Source: a virus
Taxonomy: Duplodnaviria > Heunggongvirae > Uroviricota > Caudoviricetes
Reading direction: 5' to 3' (one strand)
DNA length: 8,652 bases
Virus record (IMG/VR): IMGVR_UViG_648276657_000002
Span: 1-8,652 of that record
Part shown: one piece after another, positions 1-8,652 of the stretch
How the letters are laid out: each line of letters begins with the position of its first letter
How positions within the stretch are numbered: the first letter of the stretch is position 1
Translations under genes and position numbers: made by a program
The notes under the pieces: generated by a model
Told to the model about the DNA's origin: nothing
The model's database searches: none
Seen by the model: the letters and a program-made list of their open reading frames with translations, nothing else

Positions 1-30
1 AAAAAAAAAAAAACCCCCGGGGGGGGGGGG
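1..30. repeat. Homopolymer block A13-C5-G12 at the window edge; likely an assembly, tailing or engineered-junction artifact rather than native phage sequence
   Basis: Direct reading: 13 A, 5 C and 12 G in succession. On the minus strand this reads C12-G5-T13 directly after the stop of the 56..286 gene. Confidence 0.5.
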
Positions 31-55
31 TTCTACAGAGGGTTGTAGCTGGATA

Positions 56-286
56 TCATGAGTAGAAGAAGTATGCCAGTTCTGCTTTTGAGCGCAGCCA
101 TTGTCTTGTTTTACAGGCTTTAAAAAGCCCATTCATCAATACTTTACCTGGCATTTTGCGCTTACCTGTTAAGTGAGTCTGGATATAGTGACTCGTCGTT
201 CCGGCTTCCTGTGCGAAGGCTTCACGCTCATCCGGAGTAAGTGCAAGCCAGTGCTTTTTGAAATCGAAATGTCCGTTATCGCTCAT
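56..286 (-). CDS. Cro-like small HTH DNA-binding regulator (Cro/CI-type HTH), transcribed divergently from the repressor candidate
   Basis: 76-aa ORF. The segment AQEAGTTSHYIQTHLTGKRKMP resembles the Cro/YdaS-type helix-turn-helix (compare lambda Cro QSAINKAIHAGRK). It sits opposite the operator cluster and the repressor candidate, as cro does in lambda. No homology search was run. Confidence 0.5.
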   Translation of the reverse strand: MSDNGHFDFKKHWLALTPDEREAFAQEAGTTSHYIQTHLTGKRKMPGKVLMNGLFKACKTRQWLRSKAELAYFFYS

Positions 287-311
287 AGCTATTGCCTGAT
301 ATTTATTTCAG

Positions 312-340
312 ATAATAAATATTCACCCATAAGGTAACAA
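312..340 (-). promoter_or_regulatory. Candidate sigma70 promoter for the Cro-like gene (pR analogue): -35 TTGTTA (reverse complement of 335..340), 17-bp spacer, -10 TATTAT (reverse complement of 312..317)
   Basis: Hexamers read on the minus strand with 17-bp spacing; an operator-like palindrome at 323..337 lies between the -35 and -10. Confidence 0.4.
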
Positions 341-385
341 AAATCAAGGATAGTTACCCATGAGGTGCATTTACCTGTTGGGTAA
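323..385. promoter_or_regulatory. Operator cluster (OR analogue): three 15-bp palindromes of type TTACC-N5-GGTAA at 323..337 (TCACCcataaGGTAA), 354..368 (TTACCcatgaGGTGC) and 371..385 (TTACCtgttgGGTAA)
   Basis: Inverted-repeat half-sites with a fixed 5-bp spacer, found between the divergent Cro-like and repressor genes; the same motif recurs at 1083..1097 and 1145..1159. Confidence 0.55.
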
Positions 386-398
386 TATTGCTTTAAAT

Positions 399-417
399 TG
401 AATCATCTTCTGATTCA
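399..417. promoter_or_regulatory. Perfect 7-5-7 palindrome TGAATCA-tcttc-TGATTCA just upstream of the repressor start; candidate binding site for a second regulator or an RNA hairpin
   Basis: Exact inverted repeat read directly; its half-site sequence differs from the TTACC/GGTAA operators. Confidence 0.35.
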
Positions 418-440
418 GATATGAGGCGATTTTCCAGAAA

Positions 441-1025
441 ATGAAAAGTATCCAGGACGTCCGCAGGCAAAATCTCAACGACTTGATCGACCGTGAATTC
501 AATGGTGTTCAGACGCGGATGGCAGAAAAACTTGGAACTCAGGCAAATCTGGTAAACCGCTGGGCTCTTGGCAAAAAGGTTATCGGCGACCAGGTTGCGC
601 GAAAAATTGAAGCTGCCGCCAATAAACCCCGTAACTGGCTTGATATCGATCGCTCGCTTTCTCAGGAGGGGTTTCAGCCTGTCGGCCCAAGCGACATTGG
701 TCAGCTGGCGGCTCACAACCTGGAACGCTGGATGAGCGAAAGCCGCGACCTTTCAACTCAGGGAAAACTTCACCGCGCATCCGGCGTCGCCCAGGTGACA
801 ATCAGCCGCCTGTTAAACAATGAGGTCAGCGTTTCCATTTCCACCCTGGAGAATGTTGCATCCGCATTCGGGCGTCACGGCTATGAATTACTGATTCACC
901 CGCACGACCCTGCGACTATCAACTATGACCGCTCGCGCTACGCATTGTTACCCGAAACAGAGAAGGCAAAGATCGAAAGTTACATTGAATTTGTCATCAG
1001 CCAGAACGAAAAAAACAAACAATAA
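441..1025 (+). CDS. Prophage repressor candidate (CI analogue): tandem XRE-type HTH protein with no recognisable S24/LexA-like peptidase domain
   Basis: 194-aa ORF. N-terminal HTH region (QTRMAEKLGTQANLVNRWALGKK ... ARKIEAAANKPRNWLD) is typical of phage repressor HTH_XRE domains, and a second HTH-like segment follows (GVAQVTISRLLNNEVSVSISTLENVASAFG). It is flanked by operator palindromes and followed by an intrinsic terminator, matching the lambda cI position. I see no peptidase-type motif. Confidence 0.6.
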   Translation: MKSIQDVRRQNLNDLIDREFNGVQTRMAEKLGTQANLVNRWALGKKVIGDQVARKIEAAANKPRNWLDIDRSLSQEGFQPVGPSDIGQLAAHNLERWMSESRDLSTQGKLHRASGVAQVTISRLLNNEVSVSISTLENVASAFGRHGYELLIHPHDPATINYDRSRYALLPETEKAKIESYIEFVISQNEKNKQ

Positions 1026-1045
1026 AATCATATTTTTCAGTAAGT

Positions 1046-1071
1046 AAGCCGCCTTCTGGCGGCTTTTTTAT
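1046..1071 (+). terminator. Rho-independent terminator after the repressor gene: 8-bp stem AAGCCGCC/GGCGGCTT, loop TTCT, then a T-run
   Basis: Hairpin plus T6 tract read directly, about 20 nt past the 441..1025 stop codon. Confidence 0.75.
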
Positions 1072-1082
1072 TGCCTGTGCGA

Positions 1083-1159
1083 TTACCTAATGGGTAATTT
1101 TTTTAACTCATATCTATTGACATCAAACCAAATACGCATAATTATTACCTCAACGGTAA
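1083..1159 (+). promoter_or_regulatory. Early-operon promoter (pL analogue) with two operator palindromes (OL analogue): TTACCtaatgGGTAA at 1083..1097, -35 TTGACA at 1117..1122, weak -10 near 1140..1145, TTACCtcaacGGTAA at 1145..1159
   Basis: Perfect -35 consensus hexamer; the operator motif matches the OR sites exactly; one site overlaps the -10 region, consistent with repression of the early operon. Confidence 0.5.
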
Positions 1160-1178
1160 CAGACCGAGGTAACAAGTT

Positions 1179-1331
1179 ATGCAGTGGAAAATCATCAACG
1201 GTTGGTACTGCGTTACTGCATGCGGATTCATGAGCTGGAAGTTCCGCACCTTACAGGAAGGCATCAAGTGGGCTTTCGTCAGCAAAGAAGCTCGCGATGT
1301 GGCCAACGATAACGAGATATGGGAGGGCTGA
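1179..1331 (+). CDS. Small hypothetical protein (50 aa), first ORF of the early operon; not in the supplied ORF track (below its length cutoff)
   Basis: ATG at 1179 with a GAGGT Shine-Dalgarno about 8 nt upstream; translation MQWKIINGWYCVTACGFMSWKFRTLQEGIKWAFVSKEARDVANDNEIWEG; TGA stop at 1329..1331, 2 nt before the next start. No family recognised. Confidence 0.35.
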   Translation: MQWKIINGWYCVTACGFMSWKFRTLQEGIKWAFVSKEARDVANDNEIWEG

Positions 1332-1333
1332 TA

Positions 1334-1633
1334 ATGAACGTTAATCAGCAGAAAAATCTTCAAAAAATCATGCTGGCATTCGACAAGGACTACCGCCTGT
1401 CAGAACAGCTATATGACCGACAAGTTGAACTGATTGAGAGCATCCGACTTCATCAACTGTCCTCAACTTTCGACGTTGTAACAGGCAAAGGCGTTCGTCA
1501 GGAAGTGCTGGAAGCTGCTAAAGACAGCCCTGAGTTCGAAGAACTGATGGATGCCTACCGGCGCGAGGCAATGGCGATTATCGCCCGCTGGGATCTGGCG
1601 GATCAGCTTGATGGGCAGAGGGACGCGGCATGA
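1334..1633 (+). CDS. Hypothetical phage early protein (99 aa), translationally coupled to the downstream exonuclease
   Basis: The track ORF 1319..1633 is trimmed to the ATG at 1334, which has a GGGAGGG Shine-Dalgarno 7 nt upstream. Its stop TGA (1631..1633) overlaps the exonuclease ATG (1630). No family recognised. Confidence 0.55.
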   Translation: MNVNQQKNLQKIMLAFDKDYRLSEQLYDRQVELIESIRLHQLSSTFDVVTGKGVRQEVLEAAKDSPEFEELMDAYRREAMAIIARWDLADQLDGQRDAA

Positions 1634-2529
1634 TGCGGAACGCTGGAATCATGGATAGAACAAAATACATCGGAGGAAGCGATGTTGCAGGGATTCTTGG
1701 AATTAGCCCATGGCGCACCCCGCTTGAGGTTTATCTGGATAAGGTCCAGCCACGTGTCAAACCAGTAGACCCAAGCAAGCAGAAAGTTTTCACGCGTGGC
1801 CAGCGTATGGAGCCATACGTAATAGACCTGCTTTCTGAGGAAACAGGGATGGAAATCGTTCATCGCGGAAACCGCTATATCCACCGTGATTACGATTTTA
1901 TTGCAGCTGAGATCGATGCAGAAGCAGCGTCAGGCGAGAACATTGAGATCAAAACAGTTAGTCCGTTCAAAGCCAAAGAATGGGGAGAAATCCAGACAGA
2001 TGCAATTCCTGTGCATTACACGGCCCAGGCCATGCACGGGTTGATGGTTACAAACAAACAGGTATGCGTTTTCGGTGTGCTTATCGGTGGCGACGACTTC
2101 CGAATCTATCGGGTTGAGCGTGATGAAGAAACTATCCAGGCGATCTTAGAAAAAGAAATCGCTTTCTGGGACCGAGTGAAAAATCTTAACCCGCCGGAAG
2201 CTACCAGCGTAAGCGATGTATCGCTGATGTTTGAGAAAGATGCCGGGACAAGTATCGAGGTTGACGGAAAGGCACTCGCACTATTCAACGATCTACGAGA
2301 CATGAAGTCACGCAGAAAATCACTGGAAGAAGAAATAGCTATATCAGAAGAGAAGCTGAAGATGTACATGCAAGAGCACTCAGTCCTGACCCTGGACGGA
2401 AAGCCGCTCTGCACATGGAAATCTCAGATCAGCAACAGATTCGACCAGAAGCTATTCCAGTCAGTACACCCTGAGTTATTCGAAAAATTCAAAACAACAA
2501 CGACACAACGCGTCTTCAGAATGAAGTAA
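1630..2529 (+). CDS. YqaJ-type viral recombinase exonuclease (lambda Exo-like PD-(D/E)XK alkaline exonuclease), partner of RecT
   Basis: 299-aa ORF with the N-terminal YIGGSDVAGILGISPWRTPLEVY segment typical of YqaJ-family exonucleases; sits immediately upstream of recT. The start could instead be the ATG at 1633 or 1651. Confidence 0.8.
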   Translation: MMRNAGIMDRTKYIGGSDVAGILGISPWRTPLEVYLDKVQPRVKPVDPSKQKVFTRGQRMEPYVIDLLSEETGMEIVHRGNRYIHRDYDFIAAEIDAEAASGENIEIKTVSPFKAKEWGEIQTDAIPVHYTAQAMHGLMVTNKQVCVFGVLIGGDDFRIYRVERDEETIQAILEKEIAFWDRVKNLNPPEATSVSDVSLMFEKDAGTSIEVDGKALALFNDLRDMKSRRKSLEEEIAISEEKLKMYMQEHSVLTLDGKPLCTWKSQISNRFDQKLFQSVHPELFEKFKTTTTQRVFRMK

Positions 2530-2538
2530 GGAGAAAAA

Positions 2539-3561
2539 ATGTCTATCAATGCACTTAAGGCAGCGGCTACCGGTAACCAAGTTGCACATCATAATGAGAA
2601 ACCAACAACTCTGGCCGGACTTCTGGCAGACCCAAAAATAAAAGCCCAGATGGCTTTGGCACTTCCAAAGCACATGACAGCAGACCGTCTGGCGCGCATA
2701 GCAACCACAGAGATCCGAAAGGTTCCAAAACTTGCATCATGCGACCAAGCCAGCTTCCTGGGGGCAATTATGCAATGTGCCCAATTGGGTCTTGAACCAG
2801 GTGGAGCTCTTGGACACGCTTACCTGATACCGTTCGACAAACGCCAGAAAGTAAATGGAAGATGGGAAACCGTATCTACAGAAGCACAGCTGATTATCGG
2901 CTATCGCGGAATGATTGACCTTGCCCGCCGCTCTGGGCAGATCCTGAGTATCTCGGCTCGTACCGTACATACAAACGACAAATTCAGCTACTCATACGGC
3001 CTGGAAGAAACGCTCGAGCATTTACCTTGCGAAACAGGTGACCGCGGAGAATTAACGCACGTTTACGCCGTTGCACGACTGAAAGATGGCGGAGTCCAAT
3101 TTGAAGTTATGAGCCGGGCAGACGTTGAGAAAGTTCGTGCACTGAGCAAAGCCGGTAGCAGTGGCCCATGGGTTGATCACTTCGATGAGATGGCTAAAAA
3201 AACAGTAATTCGCCGACTGTTCAAATATCTTCCTGTTTCTATTGAGATGCAGAAGGCTGTTGTTATGGATGAGCGCGCTGAAGCTGGACTTAGCCAAGAT
3301 AACGCAGCTGTTATCACTGGTGAATATTCCGTAGTTGACGATGAGCGTCAACACCTATCGCCAATTTCAGATTCAGAACGAGAAGAAGCTCGAGAATATA
3401 TCATCGCGATACTTAATAGCCTGGATCCATCTGCTGAAGATGCAAAAACGATGTTCAAGCGCGCTGAAAATGAAATTAACACCATGGCTGAAAAGCTCGG
3501 TGATGAATATCACCAAAAATTCATGATGACGCTTAACGATATGCGTCCAGAATTCGAGTAA
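2539..3561 (+). CDS. recT: RecT-family single-strand annealing recombinase
   Basis: 340-aa ORF with long stretches matching E. coli Rac RecT as I recall it (LPKHMTADRLARIATTEIRKVP, LGLEPGGALGHAYLIPF, LIIGYRGMIDLARRSGQI, HVYAVARLKDGGVQFEVM, GPWVDHFDEMAKKTVIRRLFKYLPVSIEMQKAV). Strong AAGGAG RBS upstream. Confidence 0.92.
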   Translation: MSINALKAAATGNQVAHHNEKPTTLAGLLADPKIKAQMALALPKHMTADRLARIATTEIRKVPKLASCDQASFLGAIMQCAQLGLEPGGALGHAYLIPFDKRQKVNGRWETVSTEAQLIIGYRGMIDLARRSGQILSISARTVHTNDKFSYSYGLEETLEHLPCETGDRGELTHVYAVARLKDGGVQFEVMSRADVEKVRALSKAGSSGPWVDHFDEMAKKTVIRRLFKYLPVSIEMQKAVVMDERAEAGLSQDNAAVITGEYSVVDDERQHLSPISDSEREEAREYIIAILNSLDPSAEDAKTMFKRAENEINTMAEKLGDEYHQKFMMTLNDMRPEFE

Positions 3562-3569
3562 CCACCACC

Positions 3570-3588
3570 GCGGCGCCACGCGCGCCGC
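3570..3588 (+). other. GC-only hairpin (7-bp stem GCGGCGC/GCGCCGC, 5-nt loop) in the recT-alpA intergenic region, with no following T-tract
   Basis: Read directly; it lacks the U-run of a canonical intrinsic terminator. Confidence 0.4.
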
Positions 3589-3610
3589 ACTGCAACCAAG
3601 AGAGGTATTT

Positions 3611-3859
3611 ATGAAAGGTGCATTAGGTAAGAAGGAACTCCTGGCGGTGGTGCCACTGTCATGGAGCACTATCGACCGCATGGAGCGCACAGGGGAATTT
3701 CCTAAGCGCTGGTATATCACTGACAAACGCTGCGCATGGAACCGTGATGAAGTTGAGCGTTGGCTTGATGAACGTCAGGCAGCAAGCCCGGCAGAGTTCC
3801 AGGGTAAAAAGCCTCCTGTTCAGCAACGTGTATATCGTCCTGTGAGCAACGCTGCATGA
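3611..3859 (+). CDS. AlpA-family phage regulatory protein (excisionase-like winged HTH)
   Basis: 82-aa ORF; KKELLAVVPLSWSTIDRMERTGEFPKRWYITDKRCAWNRDEVERWLDER matches the AlpA/Xis-type pattern (compare LPEV..LTGLSRSTIYRL...G.FP.P..LG.R...W...EV..W); AGAGAGG RBS upstream. Confidence 0.7.
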   Translation: MKGALGKKELLAVVPLSWSTIDRMERTGEFPKRWYITDKRCAWNRDEVERWLDERQAASPAEFQGKKPPVQQRVYRPVSNAA

Positions 3860-4016
3860 GTGTGCTGCTAAGGCACTGGAGCAAATGGTCAGGATGGTAC
3901 TTATTCCTGGCCTCTGTTTCAGCATGGCTTTATCTGCTGGCATTAATTTTCAGAGAGGGTTGGATTAAGTGAGAAAGTTAAGCCGACTTGAAAAATATCA
4001 CATGAACAAGGTTTCA

Positions 4017-4268
4017 ATGCGCAGTCCGTCAAAGATTGTCGCCGTTACTCCTGCGGCGATAGAGATCGAAAAACGCGCGATTGAAAGAGAGAAAAAAGGG
4101 CAGTTCCGCATTGCCGCCCACCTTTGGCTTCAGTGTATGGATGTTGCTTCTGGTGATGTTGAGCGTGCAAGGATCGCGGTTCGCAGGGACCAATGTATCA
4201 CAAAAGGTAACGGCCTTCGCCGTGGCGACTATAGCGGTATAGGATGTTGCGGGGTAGTTTATGACTAA
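4017..4268 (+). CDS. PerC/ANR-like small transcriptional regulator candidate; the track ORF starts at GTG 3969, and the true start is uncertain (ATG 4002 or 4017)
   Basis: The segment EKKGQFRIAAHLWLQCMDVASGDVERARIAVRRDQC resembles the PerC/Pch pattern (G.WRRAA.RW.DV ... RR..C), recalled from memory and not searched. An AAGG motif lies 7 nt before ATG 4017. Confidence 0.45.
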   Translation: MRSPSKIVAVTPAAIEIEKRAIEREKKGQFRIAAHLWLQCMDVASGDVERARIAVRRDQCITKGNGLRRGDYSGIGCCGVVYD

Positions 4269-4911
4269 GAAATACACACTAATCTATGCAGATCCACCCT
4301 GGGTATACCGGGACAAAGCCGCAGATGGTAATCGCGGTGCCGGTTTTAAATATCCGGTTATGAGTGTGATGGATATCTGCCGCCTTCCTGTGTGGGATTT
4401 GGCCGATGAAAACTGTCTGTTGGCAATGTGGTGGGTGCCAACACAACCACTCGAAGCGCTAAAAGTTGTTGAAGCCTGGGGATTCCGTCTGATGACCATG
4501 AAGGGCTTCACGTGGATAAAATGTGGTAGTCGACAACCAGATAAACTGGTTATGGGTATGGGACACATGACTCGCGCCAATAGTGAAGATTGCCTGTTTG
4601 CAGTAAAGGGAAAACTACCTCCGCGCATTAATGCAGGGATCGTTCAGTCATTTACCGCACCGCGGCTTGAGCATTCAAGAAAACCAGATGTCGTTCGTGA
4701 AAAACTTGTGCAATTGTTAGGCGATGTTTCTCGCATTGAACTGTTCGCCCGCCAGTCGTCTCATGGCTTCGATGTTTGGGGTAATCAGTGCAAAGACCCG
4801 GCGGTGCAACTACACCCAGGATACGCGTTGGATATTGGCGGATTAACAAATGCATTCAGCAATTCTCCGCTTTCACCAACAGACAACCAAGGCCGGGAGC
4901 GTGCAGCATGA
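4261..4911 (+). CDS. MT-A70-family DNA N6-adenine methyltransferase (orphan phage methyltransferase)
   Basis: 216-aa ORF with the DPPW catalytic motif in context IYADPPWVY near the N-terminus. The start overlaps the upstream stop by 8 nt, and the stop TGA overlaps the next ATG. Confidence 0.8.
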
Positions 4912-5567
4912 ACCTATATCAACGCATCAATGGCGCTGACTGGTGCAATATCTTCGTCGTCGGCGATCTGCATGGGTGCTACACGCTGCTGATGAACGAA
5001 CTCGACAAAGTTTCATTCGACCCGGCGCGCGATTTGCTTATTTCCGTTGGTGACCTTGTTGACCGCGGCGCTGAAAACGTCGAATGCCTAGATTTGATTA
5101 CTATGCCGTGGTTCCGAGCTGTTCGTGGCAACCATGAGCAGATGATGCTGGATGCACTGGTCAACGGCGGAAATTTCGGACATTGGATGTCAAACGGCGG
5201 TGGATGGTGGCACCAACTTGATTCTGAGCAGGATGTGCAACTCAAATACCTTCTGCCAAAGATTACCAACCTCCCGATGATTATCGAACTGGTTACCGGC
5301 AATAAGAAGGTCGTCATCTGCCACGCAGACTACCCGCACAACGAATACGCATTCAATAAGCCAGTACCAGAAGAAATGGTGATATGGAATCGTGAGCGGG
5401 TTAGCGACGCGCAGGACGGTATTGTCTCGGAGATAACCGGTGCCGATTTGTTCATCTTCGGTCATACGCCAGCACATCACCCACTGGTGTATGCAAACCA
5501 GATGTACATCGACACAGGGGCAGTGTTCTGCGGAAATCTGACGCTTACCAAAGTCCAAGAAAGATAG
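4908..5567 (+). CDS. Lambda-type Ser/Thr protein phosphatase (calcineurin-like metallophosphatase, PrpA/PrpB / lambda ORF221 family)
   Basis: Metallophosphatase motifs GDLHG, GDLVDRG and GNHE, with an N-terminus ([12 protein letters not shown]) resembling E. coli PrpA. Start placed at the ATG at 4908 (ATGA overlap with the methyltransferase stop) rather than the track start at 4788. Confidence 0.85.
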
Positions 5568-5569
5568 AA

Positions 5570-6742
5570 TTATTTATTACTGTCTTCCATCCACTTCTCA
5601 AACTTCGACGGGGAGAACGGAATCAGATCCGTATGCTCCCCGTTAATCCAGGAATCAATCATATCGGCCCACTGCTGCAACATGTAGGCGCGCTGTCTGG
5701 CGTATTCCGCTTTGTTATATACGGCGCGCACACCTTTCTGCTCATGTGCCAGAGCCTTTTCAATCCAGTCTGAAGGATAACCAGCCTCATGCAACAACGT
5801 ACTGGCTGTACGGCGCATATCGTGTACGGTGAAGTCCTGAATATGCTCACCATCTTCATTTATTATTTTCACCGTTCTGTCGATCAGAGAGTTCAGCGCG
5901 GCATTAGATAATGGCTTCCGGAAGTTGTAACGACCAGGAACCAGATATTCACTTCCACCAGCGCACATCTGCAACCCGACCAATATATCCTGTGCCTGTT
6001 TAGGCAGGTAAATAACGTGCGCCCGGCTTCCCTTCATGCGGTCTGAAGGAATTGTCCATGTCCATTTTTTAAAATCTATTTCGTCCCACGTTGCATTGGT
6101 GAATTCGCCTTTACGAACCATAGTGATAAGCACCAGCTTTAAAGCCATTTTCATAGTACCCATAGCACCAATGGCATCCAGCGTGCGGAAGAACAGGCCA
6201 ATTTCTTCTGGTGTCAGTGTTCGCTCTCGTGGTTTAAATATGGCGATAGACGAAGGTTTAATGTCAGCCGCAGGATTAAATAAACCATGACCACGGTCAT
6301 TGGCGTGACGGTATACGCTGCTGATGATCTCCCTGGCCTGTACTGCTGTTGCACGGCCACCGCGTTCGACAATCCGGTCACACAAATCACGAACCATCGA
6401 TGTGGTAATTTCAGCCATCATTTTGTTGCCAAGAACCGGAAGTATGTCACGGTCGATCACCGCCTGTTTCATTGCGCGGGTACTGTCAGCCAGGATGACG
6501 TGTTTCATATAACTGTCGGTATGTACCGCAAACGTCTCGGCACCACGAATCTTTTTGATACCGTCACGTTTAGCCGCGGCCGGTGACTGGCCTGCTTTAA
6601 GCAGTTTCTTTGCAGCAATCAGTTCTTCCCGCGCTTCTGCCAGGCTGATACCGTCACGCCCATACTGCCCTATTACCAGTGTTTCGCGGCGACCGTTGAT
6701 ACGGTAGTCATAGCGAAACGAGACCGTGCCTGACGTAAGCAC
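5570..6742 (-). CDS. P4-like tyrosine integrase; the reading frame continues upstream to 6805 and is interrupted by an in-frame TAA (6806..6808) inside the conserved N-terminal motif, so it may be a pseudogene or an N-terminally truncated product
   Basis: 390-aa ORF from GTG. Arm-binding region (GLYVAVLTSGTVSFRYDYRINGRRETLVIGQYGRDGISLAEARE) and catalytic region (HDMRRTASTLL ... VYNKAEY) match tyrosine recombinases. Upstream in frame: GTG-L-T-D-T-K-stop-K-T-L-K-P-Q-D-K-L-Y-K-V-S-D-R-D-G-L-Y, the canonical LTDT..K..KP.DK.Y start of P4-like integrases. Confidence 0.85.
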   Translation of the reverse strand: MLTSGTVSFRYDYRINGRRETLVIGQYGRDGISLAEAREELIAAKKLLKAGQSPAAAKRDGIKKIRGAETFAVHTDSYMKHVILADSTRAMKQAVIDRDILPVLGNKMMAEITTSMVRDLCDRIVERGGRATAVQAREIISSVYRHANDRGHGLFNPAADIKPSSIAIFKPRERTLTPEEIGLFFRTLDAIGAMGTMKMALKLVLITMVRKGEFTNATWDEIDFKKWTWTIPSDRMKGSRAHVIYLPKQAQDILVGLQMCAGGSEYLVPGRYNFRKPLSNAALNSLIDRTVKIINEDGEHIQDFTVHDMRRTASTLLHEAGYPSDWIEKALAHEQKGVRAVYNKAEYARQRAYMLQQWADMIDSWINGEHTDLIPFSPSKFEKWMEDSNK

Positions 6743-6853
6743 AGCTACATACAGCCCGTCACGATCGGAGACCTTGTACAGTTTGTCCTGCGGCTTGAGG
6801 GTTTTTTATTTTGTATCGGTAAGCACAATTCACCCGTATAGAAACCATTTTCA

Positions 6854-6891
6854 TGACGGTATGAGAGTATACCTTTAAGGTAATACCGTCA
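6854..6891. promoter_or_regulatory. 9-bp perfect inverted repeat (TGACGGTAT ... ATACCGTCA, 20-bp spacer) enclosing operator-like half-sites (ATACCtttaaGGTAA at 6869..6883); candidate int regulatory or att-associated site between the integrase and guaA
   Basis: Read directly; lies in the int-guaA intergenic region where the prophage-chromosome junction is expected. Confidence 0.35.
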
Positions 6892-6940
6892 CCTGTACCG
6901 CCGAAAAATATGGTGTAGAGTGAATAGAAATGAATACATA

Positions 6941-6970
6941 AAAACAAAAACCCTCTGTAAAAACAGAGGG
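6941..6970 (-). terminator. Rho-independent terminator of guaA (stem CCCTCTG/CAGAGGG, then a T-rich run on the minus strand)
   Basis: Minus-strand read: CCCTCTG-TTTTTA-CAGAGGG followed by TTTTTGTTTT, about 50 nt downstream of the guaA stop. Confidence 0.75.
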
Positions 6971-7018
6971 TTAAATTAGTATCTGAATAGGAATGAGTTG
7001 CTATGAGTTAGCTGTTAA

Positions 7019-8596
7019 TCATTCCCACTCAATAGTCGCTGGCGGCTTGCCGCTGATGTCATACACCACGCGGGAAATACCGTTCACTTCATTGATAATA
7101 CGGTTGGAAACGCGGCCGAGGAAGTCGTACGGCAGATGTGCCCAGTGTGCGGTCATAAAGTCGATGGTTTCGACAGCACGCAGAGAGACAACCCAGTCAT
7201 ACTTACGACCATCGCCCATTACGCCAACGGAACGTACTGGCAGGAAGACGGTGAACGCCTGGCTGACTTTGTCGTACAGGTCCGCTTTACGCAGTTCTTC
7301 AATGAAGATGGCGTCAGCACGGCGCAGCAGGTCACAATACTCTTTCTTCACTTCTCCCAGAACACGAACGCCAAGGCCTGGTCCCGGGAACGGGTGACGG
7401 TACAACATGTCATACGGTAGGCCCAGCTCCAGACCAATCTTACGCACTTCGTCTTTGAACAGCTCTTTCAGCGGTTCAACCAGGCCCATCTTCATCTCTT
7501 TCGGCAGGCCACCCACGTTGTGGTGAGATTTGATGACGTGTGCTTTACCGGTTGCAGAAGCAGCAGATTCGATAACGTCAGGGTAGATGGTGCCCTGCGC
7601 CAGCCACTTCACGTCTTCCAGTTTCAGCGCTTCTTCATCGAATACTTCAACGAAAACGCGACCGATAATTTTACGTTTTGCTTCCGGATCGTTTTCGCCA
7701 GCCAGCGCTGACAAGAAGCGATCTTCTGCCGGTACGTGAACAATGTTCAGACCAAAGTGATCGCCAAACATATCCAGAACCTGCTCTGCTTCGTTGAGAC
7801 GCAGCAGGCCGTTGTCGACGAATACGCAAGTCAGGTTTTTACCGATAGCGCGGTGCAACAGCATTGCGGTAACGGAGGAATCCACGCCACCAGAGAGGCC
7901 GAGGATGACTTTATCGTCGCCCACTTGCTCGCGGATGCGGGCTACAGCGTCGTCGATAATTTTCGCTGGCGTCCACAGGGCTTCACACTGGCAGATATCA
8001 CGCACAAAACGCTCCAGCATGCGCATACCCTGGCGGGTGTGAGTCACTTCCGGGTGGAACTGTACGCCATAGAAGCGTTTTTCTTCGTTGGCCATGATGG
8101 CAAACGGGCAGCTTTCGGTGCTGGCTACGGTGACGAAGTCGGACGGGATAGCGGTAACTTTATCGCCGTGGCTCATCCAGACGTCCAGCAGCGGTTTACC
8201 ATCTGCGGTCAGCGCATCTTCGATACCGCGAACCAGTGCGCTGTCGTTTACGACTTCAACCTGCGCGTAGCCAAATTCACGTTCGTTAGAGGCTTCAACG
8301 TGACCGCCCAACTGCATTGCCATGGTCTGCATGCCATAGCAAACGCCGAATACCGGTACGCCTGCTTCAAAGACATACTGCGGCGCACGCGGGCTGTTTT
8401 CTTCGGTGGTGCTTTCCGGGCCGCCGGAAAGAATAATGCCGCTTGGATTGAAGTCACGAATTTGTGCTTCTGTCACATCCCACGCCCACAGTTCGCAGTA
8501 AACACCCAGCTCACGCACGCGGCGCGCAACTAGTTGAGTGTACTGAGAACCGAAGTCCAGAATGAGGATGCGATGCTTATGAATGTTTTCCGTCAT
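7019..8596 (-). CDS. guaA: GMP synthase (glutamine-hydrolysing), full length
   Basis: 525-aa ORF beginning [40 protein letters not shown] and ending ATIEWE, recognised as enterobacterial GuaA; includes the class I glutamine amidotransferase domain and the SGGVDSS ATP-pyrophosphatase motif. Confidence 0.97.
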
Positions 8597-8652
8597 TGAC
8601 GCTTATTCCGAGGCAAGTGAAACAGATAATATAAATCGCCCGACATGAAGTC

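Follow-up and report, generated by a model that had tools for sequence, protein, structure and literature searches.

The examined 8,652-nucleotide stretch of DNA (the window) carries TTACC-N5-GGTAA palindromes which are, as judged from sequence, the repressor-binding sites of a phiV10/epsilon15-type prophage. We interpret the window as a phiV10-like immunity region at guaA, with a non-cleavable repressor of the SPC32H type (Rep), dispersed operators and induction driven by an antirepressor (Ant), and we put the probability of this reading at roughly 80%. The immunity system is already described. Nor is the operator sequence, which the first-pass annotation had set apart from that of lambda, a new one: seven sites of 16–17 bp are marked as repressor-binding in the GenBank record of epsilon15.

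Prophage setting and layout of the immunity region

The window corresponds to the right arm of a prophage of the phiV10-like type (Uetakevirus) that has integrated at the guaA 3′ end, and its genome context is that of a Uetakevirus at this site. Nucleotide matches of the window were to phiV10, ZX5 and phages of the epsilon15 family, with positions 8..1400 being 97.6–97.7% identical to phiV10 and ZX5. The prophage was present in 561 of 5426 complete E. coli genomes (~10%), and related loci (L001 and L013) also showed prophage gene content. The sequence of the attachment core (Table 1) was taken from PMC9782041. Rfam and tRNA scans over the window returned no matches. As for gene content, the window differs from phiV10, which has a RecET fusion and DUF1382, in having a separate YqaJ exonuclease, RecT and a Ser/Thr phosphatase.

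Table 1. Features of the window, with operators compared to TTACC-N5-GGTAA
Feature	Position	Strand	Operator match	Remarks
Intrinsic terminator after cro-like gene	10..34	-		Terminator scan; G/C homopolymer stem, then T-run
cro-like gene, small HTH regulator	56..286	-		Homologue of epsilon15 gp39 / phiV10 p41; heads the leftward early operon
Leftward early promoter region	312..347	-		Two overlapping candidates
OR-a, TCACCCATAAGGTAA	323..337		1 mismatch	Inside core of leftward promoter
OR-b, TTACCCATGAGGTGC	354..368		2 mismatches	Weak site, 2 bp from OR-c
OR-c, TTACCTGTTGGGTAA	371..385		exact	Of the OR sites, closest to repressor gene
Repressor gene rep (194 aa)	441..1025	+		Homologue of SPC32H Rep (PDB 5D50)
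rep transcript intrinsic terminator	1038..1073	+		Core stem 1046..1065; also annotated in phiV10
OL-up, TTACCTAATGGGTAA	1083..1097		exact	Centre ~62 bp upstream of expected start site
Early promoter pL	1117..1145	+		TTGACA, 17-bp spacer, AATTAT; 10/12 matches
OL-down, TTACCTCAACGGTAA	1145..1159		exact	Covers last -10 base and expected transcription start
First pL-operon gene	1179..1331	+		Homologue of epsilon15 gp37; ORF with match to phrog_898
Integrase gene int, P4-family tyrosine integrase	5570..6826	-		Stop at codon 7 (6808..6806) interrupts the frame
Sixth operator, TTACCTTAAAGGTAT (int-strand reading)	6869..6883		1 mismatch	Upstream of int
attR core, ATTGAGTGGGAATGATT	7017..7033	-		Abuts guaA, at guaA 3′ end

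The cro-like regulator gene is divergent from the repressor gene, with three palindromes between them. Downstream of the repressor gene lies a terminator, followed by a consensus-like early promoter that is placed between two palindromes and drives recombination genes. This arrangement (cro / OR / cI / terminator / OL-pL) was kept in every relative examined, and it is the part of the lambda-like OR/OL logic proposed in the first-pass annotation that stood, whereas the implied lambda mechanism and novelty did not. As in lambda CI/Cro with OR1-3 and OL1-3, the repressor and cro promoters diverge with three operators between them, transcription of the repressor gene is terminated ahead of a second operator-controlled early promoter for recombination genes, and the operators are palindromic with conserved half-sites. 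The region differs from lambda in its operators of 15–17 bp, in their 17-bp and 62-bp spacings and in their genome-wide dispersal in the Uetakevirus family, as well as in a repressor which lacks S24 and which, by analogy with SPC32H, would act as a tetramer with domain pairs in trans and respond to an antirepressor.

The terminator after the repressor gene proved to be real, with an 8-bp stem (6 GC pairs) plus a T-run and a fold of -21.1 kcal/mol (z = -5.3). The phiV10 record also annotates a terminator at the position equivalent to that after the cro-like gene. The perfect -35 hexamer TTGACA noticed earlier at the early promoter was found at 1117..1122, and it is followed by a 17-bp spacer and by AATTAT at 1140..1145; CTATTGAC at pL was invariant in 7 phages. 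The two operators described as flanking this hexamer do flank it, but they enclose the whole promoter, one ending 20 bp ahead of the -35 and the other abutting the -10. In the leftward promoter region, the promoter scan gave TTGTTA (340..335)-17-TATTAT (317..312), with 9/12 matches, while TTGATT (347..342)-17-GAATAT (324..319) was read by eye from the alignment, the AAAAATCAA block being invariant there. No sigma-70 promoter for rep passed the promoter scan of the window. Two hand-picked candidates (TTACCT-17-TAAATT and TTGAAT-16-TATGAG) were both weak and neither was adopted.

The product of the cro-like gene matched phrog_35 ('transcriptional repressor', E 5.6e-13) and is 76% identical to epsilon15 gp39, with the invariant motif EAGTTSHYIQ.HLT. 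Pfam gave no match at a meaningful score for this product and a PDB sequence search gave none. Its AlphaFold model (pLDDT 81.6) has five helices, and Foldseek placed it nearest to the N-terminal domain of YdaS and the DNA-binding domain of the 434 repressor, both of the expected fold class but with non-significant E-values. Judged by the phrog_35 match and the modelled fold, the designation Cro-like is plausible but unproven.

Operator palindromes and their conservation

Five palindromes were found by pattern search at the places given in the first-pass annotation: three exact, one with 1 mismatch and one with 2 mismatches. The reported 'five copies' are therefore three perfect and two degenerate sites. 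The 2-bp gap between OR-b and OR-c was also as described. The window holds 3 exact copies against 0.01 expected, a count reached in 0/200 dinucleotide shuffles; when up to 2 mismatches are allowed, it holds 8 copies where 2.4 are expected (0/200 shuffles), and second-order Markov simulations produced 0 exact copies. Whole genomes of the family hold 8–10 exact sites each against 0.03–0.05 expected, or 13–18 sites with up to 1 mismatch, which we grouped into nine loci common to the genomes. Operators are thus not confined to two control regions, given these nine loci and the sixth site in the window.

The sixth operator, which is absent from the first-pass annotation, overlaps a -10-like TATACT (6871..6866) and lies 43–57 bp upstream of the int start codon. 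An equivalent int-upstream site, which has the identical mismatch (GGTAT) but differs in its centre, is found in phiV10, SPC32H, epsilon15, Tyrion and the Klebsiella phage.

A search for the palindrome in related phages, as proposed earlier, found matching sites in epsilon15, SPC32H, Tyrion, BUCT554 and Klebsiella BUCT711, with half-sites and spacings conserved. Half-sites and positions were common to 6 relatives, among them phages with no more than 42–47% identity in Rep, and the OR-a half-sites were conserved in 7 phages. The centre-to-centre distance from OR-b to OR-c was 17 bp in all six relatives compared, with the other OR spacing being 30–31 bp. The centres of OL-up and OL-down are 62 bp apart in the window and the relatives compared, and 63 bp apart in the Klebsiella phage. 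The resulting cassette (operator, 19–20 bp, CTATTGAC as the -35, 17 bp, -10 and operator, with centres 62 bp apart) is found at two places, pL and downstream of the replication genes, in 5/5 whole genomes examined.

A population set of 81 near-identical loci, each with a 100% identical Rep N-terminal domain, was obtained by profile search of viral contigs, which gave no more divergent loci. Variation was found in 2/50 half-site columns, 13/25 central columns and 50/235 other intergenic columns (Fisher p = 3.5e-4). The OR-a half-sites showed no polymorphism in the 81 loci, and those of OL-up were invariant in 56 haplotypes, in which 4/5 central bases vary. The G+C content of the central 5 bp was 0.36 in the phiV10 clade and 0.10 in the clade of SPC32H.

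Two further candidates were rejected. A third OL site (GGTAAC-N5-GAGGTAAC, 1155..1173) consists of two copies in direct rather than palindromic orientation, the second of which is the Shine-Dalgarno sequence for the first gene under pL, and this counts against an operator; a true third OL site is present in epsilon15 and SPC32H on an extra ~75 bp missing from the window. In a possible LexA box (CTGATATTTATTTCAG, 296..311), neither arm agrees with CTGT/ACAG, and the epsilon15 clade lacks this sequence.

Repressor, antirepressor and competing readings

The phmmer search against PDB matched Rep to 5D50_A, the SPC32H Rep, over its full length (E 4.1e-42, query 1–190 to chain 2–197). Rep has an N-terminal HTH DNA-binding domain (~residues 1–70) and, in the middle, a domain for dimerisation to which Pfam assigns HTH_3. 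Its C-terminal region aligns with the dimerisation/tetramerisation domains of SPC32H Rep, the last domain being that of tetramerisation / Ant-binding; the domain names follow PMC9986798. The Pfam scan of Rep returned HTH families only (HTH_3, HTH_26 and weaker ones), with no Peptidase_S24. The presumed recognition helix, NLVNRW, was invariant among the relatives compared. Rep is 99.5% identical to the repressors of phiV10 (DQ126339) and vB_EcoP_ZX5 (MW722083). Over-expression of the ZX5 repressor lowered endolysin and holin transcripts by >99.9%, and ZX5 Ant, likewise tested by over-expression, promotes the lytic cycle (PMC9782041). The operators of phiV10 and ZX5 are neither annotated in their records nor mapped in PMC9782041.

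The closest described system is that of SPC32H, whose Rep-Ant switch was reportedly worked out by Kim & Ryu in 2013 (J Virol) and Kim et al. in 2016 (PNAS), with structures 5D50 and 5D4Z. The two Reps are homologous over the full length, with 42.7% identity overall and 53.5% in the DNA-binding domain, and the operator half-sites, their spacings, the gene order and the 3 + 2/3 site layout are alike. A small Ant homologue with a LexA box is also present in close relatives of the window: it is 85 aa long in phiV10 and in APEC O1 (the closest complete prophage, 98.3% identical), is encoded beyond the window, and has a canonical LexA box (CTGTATAAATA[C/T]ACAG) 21–22 bp upstream. The differences are three OL sites in SPC32H compared to two in the window, only 36% identity in the C-terminal Ant-binding part, and Salmonella rather than E. 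coli as host. Epsilon15 (GenBank AY150271.2; Kropinski et al. 2007) shares the identical palindrome and the guaA attachment site. The seven 'repressor' protein_bind features of its record are at terS, gp3 and gp19/tailspike, at OL (three) and downstream of the replication genes. Missing from that record are the sites of OR (three), the int-upstream site and the second member of the post-replication pair, and all of them are conserved according to the present analysis.

A strict lambda-type switch, with CI-like dimers binding cooperatively at OR and OL only, RecA-stimulated self-cleavage, and Cro competing at the three OR sites, is mimicked by the arrangement of genes and sites, and this mechanism was implied by the first-pass annotation. 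The cI of Pseudomonas phage PseuP_224 (OP795451) would also favour it, as this distant relative has a homologous N-terminal domain (39% identity, E 1e-12) and TTACC/GGTAA half-sites, three upstream and two downstream of its gene, together with a C-terminal Peptidase_S24, and is thus of the true lambda type. PseuP_224 differs, however, in its 4-bp central spacer (TTACC-N4-GGTAA, against 5 bp here) and in a Cro-like protein of the YdaS family that is unrelated to the one in the window. We consider the strict lambda switch very improbable, since the repressor of the window lacks S24 and is homologous throughout to the Rep of SPC32H, which is non-cleavable and tetrameric, whole genomes of the family have their operators scattered among nine loci, and ant is under LexA control in close relatives.

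Another factor could be the main ligand of the palindromes, such as the cro-like protein, the PerC-like or AlpA-like regulators of the pL operon, or a host protein. The cro-like protein is indeed more conserved than Rep between the window and epsilon15 (76% vs 43%), which would fit a conserved site. Yet the sites lie on promoters of essentially all lytic units, including that of the cro-like gene itself, as a prophage repressor needs. Moreover, the half-site appears to track the repressor domain rather than the cro-like protein, because PseuP_224 (a single case) combines these half-sites and a Rep-type N-terminal domain with an unrelated Cro. The epsilon15 annotators also assigned the sites to the repressor, and Rep is said to bind palindromic sites in the secondary account PMC9638917. 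Binding mainly by another factor is thus unlikely, if somewhat less so than the strict lambda switch; lambda-like sharing of the sites by Rep and the cro-like protein is compatible with a Rep-controlled immunity region. Functionless repeats arising by chance or composition are the least credible explanation, with a negligible probability: the degeneracy of two among the five copies and the AT-richness of the intergenic DNA speak for it, but no shuffle reached the observed count, position and spacing are conserved across phages with diverged flanks, and the half-sites show a footprint at the population level.

Proposed switch and its meaning for the family

In the Rep/Ant switch that we favour, Rep would read (A)TTACC-N5-GGTAA(T). 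According to PMC9638917, SPC32H Rep is a tetramer whose palindromic sites are bound by domain pairs from different dimers, and Ant breaks this tetramer. If Rep of the window does likewise, N-terminal HTH pairs from different dimers would occupy one palindrome per pair, and one tetramer would therefore have two DNA-reading heads; which head reads which site, and what part the cro-like protein plays, we can only infer. At pL, the operators centred near -62 and +1 enclose the -35 and -10, so that Rep, once bound there, would turn off the operon for early recombination. OR-a, within the leftward promoter, would serve to silence the cro-like/replication operon. OR-b and OR-c abut the rep promoter region and presumably allow rep autoregulation, a role that is a guess because no convincing sigma-70 promoter for rep was found. 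The sixth operator would act on the -10 of the int promoter, and Rep operators beyond the window would guard the remaining transcription units.

Direct silencing of many transcription units by one repressor through many scattered operators is known from P1 C1 and mycobacteriophage L5 gp71. P1 also has an antirepressor; the P1 and L5 operators are asymmetric and their repressors are unrelated to Rep.

Induction would proceed without RecA-stimulated self-cleavage. DNA damage would take LexA off the promoter of ant, a small antirepressor gene elsewhere in the prophage, and Ant would bind the C-terminal domain of Rep, upon which the tetramer would leave the DNA. The order LexA, Ant, repressor is that given in PMC7380047.

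It is possible, with the odds against it, that a single two-headed tetramer clamps the cassette promoter on one helix face, and that specificity resides in the central 5 bp and in the matching of Ant to the Rep C-terminus. For one tetramer to reach across operators with a 62-bp spacing, the DNA would have to bend sharply, and two tetramers are equally possible. The half-sites are common to Uetakeviruses of E. coli, Salmonella, Klebsiella and Enterobacter; the cassette and the genus-wide half-site appear not to be described in the literature examined.

The value of these results is mainly one of annotation, as records call the repressor a 'helix-turn-helix domain-containing protein' and leave the operators unmarked. 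No new biological question is opened, and the 62-bp cassette and the shared half-site are the only points that might repay experiments. The defined operator set could be used in reporters, or to engineer detection phages based on phiV10. For the biology of these prophages, the Rep/Ant switch predicts SOS induction via LexA and Ant, rather than via repressor cleavage, and possible cross-talk with other Ant-encoding prophages. If specificity does lie outside the half-sites, there would be broad cross-immunity between genera together with private induction signals.

Operators and promoters in the window

A pattern search for TTACC-N5-GGTAA found the five palindromes where the first-pass annotation had placed them, three exact and two degenerate. 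OR-a, OR-b and OR-c lie between the cro-like gene (56..286, minus strand) and the repressor gene rep (441..1025, plus strand), and OL-up and OL-down lie at the early promoter pL. Three exact copies were observed against 0.01 expected; none of 200 dinucleotide shuffles reached three, and second-order Markov simulations gave none. The 2 bp gap between OR-b and OR-c was correct, and the clean intrinsic terminator described after rep was recovered, as was the perfect -35 TTGACA of pL (1117..1122), with AATTAT (1140..1145) after a spacer of 17 bp. OL-up ends 20 bp upstream of this -35, and OL-down begins at the final base of the -10 and spans the expected start site; the two sites said to flank the -35 are indeed both at pL, but they bracket the whole promoter. 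No convincing rep promoter was identified in the window. A further operator lies upstream of int, at which the mismatch generates a -10-like TATACT (TATAAT in epsilon15); this mismatch, with a variable centre, is common to all five whole genomes scanned (phiV10, SPC32H, epsilon15, Tyrion and BUCT711).

Operators, the rep terminator and the second promoter cassette
Feature	Position	Basis or remark
OR-a, operator, 1 mismatch (TCACC for TTACC)	323..337	pattern search
OR-b, operator, 2 mismatches (GGTGC for GGTAA)	354..368	pattern search
OR-c, operator, exact	371..385	pattern search
OL-up, operator, exact	1083..1097	pattern search
OL-down, operator, exact	1145..1159	pattern search
rep terminator, strong hairpin and T-run	stem 1046..1065	-21.1 kcal/mol, z = -5.3
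int operator, 1 mismatch	6869..6883	reads TTACCTTAAAGGTAT on int strand
Second two-operator cassette, after replication genes, phiV10	35070..35146	
Second two-operator cassette, after replication genes, APEC O1 prophage	34090..34166	

Another palindrome, CTGATATTTATTTCAG (296..311), separates the leftward -10 from the start codon of the cro-like gene. It is kept in phiV10, Tyrion and BUCT554 and absent from the epsilon15/SPC32H/Klebsiella clade; it resembles a LexA box (CTG-N10-CAG), yet both arms deviate.

The 56..286 product matches phrog_35, "transcriptional repressor" (E 5.6e-13), and is 76% identical to epsilon15 gp39. Its model is a five-helix bundle (pLDDT 81.6), with the YdaS N-terminal domain and the 434 repressor DNA-binding domain as best fold matches, at non-significant E-values. 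The "Cro-like" label is a reasonable, provisional one.

Rep as the probable reader of the palindromes

Four independent lines support the palindromes as operators of Rep, the 441..1025 product. The proposed motif search in related prophages returned the same half-sites at the same positions in 6/6 relatives (phiV10, Tyrion, BUCT554, Klebsiella BUCT711, epsilon15 and SPC32H), with Rep identities to the window protein down to 42-47%. Their OR has three sites between divergent genes, with centre spacings of 30-31 and 17 bp, and at their pL a centre-to-centre distance of 62 bp separates two sites (63 bp in the Klebsiella phage). In the alignments the half-site columns are invariant while the central five bases differ, and NLVNRW, the presumed recognition helix, is invariant among the Reps compared. 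Within a population of the window and 80 IMG/VR contigs with an identical Rep N-terminal domain, polymorphic columns numbered 2/50 in half-sites, 13/25 in centres and 50/235 elsewhere in the intergenic regions (Fisher p = 3.5e-4). The epsilon15 GenBank record annotates seven 16-17-bp copies of the palindrome as repressor-binding.

As a side observation, operator-centre columns were 52% variable, against 21% elsewhere in the intergenic regions, with the neighbouring half-sites fixed. The 8 bp upstream of OL-up (1075..1082) are hypervariable among 56 OL haplotypes of near-identical prophages.

The Pfam scan found no Peptidase_S24 domain in the 194-aa Rep, the full length of which aligns to SPC32H Rep (PDB 5D50, E 4e-42). 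According to secondary accounts, the latter has N-terminal DNA-binding, middle dimerisation and C-terminal tetramerisation/Ant-binding domains (PMC9986798), sits on DNA as a tetramer whose palindrome-reading domain pairs are drawn from different dimers, and is released by the tetrameric antirepressor Ant (PMC9638917), synthesized after LexA cleavage (PMC7380047). The gene ant is beyond the window; an 85-aa Ant homologue is present in phiV10 and the APEC O1 prophage, with a canonical LexA box (CTGTATAAATACACAG or CTGTATAAATATACAG) 21-22 bp upstream. The repressor of phage ZX5 is 99.5% identical to the window Rep; its over-expression eliminated free phage and lowered endolysin and holin transcripts by >99.9%, while Ant over-expression promoted the lytic cycle (PMC9782041).

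The sole strong HTH_3 match in Rep (residues 106-147) falls, by alignment, inside the C-terminal fragment that was crystallised, SPC32H Rep(92-198); by the domain order in PMC9986798 we take it as the middle dimerisation domain. The N-terminal DNA-binding domain gave a weak YdaS-family match only. Since the HTH_3 match is outside that domain, the "two HTH motifs" of the phiV10 record may differ in role.

The remaining line is a natural experiment. The repressor of Pseudomonas phage PseuP_224 has a homologous N-terminal domain (39% identity, E 1e-12) which, unlike in the window Rep, is joined to a true S24 domain. Three sites upstream and two downstream of its gene read TTACC-N4-GGTAA, with the same half-sites but a centre one base shorter. 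An unannotated 76-aa YdaS/Cro-family ORF (~1660..1890 of the PseuP_224 locus, minus strand) is divergent from its cI, and this Cro-like protein is unrelated to that of the window. As a Rep-type domain and the same half-sites thus occur with an unrelated Cro, the half-site appears to travel with the repressor domain.

The source prophage

Phages phiV10 and vB_EcoP_ZX5 share 97.6-97.7% identity with window 8..1400, and the region is present in 561/5426 complete E. coli genomes, where it forms the right arm of a podovirus prophage of ~40 kb adjoining guaA. This prophage encodes an epsilon15-type capsid staple, a Bbp16-like cement protein and a T7 gp14-like core protein, and the attachment core ATTGAGTGGGAATGATT (7017..7033), the published one (PMC9782041), is directly against guaA. 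The closest complete genome is APEC O1 (98.3% identity across window 22..7000). Two mosaic segments of the window, 1634..3557 and 4914..5586, match neither phiV10 nor the EcPF40 prophage. YqaJ exonuclease and RecT are separate in the window, like in epsilon15 and APEC O1, whereas in phiV10 they are replaced by a RecET fusion; in place of the phiV10 DUF1382, the window encodes a lambda-type Ser/Thr phosphatase.

At 6806..6826 (minus strand) the int reading frame is interrupted at codon 7 by TAA, and reads VLTDTK*KTL against VLTDTKLKNL in the EcPF40 prophage. The difference resembles a -1/+1 pair within homopolymer runs of A and C, so that a sequencing error is possible; should the stop be genuine, prophage excision may be lost. 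The unusual homopolymer run A13 C5 G12 (1..34) serves, on the minus strand, as the cro-like gene's terminator with its G/C stem, so the run, annotated in phiV10, is native, not an assembly artefact.

A genome-wide operator set and its proposed working

The five whole genomes and the APEC O1 prophage each carry 6-10 exact palindromes and 13-18 with up to one mismatch (0.03-0.05 and ~1.1-1.2 expected in phiV10/SPC32H simulations). Sorted by neighbouring genes, they fall into nine recurring loci, most but not all found in every genome. One is at the start of terS, one precedes the head operon, one separates ant from the tailspike gene and another the O-antigen modification genes from those for lysis; a fifth is upstream of int, OL and OR are two more, and the last two are past the cro-like gene's terminator just left of the window and, as a pair, after the replication genes. 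In a related prophage locus (L001 19964..19978), ~15 bp past the window's left end, the 1-mismatch operator TTACCTTTGAGGTAC lies past the cro-like terminator and upstream of a gp40-like gene, and is kept in phiV10, Tyrion and the Klebsiella phage.

The pL and post-replication units share one design (operator, 19-20 bp, CTATTGA(C/T/A), 17 bp, -10, operator), with operator centres 62 bp apart in both. In the latter, the downstream operator's right half, GAGGTAAATCATG, is also the next gene's Shine-Dalgarno sequence. Terminators stand behind the cro-like gene, behind rep and behind the replication genes; with the shared cassettes, these make the genome look like a string of short operons, every one under a Rep-guarded promoter of its own. 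No lambda-style antitermination cascade was noticed in passing.

The proposed lambda-like switch stands in part: the layout works like lambda's, but the lambda repressor has an S24 cleavage domain, which Rep lacks, and lambda operators are confined to OR and OL, while those of the window type are dispersed beyond both. The element shows those traits of the Uetakevirus Rep/Ant system that can be checked within the window, and the LexA-preceded ant homologue is seen in relatives. Both the system and the phage type are known; the operator was already annotated in epsilon15, and the repressor was tested as the 99.5% identical protein. Three small additions are absent from the records consulted: the three OR sites together with the int operator, the 62-bp promoter cassette with two operators that occurs repeatedly, and a central 5 bp that differs between clades (G+C 0.36 vs 0.10) with shared half-sites.

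In the lysogen, Rep tetramers would occupy the palindromes, with a pairing of heads to sites that we infer. The sites, their overlap with promoters, the homologies and the LexA boxes of relatives come from the present analysis; the tetramer, the action of Ant and repression by the ZX5 protein come from published work. Two Rep sites enclose the -35 and -10 of pL, OR-a falls within the core of the leftward promoter, and the int operator overlies the int promoter -10. OR-b (weak) and OR-c (strong), by the rep promoter region, probably serve rep autoregulation, the sign of which, like any role of the cro-like protein at the operators, we infer. Upon DNA damage, LexA would be inactivated and Ant made, which would strip Rep off the DNA so that all units fire.

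Follow-up and report, generated by a model that had tools for sequence, protein, structure and literature searches.

The 194-aa protein encoded at positions 441 to 1025 of the DNA analysed here (a stretch of 8652 bp, referred to below as the window) is, with a probability that we put at about 0.87, the immunity (lysogeny-maintenance) repressor of a Uetakevirus prophage and a member of the SPC32H Rep family, with induction of the prophage taking place via the antirepressor gene ant. The Rep/Ant type of switch is already known, and the protein, called Rep below, is nearly identical to proteins of named and published phages.

The window is made up of the right arm of a prophage and the flanking host gene guaA. 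Window positions 22-8652 match the chromosome of E. coli APEC O1 with 98.5% identity. Among 5426 complete E. coli genomes, 75 contain at least 80% of the window, and the highest identity reached over the immunity region is 98.4%. The APEC O1 counterpart is a 39.8-kb prophage with an epsilon15-type capsid staple, a Bbp16-type cement protein, a T7 gp14-like core protein and a tRNA-Arg. Its ends are marked by the 17-bp core attgagtgggaatgatt, the sequence that the paper on the sister phage vB_EcoP_ZX5 reports to be attP/attB, located at the guaA 3' end. This structural-gene set and the guaA attachment core together identify the element, as judged from its sequence, as a Uetakevirus (phiV10/epsilon15-like podovirus) prophage located at the 3' end of guaA. 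The gene order in the window is that of SPC32H and phiV10 (rep, Cro-like gene, exo/recT, alpA, perC, methylase, int): small ORFs, exo, recT, an alpA-like gene, a perC-like gene, the methylase gene and int follow downstream of rep, and the Cro-like gene is found on the opposite strand, just inside the left end of the window. The early-left operon is a mosaic in comparison with phiV10, in that YqaJ and RecT are encoded by separate genes in the window, and the DUF1382 gene of phiV10 is replaced by one for a Ser/Thr phosphatase. The repressor gene and the two features that frame the prophage part of the window are as follows.

441 to 1025, plus strand: rep, the predicted immunity repressor gene; ATG start, 194 aa, homologue of phiV10 gp40.
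56 to 286, minus strand: Cro-like small HTH regulator of 76 aa, divergent from rep; member of PHROG 35, syntenic with phiV10 gp41 and SPC32H_042.
7017 to 7033, minus strand: attR core attgagtgggaatgatt, which overlaps with the stop codon of guaA and marks where the prophage ends on the right.

A preliminary description of this DNA had assigned the 194-aa ORF to the cI position, and the assignment holds: the ORF is divergent from the 76-aa Cro-like gene with palindromic operators clustered between the two, and on its 3' side a terminator is followed by an operator-flanked promoter and by the early-left recombination operon of an epsilon15-like podovirus prophage. The gene is real and conserved. 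The 86 homologues of Rep found among 5.8 billion proteins come from Enterobacteriaceae (Escherichia, Citrobacter, Lelliottia, Serratia and others) and are nearly all about 194 aa long; sequenced phages gave 36 full-length matches.

The same description had noticed two HTH-like segments and no recognisable peptidase domain in the protein, and had proposed profile-HMM searches and structure prediction as a check for a peptidase S24 fold. Both were carried out and no such fold was detected. The Pfam search placed HTH_3 at Rep residues 106-147 (E 1.2e-9); at residues 21-61 it gave a YdaS/HTH-type match that is weak (E 3e-4) and below the cut-off. No match to PF00717 was found in Rep or in any of the 86 homologues. 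The AlphaFold2 model, built from an alignment of 33 homologues (mean pLDDT 77.8), consists of two all-helical lobes, residues 1-70 and 85-193, joined by a disordered linker of low confidence, and contains no beta-rich domain. When the model was compared with the PDB by Foldseek, the top matches were the Rep chains of 5D50 and 5D4Z, and the neighbours comprised only Rep structures and XRE-type HTH proteins, with no S24 structure among them; DdrO appeared as a weak match of the HTH fold only. The absence of the peptidase is therefore borne out by profile search, predicted model and structural neighbours alike. As for the two HTH-like segments, both are present in the Pfam results and in the model, but the second corresponds by homology to a dimerisation domain and not to a DNA reader.

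These results bear directly on the possibility that Rep undergoes a cryptic RecA-stimulated autoproteolysis as in lambda cI or LexA. Only the general prior speaks for it, most lambdoid repressors being inactivated in this way. In the LexA/lambda cI class, repressors have an S24 domain built on a Ser-Lys dyad and are cleaved at Ala-Gly or Cys-Gly; neither Rep nor its 86 homologues match the S24 profile, the all-helical model has only Rep chains and XRE HTH proteins as structural neighbours, no Ala-Gly or Cys-Gly dipeptide exists in the Rep sequence, and a homologue of Rep is described, in the available part of the literature on it, as inactivated by Ant. A cryptic S24 fold is rejected as far as sequence and fold allow, and autoproteolysis of Rep appears extremely improbable.

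The family assignment of Rep rests on direct matches to solved structures. In phmmer searches against the PDB, residues 1-190 of the 194 residues match 5D50_A, named 'Repressor', with an E value of 4.1e-42 (entry title 'Crystal structure of Rep-Ant complex from Salmonella-temperate phage'), and the C-terminal fragment 5D4Z is matched with an E value of 4.2e-20 ('Crystal structure of Repressor from Salmonella-temperate phage'). In 5D50, Rep and Ant form a hetero-octamer. Against a phage collection (tblastn), Rep is 41.8-42.3% identical to the repressors of SPC32H, SPN1S and epsilon15, 45% to those of Klebsiella phages and 75-78% to those of Enterobacter phages; in phiV10, vB_EcoP_ZX5, TL-2011b, two O157 typing phages and others, the annotated repressors are 99.0-99.5% identical to it. 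The sole difference from phiV10 gp40 is S187N, and phiV10 gp40, vB_EcoP_ZX5 ORF21 and the TL-2011b protein are nearly the same protein in phages that likewise integrate at the 3' end of guaA. The domain map below follows the SPC32H Rep, the last two entries being assigned by homology.

441 to 650, plus strand: N-terminal DNA-binding domain (DBD), Rep residues 1-70; four-helix HTH, 54% identical to SPC32H Rep.
Rep residues 71-84, plus strand: linker, with 4 of 14 residues identical to SPC32H Rep.
693 to 893, plus strand: probable middle dimerisation domain (MDD), Rep residues 85-151; HTH_3 fold, 31% identical to SPC32H Rep.
894 to 1022, plus strand: probable C-terminal tetramerisation and Ant-binding domain (CAD/TetDloop), Rep residues 152-194; 44% identical to SPC32H Rep.

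A DBD, a middle domain of HTH_3 fold and a short C-terminal part without peptidase is the architecture of an SPC32H-type Rep. Rep has in common with the Rep of Salmonella phage SPC32H/SPN1S (Uetakevirus; PDB 5D4Z and 5D50) homology over the full length, the three-part architecture, the genome position and the TTACC/GGTAA half-site, and relatives of the window prophage encode the same family of Ant partner (87-88% identical) behind a LexA box. The difference between the two proteins lies in an uneven divergence, as the identities of the domains show. The predicted recognition helix of Rep, at about residues 35-43, contains NLVNRW, which is nearly invariant across the homologues. The second HTH-like lobe is most likely an XRE-fold dimerisation module and not a DNA reader. 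Its reading as a second DNA-reading head, which would make one chain a pseudo-dimer, was rejected because the palindromic operators are symmetric and the corresponding domain of SPC32H Rep is described as a dimerisation domain.

The control regions on the two sides of rep are arranged as listed here, together with a further palindrome near int.

323 to 385, no strand assigned: OR-like operator cluster of three palindromes between rep and the Cro-like gene.
312 to 340, minus strand: predicted PR-like sigma-70 promoter directed toward the Cro-like and replication genes, overlapped by the operator at 323-337.
About 1046 to 1073, plus strand: putative intrinsic terminator of the rep transcript, annotated at the equivalent place in phiV10.
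1083 to 1159, plus strand: OL/PL-like control region with exact operators at 1083-1097 and 1145-1159, whose centres are 62 bp apart.
1117 to 1145, plus strand: predicted PL-like near-consensus promoter (TTGACA, 17-nt spacer, AATTAT), flanked by the two exact operators.
6869 to 6883, no strand assigned: operator-like palindrome ATACCTTTAAGGTAA with 1 mismatch, about 43 bp upstream of int.

The immunity region thus has a lambda-like layout in the OR/OL style. The palindrome TTACC-N5-GGTAA occurs in exact form at 371-385, 1083-1097 and 1145-1159, with 1 mismatch at 323-337 and with 2 mismatches at 354-368, these three exact and two near-exact copies being confined to the two control regions of the window. 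With up to 2 mismatches allowed, eight copies are found in the window versus 2.4 expected, a count reached by none of 200 shuffled sequences. The predicted PL-like promoter heads the early-left operon of exo, recT, the alpA-like and perC-like genes, the methylase gene and the phosphatase gene. On the side of rep itself, no convincing -35/-10 pair of a PRM-like promoter was recognised when positions 340-440 were read by eye. The palindrome ATACCTTTAAGGTAA keeps its position upstream of int in phiV10, SPC32H and APEC O1, and is possibly under Rep control as well. In the window sequence, codon 7 of int reads TAA.

The motif is also abundant in whole genomes. At up to 1 mismatch, SPC32H carries 18 copies (10 exact) and phiV10 carries 14 (8 exact), with fewer than 1 expected in each; 12 of the 14 palindromes in the APEC O1 prophage are located in the non-coding part, which makes up 8.5% of that prophage, and a Rep-type palindrome is also present in the intergenic region between ant and the tailspike gene. 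On the grounds of position, enrichment, symmetry and the conserved predicted recognition helix, we consider TTACC-N5-GGTAA a candidate Rep operator.

Since operators between divergent genes normally serve both products, and since the 76-aa HTH protein encoded at 56-286 matches PHROG 35, 'transcriptional repressor', the true immunity repressor could be that protein or the product of another gene, with Rep in a different regulatory role. The 76-aa gene, however, occupies the Cro position, as the first gene of the replication operon, the SPC32H orthologue of the 194-aa protein is the characterised Rep, and the near-identical ZX5 ORF21 by itself blocks lytic growth and transcription when overexpressed (PMC9782041). 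In that experiment with ORF21, which is 99.5% identical to Rep, free phage dropped to zero and the mRNAs of holin and endolysin were reduced by 99.97-99.99% (PMC9782041). We regard it as highly improbable that another gene encodes the immunity repressor.

With Rep as the immunity repressor, lysogeny would be maintained as follows. The N-terminal HTH of Rep is expected by homology to read the 15-bp TTACC-N5-GGTAA palindromes at the divergent PR-like promoter and at the PL-like promoter of the early-left operon. Dimers would form through the middle domain of HTH_3 fold, and the C-terminal domain would join dimers into a tetramer able to hold two operators at once; the distance between the paired sites is 62 bp. 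The available part of the SPC32H literature describes Rep as reversibly assembling between dimers and tetramers, with the dimer a weak DNA binder and the tetramer the form that binds DNA; Ant breaks the tetramer (PMC9638917). It also states that the two DNA-binding domains on one palindrome belong to different dimers, and gives the layout as DBD-MDD-CAD, the CAD being a p53-like 'TetDloop' that both tetramerises and binds Ant (PMC9986798).

Without an S24 peptidase, Rep should stay uncleaved in the SOS response. Induction would start with the inactivation of host LexA by DNA damage, which would free the consensus SOS box at the promoter of ant (85 aa). By homology, this gene should lie next to the tailspike gene, some 30 kb beyond the window; newly made Ant would bind the C-terminal domain of Rep and convert the tetramer to dimers that bind DNA poorly, and the lytic promoters would be derepressed. 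In the SPC32H system, according to the genetic work of Kim and Ryu in 2013, Rep reportedly remains uncleaved during SOS and ant is repressed by LexA, and one base change in the LexA box is said to have made SPC32N constitutively lytic. The same order of events, with self-cleavage of LexA leading to production of an antirepressor that inhibits the repressor by protein-protein contact, is given in the available part of PMC7380047 (citing Kim & Ryu 2013). For the Rep of the window, tetramerisation, Ant binding and lack of cleavage are thus predicted from homology or literature.

The preliminary description had argued that a repressor of this kind excludes the RecA self-cleavage route and calls for an antirepressor, which it did not see in the window. 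Literature on the Rep family and the occurrence of ant with a LexA box in the closest relatives support the argument, with ant outside the window. Its absence from the window was confirmed: tblastn of Ant from SPC32H, phiV10 and APEC O1 and of the BRO-N proteins gave no significant match in the window, which also contains no exact LexA box (CTGT-N8-ACAG), and the five matches with 1 mismatch are at chance level (2.8 expected); no gene under SOS control was recognised there. An antirepressor gene behind a LexA box had been proposed as something to look for elsewhere in the prophage, and one was found in every relative examined (phiV10, APEC O1 and SPC32H). In the closest relatives, APEC O1 and phiV10, ant sits beside the tailspike gene about 30 kb from rep. 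In SPC32H, ant is SPC32H_020 (86 aa), adjoining and divergent from the tailspike gene, with the LexA box CTGTATGTTTATACAG just upstream. In phiV10 the counterpart is gp24, annotated as a 'hypothetical protein', which is 88% identical to SPC32H Ant and has the LexA box CTGTGTATTTATACAG directly upstream. The APEC O1 prophage has its ant some 28 kb left of rep; the gene encodes 85 aa (given as MQQYHYPLEDGF...) with 87% identity to SPC32H Ant. Its LexA box CTGTATAAATATACAG lies directly upstream, and TACTGTATAAATATACAGTT before this gene is a near-perfect SOS box.

The two genes also travel together. Among 5426 complete E. coli genomes the rep region was found in 539 and the ant region in 530, the distance between rep and ant is 21-30 kb in all nine accessions common to both sampled genome lists, and the phage collection holds 36 full-length Rep records and 35 Ant records with the same host distribution. 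By homology, ant and its LexA box would be expected in the window prophage itself. Cognate binding between this Rep and its Ant is a prediction: against 87-88% identity for Ant, the Ant-binding domain of Rep shares no more than 44% with its SPC32H counterpart.

The release of about 1e7 PFU/mL from ZX5 lysogens by spontaneous induction, as given in the available part of the source, would also fit an induction that is independent of SOS, through host proteolysis, through a metalloprotease partner of the ImmA/IrrE type, or purely stochastic. Against this, a domain scan (Pfam) of ten window ORFs found no COG2856/ImmA-like metalloprotease of the ImmR/ImmA or DdrO/IrrE type, a LexA box precedes ant in the relatives, and phiV10-type prophages respond to a DNA-damaging microcin: in gut isolates, prophages of the phiV10 species were induced 21- and 47-fold (bioRxiv 10.64898/2026.05.26.727859). 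The microcin response is consistent with SOS control, and an SOS-independent route seems very unlikely.

Control of induction by LexA via Ant invites comparison with the 186-type and Gifsy-type systems, which had been offered as parallels. The parallel is valid for the logic, but not as membership of the same family. Coliphage 186 (CI/Tum) and Salmonella Gifsy share with Rep/Ant a non-cleavable repressor and a small antirepressor made from a LexA-repressed promoter. In direct sequence comparison, however, no significant similarity was found between Ant and 186 Tum (pairwise E 0.056 over 47 residues) or between Rep and 186 CI (BLASTP E 4.8), and membership of Rep/Ant in the 186 Tum/CI system was rejected on this basis. 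The mode of action also differs, in that Ant, according to the literature, disassembles the Rep tetramer via the C-terminal domain and does not act by occluding the DNA-binding surface. The 186 and Gifsy systems are functional analogues of Rep/Ant only. With lambda cI and LexA the likeness lies in the position in the immunity region, the divergent promoters, the multiple operators and the link of induction to SOS; Rep differs in having neither an S24 (Ser-Lys dyad) domain nor an Ala-Gly cleavage site, and the SOS signal would reach it indirectly, by homology through LexA control of ant.

A second candidate for the antirepressor exists in the E. coli phages. Residues 150-226 of the BRO-N protein (APEC O1 orthologue) are 42% identical to Ant (BLASTP E 4e-16), and its C-terminal part matches chain E of PDB 5D50 with an E value of 2.7e-13. 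Two Ant-like places are found in most E. coli phages of the Rep group and one in the Salmonella members; SPC32H lacks the BRO-N::Ant-like gene, which is an extra in the E. coli relatives. Given the homology of the BRO-N C-terminus to Ant, there are two proteins with an Ant domain in E. coli members and one in Salmonella members. In the paper on phage ZX5 the label 'anti-repressor' was given to the BRO-N protein ORF4 (231 aa), the small Ant homologue being annotated as hypothetical, and overexpression of ORF4 reduced lysogens from 1e9 to 1e6 and rep mRNA by 75% (PMC9782041); the homology of its C-terminal domain to Ant would explain why ORF4 pushed the phage toward lysis.

The working antirepressor in E. 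coli phiV10-type prophages might accordingly be the BRO-N protein encoded downstream of ant, acting instead of or beside the small Ant. Besides the ORF4 experiment, the Ant-homologous C-terminus and the two Ant-like places, the divergence of the Rep C-terminal domain from SPC32H, in which the small Ant does not share, points in this direction. The ZX5 experiment, however, covered ORF4 and left the small Ant outside; the small Ant with its LexA box is kept in every relative examined, some E. coli phages such as PAS61 show only one Ant-like place, and the phiV10 annotation places a terminator between gp24 and gp23. Taking these points together, we judge this role of the BRO-N protein rather unlikely; it would be compatible with a role of the small Ant, and either of the two may be the main partner of Rep.

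Two Ant-domain proteins, uneven conservation and widespread palindromes lead to the tentative idea, somewhat doubtful at present, that the SPC32H switch exists in a more complex form in E. coli phiV10-type prophages. Conservation of Ant above that of its target domain in Rep suggests either cross-induction of Uetakevirus prophages between hosts or a division of labour between two Ants. With about a dozen intergenic palindromes genome-wide, among them those upstream of int and between ant and the tailspike gene, Rep could act as a silencer across the whole genome and keep its own antirepressor locked too, so that Rep and LexA would form a double lock. In the literature found, such a double lock, cross-induction or division of labour is not established for phiV10-type phages.

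The Rep family itself has reportedly been treated before, in genetic work in 2013 (Kim and Ryu) and in crystal structures in 2016 (Kim et al.). Work published in 2022 tested ZX5 ORF21, the near-identical protein from E. coli, by overexpression (PMC9782041). For the biology of lysogeny switches the present analysis contains nothing new, and the residual novelty lies outside the window: the Ant domain is duplicated, Ant and the domain that it targets are unevenly conserved, and operator-like palindromes are spread over the genome. Its main value is in annotation: the immunity region is present in about one tenth of complete E. coli genomes (539 of 5426), in which rep is usually labelled 'helix-turn-helix domain-containing protein' and its partner ant 'hypothetical protein'. 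Once the pair is recognised as a Rep/Ant switch of the SPC32H type, these guaA-linked prophages can therefore be understood as SOS-inducible via LexA, without cleavage of the repressor.

The palindrome TTACC-N5-GGTAA, the putative operator of the immunity repressor Rep judging by its position and enrichment, is found at about 12 intergenic sites spread over the whole phage genome in the APEC O1 prophage, SPC32H and phiV10, including the following:

Ant/tailspike intergenic region (Ant being the small LexA-controlled antirepressor of relatives)
Downstream of ant and downstream of the gene for the BRO-N protein, sites at both places
Upstream of the head genes
Within the start of terS
Between the DUF1064 gene and the P gene
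After the Cro-like gene

Several pairs of these palindromes are spaced by exactly 62 bp, a distance at which one tetramer could well span both members of a putative operator pair. An operator-like palindrome also lies between the integrase gene int and the att core, approximately 43 bp upstream of int, and is kept in all four of these sequences (the window, phiV10, SPC32H and APEC O1); it may serve in control of int by Rep, or it may be an unrelated recombination site.

Window 6869-6883, operator-like palindrome, ATACCTTTAAGGTAA
phiV10 26870-26884, the same palindrome
SPC32H 26960-26974, the same palindrome
Window 5570-6826, - strand, int reading frame with a TAA stop at codon 7 (6806-6808)

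The int N-terminus reads VLTDTK*KTLKPQ in the window and VLTDTKLKNLKPQ in APEC O1, and the codon-7 region differs from that of APEC O1 by two bases, both inside a stretch rich in A. The TAA may be a homopolymer sequencing error; otherwise int is a pseudogene, or encodes a shortened product of 390 aa that lacks some of the arm-binding domain, and the prophage would be excision-defective. Homopolymer runs (A13 C5 G12 TTC) occupy the very start of the window (1-31), where no E. coli genome matches and alignments begin only at 22 or 32; the equivalent place in APEC O1 holds an ordinary terminator hairpin, AAAAGACCGCCGGGTGGCGGTCT. The window start appears to be an artefact, either of a contig end or of homopolymers in long reads, or else a degenerate form of the hairpin.

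The early-left operon of the window contains:

3969-4268, PerC-family activator
4261-4911, MT-A70 adenine methyltransferase
about 4908-5567, lambda-PP-like Ser/Thr phosphatase

The phosphatase gene takes the place of the DUF1382 gene of phiV10, and the early-left region is therefore mosaic. At least 80% of the whole window is held by only 75 of the 5426 complete E. coli genomes, and the immunity region by 539.

The tailspike gene of APEC O1, the closest relative (11542-14661), is annotated as an endosialidase and is equal in length to the ZX5 tail-fibre gene (3120 bp). An endosialidase tailspike would mean K1-capsule specificity for APEC O1/ZX5-type prophages; the target of phiV10 is the O157 antigen.

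The antirepressor and BRO-N genes of the relatives are located as follows:

SPC32H 19676-19936, ant
phiV10 20543-20800, ant
APEC O1 14857-15114, ant
APEC O1 15430-16125, BRO-N gene downstream of ant
ZX5 1078-1773, BRO-N gene (ORF4) downstream of ant

Residues 150-226 of the BRO-N protein form a C-terminal Ant-like domain with 42% identity to Ant (E = 2.7e-13 against chain E of the Rep-Ant complex, PDB 5D50), for which Pfam has no model, nor has it a family for Ant. Salmonella and E. coli Uetakeviruses share 87-88% identity in Ant but just 42% in the repressor (44% over its Ant-binding domain). Such uneven conservation is unusual in a cognate pair and may point to cross-reactivity, or to Ant being constrained by something besides Rep binding.

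Follow-up and report, generated by a model that had tools for sequence, protein, structure and literature searches.

The window, that is, the whole stretch of 8,652 nucleotides that we analysed, carries a gene of the PerC family at 3969..4268 (+). We are nearly certain that this is a real gene and the orthologue of epsilon15 gp31, named gp34 in phage phiV10. The best overall explanation, with a probability of about 0.6, is a PerC protein of the gp31/gp34 type that belongs to an early phage operon and would interfere with a host regulator.

The frame, read from a GTG and with its stop included, was identified from the open reading frame list, Pfam and PHROG. Its product has 99 amino acids, with a computed mass of 11.2 kDa and a pI of 9.8. 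It matches phrog_868 over its full length (207 bits, E 5.7e-62, 1-99/99), is identical to phiV10 gp34 and shares 78% identity with epsilon15 gp31. RefSeq already labels it "PerC family transcriptional regulator". Neither the gene nor its place in the family is therefore new: both can be found in RefSeq, in PHROGs and in the entries of phiV10 and epsilon15. Taken from the equivalent start, phiV10 gp34 and epsilon15 gp31 have the same 99-aa length and the same neighbours, and integration at guaA is common to them. The epsilon15-type orthologues begin with ATG, whereas the present copy begins with GTG. Likewise, phiV10 carries DUF1382 as downstream cargo and the present copy a phosphatase. Compared with phiV10 gp34, epsilon15 gp31 and PHROG 868, the present gene shows no difference of substance.

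The selection pressure supports this frame. Against the epsilon15 and BUCT554 orthologues, the pN/pS values are 0.09-0.32, and those of codons 2-16 lie in this same range, equal to the remainder of the gene. Purifying selection spans the whole frame. We found 134 homologues of the protein, which keep its length and 16 invariant residues. Together with the full-length phrog_868 match and a PF06069 score above the gathering value (see below), they confirm the proposal of the first-pass annotation that this open reading frame is a gene. Two further open reading frames, 4029..4277 (-) and 4081..4242 (+, in another frame), were rejected as spurious, since selection falls on the PerC frame. As for the "membrane protein" given with the phiV10 match, it corresponds to gp35, which lies further upstream, and to neither of these two. 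The base composition around the gene presents nothing unusual.

The first-pass annotation had left the start uncertain among GTG 3969, ATG 4002 and ATG 4017. This caution was justified. All three codons are present, and the public annotations differ in their choice. The PGAP model in APEC O1 starts at ATG 4017 (83 aa) and the phiV10 RefSeq model at ATG 4002 (88 aa), while epsilon15, BUCT554 and the PHROG profile start at the position of GTG 3969 (99 aa). Epsilon15, BUCT554, Tyrion and a Klebsiella phage have an ATG at that position. Among 49 homologues, at least 90% keep H11, while M12 and M17 are not conserved. We rejected both internal starts because their Met codons are missing from most orthologues, and because the conserved K9, Y10 and H11, as well as the purifying selection, reach upstream of both. 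With an ATG in the orthologues, no conserved internal Met, and upstream codons under purifying selection, the comparison of sequences makes GTG 3969 very probably the start. There is strong support for translational coupling between this start and the end of the 38-aa membrane reading frame just before it. If GTG is the true start, the E. coli RefSeq (83 aa) and phiV10 (88 aa) models are too short, and they probably drop 16 or 11 conserved N-terminal residues. Cloning from these models would mean testing a truncated protein.

Three parts can be distinguished along the protein. The first is an N-terminal extension specific to the subfamily (aa 1-34; 3969..4070, +), part of which precedes the alternative starts ATG 4002 and ATG 4017. 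In the AF2 model, a linker joins a predicted helix at residues 6-18 to a second one at 28-42, whose beginning still belongs to this part. The second is the PerC/ANR-type helical core (aa 35-80; 4071..4208, +), recognized by the Pfam match and by the conserved A37, E41, A49, A50, W53, R72/R73 and C76. Its pLDDT is 83-91. The third is a conserved C-terminal tail (aa 81-99; 4209..4265, +), which is predicted to be disordered. Within the tail, G90 and Y98 never vary among the 49 homologues, of which at least 90% keep N81, Y88, G95 and V96. Residues 87-99 have a pLDDT below 50, and the model presents a 17-residue tail without secondary structure. This tail takes the place of the C-terminal half of PerC/Pch. 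Several distant relatives, mostly of the longer form (~140-150 aa), also have Y-x-G-[IVL] at +11/+12 after their conserved Cys. It is plausible that the conserved disordered Y-S-G-I...G-V-V-Y-D tail is a partner-binding motif.

The AF2 model is all-helical, with four helices, and was built on a shallow alignment of 49 sequences that are at least 59% identical. Pfam detected no HTH family in the 99-aa protein. A PDB sequence search with it gave no relative (best E 0.99), and Foldseek of the model against PDB gave no significant match (best MIT domains, E 0.3, TM ~0.4). Among solved structures, MIT/TPR-like protein-interaction bundles come closest, but these matches are insignificant and we take them only as "small helical bundle". 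A weak Pfam MIT match below threshold was disregarded.

The whole protein reaches 30.1 bits with the Pfam PerC model PF06069, against a gathering score of 22.6 (E 6e-7). The epsilon15 and Klebsiella-phage orthologues also pass, with 24.2 and 26.2 bits. A profile of the subfamily retrieves 72 proteins among 1.84 billion representatives, and all of the 40 matches that were scanned back (the query and 39 distant relatives) belong to PF06069 (best E 5.1e-24). Both searches bear out the PerC signature that had been proposed in FRIAAHLWLQCMDVASGDVERARIAVRRDQC, residues 46-76 of the product. A49, W53, R73 and C76 are invariant against the 39 distant relatives. YfdN, the EDL933 Pch-type protein, a Salmonella plasmid PerC and a Sodalis ANR all retain A37, E41, A49, A50, W53 and C76. 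A tblastn search of the core against plasmids gave only matches of E ~1, used as comparison sequences and not as evidence.

Nevertheless, the alignment covers only model positions 5-50 of 90, the N-terminal half, and the C-terminal half is absent. The 104-aa Pch-type protein of EDL933 aligns to positions 1-89 with 149 bits. YfdN, like the present protein, matches a part only (positions 5-56). PerC from EPEC pEAF and group-1 Pch from EHEC prophages share the Pfam family with the present protein. They are small and mobile-borne, and a protein of 99 aa on a guaA-integrated epsilon15-like prophage agrees with this family trait. The common core is ExxG-[LQ]-[YF]-R-x-A-A-x-x-W...R...A-x-[RK]-R-x-x-C. 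PerC and Pch are without a known DNA-binding domain (PMC4764244). However, the core of PerC and Pch has no extension before it and is followed by a different C-terminal half of ~50 aa. In the present protein, an N-terminal extension of 34 aa precedes the core and a 19-aa Y-S-G-I...V-Y-D tail follows it. This extension and this tail are not found in the studied PerC, Pch or ANR proteins. The location also differs: the EDL933 Pch-type gene that we examined lies downstream of a lysis cassette, and the present gene lies in the early-left operon.

YfdN, from the K-12 cryptic prophage CPS-53, has the same core (29% identity over 49 aa; Pfam PerC, 36 bits). Its gene is in the prophage early region, directly upstream of the DNA methyltransferase gene yfdM, and the present gene has a similar position. 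In contrast, YfdN-type proteins (~140-165 aa) have a winged-helix-like N-terminal domain of ~95 aa, absent from the present protein. Several of the longer ones share the Y-x-G-[IVL] motif at +11/+12 after the Cys.

The earlier label "PerC/ANR-like" stands only in its first half. With the NCBIfam ANR model NF033650, the protein scores 23.6 bits (E 3.4e-5), below the cut-off of 32. The same model is matched weakly by 31 of the 40 scanned proteins, the query included. Seven residues are highly conserved in the ANR family: A10, E14, A22, W26, A29, W43 and R47 (PMC4983702). Aligned with the Sodalis ANR, the 99-aa protein has five of them (A37, E41, A49, W53 and R72), with C56 and R68 at the positions of A29 and W43. 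The EDL933 Pch-type protein has the same substitution pattern. ANR proteins are defined by a size under 10 kDa and three helices over the whole protein, and here we observe 11.2 kDa and four helices plus a tail. Given a score under the cut-off and two missing signature residues, we rejected membership in the ANR family.

The gene belongs to a compact chain on the plus strand. Upstream are a YqaJ-type exonuclease (1630..2529) and RecT (2539..3561), both supported by Pfam and by PGAP in APEC O1, and assigned to the same operon. They are followed by an AlpA-type excisionase/regulator gene (3611..3859, +; Phage_AlpA, 24.4 bits against 21; phrog_66 excisionase). Its stop overlaps ATG 3856 (ATGA), the start of a 38-aa single-pass membrane reading frame (3856..3972, +; GRAVY 0.67). 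The latter is annotated in phiV10 (gp35), epsilon15 (gp32) and Tyrion, and its peptide is conserved. Its TGA overlaps the GTG of the PerC-like gene (GTGA); in epsilon15 and Tyrion the overlap is ATGA. The ATG of an MT-A70 DNA adenine methyltransferase gene (4261..4911, +; Pfam MT-A70, E 3.8e-22; phrog_359; PADLOC MTase_II) lies 8 nt within the 3' end of the PerC-like gene. Last in the operon is a NinI-like Ser/Thr phosphatase gene (4908..5567, +; Pfam Metallophos; phrog_246; NCBIfam PRK11439 under its cut-off), and its start overlaps the methyltransferase stop (ATGA). Successive genes thus overlap by 4 or 8 nt. The order alpA/xis, membrane reading frame, perC-like, MT-A70 methylase and phosphatase, after exo and recT, is strongly supported as one chain. 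In PADLOC, the methylase (MTase_II) was the sole match; the PerC-like protein, the phosphatase and the small open reading frames gave none. The Rfam scan of the whole window gave no match.

A candidate for the early-left promoter precedes these genes. It is a σ70-like site, TTGACA-17-AATTAT, at 1117..1145 (+), the best of the scan with 10/12 matches. Two operator-like palindromes, TTACC-N5-GGTAA at 1083-1097 and 1145-1159, bracket it. Further copies are located in the immunity region (323-337 and 371-385) and upstream of int (6869-6883). The sites belong to the repeat families D1, D2 and I3-I6. In total, there are 5 matches versus 0.13 expected, and 5 were reached in 0/200 shuffles. The promoter and the operators are defined by consensus and repeat matches only. 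A repressor-like gene with two HTH domains (441..1025, +; Pfam HTH_3), of the type of phiV10 gp40, where it is annotated, and epsilon15 gp38, is followed by a terminator-like hairpin at 1046-1065 in the terminator scan. Between the 1117..1145 promoter and 5567, the scan gave no terminator-like site on the plus strand. The whole chain, 1179..5567, would be the early-left operon, driven from the promoter-like site at 1117-1145. Because this site is flanked by palindromes shared with the immunity region, the PerC-like gene would stay silent as long as lysogeny is stable, and induction or infection would turn it on. On these motifs, we consider early, repressor-controlled expression somewhat favoured.

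The first-pass annotation also placed the gene in a prophage, and the context agrees. A P4-type tyrosine integrase gene is at 5570..6826 (-), from PGAP coordinates mapped from APEC O1, translation and alignment. The prophage/chromosome junction is the att core ATTGAGTGGGAATGATT at 7017..7033 (-), an exact match with 0 expected by chance. It overlaps the stop codon of guaA (7019..8596, -). Both the core sequence and the integration at guaA are known for vB_EcoP_ZX5 (PMC9782041). A Uetakevirus-type prophage at the guaA 3' end is strongly supported. Codon 7 of int (6806-6808) is TAA in the window, so this prophage copy may be defective.

The operon segment with the PerC-like gene is present in 640 of 5426 complete E. 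coli genomes (~12%). The synteny of recT, alpA/xis, the small membrane reading frame, the PerC-like gene, small open reading frames in some cases, a DNA methylase and int is conserved in phiV10, epsilon15, BUCT554, Tyrion, a Klebsiella phage and APEC O1. Nearly all enterobacterial epsilon15-like phages of the collection have the gene. Most of the hosts of these carriers are Salmonella, Klebsiella, Enterobacter and ExPEC/APEC-type E. coli. Phage vB_EcoP_ZX5 carries the same protein. In addition, phiV10 and TL-2011b infect O157:H7 and O103:H25.

Regarding the mechanism, action through protein-protein contacts, as an anti-silencer, is a tentative proposal by analogy with studied relatives. A protein without a recognisable DNA-binding motif would interfere with silencers (H-NS/StpA/Hha) or another host regulator, and transcription would be altered. 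As a result, phage genes, and incidentally host genes, would be de-silenced during lytic development. Previous works give the basis for this analogy. Pch, which is not homologous to any DNA-binding protein, relieves the silencing of AT-rich promoters by H-NS/StpA/Hha (PMC4764244). Aar, without a DNA-binding domain, binds AggR and H-NS (PMC4983702, PMC5570504), and Rnr binds H-NS and Ler (PMC10148876). However, H-NS did not co-precipitate with PchA, and ChIP places Pch on DNA (PMC4764244), so the mechanism of the family itself is unsettled. Another point against the best explanation is the partial match to the PerC model, limited to one half of it and to a modest 30 bits. Lysogeny of vB_EcoP_ZX5 left host adherence, biofilm and virulence all unchanged (PMC9782041). 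This null phenotype fits a role at induction only, and equally no effect on the host.

The protein could act instead as a phage-specific transcription activator, directly on phage promoters, such as those of late, lysis or serotype-conversion genes, by binding DNA or RNA polymerase. We regard this as unlikely, although several observations agree with it. The conservation in nearly all enterobacterial epsilon15-like phages suggests a phage-centred role, and the protein is basic (pI 9.8). In many distant relatives the core is fused to an N-terminal winged-helix domain, so it often works beside DNA. In ChIP-chip, Pch was located at specific AT-rich chromosomal sites (PMC4764244). Nevertheless, Pfam gives the protein no DNA-binding motif of its own. 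The "transcriptional activator" label in phage records derives from the Pfam name and not from a test. In the lambdoid genome layout, late activators are usually placed after the replication genes, but this gene is in the left operon, with recombination and integration genes.

More doubtful still is an anti-activator role of the ANR type, in which the protein would bind a host AraC/XylS-family regulator and keep it from binding DNA, in the way that Aar acts on AggR. The members of that family (Aar of EAEC, Rnr of EPEC/Citrobacter and Cnr) share with the present protein a helical core with A, E, A, W, R and C equally spaced, and both are without a DNA-binding domain. ANR proteins act by protein-protein binding to H-NS-family and, for Aar, AraC-family proteins (PMC4983702, PMC5570504, PMC10148876), and they bind distantly related AraC proteins promiscuously (PMC4983702). 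The weak ANR match and five of the seven signature residues, plus the Cys, go in the same direction. Conversely, the sub-threshold score, the replacement of A29 and W43, and the mass and helix number outside the ANR definition count against it. ANR proteins have ~55-75 aa, compared with 99 aa here. The present gene is not beside an AraC-family gene and is not known to be under the control of one, and such a gene is absent from the window and from the related phage loci that we examined.

The first-pass annotation had suggested that the prophage activates the LEE through ler. A Pch-like activator of ler/LEE1 or another host virulence regulon now seems very improbable. The Pfam family is common to PerC and PchA/B/C, and the identity to the EDL933 Pch-type protein is 40% over 40 core residues. 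The O157:H7 and O103:H25 hosts of phiV10 and TL-2011b presumably carry the LEE, and cross-talk is conceivable there. However, most carriers are ExPEC/APEC-type E. coli, Salmonella, Klebsiella and Enterobacter, and to our knowledge these lack the LEE. In 2005, Porter et al. reportedly tested PerC homologues on LEE1. Model positions 51-90, present in the full-length EDL933 protein, are missing here, and the lysogen probably does not express the gene. LEE activation is a property of PerC and, among Pch, only of group 1 (PchA/B/C), not of PchD/E (PMC6265319, PMC4764244). PchD and PchE are closer to PchABC than the present protein and do not activate the LEE (PMC6265319). Adherence and virulence were unaltered in the ZX5 lysogen (PMC9782041). 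Because of the partial model, the restriction of LEE activation to group-1 Pch, the hosts of the carriers and this null phenotype, the proposed LEE role is not supported. Finally, a chance reading frame or decaying, non-functional remnant, as the int TAA and the differing annotated starts might suggest, is practically dismissed by purifying selection over the full frame, by the length and invariant residues kept in 134 homologues, and by identity to the protein of a viable phage, phiV10.

Returning to interference with a host regulator, a broader version of it can be drawn by analogy, and we consider it rather unlikely. The epsilon15-type PerC-like proteins would be core early anti-silencing factors of temperate Uetakeviruses, and PerC/Pch, perhaps also the ANRs, would be domesticated offshoots. 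The helical core and the disordered Y-S-G-I...G-V-V-Y-D tail would neutralise xenogeneic silencing of the H-NS/StpA type or another host regulator. An ancestral phage module would then exist in four architectures: the core alone; the core with the Pch C-terminus; a winged helix with the core; and an N-terminal helix with the core and the tail. The Uetakevirus proteins would be the temperate-phage counterpart of T7 gp5.5. The T7 gene 5.5 protein is a phage-encoded H-NS inhibitor (cited in PMC5570504, PMC13502914). The likeness is a hypothetical, functional analogy only: if the favoured hypothesis holds, both are small early proteins that neutralise H-NS. No relationship of sequence or fold was found or is claimed.

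As the evidence stands, the significance is small and the gene is already catalogued. It represents a phage-core branch of the PerC/ANR superfamily, in an operon segment carried by ~12% of the complete E. coli genomes. If the protein is an antagonist of H-NS or of a transcription factor at induction, it would give a phage-biology rationale to a family known only from virulence regulation. In that case, phiV10 and ZX5 would be a simple system for settling the mechanism of PerC/Pch.

The open reading frame at 3969..4268 (+) gives a protein of 99 aa when translated from GTG 3969. The first-pass annotation had placed a candidate PerC/ANR-like regulator here. The segment it quoted is present (exactly residues 46-76), and its three candidate starts, GTG 3969, ATG 4002 and ATG 4017, were all found in the window. 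The Pfam PerC model (PF06069) matched the protein with 30.1 bits (E 6e-7), above the curated cut-off of 22.6 bits. Likewise, PHROG 868 ("transcriptional activator") matched with 207 bits, covering 99/99 profile positions. A collection of 5.8 billion proteins contains 134 detectable homologues, and comparison with the epsilon15 and BUCT554 orthologues gives this frame a pN/pS of 0.25-0.30. Because of the two profile matches, the homologues and the low pN/pS, the sequence comparisons indicate that this is not a chance product; a non-functional frame is extremely improbable.

Of 5426 complete E. coli genomes, 640 contain the 2.1-kb segment surrounding the PerC-like gene. Among the best matches, with ~98% identity, are APEC O1, an ST95 strain and an O25b:H4-ST131 strain. 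In matching genomes, PGAP names the product "PerC family transcriptional regulator". Phages phiV10, O157 typing phage 10, TL-2011b, ZX5, PAS61 and others have a protein match of 98-99%; at 99%, the GTG start codon is the sole difference. Identity is ~78% to epsilon15 and SPN1S-type Salmonella phages and 64-74% to the Enterobacter and Klebsiella phage versions. In a capsid search of the collection, almost all enterobacterial epsilon15-like phages carry the gene, and it is absent from the Burkholderia, Bordetella and Pseudomonas phages sharing the capsid module.

Public annotations use three different starts for this gene, so the doubt expressed earlier about the start was real. The PGAP model in APEC O1 has 83 aa from ATG 4017, and the phiV10 RefSeq model has 88 aa from ATG 4002. 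The epsilon15 and BUCT554 models and the PHROG profile have 99 aa, from the position of GTG 3969. The codon at this position is ATG in epsilon15, BUCT554, Tyrion and the Klebsiella phage. The equivalents of M12 and M17 in homologues are mostly not methionine (L, A, H, Q among others). An L-x-[RK]-L-E-K-Y-H motif is kept upstream of both internal ATGs, with H11 in at least 90% of 49 homologues. In codons 2-16, pN/pS (0.09-0.32) does not differ from that in the remainder of the gene. GTG 3969 overlaps the TGA stop of a conserved 38-aa membrane ORF (GTGA; ATGA in epsilon15 and Tyrion), and a stop/start overlap of this kind is a classic arrangement for translational coupling. BUCT554 is without the upstream overlap and presents instead a GAGGA Shine-Dalgarno sequence before its ATG. 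Further overlaps exist between alpA and the small ORF (ATGA), the PerC-like and methylase genes (8 nt), and the methylase and phosphatase genes (ATGA). The ATG in orthologues, the upstream conservation, the selection on codons 2-16 and the GTGA overlap favour GTG 3969 as the start. The models in E. coli RefSeq and phiV10 seem to be cut short at the N-terminus.

The Pfam match is limited to aa 35-80, corresponding to model positions 5-50 of 90. We aligned this core with YfdN from K-12, a 104-aa full-length PF06069 protein from EDL933, a Salmonella plasmid PerC and a Sodalis ANR. A37, E41, A49, A50, W53 and C76 are invariant. We presume from its gene's position after a lambdoid lysis cassette that the EDL933 protein is a group-1 Pch. 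The PerC-like protein is 40% identical to the EDL933 protein over 40 aa and 29% identical to YfdN over 49 aa. The parts outside the core are subfamily-specific: an N-terminal extension of 34 aa and a tail of 19 aa. The tail has two invariant residues, G90 and Y98, and four nearly invariant ones, N81, Y88, G95 and V96. AlphaFold2 (49-sequence alignment, mean pLDDT 74.8) predicted four helices, at 6-18, 28-42, 46-59 and 63-82. Block-averaged pLDDT was 83-91 over residues 31-80, which contain the core, and <50 in the tail. Since the tail is conserved yet predicted disordered, the model suggests a segment that may fold on a partner. No solved relative was found by sequence, and the best fold comparison, with MIT three-helix bundles, was not significant (E 0.3).

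As a reciprocal test, a search with the subfamily profile (HMMER, 1.84 billion representative proteins, E of 1e-3 or better) found only 72 proteins. The core is common to 39 distant full-length matches, all of them (39/39) with a PF06069 match, and 31 of the 40 proteins scanned, query included, weakly matched the ANR model. The core appears in four architectures. It stands alone (~55-80 aa, ANR-like), with a C-terminal extension (PerC/Pch type), after an N-terminal winged helix (~140-165 aa, YfdN type), or between an N-terminal extension and a tail (epsilon15 type). The PerC-like protein and several distant relatives, the latter mostly of the longer N-terminal-domain form, have a Y-x-G-[IVL] motif that follows the conserved Cys by 11-12 residues. 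This motif hints that the epsilon15 type might be nearer to that branch than to Pch.

The NCBIfam ANR model gave 23.6 bits, under its cut-off of 32 bits. Seven conserved residues make up the ANR signature: A10, E14, A22, W26, A29, W43 and R47 (PMC4983702). The PerC-like protein keeps five of them (A37, E41, A49, W53, R72). However, C56 and R68 replace A29 and W43, and the EDL933 Pch-type protein deviates alike. The protein is also above the ANR size definition (11.2 kDa, four predicted helices), and no AraC-family gene is near its gene. For these reasons, its sequence places it in the PerC family in the Pfam sense, and ANR membership as curated is excluded. It means that only the PerC half of the earlier label stood.

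The window represents the early-left arm of a Uetakevirus prophage, similar to epsilon15 and phiV10. At its left end lies a small gene of the rightward arm, a phiV10 gp41 homologue (56..286, -). Downstream of it, at 10-34 (-), a terminator-like hairpin has a long C run and G run, then a T run (CCCCCCCCCCCCGGGGG TTTTTTTTT). Its position matches the annotated terminator after phiV10 gp41, and such homopolymer runs are prone to sequencing error. The plus strand carries a two-HTH repressor-like gene (441..1025), a terminator-like hairpin (1046-1065), two small genes (1179..1331 and 1334..1633), the YqaJ exonuclease (1630..2529), RecT (2539..3561), the AlpA-type excisionase (3611..3859), the 38-aa membrane ORF (3856..3972), the PerC-like gene, the MT-A70 adenine methylase (4261..4911) and a NinI-like Ser/Thr phosphatase (4908..5567). 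The P4-type integrase (5570..6826) and host guaA (7019..8596) are on the minus strand. The att core ATTGAGTGGGAATGATT at 7017-7033 overlaps the guaA stop codon, and the same core was published for phage vB_EcoP_ZX5 (PMC9782041).

The exo and recT genes are separate ORFs here and one fused gene (gp37) in the phiV10 annotation. The 38-aa ORF (MSVLLRHWSKWSGWYLFLASVSAWLYLLALIFREGWIK; phiV10 gp35 / epsilon15 gp32) has one hydrophobic helix and overlaps alpA and the PerC-like gene by 4 nt each; it has no PGAP annotation in APEC O1. Small ORFs lie between the PerC-like and methylase genes in epsilon15, BUCT554, Tyrion and the Klebsiella phage. The cargo from methylase to int is mosaic (window 4908..5567 vs phiV10 6940..7134). 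It consists of the phosphatase in this prophage and APEC O1, a DUF1382 gene in phiV10, and a transacetylase-repressor gene in epsilon15. The order of a PerC-family gene followed by a DNA adenine methyltransferase recurs in the unrelated cryptic prophage CPS-53 of K-12 MG1655, as yfdN then yfdM (3113..3882 of that region vs window 3969..4911). The yfdM gene is a Dam-type fragment, and the methylase families differ (MT-A70 in the window, Dam PF05869 in CPS-53). This order could be a functional link or merely a shared operon position.

Codon 7 of the integrase gene, within 6806-6820, is TAA in the window, with AAA TAA AAA ACC vs AAA TTA AAA AAC in APEC O1 and phiV10. The TAA version occurs in 0 of 536 complete E. 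coli genomes with that segment (best match 96.9% over 65 nt). The aligned bases fit either two substitutions or a -1/+1 indel pair in the T and C runs, and such a pair could be a sequencing artefact. If the TAA is real, the integrase would be disabled or N-terminally truncated; the longest intact ORF restarts at GTG 6742, with 390 aa.

The strongest sigma-70-like site in our scan, TTGACA-17-AATTAT at 1117-1145 (+), lies just past the terminator of the repressor gene. From this site to the end of the phosphatase gene, the terminator scan found no plus-strand terminator-like sites. The window has five TTACC-N5-GGTAA palindromes vs 0.13 expected, and none of 200 shuffles reached five. Two copies are in the divergent immunity region (323-337, 371-385), two are on either side of the promoter-like site (1083-1097, 1145-1159), and one is upstream of int (6869-6883). 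The phage repressor probably uses these copies as operators. We infer an early-left operon under repressor control that includes the PerC-like gene; the lysogen would not express the gene, and induction or infection would switch it on.

According to previous works, Pch has no homologues among DNA-binding proteins. LEE1 activation by Pch occurs only under H-NS/StpA (with Hha) silencing, and Pch lowers H-NS occupancy; PchA did not co-precipitate H-NS, and ChIP found Pch on AT-rich DNA (PMC4764244). PerC additionally affects the fim switch and genes for nitrate reduction (PMC5293775). Aar, which lacks a DNA-binding domain, binds H-NS and AraC proteins, AggR among them (PMC4983702, PMC5570504), and Rnr binds H-NS and Ler (PMC10148876). 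Considering this literature, the most economical hypothesis, with a tentative probability of roughly 0.3, is that this small early protein interferes, through contact between proteins, with H-NS-type silencing complexes or with another host regulator. It would help phage gene expression, and incidentally affect host genes, during lytic growth. The Salmonella IncI1 plasmid pSA20021456.1 (1941..3024) carries a full-length PerC-family gene and, two genes downstream of it, hha, which encodes the H-NS co-repressor. This single case fits a PerC family tied to H-NS silencing. Phage ZX5 carries the same PerC-like protein. Its lysogeny left growth, biofilm, stress responses, HeLa adherence and virulence unaffected, in a study that examined only repressor, anti-repressor and integrase (PMC9782041).

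A direct activator of phage promoters is a weaker possibility; the Pfam profile search detected no HTH or other DNA-binding family in the protein. Unlikely, too, is an ANR-like anti-activator of an AraC-family protein, considering the features that separate this protein from curated ANR. Activation of the LEE via ler, the role first suggested for the gene, is doubtful in the extreme. As a general role it fails because the C-terminal half of PerC/Pch is missing, the gene is probably off in lysogens and, to our knowledge, most of its hosts lack the LEE. Moreover, a protein of this family need not activate the LEE, as PchD and PchE show (PMC6265319).

Public annotation already includes the PerC-like gene, with its family label and synteny; the gene is known, and the finding is an ordinary one. 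What is added here is an argued choice of GTG as the start, together with the apparent truncation of the E. coli RefSeq and phiV10 models, and the domain anatomy: half a PerC domain, a subfamily-specific N-terminal helix and a conserved tail predicted to be disordered. To these we add the operon and operator context, in which the gene would be under the control of the phage repressor.

Follow-up and report, generated by a model that had tools for sequence, protein, structure and literature searches.

An MT-A70 methyltransferase gene and a lambda-type phosphatase cassette beside the integrase gene of a phiV10/epsilon15-like prophage: probably ordinary mosaicism rather than a two-gene system

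The genes considered here have counterparts in several described phages. In phiV10, the genes for an AlpA protein, a 38-aa protein, a PerC protein and a methyltransferase are followed by a cargo slot and a convergent integrase gene (int), in the same order as in the window, i.e. the whole stretch of 8,652 nucleotides analysed here, which comes from the IMG/VR record IMGVR_UViG_648276657_000002. The phiV10 genes p33-p32 encode the methyltransferase and a DUF1382 protein, the DUF1382 gene overlapping the methyltransferase stop by ATGA, and the phiV10 backbone is 97-98% identical to the window at the nucleotide level. However, the slot encodes a 64-aa DUF1382 protein in phiV10 and a 219-aa phosphatase in the window, and the two also differ in the last few int codons and in the recombination module. 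Besides, the phage vB_EcoP_PAS61 (OQ921333) and the guaA prophage of E. coli APEC O1 display an arrangement of methyltransferase, phosphatase and int genes identical to that of the window, with 98.4-98.5% nucleotide identity, and nothing substantive in the methyltransferase/phosphatase pair sets them apart from it. This arrangement is therefore not new, since it is already annotated in these two genomes, although the PAS61 paper makes no mention of the two genes and a text search of the phiV10 literature returned nothing relevant. The differences lie elsewhere: int is intact (418 aa) in PAS61 and APEC O1, whereas that of the window contains an early in-frame stop (TAA at codon 7, visible in the translation and when the gene is aligned with its intact counterparts from APEC O1 and phiV10), and the recombination module of PAS61 is another one, with window homology absent between 1636 and 3558 and two RecT-labelled CDSs annotated there.

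Regarding the phosphatase, lambda NinI (orf221; PDB 1G5B) has the same length as the window protein and shares with it all PPP metal-binding and catalytic motifs. In lambda, ninI belongs to the nin region, which separates the replication genes from Q, and lies downstream of ninE, whereas the window gene ends the early-left operon beside int, downstream of an MT-A70 methyltransferase gene, in a podovirus-type Uetakevirus prophage. In lambdoid nin regions, ninI also begins with an ATGA on the stop of the preceding gene, as the window phosphatase gene does. To our knowledge, no biological role has been established for NinI-type phosphatases since the 1990s. The lambda ninI gene is non-essential (PMC10695390), and the literature searched for the role of lambda NinI and for counter-defence by phage phosphatases yielded only non-essentiality, in lambda and P1, and unrelated metallophosphoesterase cases.

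Regarding the methyltransferase, the closest studied relative is gp5 of phage PA8 (M.EcoPA8orf6770P), with 82% identity over residues 1-187 of the window protein. PA8 gp5 was reported as a 16S rRNA methyltransferase acting with PNB-2, the product of the upstream gene; its specificity requires this co-transcribed product, and its C-terminal tail was linked to the association with PNB-2 (PMC10810198). M.EcoGV was found to methylate DNA at GATC upon overexpression (PMC6602927). A stationary-phase promoter has also been reported for PA8. Both enzymes, from Stx phages, are orphans encoded near the int end of a prophage, like the window methyltransferase, and in PA8 a DUF1382 gene then comes after the methyltransferase gene, as in phiV10. 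Nevertheless, the C-terminal approximately 29 residues differ between PA8 gp5 and the window methyltransferase, the alignment ending at residue 187, and the upstream gene encodes PNB-2 in PA8 but a PerC-like protein in the window. Because of these C-terminal and upstream-gene differences, neither the 16S rRNA specificity (PMC10810198) nor the GATC specificity (PMC6602927) is confidently transferable to the window enzyme. A link to M.EcoGII, a prophage methyltransferase without sequence specificity, was also considered and rejected, as that enzyme belongs to a different, 349-aa family and its paper mentions neither MT-A70 nor M.EcoGV.

Synteny with phiV10, high nucleotide identity and integration at guaA together identify the window as the early-left arm of a prophage of the phiV10/epsilon15-like (Uetakevirus) type, which is integrated at the 3' end of guaA (Table 1). 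On either side of the slot, the nucleotide sequence is 97-98% identical to phiV10 and PAS61, and the blastn homology to these two phages stops at 7033, the guaA ORF occupying 7019-8596 on the minus strand. Against phiV10, blastn matches 3558-4913 and 5587-7033 and leaves the interval between them without match. Homology to phiV10 is likewise absent between 1633 and 3558, a loss by which the recombination module is recognised as a second mosaic replacement in the window.

Table 1. Coordinates, strand and supporting evidence of the features of the prophage arm
Feature	Position	Strand	Evidence or remark
HTH protein resembling a prophage repressor; homologous to phiV10 p40	441..1025	+	Pfam HTH_3 E=1.2e-9
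Terminator-like hairpin 3' of the repressor gene	1046..1065	+	8-bp stem, 6 GC pairs, T run
Candidate early-left operon promoter, TTGACA-17-AATTAT	1117..1145	+	10/12 consensus; consensus match only
YqaJ-type exonuclease (recombination cassette 1630..3561)	1630..2529	+	Pfam YqaJ E=2.7e-23
RecT (recombination cassette 1630..3561)	2539..3561	+	Pfam RecT E=4.4e-57
AlpA-family excisionase/regulator	3611..3859	+	Pfam Phage_AlpA; PHROG 66, excisionase
38-aa membrane protein	3856..3972	+	PHROG 17484 E=4.7e-27; 4-nt overlap with each neighbour
PerC-family small regulator	3969..4268	+	Pfam PerC E=6e-7; PHROG 868 E=5.7e-62
Putative orphan MT-A70 (beta-class) N6-adenine methyltransferase, prophage backbone gene	4261..4911	+	216 aa; PF05063
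Left cassette boundary: ATGA start/stop overlap in the short shared string CAGCATGA	4904..4913	+	Homology break
Lambda-type (NinI) PPP-family Ser/Thr phosphatase, slot cargo gene	4908..5567	+	219 aa; PF00149
Segment replacing the phiV10 DUF1382 gene: phosphatase cassette and last int codons	4914..5586		blastn against phiV10
P4-type tyrosine integrase	5570..6826	-	Pfam Phage_integrase, Phage_int_M, Arm-DNA-bind_3; convergent with the operon
Prophage/chromosome junction (att core)	7019..7033	no strand	Overlaps the guaA 3' end

The promoter-like site at 1117-1145 is probably where one compact operon begins; it is the only such site on the plus strand from the repressor gene to 5567, in a scan whose promoter-like hits were fewer than those obtained with shuffled sequence. 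This operon would comprise, in that order, the recombination genes and those of the AlpA-type excisionase, the 38-aa membrane protein, the PerC-like regulator and the methyltransferase. At its end, against the convergent int, would lie a variable cargo slot, occupied here by a NinI-type phosphatase cassette. Upstream of it, the homologue of the HTH protein is labelled as putative repressor in the phiV10 and PAS61 records, and the phiV10 record has a rho-independent terminator at the place equivalent to the hairpin. Since no promoter-like or terminator-like element was found on the plus strand between 1145 and 5567, nothing there indicates an independently expressed moron. The PerC-like ORF may start at the GTG at 3969 or at a later ATG.

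The genes of this operon are tightly packed, start/stop overlaps being present at five of its seven junctions. The PerC-like ORF, with its stop at 4266-4268, runs 8 nt into the methyltransferase gene, which starts with the ATG at 4261, the phosphatase ATG (4908-4910) overlaps the methyltransferase TGA (4909-4911) in the form of an ATGA, and the end of int at 5570 falls 2 nt past the phosphatase stop. The sequence-only reading had pointed out both start overlaps, which are confirmed, and had seen in them the sign of a co-expressed unit. Co-expression of the methyltransferase and the phosphatase is indeed plausible, as distal genes of one operon, but the overlap is generic and does not single out the pair. 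Among the best 80 matches to the NinI-like phosphatase, every gene starts with an ATGA, and the upstream ORF, whatever its family, ends on this TGA in 73 cases, while the downstream ORF begins by the same 4-nt overlap in 29 of the best 80 species-level methyltransferase loci (for each scan, the best 80 matches were retained with 4-kb flanks). The ATGA between methyltransferase and phosphatase is thus no chance feature, yet it is not specific to these two genes.

The identities that had been proposed for the two genes proved right. The methyltransferase matches PF05063 over the full length of the profile (positions 1-172 out of 172, E=3.8e-22), carries the catalytic DPPW motif at residues 11-14, which is nearly invariant across 20 homologues, and aligns to ciliate MTA1 and to METTL3 catalytic domains; its region is 97.7% identical to phiV10 at the nucleotide level up to 4913. 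With PADLOC, it is the sole match of the locus, as a generic Type II methyltransferase (MTase_II, E=8.5e-77). No endonuclease is adjacent that would make it part of a Type II restriction-modification system, its neighbours being the PerC-like regulator and the phosphatase, and the orphan status assigned to it earlier is upheld by the lack of a nuclease neighbour in Pfam and PADLOC searches. The activity predicted for the protein is SAM-dependent N6-adenine methylation, and its lineage is that of M.EcoGV / M.EcoPA8orf6770P. As for the anti-restriction role by default attributed to such an orphan, as the sequence-only reading had noted, it is weakened by the report of PA8 gp5 as a 16S rRNA methyltransferase (PMC10810198).

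In the phosphatase, the Metallophos domain PF00149 spans residues 15-188 (E=1e-15), PHROG 246 (NinI-like) is matched with E=1.1e-107, and the alignment with lambda PP (PDB 1G5B) is gapless, with 67% identity over 217 aa (E=1.5e-100). The PPP signature motifs and the distal His ligands, namely GDLHG (19-23), GDLVDRG (48-54), GNHE (74-77), H139 of ICHAD and H186 of GHTP, are identical to those of 1G5B. The catalytic motifs are intact in both the methyltransferase and the phosphatase, and their respective identities of 82% and 67% to studied or solved relatives settle both family assignments. Like lambda PP, the enzyme would dephosphorylate phosphoproteins in a Mn2+-dependent manner, presumably as a dispensable accessory function.

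The boundaries of the phosphatase cassette can be placed by homology. The homology to phiV10 ends at 4913 and that to the ninE/ninI genes of HK225 begins at 4904, and a three-way alignment reveals that CAGCATGA is common to all of them at this left boundary. The accessory slot next to int, another proposal of the sequence-only reading, is confirmed by the variation observed among relatives: the distance between the methyltransferase and integrase genes varies between -115 and 1694 bp, and at least 10 unrelated cargo families are found there, the start of most of them overlapping the methyltransferase stop by 4 nt. In the 545 complete E. coli genomes that carry the methyltransferase, the DUF1382 allele is found in 371 (68%) and the phosphatase allele in 143 (26%); at 63 near-identical IMG/VR loci, the slot is occupied by DUF1382 (45), the phosphatase (16) or an AntA-like antirepressor (2). 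Moreover, in a second, diverged backbone (L068), the cassette is 94-100% identical to that of the window whereas identity falls to about 65-80% in the methyltransferase and integrase genes, with about 70% for the former, which means that the cassette moves without the methyltransferase. In the same line, the Klebsiella Uetakevirus BUCT711 has its phosphatase gene in the early-right operon and its methyltransferase gene beside int. Outside Uetakevirus-like prophages, no donor phage turned up with more than approximately 80% nucleotide identity to the cassette; its 78.5% identity to the ninI genes of HK225 and phi80 makes a lambdoid nin region its probable source. That the phosphatase allele is frequent, and that two diverged backbones have it in the same slot, may reflect either positional selection or plain homologous exchange.

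We consider, with a probability of roughly 85%, that the phosphatase is one of many interchangeable cargos, and that its position behind the methyltransferase results from ordinary phage mosaicism and not from a two-gene system. The cassette would have spread among related prophages by recombination at gene boundaries, the left exchange point being the start/stop junction in the shared CAGCATGA and the right one the 3' end of int. Throughout these operons, an ATGA overlap is the general gene joint, and it accompanies the phosphatase gene whichever gene precedes it. The two genes would therefore be transcribed together early after infection or induction, perhaps with translational coupling, yet their products would act independently of each other.

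One could go further and regard the slot as a hotspot at which effectors of host takeover or counter-defence replace one another, among which the phosphatase, the DUF1382 protein, the AntA-like protein and others; the phosphatase would, for instance, undo the phosphorylation through which Ser/Thr kinases of the host or of a prophage block infection. Such a view extends the explanation by interchangeable cargos without contradicting it, and it would fit the hypervariability of the slot, with its many small, phage-specific ORFs of unassigned function, the occurrence of NinI-like phosphatases in 1,448 phage records, including those of lytic T5-like and jumbo phages, and the precedent of kinase-phosphatase modules controlling lysogeny and defence, such as Pf KKP (PMC11341870). 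However, PADLOC returned no match for the phosphatase, the PerC-like, DUF1382 and AlpA proteins and ten slot cargos, save a marginal one to LmuB (E=0.009) that was disregarded, lambda NinI is dispensable with no anti-defence phenotype reported in the literature searched, and variable cargo near att sites is a general trait of temperate phages that does not imply counter-defence. We therefore hold this extension to be unlikely. Decidedly doubtful is the stricter proposal that the slot beside attP in Uetakevirus-like prophages is a dedicated exchange site for early host-manipulation or counter-defence effectors, the NinI-type phosphatase being one of them, in which case it would neutralise, for example, kinase-based immunity or host stress signalling.

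A second alternative leaves the phosphatase as a bystander and, by analogy with PA8, takes the upstream PerC-like protein as the true partner of the methyltransferase, directing its choice of an RNA or DNA target. The PerC-like gene does lie upstream of the methyltransferase gene throughout the phiV10/epsilon15-like loci, but several relatives have other genes between the two, and PerC proteins are known as transcriptional activators. The argument in favour of such a partnership is the close relationship of the enzyme with PA8 gp5, which depends on its upstream product (PMC10810198). Against it, the tail linked to PNB-2 is precisely the part that differs, and no similarity could be detected between PNB-2 and the PerC-like protein: the idea that the latter is a PNB-2 homologue was rejected as BLASTP gave no alignment, and a two-subunit enzyme of the PA8 type is not recognised here. 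A guiding role of the PerC-like protein is accordingly quite improbable.

The sequence-only reading had gone in another direction and proposed that the methyltransferase and the phosphatase form a dedicated, translationally coupled module with interdependent functions in host signalling or anti-defence, to be checked by the co-occurrence of the two families as neighbours across prophages. The result goes against the proposal in the very manner that it had itself named as its refutation. None of the best 80 species-level methyltransferase loci has the phosphatase gene adjacent, and their neighbours are diverse, with PerC, NinB, RusA and Q-like proteins among them. In the best 80 NinI-like loci, the phosphatase gene follows NinE in 65, and 78 are devoid of any MT-A70 gene within 4 kb; the other two both contain the same cassette in the same slot. 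No conserved adjacency of MT-A70 and NinI genes across unrelated genomes was thus observed, nor any joint inheritance or transfer of the two genes (L068; BUCT711). It is true that the ATGA overlap and the operon membership are real, and that the pair occurs in 143 complete E. coli genomes as well as in the second, diverged backbone (L068/L237). Yet the two genes are adjacent only within a single phage group, in one polymorphic slot where most E. coli carriers have DUF1382 instead, the cassette moves alone, BUCT711 keeps the two genes in separate operons and the overlap is of a generic kind, which makes a functional module of this sort very improbable. Finally, it is hardly credible that the phosphatase-fold protein serves as recombination directionality factor for int, by analogy with the metallophosphoesterase-like gp47 of mycobacteriophage Bxb1 (mentioned in PMC12287305) and in view of the immediate vicinity of its gene to int, as int is a tyrosine recombinase, an AlpA-type excisionase is already encoded, the phosphatase is missing from most relatives, the residues that a working phosphatase needs for catalysis are all conserved, and the same protein family occurs in nin regions far from int.

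Taken in itself, the locus has little discovery value, both protein families being well described and the exact arrangement publicly annotated. It nevertheless carries a caution for the reading of phage accessory genes: as their 4-nt start/stop overlaps are the seams of cassette exchange, such an overlap is no evidence of a functional pair. Likewise, since the methyltransferase is a close relative of a reported 16S rRNA methyltransferase, an anti-restriction label should not be assumed for it. As to the phosphatase, the natural phosphatase, DUF1382 and AntA-like alleles of near-identical prophages offer a ready contrast in which a phenotype of a lambda-type phosphatase could be sought.

At the sequence level, the two proteins encoded beside the integrase gene (int) are members of the families that the sequence-only reading had named, their activities at this locus being putative. 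The DPPW catalytic motif of the methyltransferase (residues 11-14) is almost invariant among 20 homologues, and the protein can be aligned by sequence with the ciliate DNA m6A methyltransferase MTA1 and with METTL3; it is termed orphan because no nuclease gene occupies the adjacent positions. The phosphatase aligns without gaps to lambda phosphatase (PDB 1G5B; E=1.5e-100, 67% identity) and keeps GDLHG, GDLVDRG, GNHE, ICHAD and GHTP, each catalytic residue of the lambda enzyme being also present. Its ATG (4908) overlaps the methyltransferase TGA (4909-4911), the methyltransferase ATG (4261) lies 8 nt inside the upstream PerC-like ORF, and such start/stop overlaps occur at five of the seven junctions between 1319 and 5567. 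Both identities and both overlaps thus stand in all details, as judged by Pfam, the 1G5B alignment and the ORF junctions.

Coordinates of the gene pair and of the neighbouring genes compared
Feature	Locus	Coordinates	Strand	Remarks
MT-A70 methyltransferase ORF	window	4261..4911	+	216 aa; Pfam MT-A70 across whole profile, E=3.8e-22
Lambda-type phosphatase ORF	window	4908..5567	+	219 aa; Pfam Metallophos
DUF1382 gene	L244 (phage PA8)	2056-2268		
DUF1382 gene	L002 (comparison locus)	4009-4203		
DUF1382 gene	L069-L071 (comparison loci)	3813-3998		
Upstream gene overlapping the methyltransferase	window	3969-4268		PerC-family
Gene compared as the upstream neighbour of the methyltransferase	L244 (phage PA8)	2851-3282		

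The proposal that the pair forms a two-gene functional module fared differently, since conserved adjacency is absent. With one genome per species and 4-kb flanks, an adjacent phosphatase was found at none of the 80 methyltransferase loci (best 80 of a larger set); a single Ewingella locus carries, in a lambdoid nin-type region some 900 bp further downstream, a phosphatase of 49% identity, and the neighbours varied, comprising PerC-like, NinB, RusA, replication, LexA-like and Q-like proteins. From the phosphatase side, an MT-A70 gene lay at most 4 kb away in only 2 of 80 IMG/VR loci, the best 80 of a larger set by similarity to NinI of phage HK225, and in both, cassette and slot are those of the window. 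Upstream of the phosphatase in these 80 loci were NinE (65), a NinB-like protein (4) or a 58-aa protein (2); an ATGA starts the phosphatase gene in all 80, the upstream ORF ending on that TGA in 73. The overlap is therefore a trait of the cassette and of phage operon architecture, not of the pair.

The slot itself, between the methyltransferase stop and int, is polymorphic. The window matches phiV10 at about 98% over 3558-4913 and 5587-7033, whereas 4914-5586 has no match; phiV10 carries instead a 64-aa DUF1382 gene after the methyltransferase, whose ATG likewise overlaps the methyltransferase TGA. In a three-way alignment of the window, phiV10 and HK225, the left breakpoint falls exactly at the methyltransferase/slot-gene junction: the window and phiV10 are common up to ...GTGCAGCATGAAC and divergent beyond, and CAGCATGA at the HK225 ninE/ninI junction is common to both. 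The right breakpoint lies within the final int codons. Among 5,426 complete E. coli genomes, 545 carry the methyltransferase, together with DUF1382 and int in 371 cases and with the phosphatase and int in 143. At 63 IMG/VR loci with a methyltransferase at least 95% identical, a set mostly from E. coli, the slot holds DUF1382 (45), the phosphatase (16) or an AntA-type antirepressor (2), and in more distant relatives the distance from methyltransferase stop to integrase stop ranges from -115 to 1694 bp.

Slot cargo comprises at least 10 unrelated families, including DUF7740, small coiled-coil proteins, several PHROGs of unknown function and an IS, and the start of most cargos overlaps the methyltransferase stop by 4 nt. 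That the slot gathers early host-manipulation or counter-defence effectors, the phosphatase among them, seems unlikely, and PADLOC matched none of the cargo proteins to a known defence family. DUF1382 is a more recurrent neighbour of the methyltransferase than the phosphatase, accompanying it both in Stx phage PA8 and in phiV10, which are unrelated phage types, and lying upstream of it in some epsilon15-like contigs.

As judged from sequence identity, the phosphatase cassette moves without the methyltransferase. Compared with the window, the locus L068 shows nucleotide identity of about 65-80% in the methyltransferase and integrase genes and of 94-100% in the interval matching window 4900-5600, the shifts being abrupt at gene boundaries. 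The Klebsiella Uetakevirus BUCT711 encodes a 67%-identical phosphatase in its early-right operon (L246 2092-2754), where the gene overlaps a small upstream ORF and abuts one for replication; that of the methyltransferase adjoins int in the early-left operon, and a 63-aa ORF fills the slot. Cassettes of one type thus occur in different operons within a single genus, and co-inheritance of the two genes does not hold, the L068 cassette having moved alone and the BUCT711 pair being split between operons. Of 50,697 phage records, 1,448 encode a NinI-like phosphatase, T5-like and jumbo phages among them.

On the + strand, a tightly packed ORF run extends to 5567, followed by the convergent int and then by guaA (-). 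Megablast against phage genomes matched the window at 97-98% identity to phiV10-like podoviruses (genus Uetakevirus) and found the window's arrangement only in PAS61 and BP9. Phage homology ends at 7033, within the final guaA codons (stop at 7019), so the window is the arm, on the int side, of a prophage inserted at the guaA 3' end. The prophage end provides the last ~15 nt of guaA (7019-7033) and a strong phage-derived terminator-like hairpin just downstream (6949-6972, -), and integration therefore leaves guaA intact with a predicted terminator of phage origin; int starts about 120 nt beyond this hairpin on the same strand. In a second mosaic replacement (1630-3561), the YqaJ-type exonuclease and RecT are encoded by separate genes; the phiV10 counterpart is one RecE/RecT fusion gene, and PAS61 has another module, unlike that of the window; homology to both phages is absent from ~1636 to 3558. 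The isolated phage PAS61 shares the methyltransferase/phosphatase/int arrangement, and the entire window matches an E. coli APEC O1 region at 98.5% identity, where the pair is annotated "MT-A70 family methyltransferase" and "serine/threonine protein phosphatase"; public records already contain the arrangement in annotated form. The window opens with the string A13 C5 G12 (1-30), which the otherwise 98.5% identical APEC O1 region lacks, its matches starting at window 22-32; the string has the look of an artefact of sequencing or of the contig end, and it also yields spurious terminator-like matches.

Regarding expression, promoters and terminators are predicted from consensus matches. The repressor-like gene (441..1025) is followed by a terminator-like hairpin (1046-1065), the sole + strand promoter-like site between that gene and 5567 lies at 1117-1145, and a consensus scan found no terminator-like site from there up to int. 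The pair would be transcribed last in a single early-left mRNA, produced upon infection or induction. Translation of the phosphatase may be coupled to that of the methyltransferase; it may also start independently, since a GGGAG string is located 8 nt before the phosphatase ATG. The phosphatase and integrase stops lie 2 nt apart (5567-5570) with no terminator between them, so early-left read-through would give antisense RNA across int, and this layout applies to the DUF1382 allele too. An in-frame TAA at int codon 7 (6806-6808, -), within an A-rich run (GTG CTT ACC GAT ACA AAA TAA AAA ACC, versus ...AAA TTA AAA AAC in APEC O1 and phiV10), is either a nonsense mutation grounding the prophage or a sequencing error; from the next in-frame start, GTG 6742, the product would lack 28 arm-binding domain residues.

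Concerning function, gp5 of phage PA8, 82% identical to the window methyltransferase over residues 1-187, is reported to bind the upstream gene product PNB-2 in a 1:1 complex, to require it for methylating 16S rRNA and to prefer that RNA as substrate (PMC10810198), and GATC specificity is listed for a near-identical enzyme, M.EcoGV (PMC6602927). However, the window has a PerC-like gene, unrelated to PNB-2, at the upstream position, and PA8 gp5 has a different C-terminal tail; the relatives' substrates are therefore not assignable to the window methyltransferase. Phage lambda can dispense with ninI (PMC10695390). The data give no hint that either enzyme depends on the other, and their arrangement is best described as ordinary cassette exchange in a variable slot beside attP.

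Follow-up and report, generated by a model that had tools for sequence, protein, structure and literature searches.

The 8,652 nucleotides analyzed here (the window) coincide exactly with a single contig, with N gaps on either side, of scaffold GG774226.1 in the 2010 draft genome of Escherichia coli MS 185-1 (GCA_000164575.1). The window runs from the early-left region of a prophage through the integrase gene, int, and across the junction with the host chromosome into guaA. Its features are as follows.

1..31: tail of homopolymer junk (A13 C5 G12...) at this end of the contig; artefactual sequence
3611..3859, plus strand: gene for an AlpA-family protein of 82 aa (Pfam PF05930; RefSeq names)
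5570..6826, minus strand: int frame of a phiV10-type prophage, 418 codons plus stop, interrupted at codon 7
5570..6742, minus strand: residual ORF of 390 aa from GTG 6742, holding only positions 29-81 of the arm-domain profile
6799..6808, minus strand: homopolymer tract T1-A6-C3, which is T2-A6-C2 in relatives; its boundaries are 6807 and 6801
6806..6808, minus strand: in-frame TAA at codon 7; TTA (Leu) in all relatives
6949..6972, minus strand: phage-borne rho-independent terminator, now behind guaA (terminator scan; annotated in phiV10)
7017..7033, minus strand: att core ATTGAGTGGGAATGATT, covering the final four codons of guaA with its stop codon, plus TT; the chromosome/prophage junction
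7019..8596, minus strand: intact guaA (GMP synthase, 525 aa)

The interrupted gene encodes a P4-type tyrosine integrase, and the prophage is a temperate podophage of the phiV10/epsilon15-like group (Uetakevirus). Pfam assigns Arm-DNA-bind_3, Phage_int_M, and Phage_integrase to the full-length protein. The arm-type DNA-binding domain (PF13356) spans residues 2-87 of the 418 aa and profile positions 1-81 (E = 4e-20), and the core-binding and catalytic domains are also present (PF22022, E = 5e-12; PF00589, E = 6e-19). The residues R238, H335-x-x-R338, H361, and Y370, found by motif, are by inspection the presumptive catalytic residues. The preliminary description had called the gene a P4-like integrase, and both the domain order (PF13356, then PF22022 or PF14659, then PF00589) and the LTD.K N-terminus fit that identity. 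P4-like and CP4-57-like integrases (cd00801 INT_P4; PDB 3ju0 and 3jtz) share with the window gene this domain order, the N-terminal motif LTD.K(I/L/V)(K/R)..KP, and an AlpA-family partner gene close by. However, they target a tRNA or tmRNA gene, whereas the target of the window integrase is the 3′ end of the protein-coding guaA. Sequence similarity to lambda Int is weak and falls in the catalytic domain (E about 3e-4).

The integrase, when reconstructed, aligns with those of isolated phages from residue 1 at 99-100% coverage, with identities of 99.0% to phiV10 (PhiV10p31, YP_512286.1), 99.8% to ZX5, and 99.3% to PAS61. TL-2011b and the O157 typing phages 9 and 10 provide further matches, and the amino acid identity to this set of Uetakevirus phages, all relatives of epsilon15, is 99-99.8%. 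The window departs from the phiV10 group by the TAA at codon 7 and Thr for Asn at codon 9, and its C-terminus is the 418-aa variant where phiV10 has the 416-aa one. Of 5,426 complete E. coli genomes, about 550 have a homologous coding sequence of 1,257 nt directly after guaA; RefSeq labels it a tyrosine-type recombinase/integrase and starts it at the GTG equivalent to window 6826. Such 1,257-nt RefSeq coding sequences also occupy the homologous place in three of the compared loci (L001, L002, and L003). The 120 closest protein homologs are all 416-418 aa long and start (M/V)LTDTKLK(N/K), and the solved N-domains 3ju0 and 3jtz align with the integrase from “LTD.K” at residue 2. The preliminary description had asked whether functional homologs naturally start at the downstream GTG; these 120 homologs and the isolated, viable phages start at the upstream one.

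The 17-bp core ATTGAGTGGGAATGATT is identical in the phiV10 attP, about 190 bp upstream of the int GTG, and phiV10 also has the same terminator in this upstream region. The same 17 bp have been published as the attP/attB core for phiV10, epsilon15, and vB_EcoP_ZX5 (PMC9782041). The prophage had initially been assigned a site downstream of guaA, but the attachment site is the guaA 3′ end itself, which is also the integration site of the phiV10 group. For vB_EcoP_ZX5, integration at the guaA 3′ end has been shown experimentally and spontaneous induction has been described, and integration and excision activity is reported for its integrase, the 99.8% match to the reconstructed window protein (PMC9782041). 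The gene, the att site, and the phage group are all already described, and nothing about the system is new.

Two side observations concern this site. The stem of the phage terminator (CCCTCTGT...ACAGAGGG) is nearly the same as that of the native K-12 guaA terminator (L022), while the flanks and loop differ; judged by sequence, the phage seems to bring its own near-copy of the host guaA terminator that the prophage displaces. Separately, the genome of E. coli A_5 (CP195580.1; also hit H25) carries two prophage copies, one of which places the same integrase and prophage next to yaiA/aroM (L008, 6768..7000). The junction at this second site keeps only GTGGGAATGATT, or 12 of the 17 core bases. The two copies, one at a secondary site, indicate that the integrase is active in nature and able to use a secondary att site.

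Convergent with int, the plus strand at 3611..5567 encodes the AlpA-family protein, a PerC-family regulator, an MT-A70 adenine methyltransferase, and a calcineurin-like Ser/Thr phosphatase, and all four of these early-left genes are intact. The AlpA-family protein is probably the excisionase or regulator partner of the integrase. The methyltransferase and AlpA alleles are rare, each occurring on 7-9 contigs. The remainder of the window matches the early-left region of isolated phages, and the gene set of RecT, methyltransferase, PerC, and repressor is common to the window and the phiV10 group. A mosaic breakpoint lies inside the last int codons (window about 5570..5590) and yields two C-terminal variants: a 418-aa form (...KWMEDSNK) followed by the Ser/Thr phosphatase gene, as in the window, and a 416-aa form (...KWMAGE) with a DUF1382 gene behind it, the arrangement of phiV10 and of the complete genome AHB29 (NZ_OZ547246.1). 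The identity of the window to AHB29 ends at 5587. We found no decay elsewhere in the window: every other ORF is intact and identical to the corresponding ORF of relatives, which speaks against the earlier suggestion of a domesticated prophage.

On the minus strand, int begins GTG (6826..6824) CTT ACC GAT ACA AAA TAA (6808..6806) AAA ACC CTC AAG CCG CAG GAC AAA CTG TAC, and the stop is flanked by an A4 run on one side and an A6 run on the other. It is in register with the residual ORF from GTG 6742 (6826 - 6742 = 84, or 28 codons), in which PF13356 is matched with E = 1.8e-10. The sequence therefore reads as first described, with a TAA between two A-runs breaking the frame of a P4-like integrase at codon 7, and the longest residual ORF does restart at GTG 6742, lacking profile positions 1-28 of the arm-binding domain. 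The replacement codon that had been expected, ATA or AAA, proved wrong, as alignment to relatives shows that the codon of this lineage is TTA (Leu). Also overlooked was another change, located 6 nt downstream of the stop. Relatives carry ACA AAA TTA AAA AAC CTC (T K L K N L), compared with ACA AAA TAA AAA ACC CTC in the window; the two differences are at 6807 (TTA to TAA) and 6801 (AAC to ACC, Asn9 to Thr). Equivalently, TT has lost one T, CC has gained one C, and the A6 run has moved by 1 base. The stop allele is represented by ACAAAATAAAAAACCCTC (window 6797..6814) and by TAAAAAACCC, and the sense form for the site is TTAAAAAACC. An uninterrupted ORF of 416-418 codons from a GTG 190 bp off the core is absent from the deposited MS 185-1 sequence, in which the 390-aa product is entered as EFJ57341.1.

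To recover close relatives, we used as a handle the rare allele of the neighboring phosphatase gene (window 4908..5567), which occurs on 13 contigs. This yielded four independent Logan assemblies, to which AHB29 was added. The aligned lengths and the differences from the window are as follows.

SRR6106432: 8,631 nt aligned (8,621 outside the tail); 6801, 6807, and the junk tail at 22..31
ERR10497911: 7,984 nt; 6801, 6807, and three 1-nt gaps (window 4092, 4452, and 4478)
ERR13652546: 6,272 nt; 6801 and 6807 only
ERR13652759: 5,893 nt; 6801 and 6807 only
AHB29: 3,066 nt (int, intergenic region, and guaA); 6801 and 6807 only

Positions 6801 and 6807 are the only substitutions in the true sequence of the window relative to these five, all of which encode an intact integrase of 416-418 aa. 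The three gaps in ERR10497911 (L019) are shared by no other assembly covering those positions and are probably errors of that assembly rather than of the window; two of the three are in homopolymers (A6 to A5 and G4 to G3), and together they split the MT-A70 gene. Among the 13 contigs with the rare phosphatase allele, the MS 185-1 draft is the only one set apart. Five of the 13 were displayed as separate places; int encodes 390 aa in MS 185-1 and 418 aa in each of the four others. The eight contigs left were placed in one group with L017, as their neighboring proteins are mostly the same.

Wider searches returned the same contrast. The Leu7/Asn9 form (P0121), otherwise identical to the window protein, is present on about 890 contigs. 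The 390-aa product occurs on a single contig in a search of about 15 billion proteins, and the truncated protein is on no Logan contig. The Leu7/Thr9 form is absent from the protein collection, and Thr at position 9 is found in none of the 120 closest protein homologs. The 76-mer of the window is present in 0 of 537 complete E. coli genomes, where the best match is 74/76, no complete E. coli genome is more than 98.8% identical to the whole window, and a search for a second sequencing of MS 185-1 found none. Metagenome contigs gave 49 matches to the wild-type 28-mer and 0 to the mutant 28-mer; neither is present in the species-representative genomes. In the second-site copy of L008 (around 7020..7030), a synonymous AAA to AAG change breaks up the A6 run at codons 8-9 (TTAAAGAAC), indicating that the tract is polymorphic between prophage copies. 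One might speculate that two prophage copies in MS 185-1, if present and merged during assembly, could disturb the consensus at this tract.

The spacing of the two changes points to a common origin. If the two differences were independent, the second would land no more than 6 nt from the first with a probability of 0.0014. Because the window holds only six 6-nt runs, two differences spaced 6 nt apart would frame one of these runs as a register shift with a probability of 1.5e-4. On these probabilities, we rejected two independent point mutations and concluded that the two changes came from one event. Templated (quasi-palindrome) conversion from the nearby terminator was also considered; GAGGGTTTTTGTTTTTA matches the site GAGGGTTTTTTATTTTG at 14 of 17 positions, but conversion would not give the observed product.

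The quality of the draft bears directly on the nature of that event. Window 22..31 has GGGGGGGGGTTCT in place of the true GGGTGGCGG-TCT, and the ends of both neighboring contigs are likewise junk homopolymers (L016, 7990..8043 and 16753..16790: poly-C/poly-T; C12 G5 T13). These junk end strings of the MS 185-1 contigs were not found in relatives. The chromosomal side of MS 185-1, about 8 kb, has no private difference besides the contig-end junk. A difference at L016 position 4052 of the same draft (GGGGT to GGGTT) was dropped as evidence of error, being a real polymorphism shared with L011. A literature search for the assembly accession or the sequencing technology of the strain returned nothing.

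We consider a homopolymer-associated consensus error, made in the 2010 draft assembly of E. coli MS 185-1, to be the most likely source of the stop, with a probability of roughly 0.7. The preliminary description had left a real inactivating mutation and a homopolymer sequencing error as plausible alternatives; the private pair of changes bracketing the A6 run, in a junk-ended draft, favors the error over the mutation. This reading is preferred because the two changes are the only internal differences in 8.6 kb, because they have the geometry of a register shift, and because they are, among the sequences searched, unique to one in a draft with junk ends. The cause would then lie in base calling or consensus building and not in a cellular mutation. 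Under this model, the A6 run at codons 7-9 would have been set one base out of register, with T2-A6-C2 written as T1-A6-C3. This single slip would convert TTA AAA AAC (Leu-Lys-Asn) to TAA AAA ACC (stop-Lys-Thr) and leave the downstream frame unchanged. Such a length-neutral shift arises when a consensus is built from reads in which the run length was miscalled. Homopolymer register shifts are typical of sequencing and consensus errors, whereas slippage in the cell is expected to lengthen or shorten the A6 run itself, and a double slip at 2-nt runs would be rare.

Several observations count against an artefact. The classic pyrosequencing error more often alters the length of an A6 run and causes a frameshift rather than a compensated shift, and natural prophage integrases often carry nonsense mutations. 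A distance of 1.8 kb separates the stop from the nearest contig end, placing it outside the visibly bad tails, and the consensus is otherwise accurate, with no other private difference across the 8.6 kb of the window and about 8 kb of chromosome.

These points leave some room for a real, strain-private, and very recent lesion at the A6 run that put TAA at int codon 7 in MS 185-1, either by one complex mutation or by two adjacent slippage or dislocation events. We regard this as unlikely, though it is the strongest competitor of the consensus error. The stop is, after all, present in the deposited sequence, and the consensus around it is otherwise free of error over about 17 kb. Thr at position 9 is tolerated in the family (“IRTLKP” in 3jtz), run-boundary substitutions that copy the adjacent base are an established signature of dislocation mutagenesis, and knockout of the integrase is a common first step of prophage fixation. 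However, a real lesion requires that the sole private change in the same 17 kb be either a pair of rare events at 2-nt runs or a multi-nucleotide mutation, itself rare, and the lesion appears in no other assembly. It would also have left no secondary decay anywhere in the window, on a contig that demonstrably has homopolymer artefacts, and no Shine-Dalgarno-like sequence precedes GTG 6742 by inspection.

A functional or harmless stop, through programmed read-through or recoding at the TAA or a natural start at GTG 6742, has in its favor only that the 390-aa ORF keeps complete core-binding and catalytic domains, and it is effectively refuted, as the 120 closest homologs, the roughly 550 RefSeq annotations, and the isolated-phage integrases begin at the upstream GTG (MLTDTKLKN), the alignments to the Pfam arm domain and the PDB N-domains start at residue 2, codon 7 is a stop in no relative, and no recoding signal is evident in the sequence.

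The consensus error that we favor carries a caution for prophage annotation: an early stop at a homopolymer in an old draft, absent from otherwise identical relatives, is not to be taken for domestication unless reads support it. The comparison also provides a simple triage recipe, in which a rare neighboring allele serves as a handle to otherwise identical independent assemblies, and one then asks whether the lesion is the sole difference and whether it has the geometry of a homopolymer shift.

Were the stop real, full-length Int would no longer be made, and the most to be expected would be weak reinitiation at GTG 6742, yielding a protein of 390 aa that lacks the first 28 residues of the arm-binding domain. 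Lambda Int without its N-domain (C65-type fragments) provides the basis for a functional analogy. These fragments keep the core-binding and catalytic domains, as the GTG 6742 product would, with a crippled arm domain; the whole N-domain is gone from the C65-type fragments, whereas the window product would lose only the first 28 residues. By this analogy, the clipped Int could bind and cleave core sites but would not assemble the arm-dependent intasome. Excision would then fail, locking an otherwise intact phiV10-like prophage at guaA, and prophage fixation would have been caught at its very first step. The biological weight of the stop is nevertheless small: if real, it is a routine pseudogene, and if an error, it is no feature at all.

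Follow-up and report, generated by a model that had tools for sequence, protein, structure and literature searches.

The integrase-proximal junction of a Uetakevirus-type prophage at the 3' end of guaA and putative integrase arm-type sites in its P arm

The window analysed here is a stretch of 8,652 nucleotides (positions 1 to 8,652 of the IMG/VR virus record IMGVR_UViG_648276657_000002) in which a tyrosine integrase gene, int, and guaA lie on the same (minus) strand, the int 5' end facing the guaA 3' end. The locus raises the question where between these genes the phage ends and the chromosome begins, and what the repeated sequences between them are for. A sequence-only reading had rightly recognized that a prophage adjoins guaA at its 3' end and that int faces guaA, and had placed the junction within 6806..6940, next to what it took for the intact guaA terminator at 6941..6970. 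Comparison with phage and bacterial genomes identifies the window as the integrase-proximal junction (attR) of a prophage of the phiV10/epsilon15 type (Uetakevirus), inserted at the guaA 3' end. The element, its core and its guaA target are already known from the literature and from GenBank annotation; the main value of the analysis lies in the correction, and the current understanding of these phages is unchanged. We consider the whole explanation, a Uetakevirus attR at guaA with crossover in AATCATTCCCACTCAAT and a P arm that carries integrase arm-type sites and a probable int promoter, to be highly probable. No tRNA or tmRNA gene that might serve as integration target was present in the window. 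The coordinates of the features are collected in Table 1.

Table 1. Features of the attachment region and associated genes, in window coordinates.
Feature	Position	Strand	Basis or remark
AlpA-family small HTH protein gene	3611..3859	+	Pfam Phage_AlpA, E = 2.8e-5
Tyrosine integrase gene (int)	5570..6826	-	GTG start at 6826; translation and comparison with the AHB29 integrase
Second intragenic ATACCGTCAC copy	6558..6567	+	int nt 260-269, encodes RDGI; 13/14 identical
Intragenic ATACCGTCAC copy, candidate distal arm-type site	6648..6657	+	int nt 170-179, encodes RDGI
Non-coding phage P arm of attR, int start codon to core	6827..7016	.	contiguous in free phages
Site a, ATACCGTCAT	6853..6862	-	left half of inverted repeat; varies in 6/14 relatives
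Candidate int promoter -10 hexamer TATACT	6866..6871	-	T-A-T-A-N-T invariant in 14 sequences
Near-operator dyad ATACC-TTTAA-GGTAA	6869..6883	.	one mismatch versus TTACC-N5-GGTAA
Site b, ATACCGTCAC	6883..6892	+	right half of inverted repeat; invariant in 14/14 related att arms
Degenerate tandem site c, GTACCGCCGA	6895..6904	+	12 nt after site b
Repeat R1, TGAATAGAAATGA	6921..6933	+	direct repeat of R2 across terminator, 12/13 identical, spacing 63
Phage-borne rho-independent terminator	stem 6972..6949, U-tract to 6939	-	stem AACCCTCTGT / ACAGAGGGTT
Repeat R2, TGAATAGGAATGA	6984..6996	+	direct repeat of R1; imperfect inverted copy of core
att core (crossover region), AATCATTCCCACTCAAT	7017..7033	.	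homology boundaries of prophage-free and free-phage genomes; published core
guaA (GMP synthase)	7019..8596	-	last codons regenerated by att core

To locate the junction, a 501-nt query running from the int start into guaA was compared with complete E. coli genomes. All 5426 of 5426 genomes gave a match, but the coverage was at least 80% in only 569. In the other 4857 genomes, with coverage below 80%, the match started at ~7015-7023 and mostly at 7017, among the matches listed. The prophage-free genomes, K-12 among them, aligned no further left than query position 418, corresponding to 7017 in the window. Alignment of K-12 with the window showed identity from the core (AATCATTCC) rightward, whereas to the left of the core the P arm was absent from K-12 and its sequence was unrelated to the window, save for a terminator with an identical stem. 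Seen from the phage side, 36 free phage records (including phiV10, epsilon15, vB_EcoP_ZX5, PAS61, SPN1S and Tyrion) matched the window up to exactly 7033. The comparison with prophage-free genomes, on which the sequence-only reading had staked its placement, thus put the junction elsewhere: homology to prophage-free genomes starts at 7017 and homology to free phages ends at 7033.

The reading was correct in stating that the exact core cannot be defined without the other prophage end, which lies outside the window. That end was searched in a related lysogen, AHB29 (99.9% identity with the window over 5587-8652), and both the AATCATTCCCACTCAAT repeat and the native guaA terminator were found there. 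In free phiV10 and epsilon15 the sequence corresponding to 6800-7033 is contiguous and continues into TATTTACG; in AHB29 this same TATTTACG sequence occurs at the other prophage end, beside yfgI, after the native guaA terminator and a second AATCATTCCCACTCAAT copy. A direct core repeat at the other prophage end has also been reported for ZX5 lysogens (PMC9782041). The attP/attB core published for ZX5, phiV10 and epsilon15, attgagtgggaatgatt, is identical to AATCATTCCCACTCAAT; PCR and sequencing of attB, attL and attR confirmed it for ZX5, and it was reported for phiV10 and epsilon15 as well (PMC9782041). The published distance from the core to the int 5' end is 190 bp, equal to the value in the window (PMC9782041).

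The homology boundaries bracket AATCATTCCCACTCAAT and the direct repeat consists of it; this 17-bp core is therefore the crossover region, and recombination took place inside it. A single copy of the core is present in the window. Its sequence on the guaA strand, ATT GAG TGG GAA TGA TT, comprises the four final guaA codons (I E W E), the stop and 2 nt, and since the phage brings an identical copy of the core guaA keeps these codons and its stop. The junction therefore overlaps the guaA stop and lies 77 nt to the right of the interval proposed earlier, a placement that was off by about 80-210 bp. For phages that integrate at the 3' end of a gene the junction may fall on the stop codon itself. 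Placed at 7017..7033, the junction defines where the prophage ends, for purposes of annotation and of designing excision or attB PCR assays, and guaA is a common site, with 569 of 5426 complete E. coli genomes carrying an integrase of this type there.

The DNA between int and the core is of phage origin. The P arm is 98% identical to those of the free phages phiV10, ZX5 and PAS61 and about 81-85% identical to those of epsilon15, SPN1S, Tyrion, BUCT554 and PAT1. In an alignment of seven free phage genomes, int and the P arm together (5587-7033) were 98% identical to phiV10, ZX5 and PAS61. By these alignments 6806..7016 is wholly phage DNA, including the supposed guaA terminator, and the interval 6806..6940 comprises the first seven int codons and part of the P arm of the attachment site.

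A terminator is indeed present close to 6941..6970, as a hairpin on the minus strand (6972..6949) that is followed by a T-run, but the claim that it is the intact chromosomal guaA terminator did not survive the comparison since it is present in free phages. It has the G+C-rich hairpin and the U-tract on the transcribed strand that mark a rho-independent terminator, with a 10-bp stem, a 4-nt loop and the tail TTTGTTTTTA; the predicted folding energy is -16.5 kcal/mol (z = -4.5). In the genomes of free phiV10, epsilon15 and five further phages it occupies the same position, and the phiV10 and epsilon15 records list it as a terminator. Its place in the free phage is after the Rz/Rz1 lysis genes. 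The stem, AACCCTCTGT / ACAGAGGGTT, is the same as that of the native K-12 guaA terminator, and because of this identity it was reasonable, from the sequence alone, to place the junction inside 6806..6940 and to regard 6941-6970 as the chromosomal guaA terminator. The loop is AAAA, however, versus AGTA in the native terminator, and the segment between terminator and guaA stop is 46 nt long versus 27 nt in K-12, the two being unrelated in sequence. Together with the occurrence of all of 6800-7033 in free phage genomes, the native guaA terminator at the far prophage end in AHB29 and the published core at the guaA stop, these differences leave that placement with virtually no probability.

After integration the phage terminator serves guaA, and the native terminator comes to lie at the far end of the prophage, about 40 kb off. 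In this position the phage terminator would end guaA transcription, and it would also shield int from guaBA read-through. A phage may carry a near-copy of a host terminator, and an intact terminator is thus no marker of the chromosomal edge.

The perfect 9-bp inverted repeat described in the sequence-only reading was recovered exactly, its halves TGACGGTAT (6854-6862) and ATACCGTCA (6883-6891) being 20 nt apart. By itself such a repeat is no more than mildly unusual for 135 nt of sequence (44 of 2000 shuffles). Both halves are copies of the motif ATACCGTCA(C), and this motif recurs: the 10-mer ATACCGTCAC occurs six times in the window with at most one mismatch, versus 0.34 expected, and none of 200 shuffles reached six. 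The positions are 6883, 6853 (inverted), 6648, 6558, 6305 (inverted) and one in guaA. Two of these copies were set aside as probably fortuitous: the copy at 6305-6314 (minus) is unconserved in epsilon15 or most relatives, and the one-mismatch copy at 7394-7403 in guaA lies outside the element.

E. coli, Salmonella, Enterobacter, Klebsiella, Citrobacter and other hosts supplied 14 related att arms in which the motif was followed. At sites b and c the Klebsiella relatives have two perfect copies in tandem, ATACCGTCAGGT and then ATACCGTCAA. Every free phage examined has, in its P' arm, a motif copy with a tandem half-copy 12 nt before it, RTACCGTTTTAT followed by ATACCGTCAC. A repeated motif that is distinct from the core was thus found in both arms of attP and is kept among relatives. 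The attachment regions of phiV10, epsilon15 and ZX5 are like that of the window, with the identical 17-bp core, the 190-bp distance from core to int, the same terminator and the same ATACCGTCAC repeats. The GenBank record of epsilon15 annotates the same 10-mers as integrase protein_bind features, which are sequence predictions.

The inverted repeat may also be viewed as an RNA element. On this reading 6854-6891 would form a hairpin within the leader of the int mRNA or within read-through RNA and act as an RNase III site that controls the stability of the int mRNA. The epsilon15 GenBank record labels the homologous 39 nt 'RNaseIII, mRNA processing', and the minus-strand RNA of the repeat has a predicted folding energy of -16.1 kcal/mol. 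The fold is nevertheless unexceptional, with z = -2.25 and 5 of 200 shuffles equally stable, and Rfam returned no family match, only sub-threshold terminator-like noise. In the comparison of the 14 sequences compensatory change was scored per sequence and not per column; a 1-nt indel misaligns site a. The upstream arm of the hairpin, site b, was unchanged in all of them, whereas the downstream arm, site a, was altered in 6 of 14. In none of the 6 does site b compensate for the change, and 4 of them lose a pair. The compensatory changes expected of a structured RNA were thus absent from the 14 sequences. In addition, the same 10-mer stands unpaired in the P' arm and inside int, and if the candidate -10 hexamer discussed below is right the upstream arm would lie outside the transcript of the int promoter. 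There is some likeness to the sib/RNase III retroregulation of lambda in that a hairpin lies near att and carries the RNase III label in epsilon15, but here the hairpin is upstream of int and not downstream and shows no covariation, which makes the likeness nominal. We therefore consider an RNase III site very unlikely. Since site b is invariant while site a drifts without compensation, recognition by a protein is favoured over an RNA hairpin.

The integrase has the domains expected for such recognition, with Pfam matches to Arm-DNA-bind_3 (E = 4.6e-17), Phage_int_M and Phage_integrase. Because the motif in both arms changes together with the integrase, as described below, and because Int has an Arm-DNA-bind_3 domain, the pattern points to the ATACCGTCA(C) motifs as putative integrase arm-type binding sites. 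The N-terminal arm-binding domain of Int would bind the ATACCGTCA sites in both arms, and meanwhile the catalytic domains would act on the core, by which the recombination complex would be assembled.

Two further copies of the motif lie within the int reading frame. Both are annotated as integrase-binding in the epsilon15 GenBank record, again as predictions. Within the first 480 nt of int, the copy at 6648..6657 is the one 10-mer that shows no variation at all among the 14 sequences; of the 160 third codon positions there, only 29 do not vary. Both copies are kept in relatives down to about 60% protein identity (Pantoea, Proteus, Tolumonas), even where a flanking amino acid has changed. We read this pattern as DNA-level constraint at synonymous sites, and on the same comparison the extent of the functional P arm is probably about 470 bp, counted from the core. 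With 360-460 bp between them and the core, the copies are far out for an intasome. Both encode RDGI, and part of their conservation is thus at the protein level.

The position of the terminator has a consequence for the expression of int. With a strong terminator just upstream, int should have its own promoter within 6827-6948. A scan of 6700-7100 for sigma-70 consensus promoters gave nothing at threshold. The best -10 candidate, suggested by conservation only, is the TATACT hexamer, which is TATAAT in epsilon15 and TATATT in Superficieibacter; each relative has one of these three forms. The only -35-like hexamer is GTGACG, which lies inside site b at 15 nt from the candidate -10. On the int strand the order is GGTGACGGTAT-TACCTTAAAGG-TATACT-CTC-ATACCGTCA, that is, site b, an 11-nt spacer, the hexamer and site a. 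Because the int 5' end adjoins the P arm, the putative arm sites probably overlap the int promoter and run into the int reading frame. Occupancy of these sites by Int would limit int transcription, an autoregulation that would be built into the attachment site.

The sequence-only reading had also drawn attention to an ATACC-N5-GGTAA element resembling the immunity operators, and in this it was accurate. The element, ATACCTTTAAGGTAA, lies at 6869-6883 and is a one-mismatch version of TTACC-N5-GGTAA, which is present in perfect form at 371, 1083 and 1145. Repressor bound at this dyad would possibly limit int transcription too. If the dyad were a low-affinity operator, the phage repressor (ORF 441..1025) would keep int off in the lysogen by promoter occlusion. 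The overlap of the dyad with the candidate -10 agrees with such a role, as does the genus-wide operator consensus (A)TTACC-N5-GGTAA(T), of which epsilon15 has 11 perfect sites, a Klebsiella phage 9 and the window 3. Among the 14 relatives the half-sites do not vary, in contrast to the 5-nt spacer. In a Pantoea relative with an unalignable arm, a one-mismatch dyad of its own stands 42 nt upstream of int, and a perfect operator follows shortly after the gene. Relatives from Proteus keep the order of tandem sites, a -10 (TATAAA) and an inverted site, but their spacer is unrelated and the dyad is missing, which would fit a lineage-specific operator.

Against these points, the dyad matches ATTACC/GGTAAT at 10 of 12 positions whereas seven repressor-annotated sites of epsilon15 match at 12 of 12, and none of the 14 relatives has a perfect TTACC at this place. 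The conserved bases of the dyad are also explained by the overlapping site b (GGTAATACCGTCA) and -10 (TATAnT). The epsilon15 annotators did not call the dyad a repressor site, and the Buttiauxella copy is homologous and hence gives no independent evidence. An argument against an operator that was based on the divergent epsilon15 repressor was dropped, the operator consensus being genus-wide. Weighing these observations, we regard repression of int through the dyad as possible but rather unlikely; it would be compatible with the arm-site explanation. Literature on the repressor operators of SPC32H contained nothing bearing on the att arm. Of the two modes of int control suggested earlier, control by integrase bound to its arm is plausible and well supported by the comparison, while repressor control is no more than possible.

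To place the arm-type motif in a wider context, one genome per species was scanned for relatives of the integrase. This gave 80 relatives with 52-90% identity, of which 76 lie directly after guaA. In 72 guaA-adjacent relatives the arm could not be aligned with the window, yet it carried repeats of the ATACCGTCA type or of the ATACCATG type, according to integrase subfamily. Integrases with identities between 90% and about 56% are accompanied by copies of the ATACCGTCA type, those of Pantoea, Proteus and Tolumonas (59-71%) included. In the group with 52-55% identity its place is taken by ATACCATG, of which there are 182 exact copies in 20.5 kb of arm sequence versus 1 in 50 kb of guaA control sequence. 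This distant guaA integrase subfamily thus differs in its arm repeat, and it also differs in the repeats that flank the terminator. A scan of viral_contigs with the phiV10 integrase yielded 80 loci at 98-100% identity that were mostly cut at the int start, and no comparative footprint was obtained from them.

A terminator recurs in the family, and in 46 loci it starts 43-49 nt past the guaA stop. Direct repeats specific to the lineage flank it in 22 of the 46 (p<=0.05), at spacings of about 54, 64, 75, 85 and 95 nt. In the window these are R1 and R2, both conserved in 14 of 14 relatives, and the CTATTCA of R1 is invariant. On the guaA mRNA strand R2 can pair with the core, giving a predicted hairpin of -18.8 kcal/mol (z = -4.5).

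A known system with which this arrangement can be compared is the attP of lambda, which is served by a heterobivalent Int and has the arm-type sites P1, P2 and P'1-3 as well as sites for Xis and IHF. The likeness consists in an integrase with a separate arm-binding domain and in an arm motif that is distinct from the core and present in both arms, including tandem copies. There is also a gene for a small accessory protein, Xis in lambda and AlpA here. Unlike in lambda, int is here transcribed away from att with its 5' end beside the P arm, and a terminator lies inside the arm; the arm sites here are predicted from sequence. A homologue of the small HTH protein gene is annotated AlpA in a Klebsiella phage, and its product is a candidate excisionase partner of the integrase. 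By analogy to the Xis sites of lambda, R1 and R2 may bind this AlpA-family protein, which is speculation.

The guaA site is also used by islands, and the location of 76 of the 80 integrase relatives fits the preference for guaA known from such elements. The guaA island GIsul2 inserts at GAGTGGGA, inside the core, and AlpA is its excision factor (PMC9376610). Elements with P4-family integrases such as GIsul2 resemble the present prophage in their target, in the order of guaA followed by int and in the AlpA-type excision factor, but they are islands and not phages.

Taken further, the P arm might be a combined recombination and regulation module across the family of guaA-targeting integrases. 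Its arm-type sites would extend ~470 bp from the core into int, where selection would act at synonymous positions, and the int promoter would lie between arm sites and, in the phiV10/epsilon15 group, be overlapped by a weak repressor operator, such that Int and repressor would gate int. The terminator 43-49 nt past the guaA stop would be bracketed by helically phased lineage-specific repeats acting as sites for an AlpA-type factor. This larger proposal is tentative, and we think it doubtful that it holds in full. The layout of arm sites, promoter, near-operator and terminator repeats provides concrete and cheap targets for studying integrase control.

The copy of int in the window deviates from those of its relatives. 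Compared to AHB29 and phiV10, codon 7 is an in-frame TAA (6808..6806), accompanied by N9T; the TAA is private to this copy and distinguishes it from phiV10, epsilon15 and ZX5. The TAA/N9T variant was present in 0 of 537 complete E. coli genomes that carry the region. The change is equivalent to one T less and one C more in two short runs and is for this reason possibly a sequencing error. If the TAA is real, the next start is the GTG at 6742, the arm-binding domain would lack its first 28 residues, and excision of the prophage would probably fail. A second difference concerns the neighbour of int, which is DUF1382 in phiV10 and AHB29 and a metallophosphatase gene in this copy, which marks the early region as mosaic.

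Integrase relatives were recovered by scanning one genome per species. The integrase gene was located immediately downstream of guaA in 76 of 80 such loci (L093-L172, 52-90% identity). The hosts were Gamma-, Beta- and Alphaproteobacteria, plus a single MAG from the Opitutaceae. As an attachment site, the conserved C-terminus of GuaA (...IEWE*) seems to be in very wide use. The arm between the guaA stop codon and the int start carries its own repeated motif in the distant subfamily (L110-L172), where ATACCATG replaces ATACCGTCA, the motif read as an integrase arm-type site, with 3-6 exact copies per arm. Exact copies of ATACCATG totaled 182 in 20.5 kb of arm sequence, and the guaA control sequence (50 kb) had a single copy.

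In the locus from Buttiauxella sp. B2 (L101, integrase identity 62%) the guaA C-terminal coding sequence was not detected within the 1.5 kb upstream flank. The region 1380..1500 of this locus retains the module GACGGTATTACC-N5-GGTATACTC together with tandem and inverted copies of ATACCGTCA. The element may be unintegrated, or it may have inserted elsewhere.

The element-borne terminator started 43-49 nt past the guaA stop codon in 46 of the loci among L093-L172. The direct repeats flanking this terminator, which in the window occupy 6921-6933 and 6984-6996, were lineage-specific. Their spacings, near 54, 64, 75, 85 and 95 nt, are suggestive of helical phasing. These repeats may be sites for an excision factor. 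For the minus strand of window positions 6975..7040 an RNA hairpin was predicted in which the attachment core, formed by the guaA coding end, pairs with the second repeat (-18.8 kcal/mol, z = -4.5). This predicted hairpin arises solely in the lysogen or phage version of the sequence.

The reading frame of the integrase in the window copy is interrupted at codon 7 (6806..6808) by an in-frame TAA, where the related lysogen AHB29 and the free phage phiV10 have TTA (Leu). Codon 9 (6800..6802) carries an N9T substitution; it is AAC (Asn) in both AHB29 and phiV10. The TAA/N9T variant was found in none of the 537 complete E. coli genomes that have the region, and it is either an inactivating mutation private to this copy or an error in sequencing a homopolymer. 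The window itself opens with a run of A13 C5 G12 at positions 1..30 (aaaaaaaaaaaaacccccgggggggggggg), and homology of the related AHB29 prophage to the window starts only at position 22. The run has the appearance of an artefact of assembly or of the contig end, not of a biological feature.

Window segments 1634-3557 and 4914-5586 are missing in the otherwise near-identical AHB29 prophage, and the early region is therefore mosaic. Genes in and next to the second segment are listed below with the repressor operators.

Coordinates of genes and operators in the window
Feature	Coordinates	Location	Basis
Repressor operators, TTACC-N5-GGTAA type	323-337, 371-385, 1083-1097, 1145-1159	either side of repressor gene 441..1025	
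MT-A70 methyltransferase gene	4261..4911	ahead of metallophosphatase gene	
Metallophosphatase gene	ORF 4788..5567	in segment 4914-5586, adjoins int	Pfam Metallophos

The operator consensus is genus-wide and its sites are spread over entire genomes: the free phage epsilon15 has 11 perfect sites, and Klebsiella phage BUCT711 has 9.
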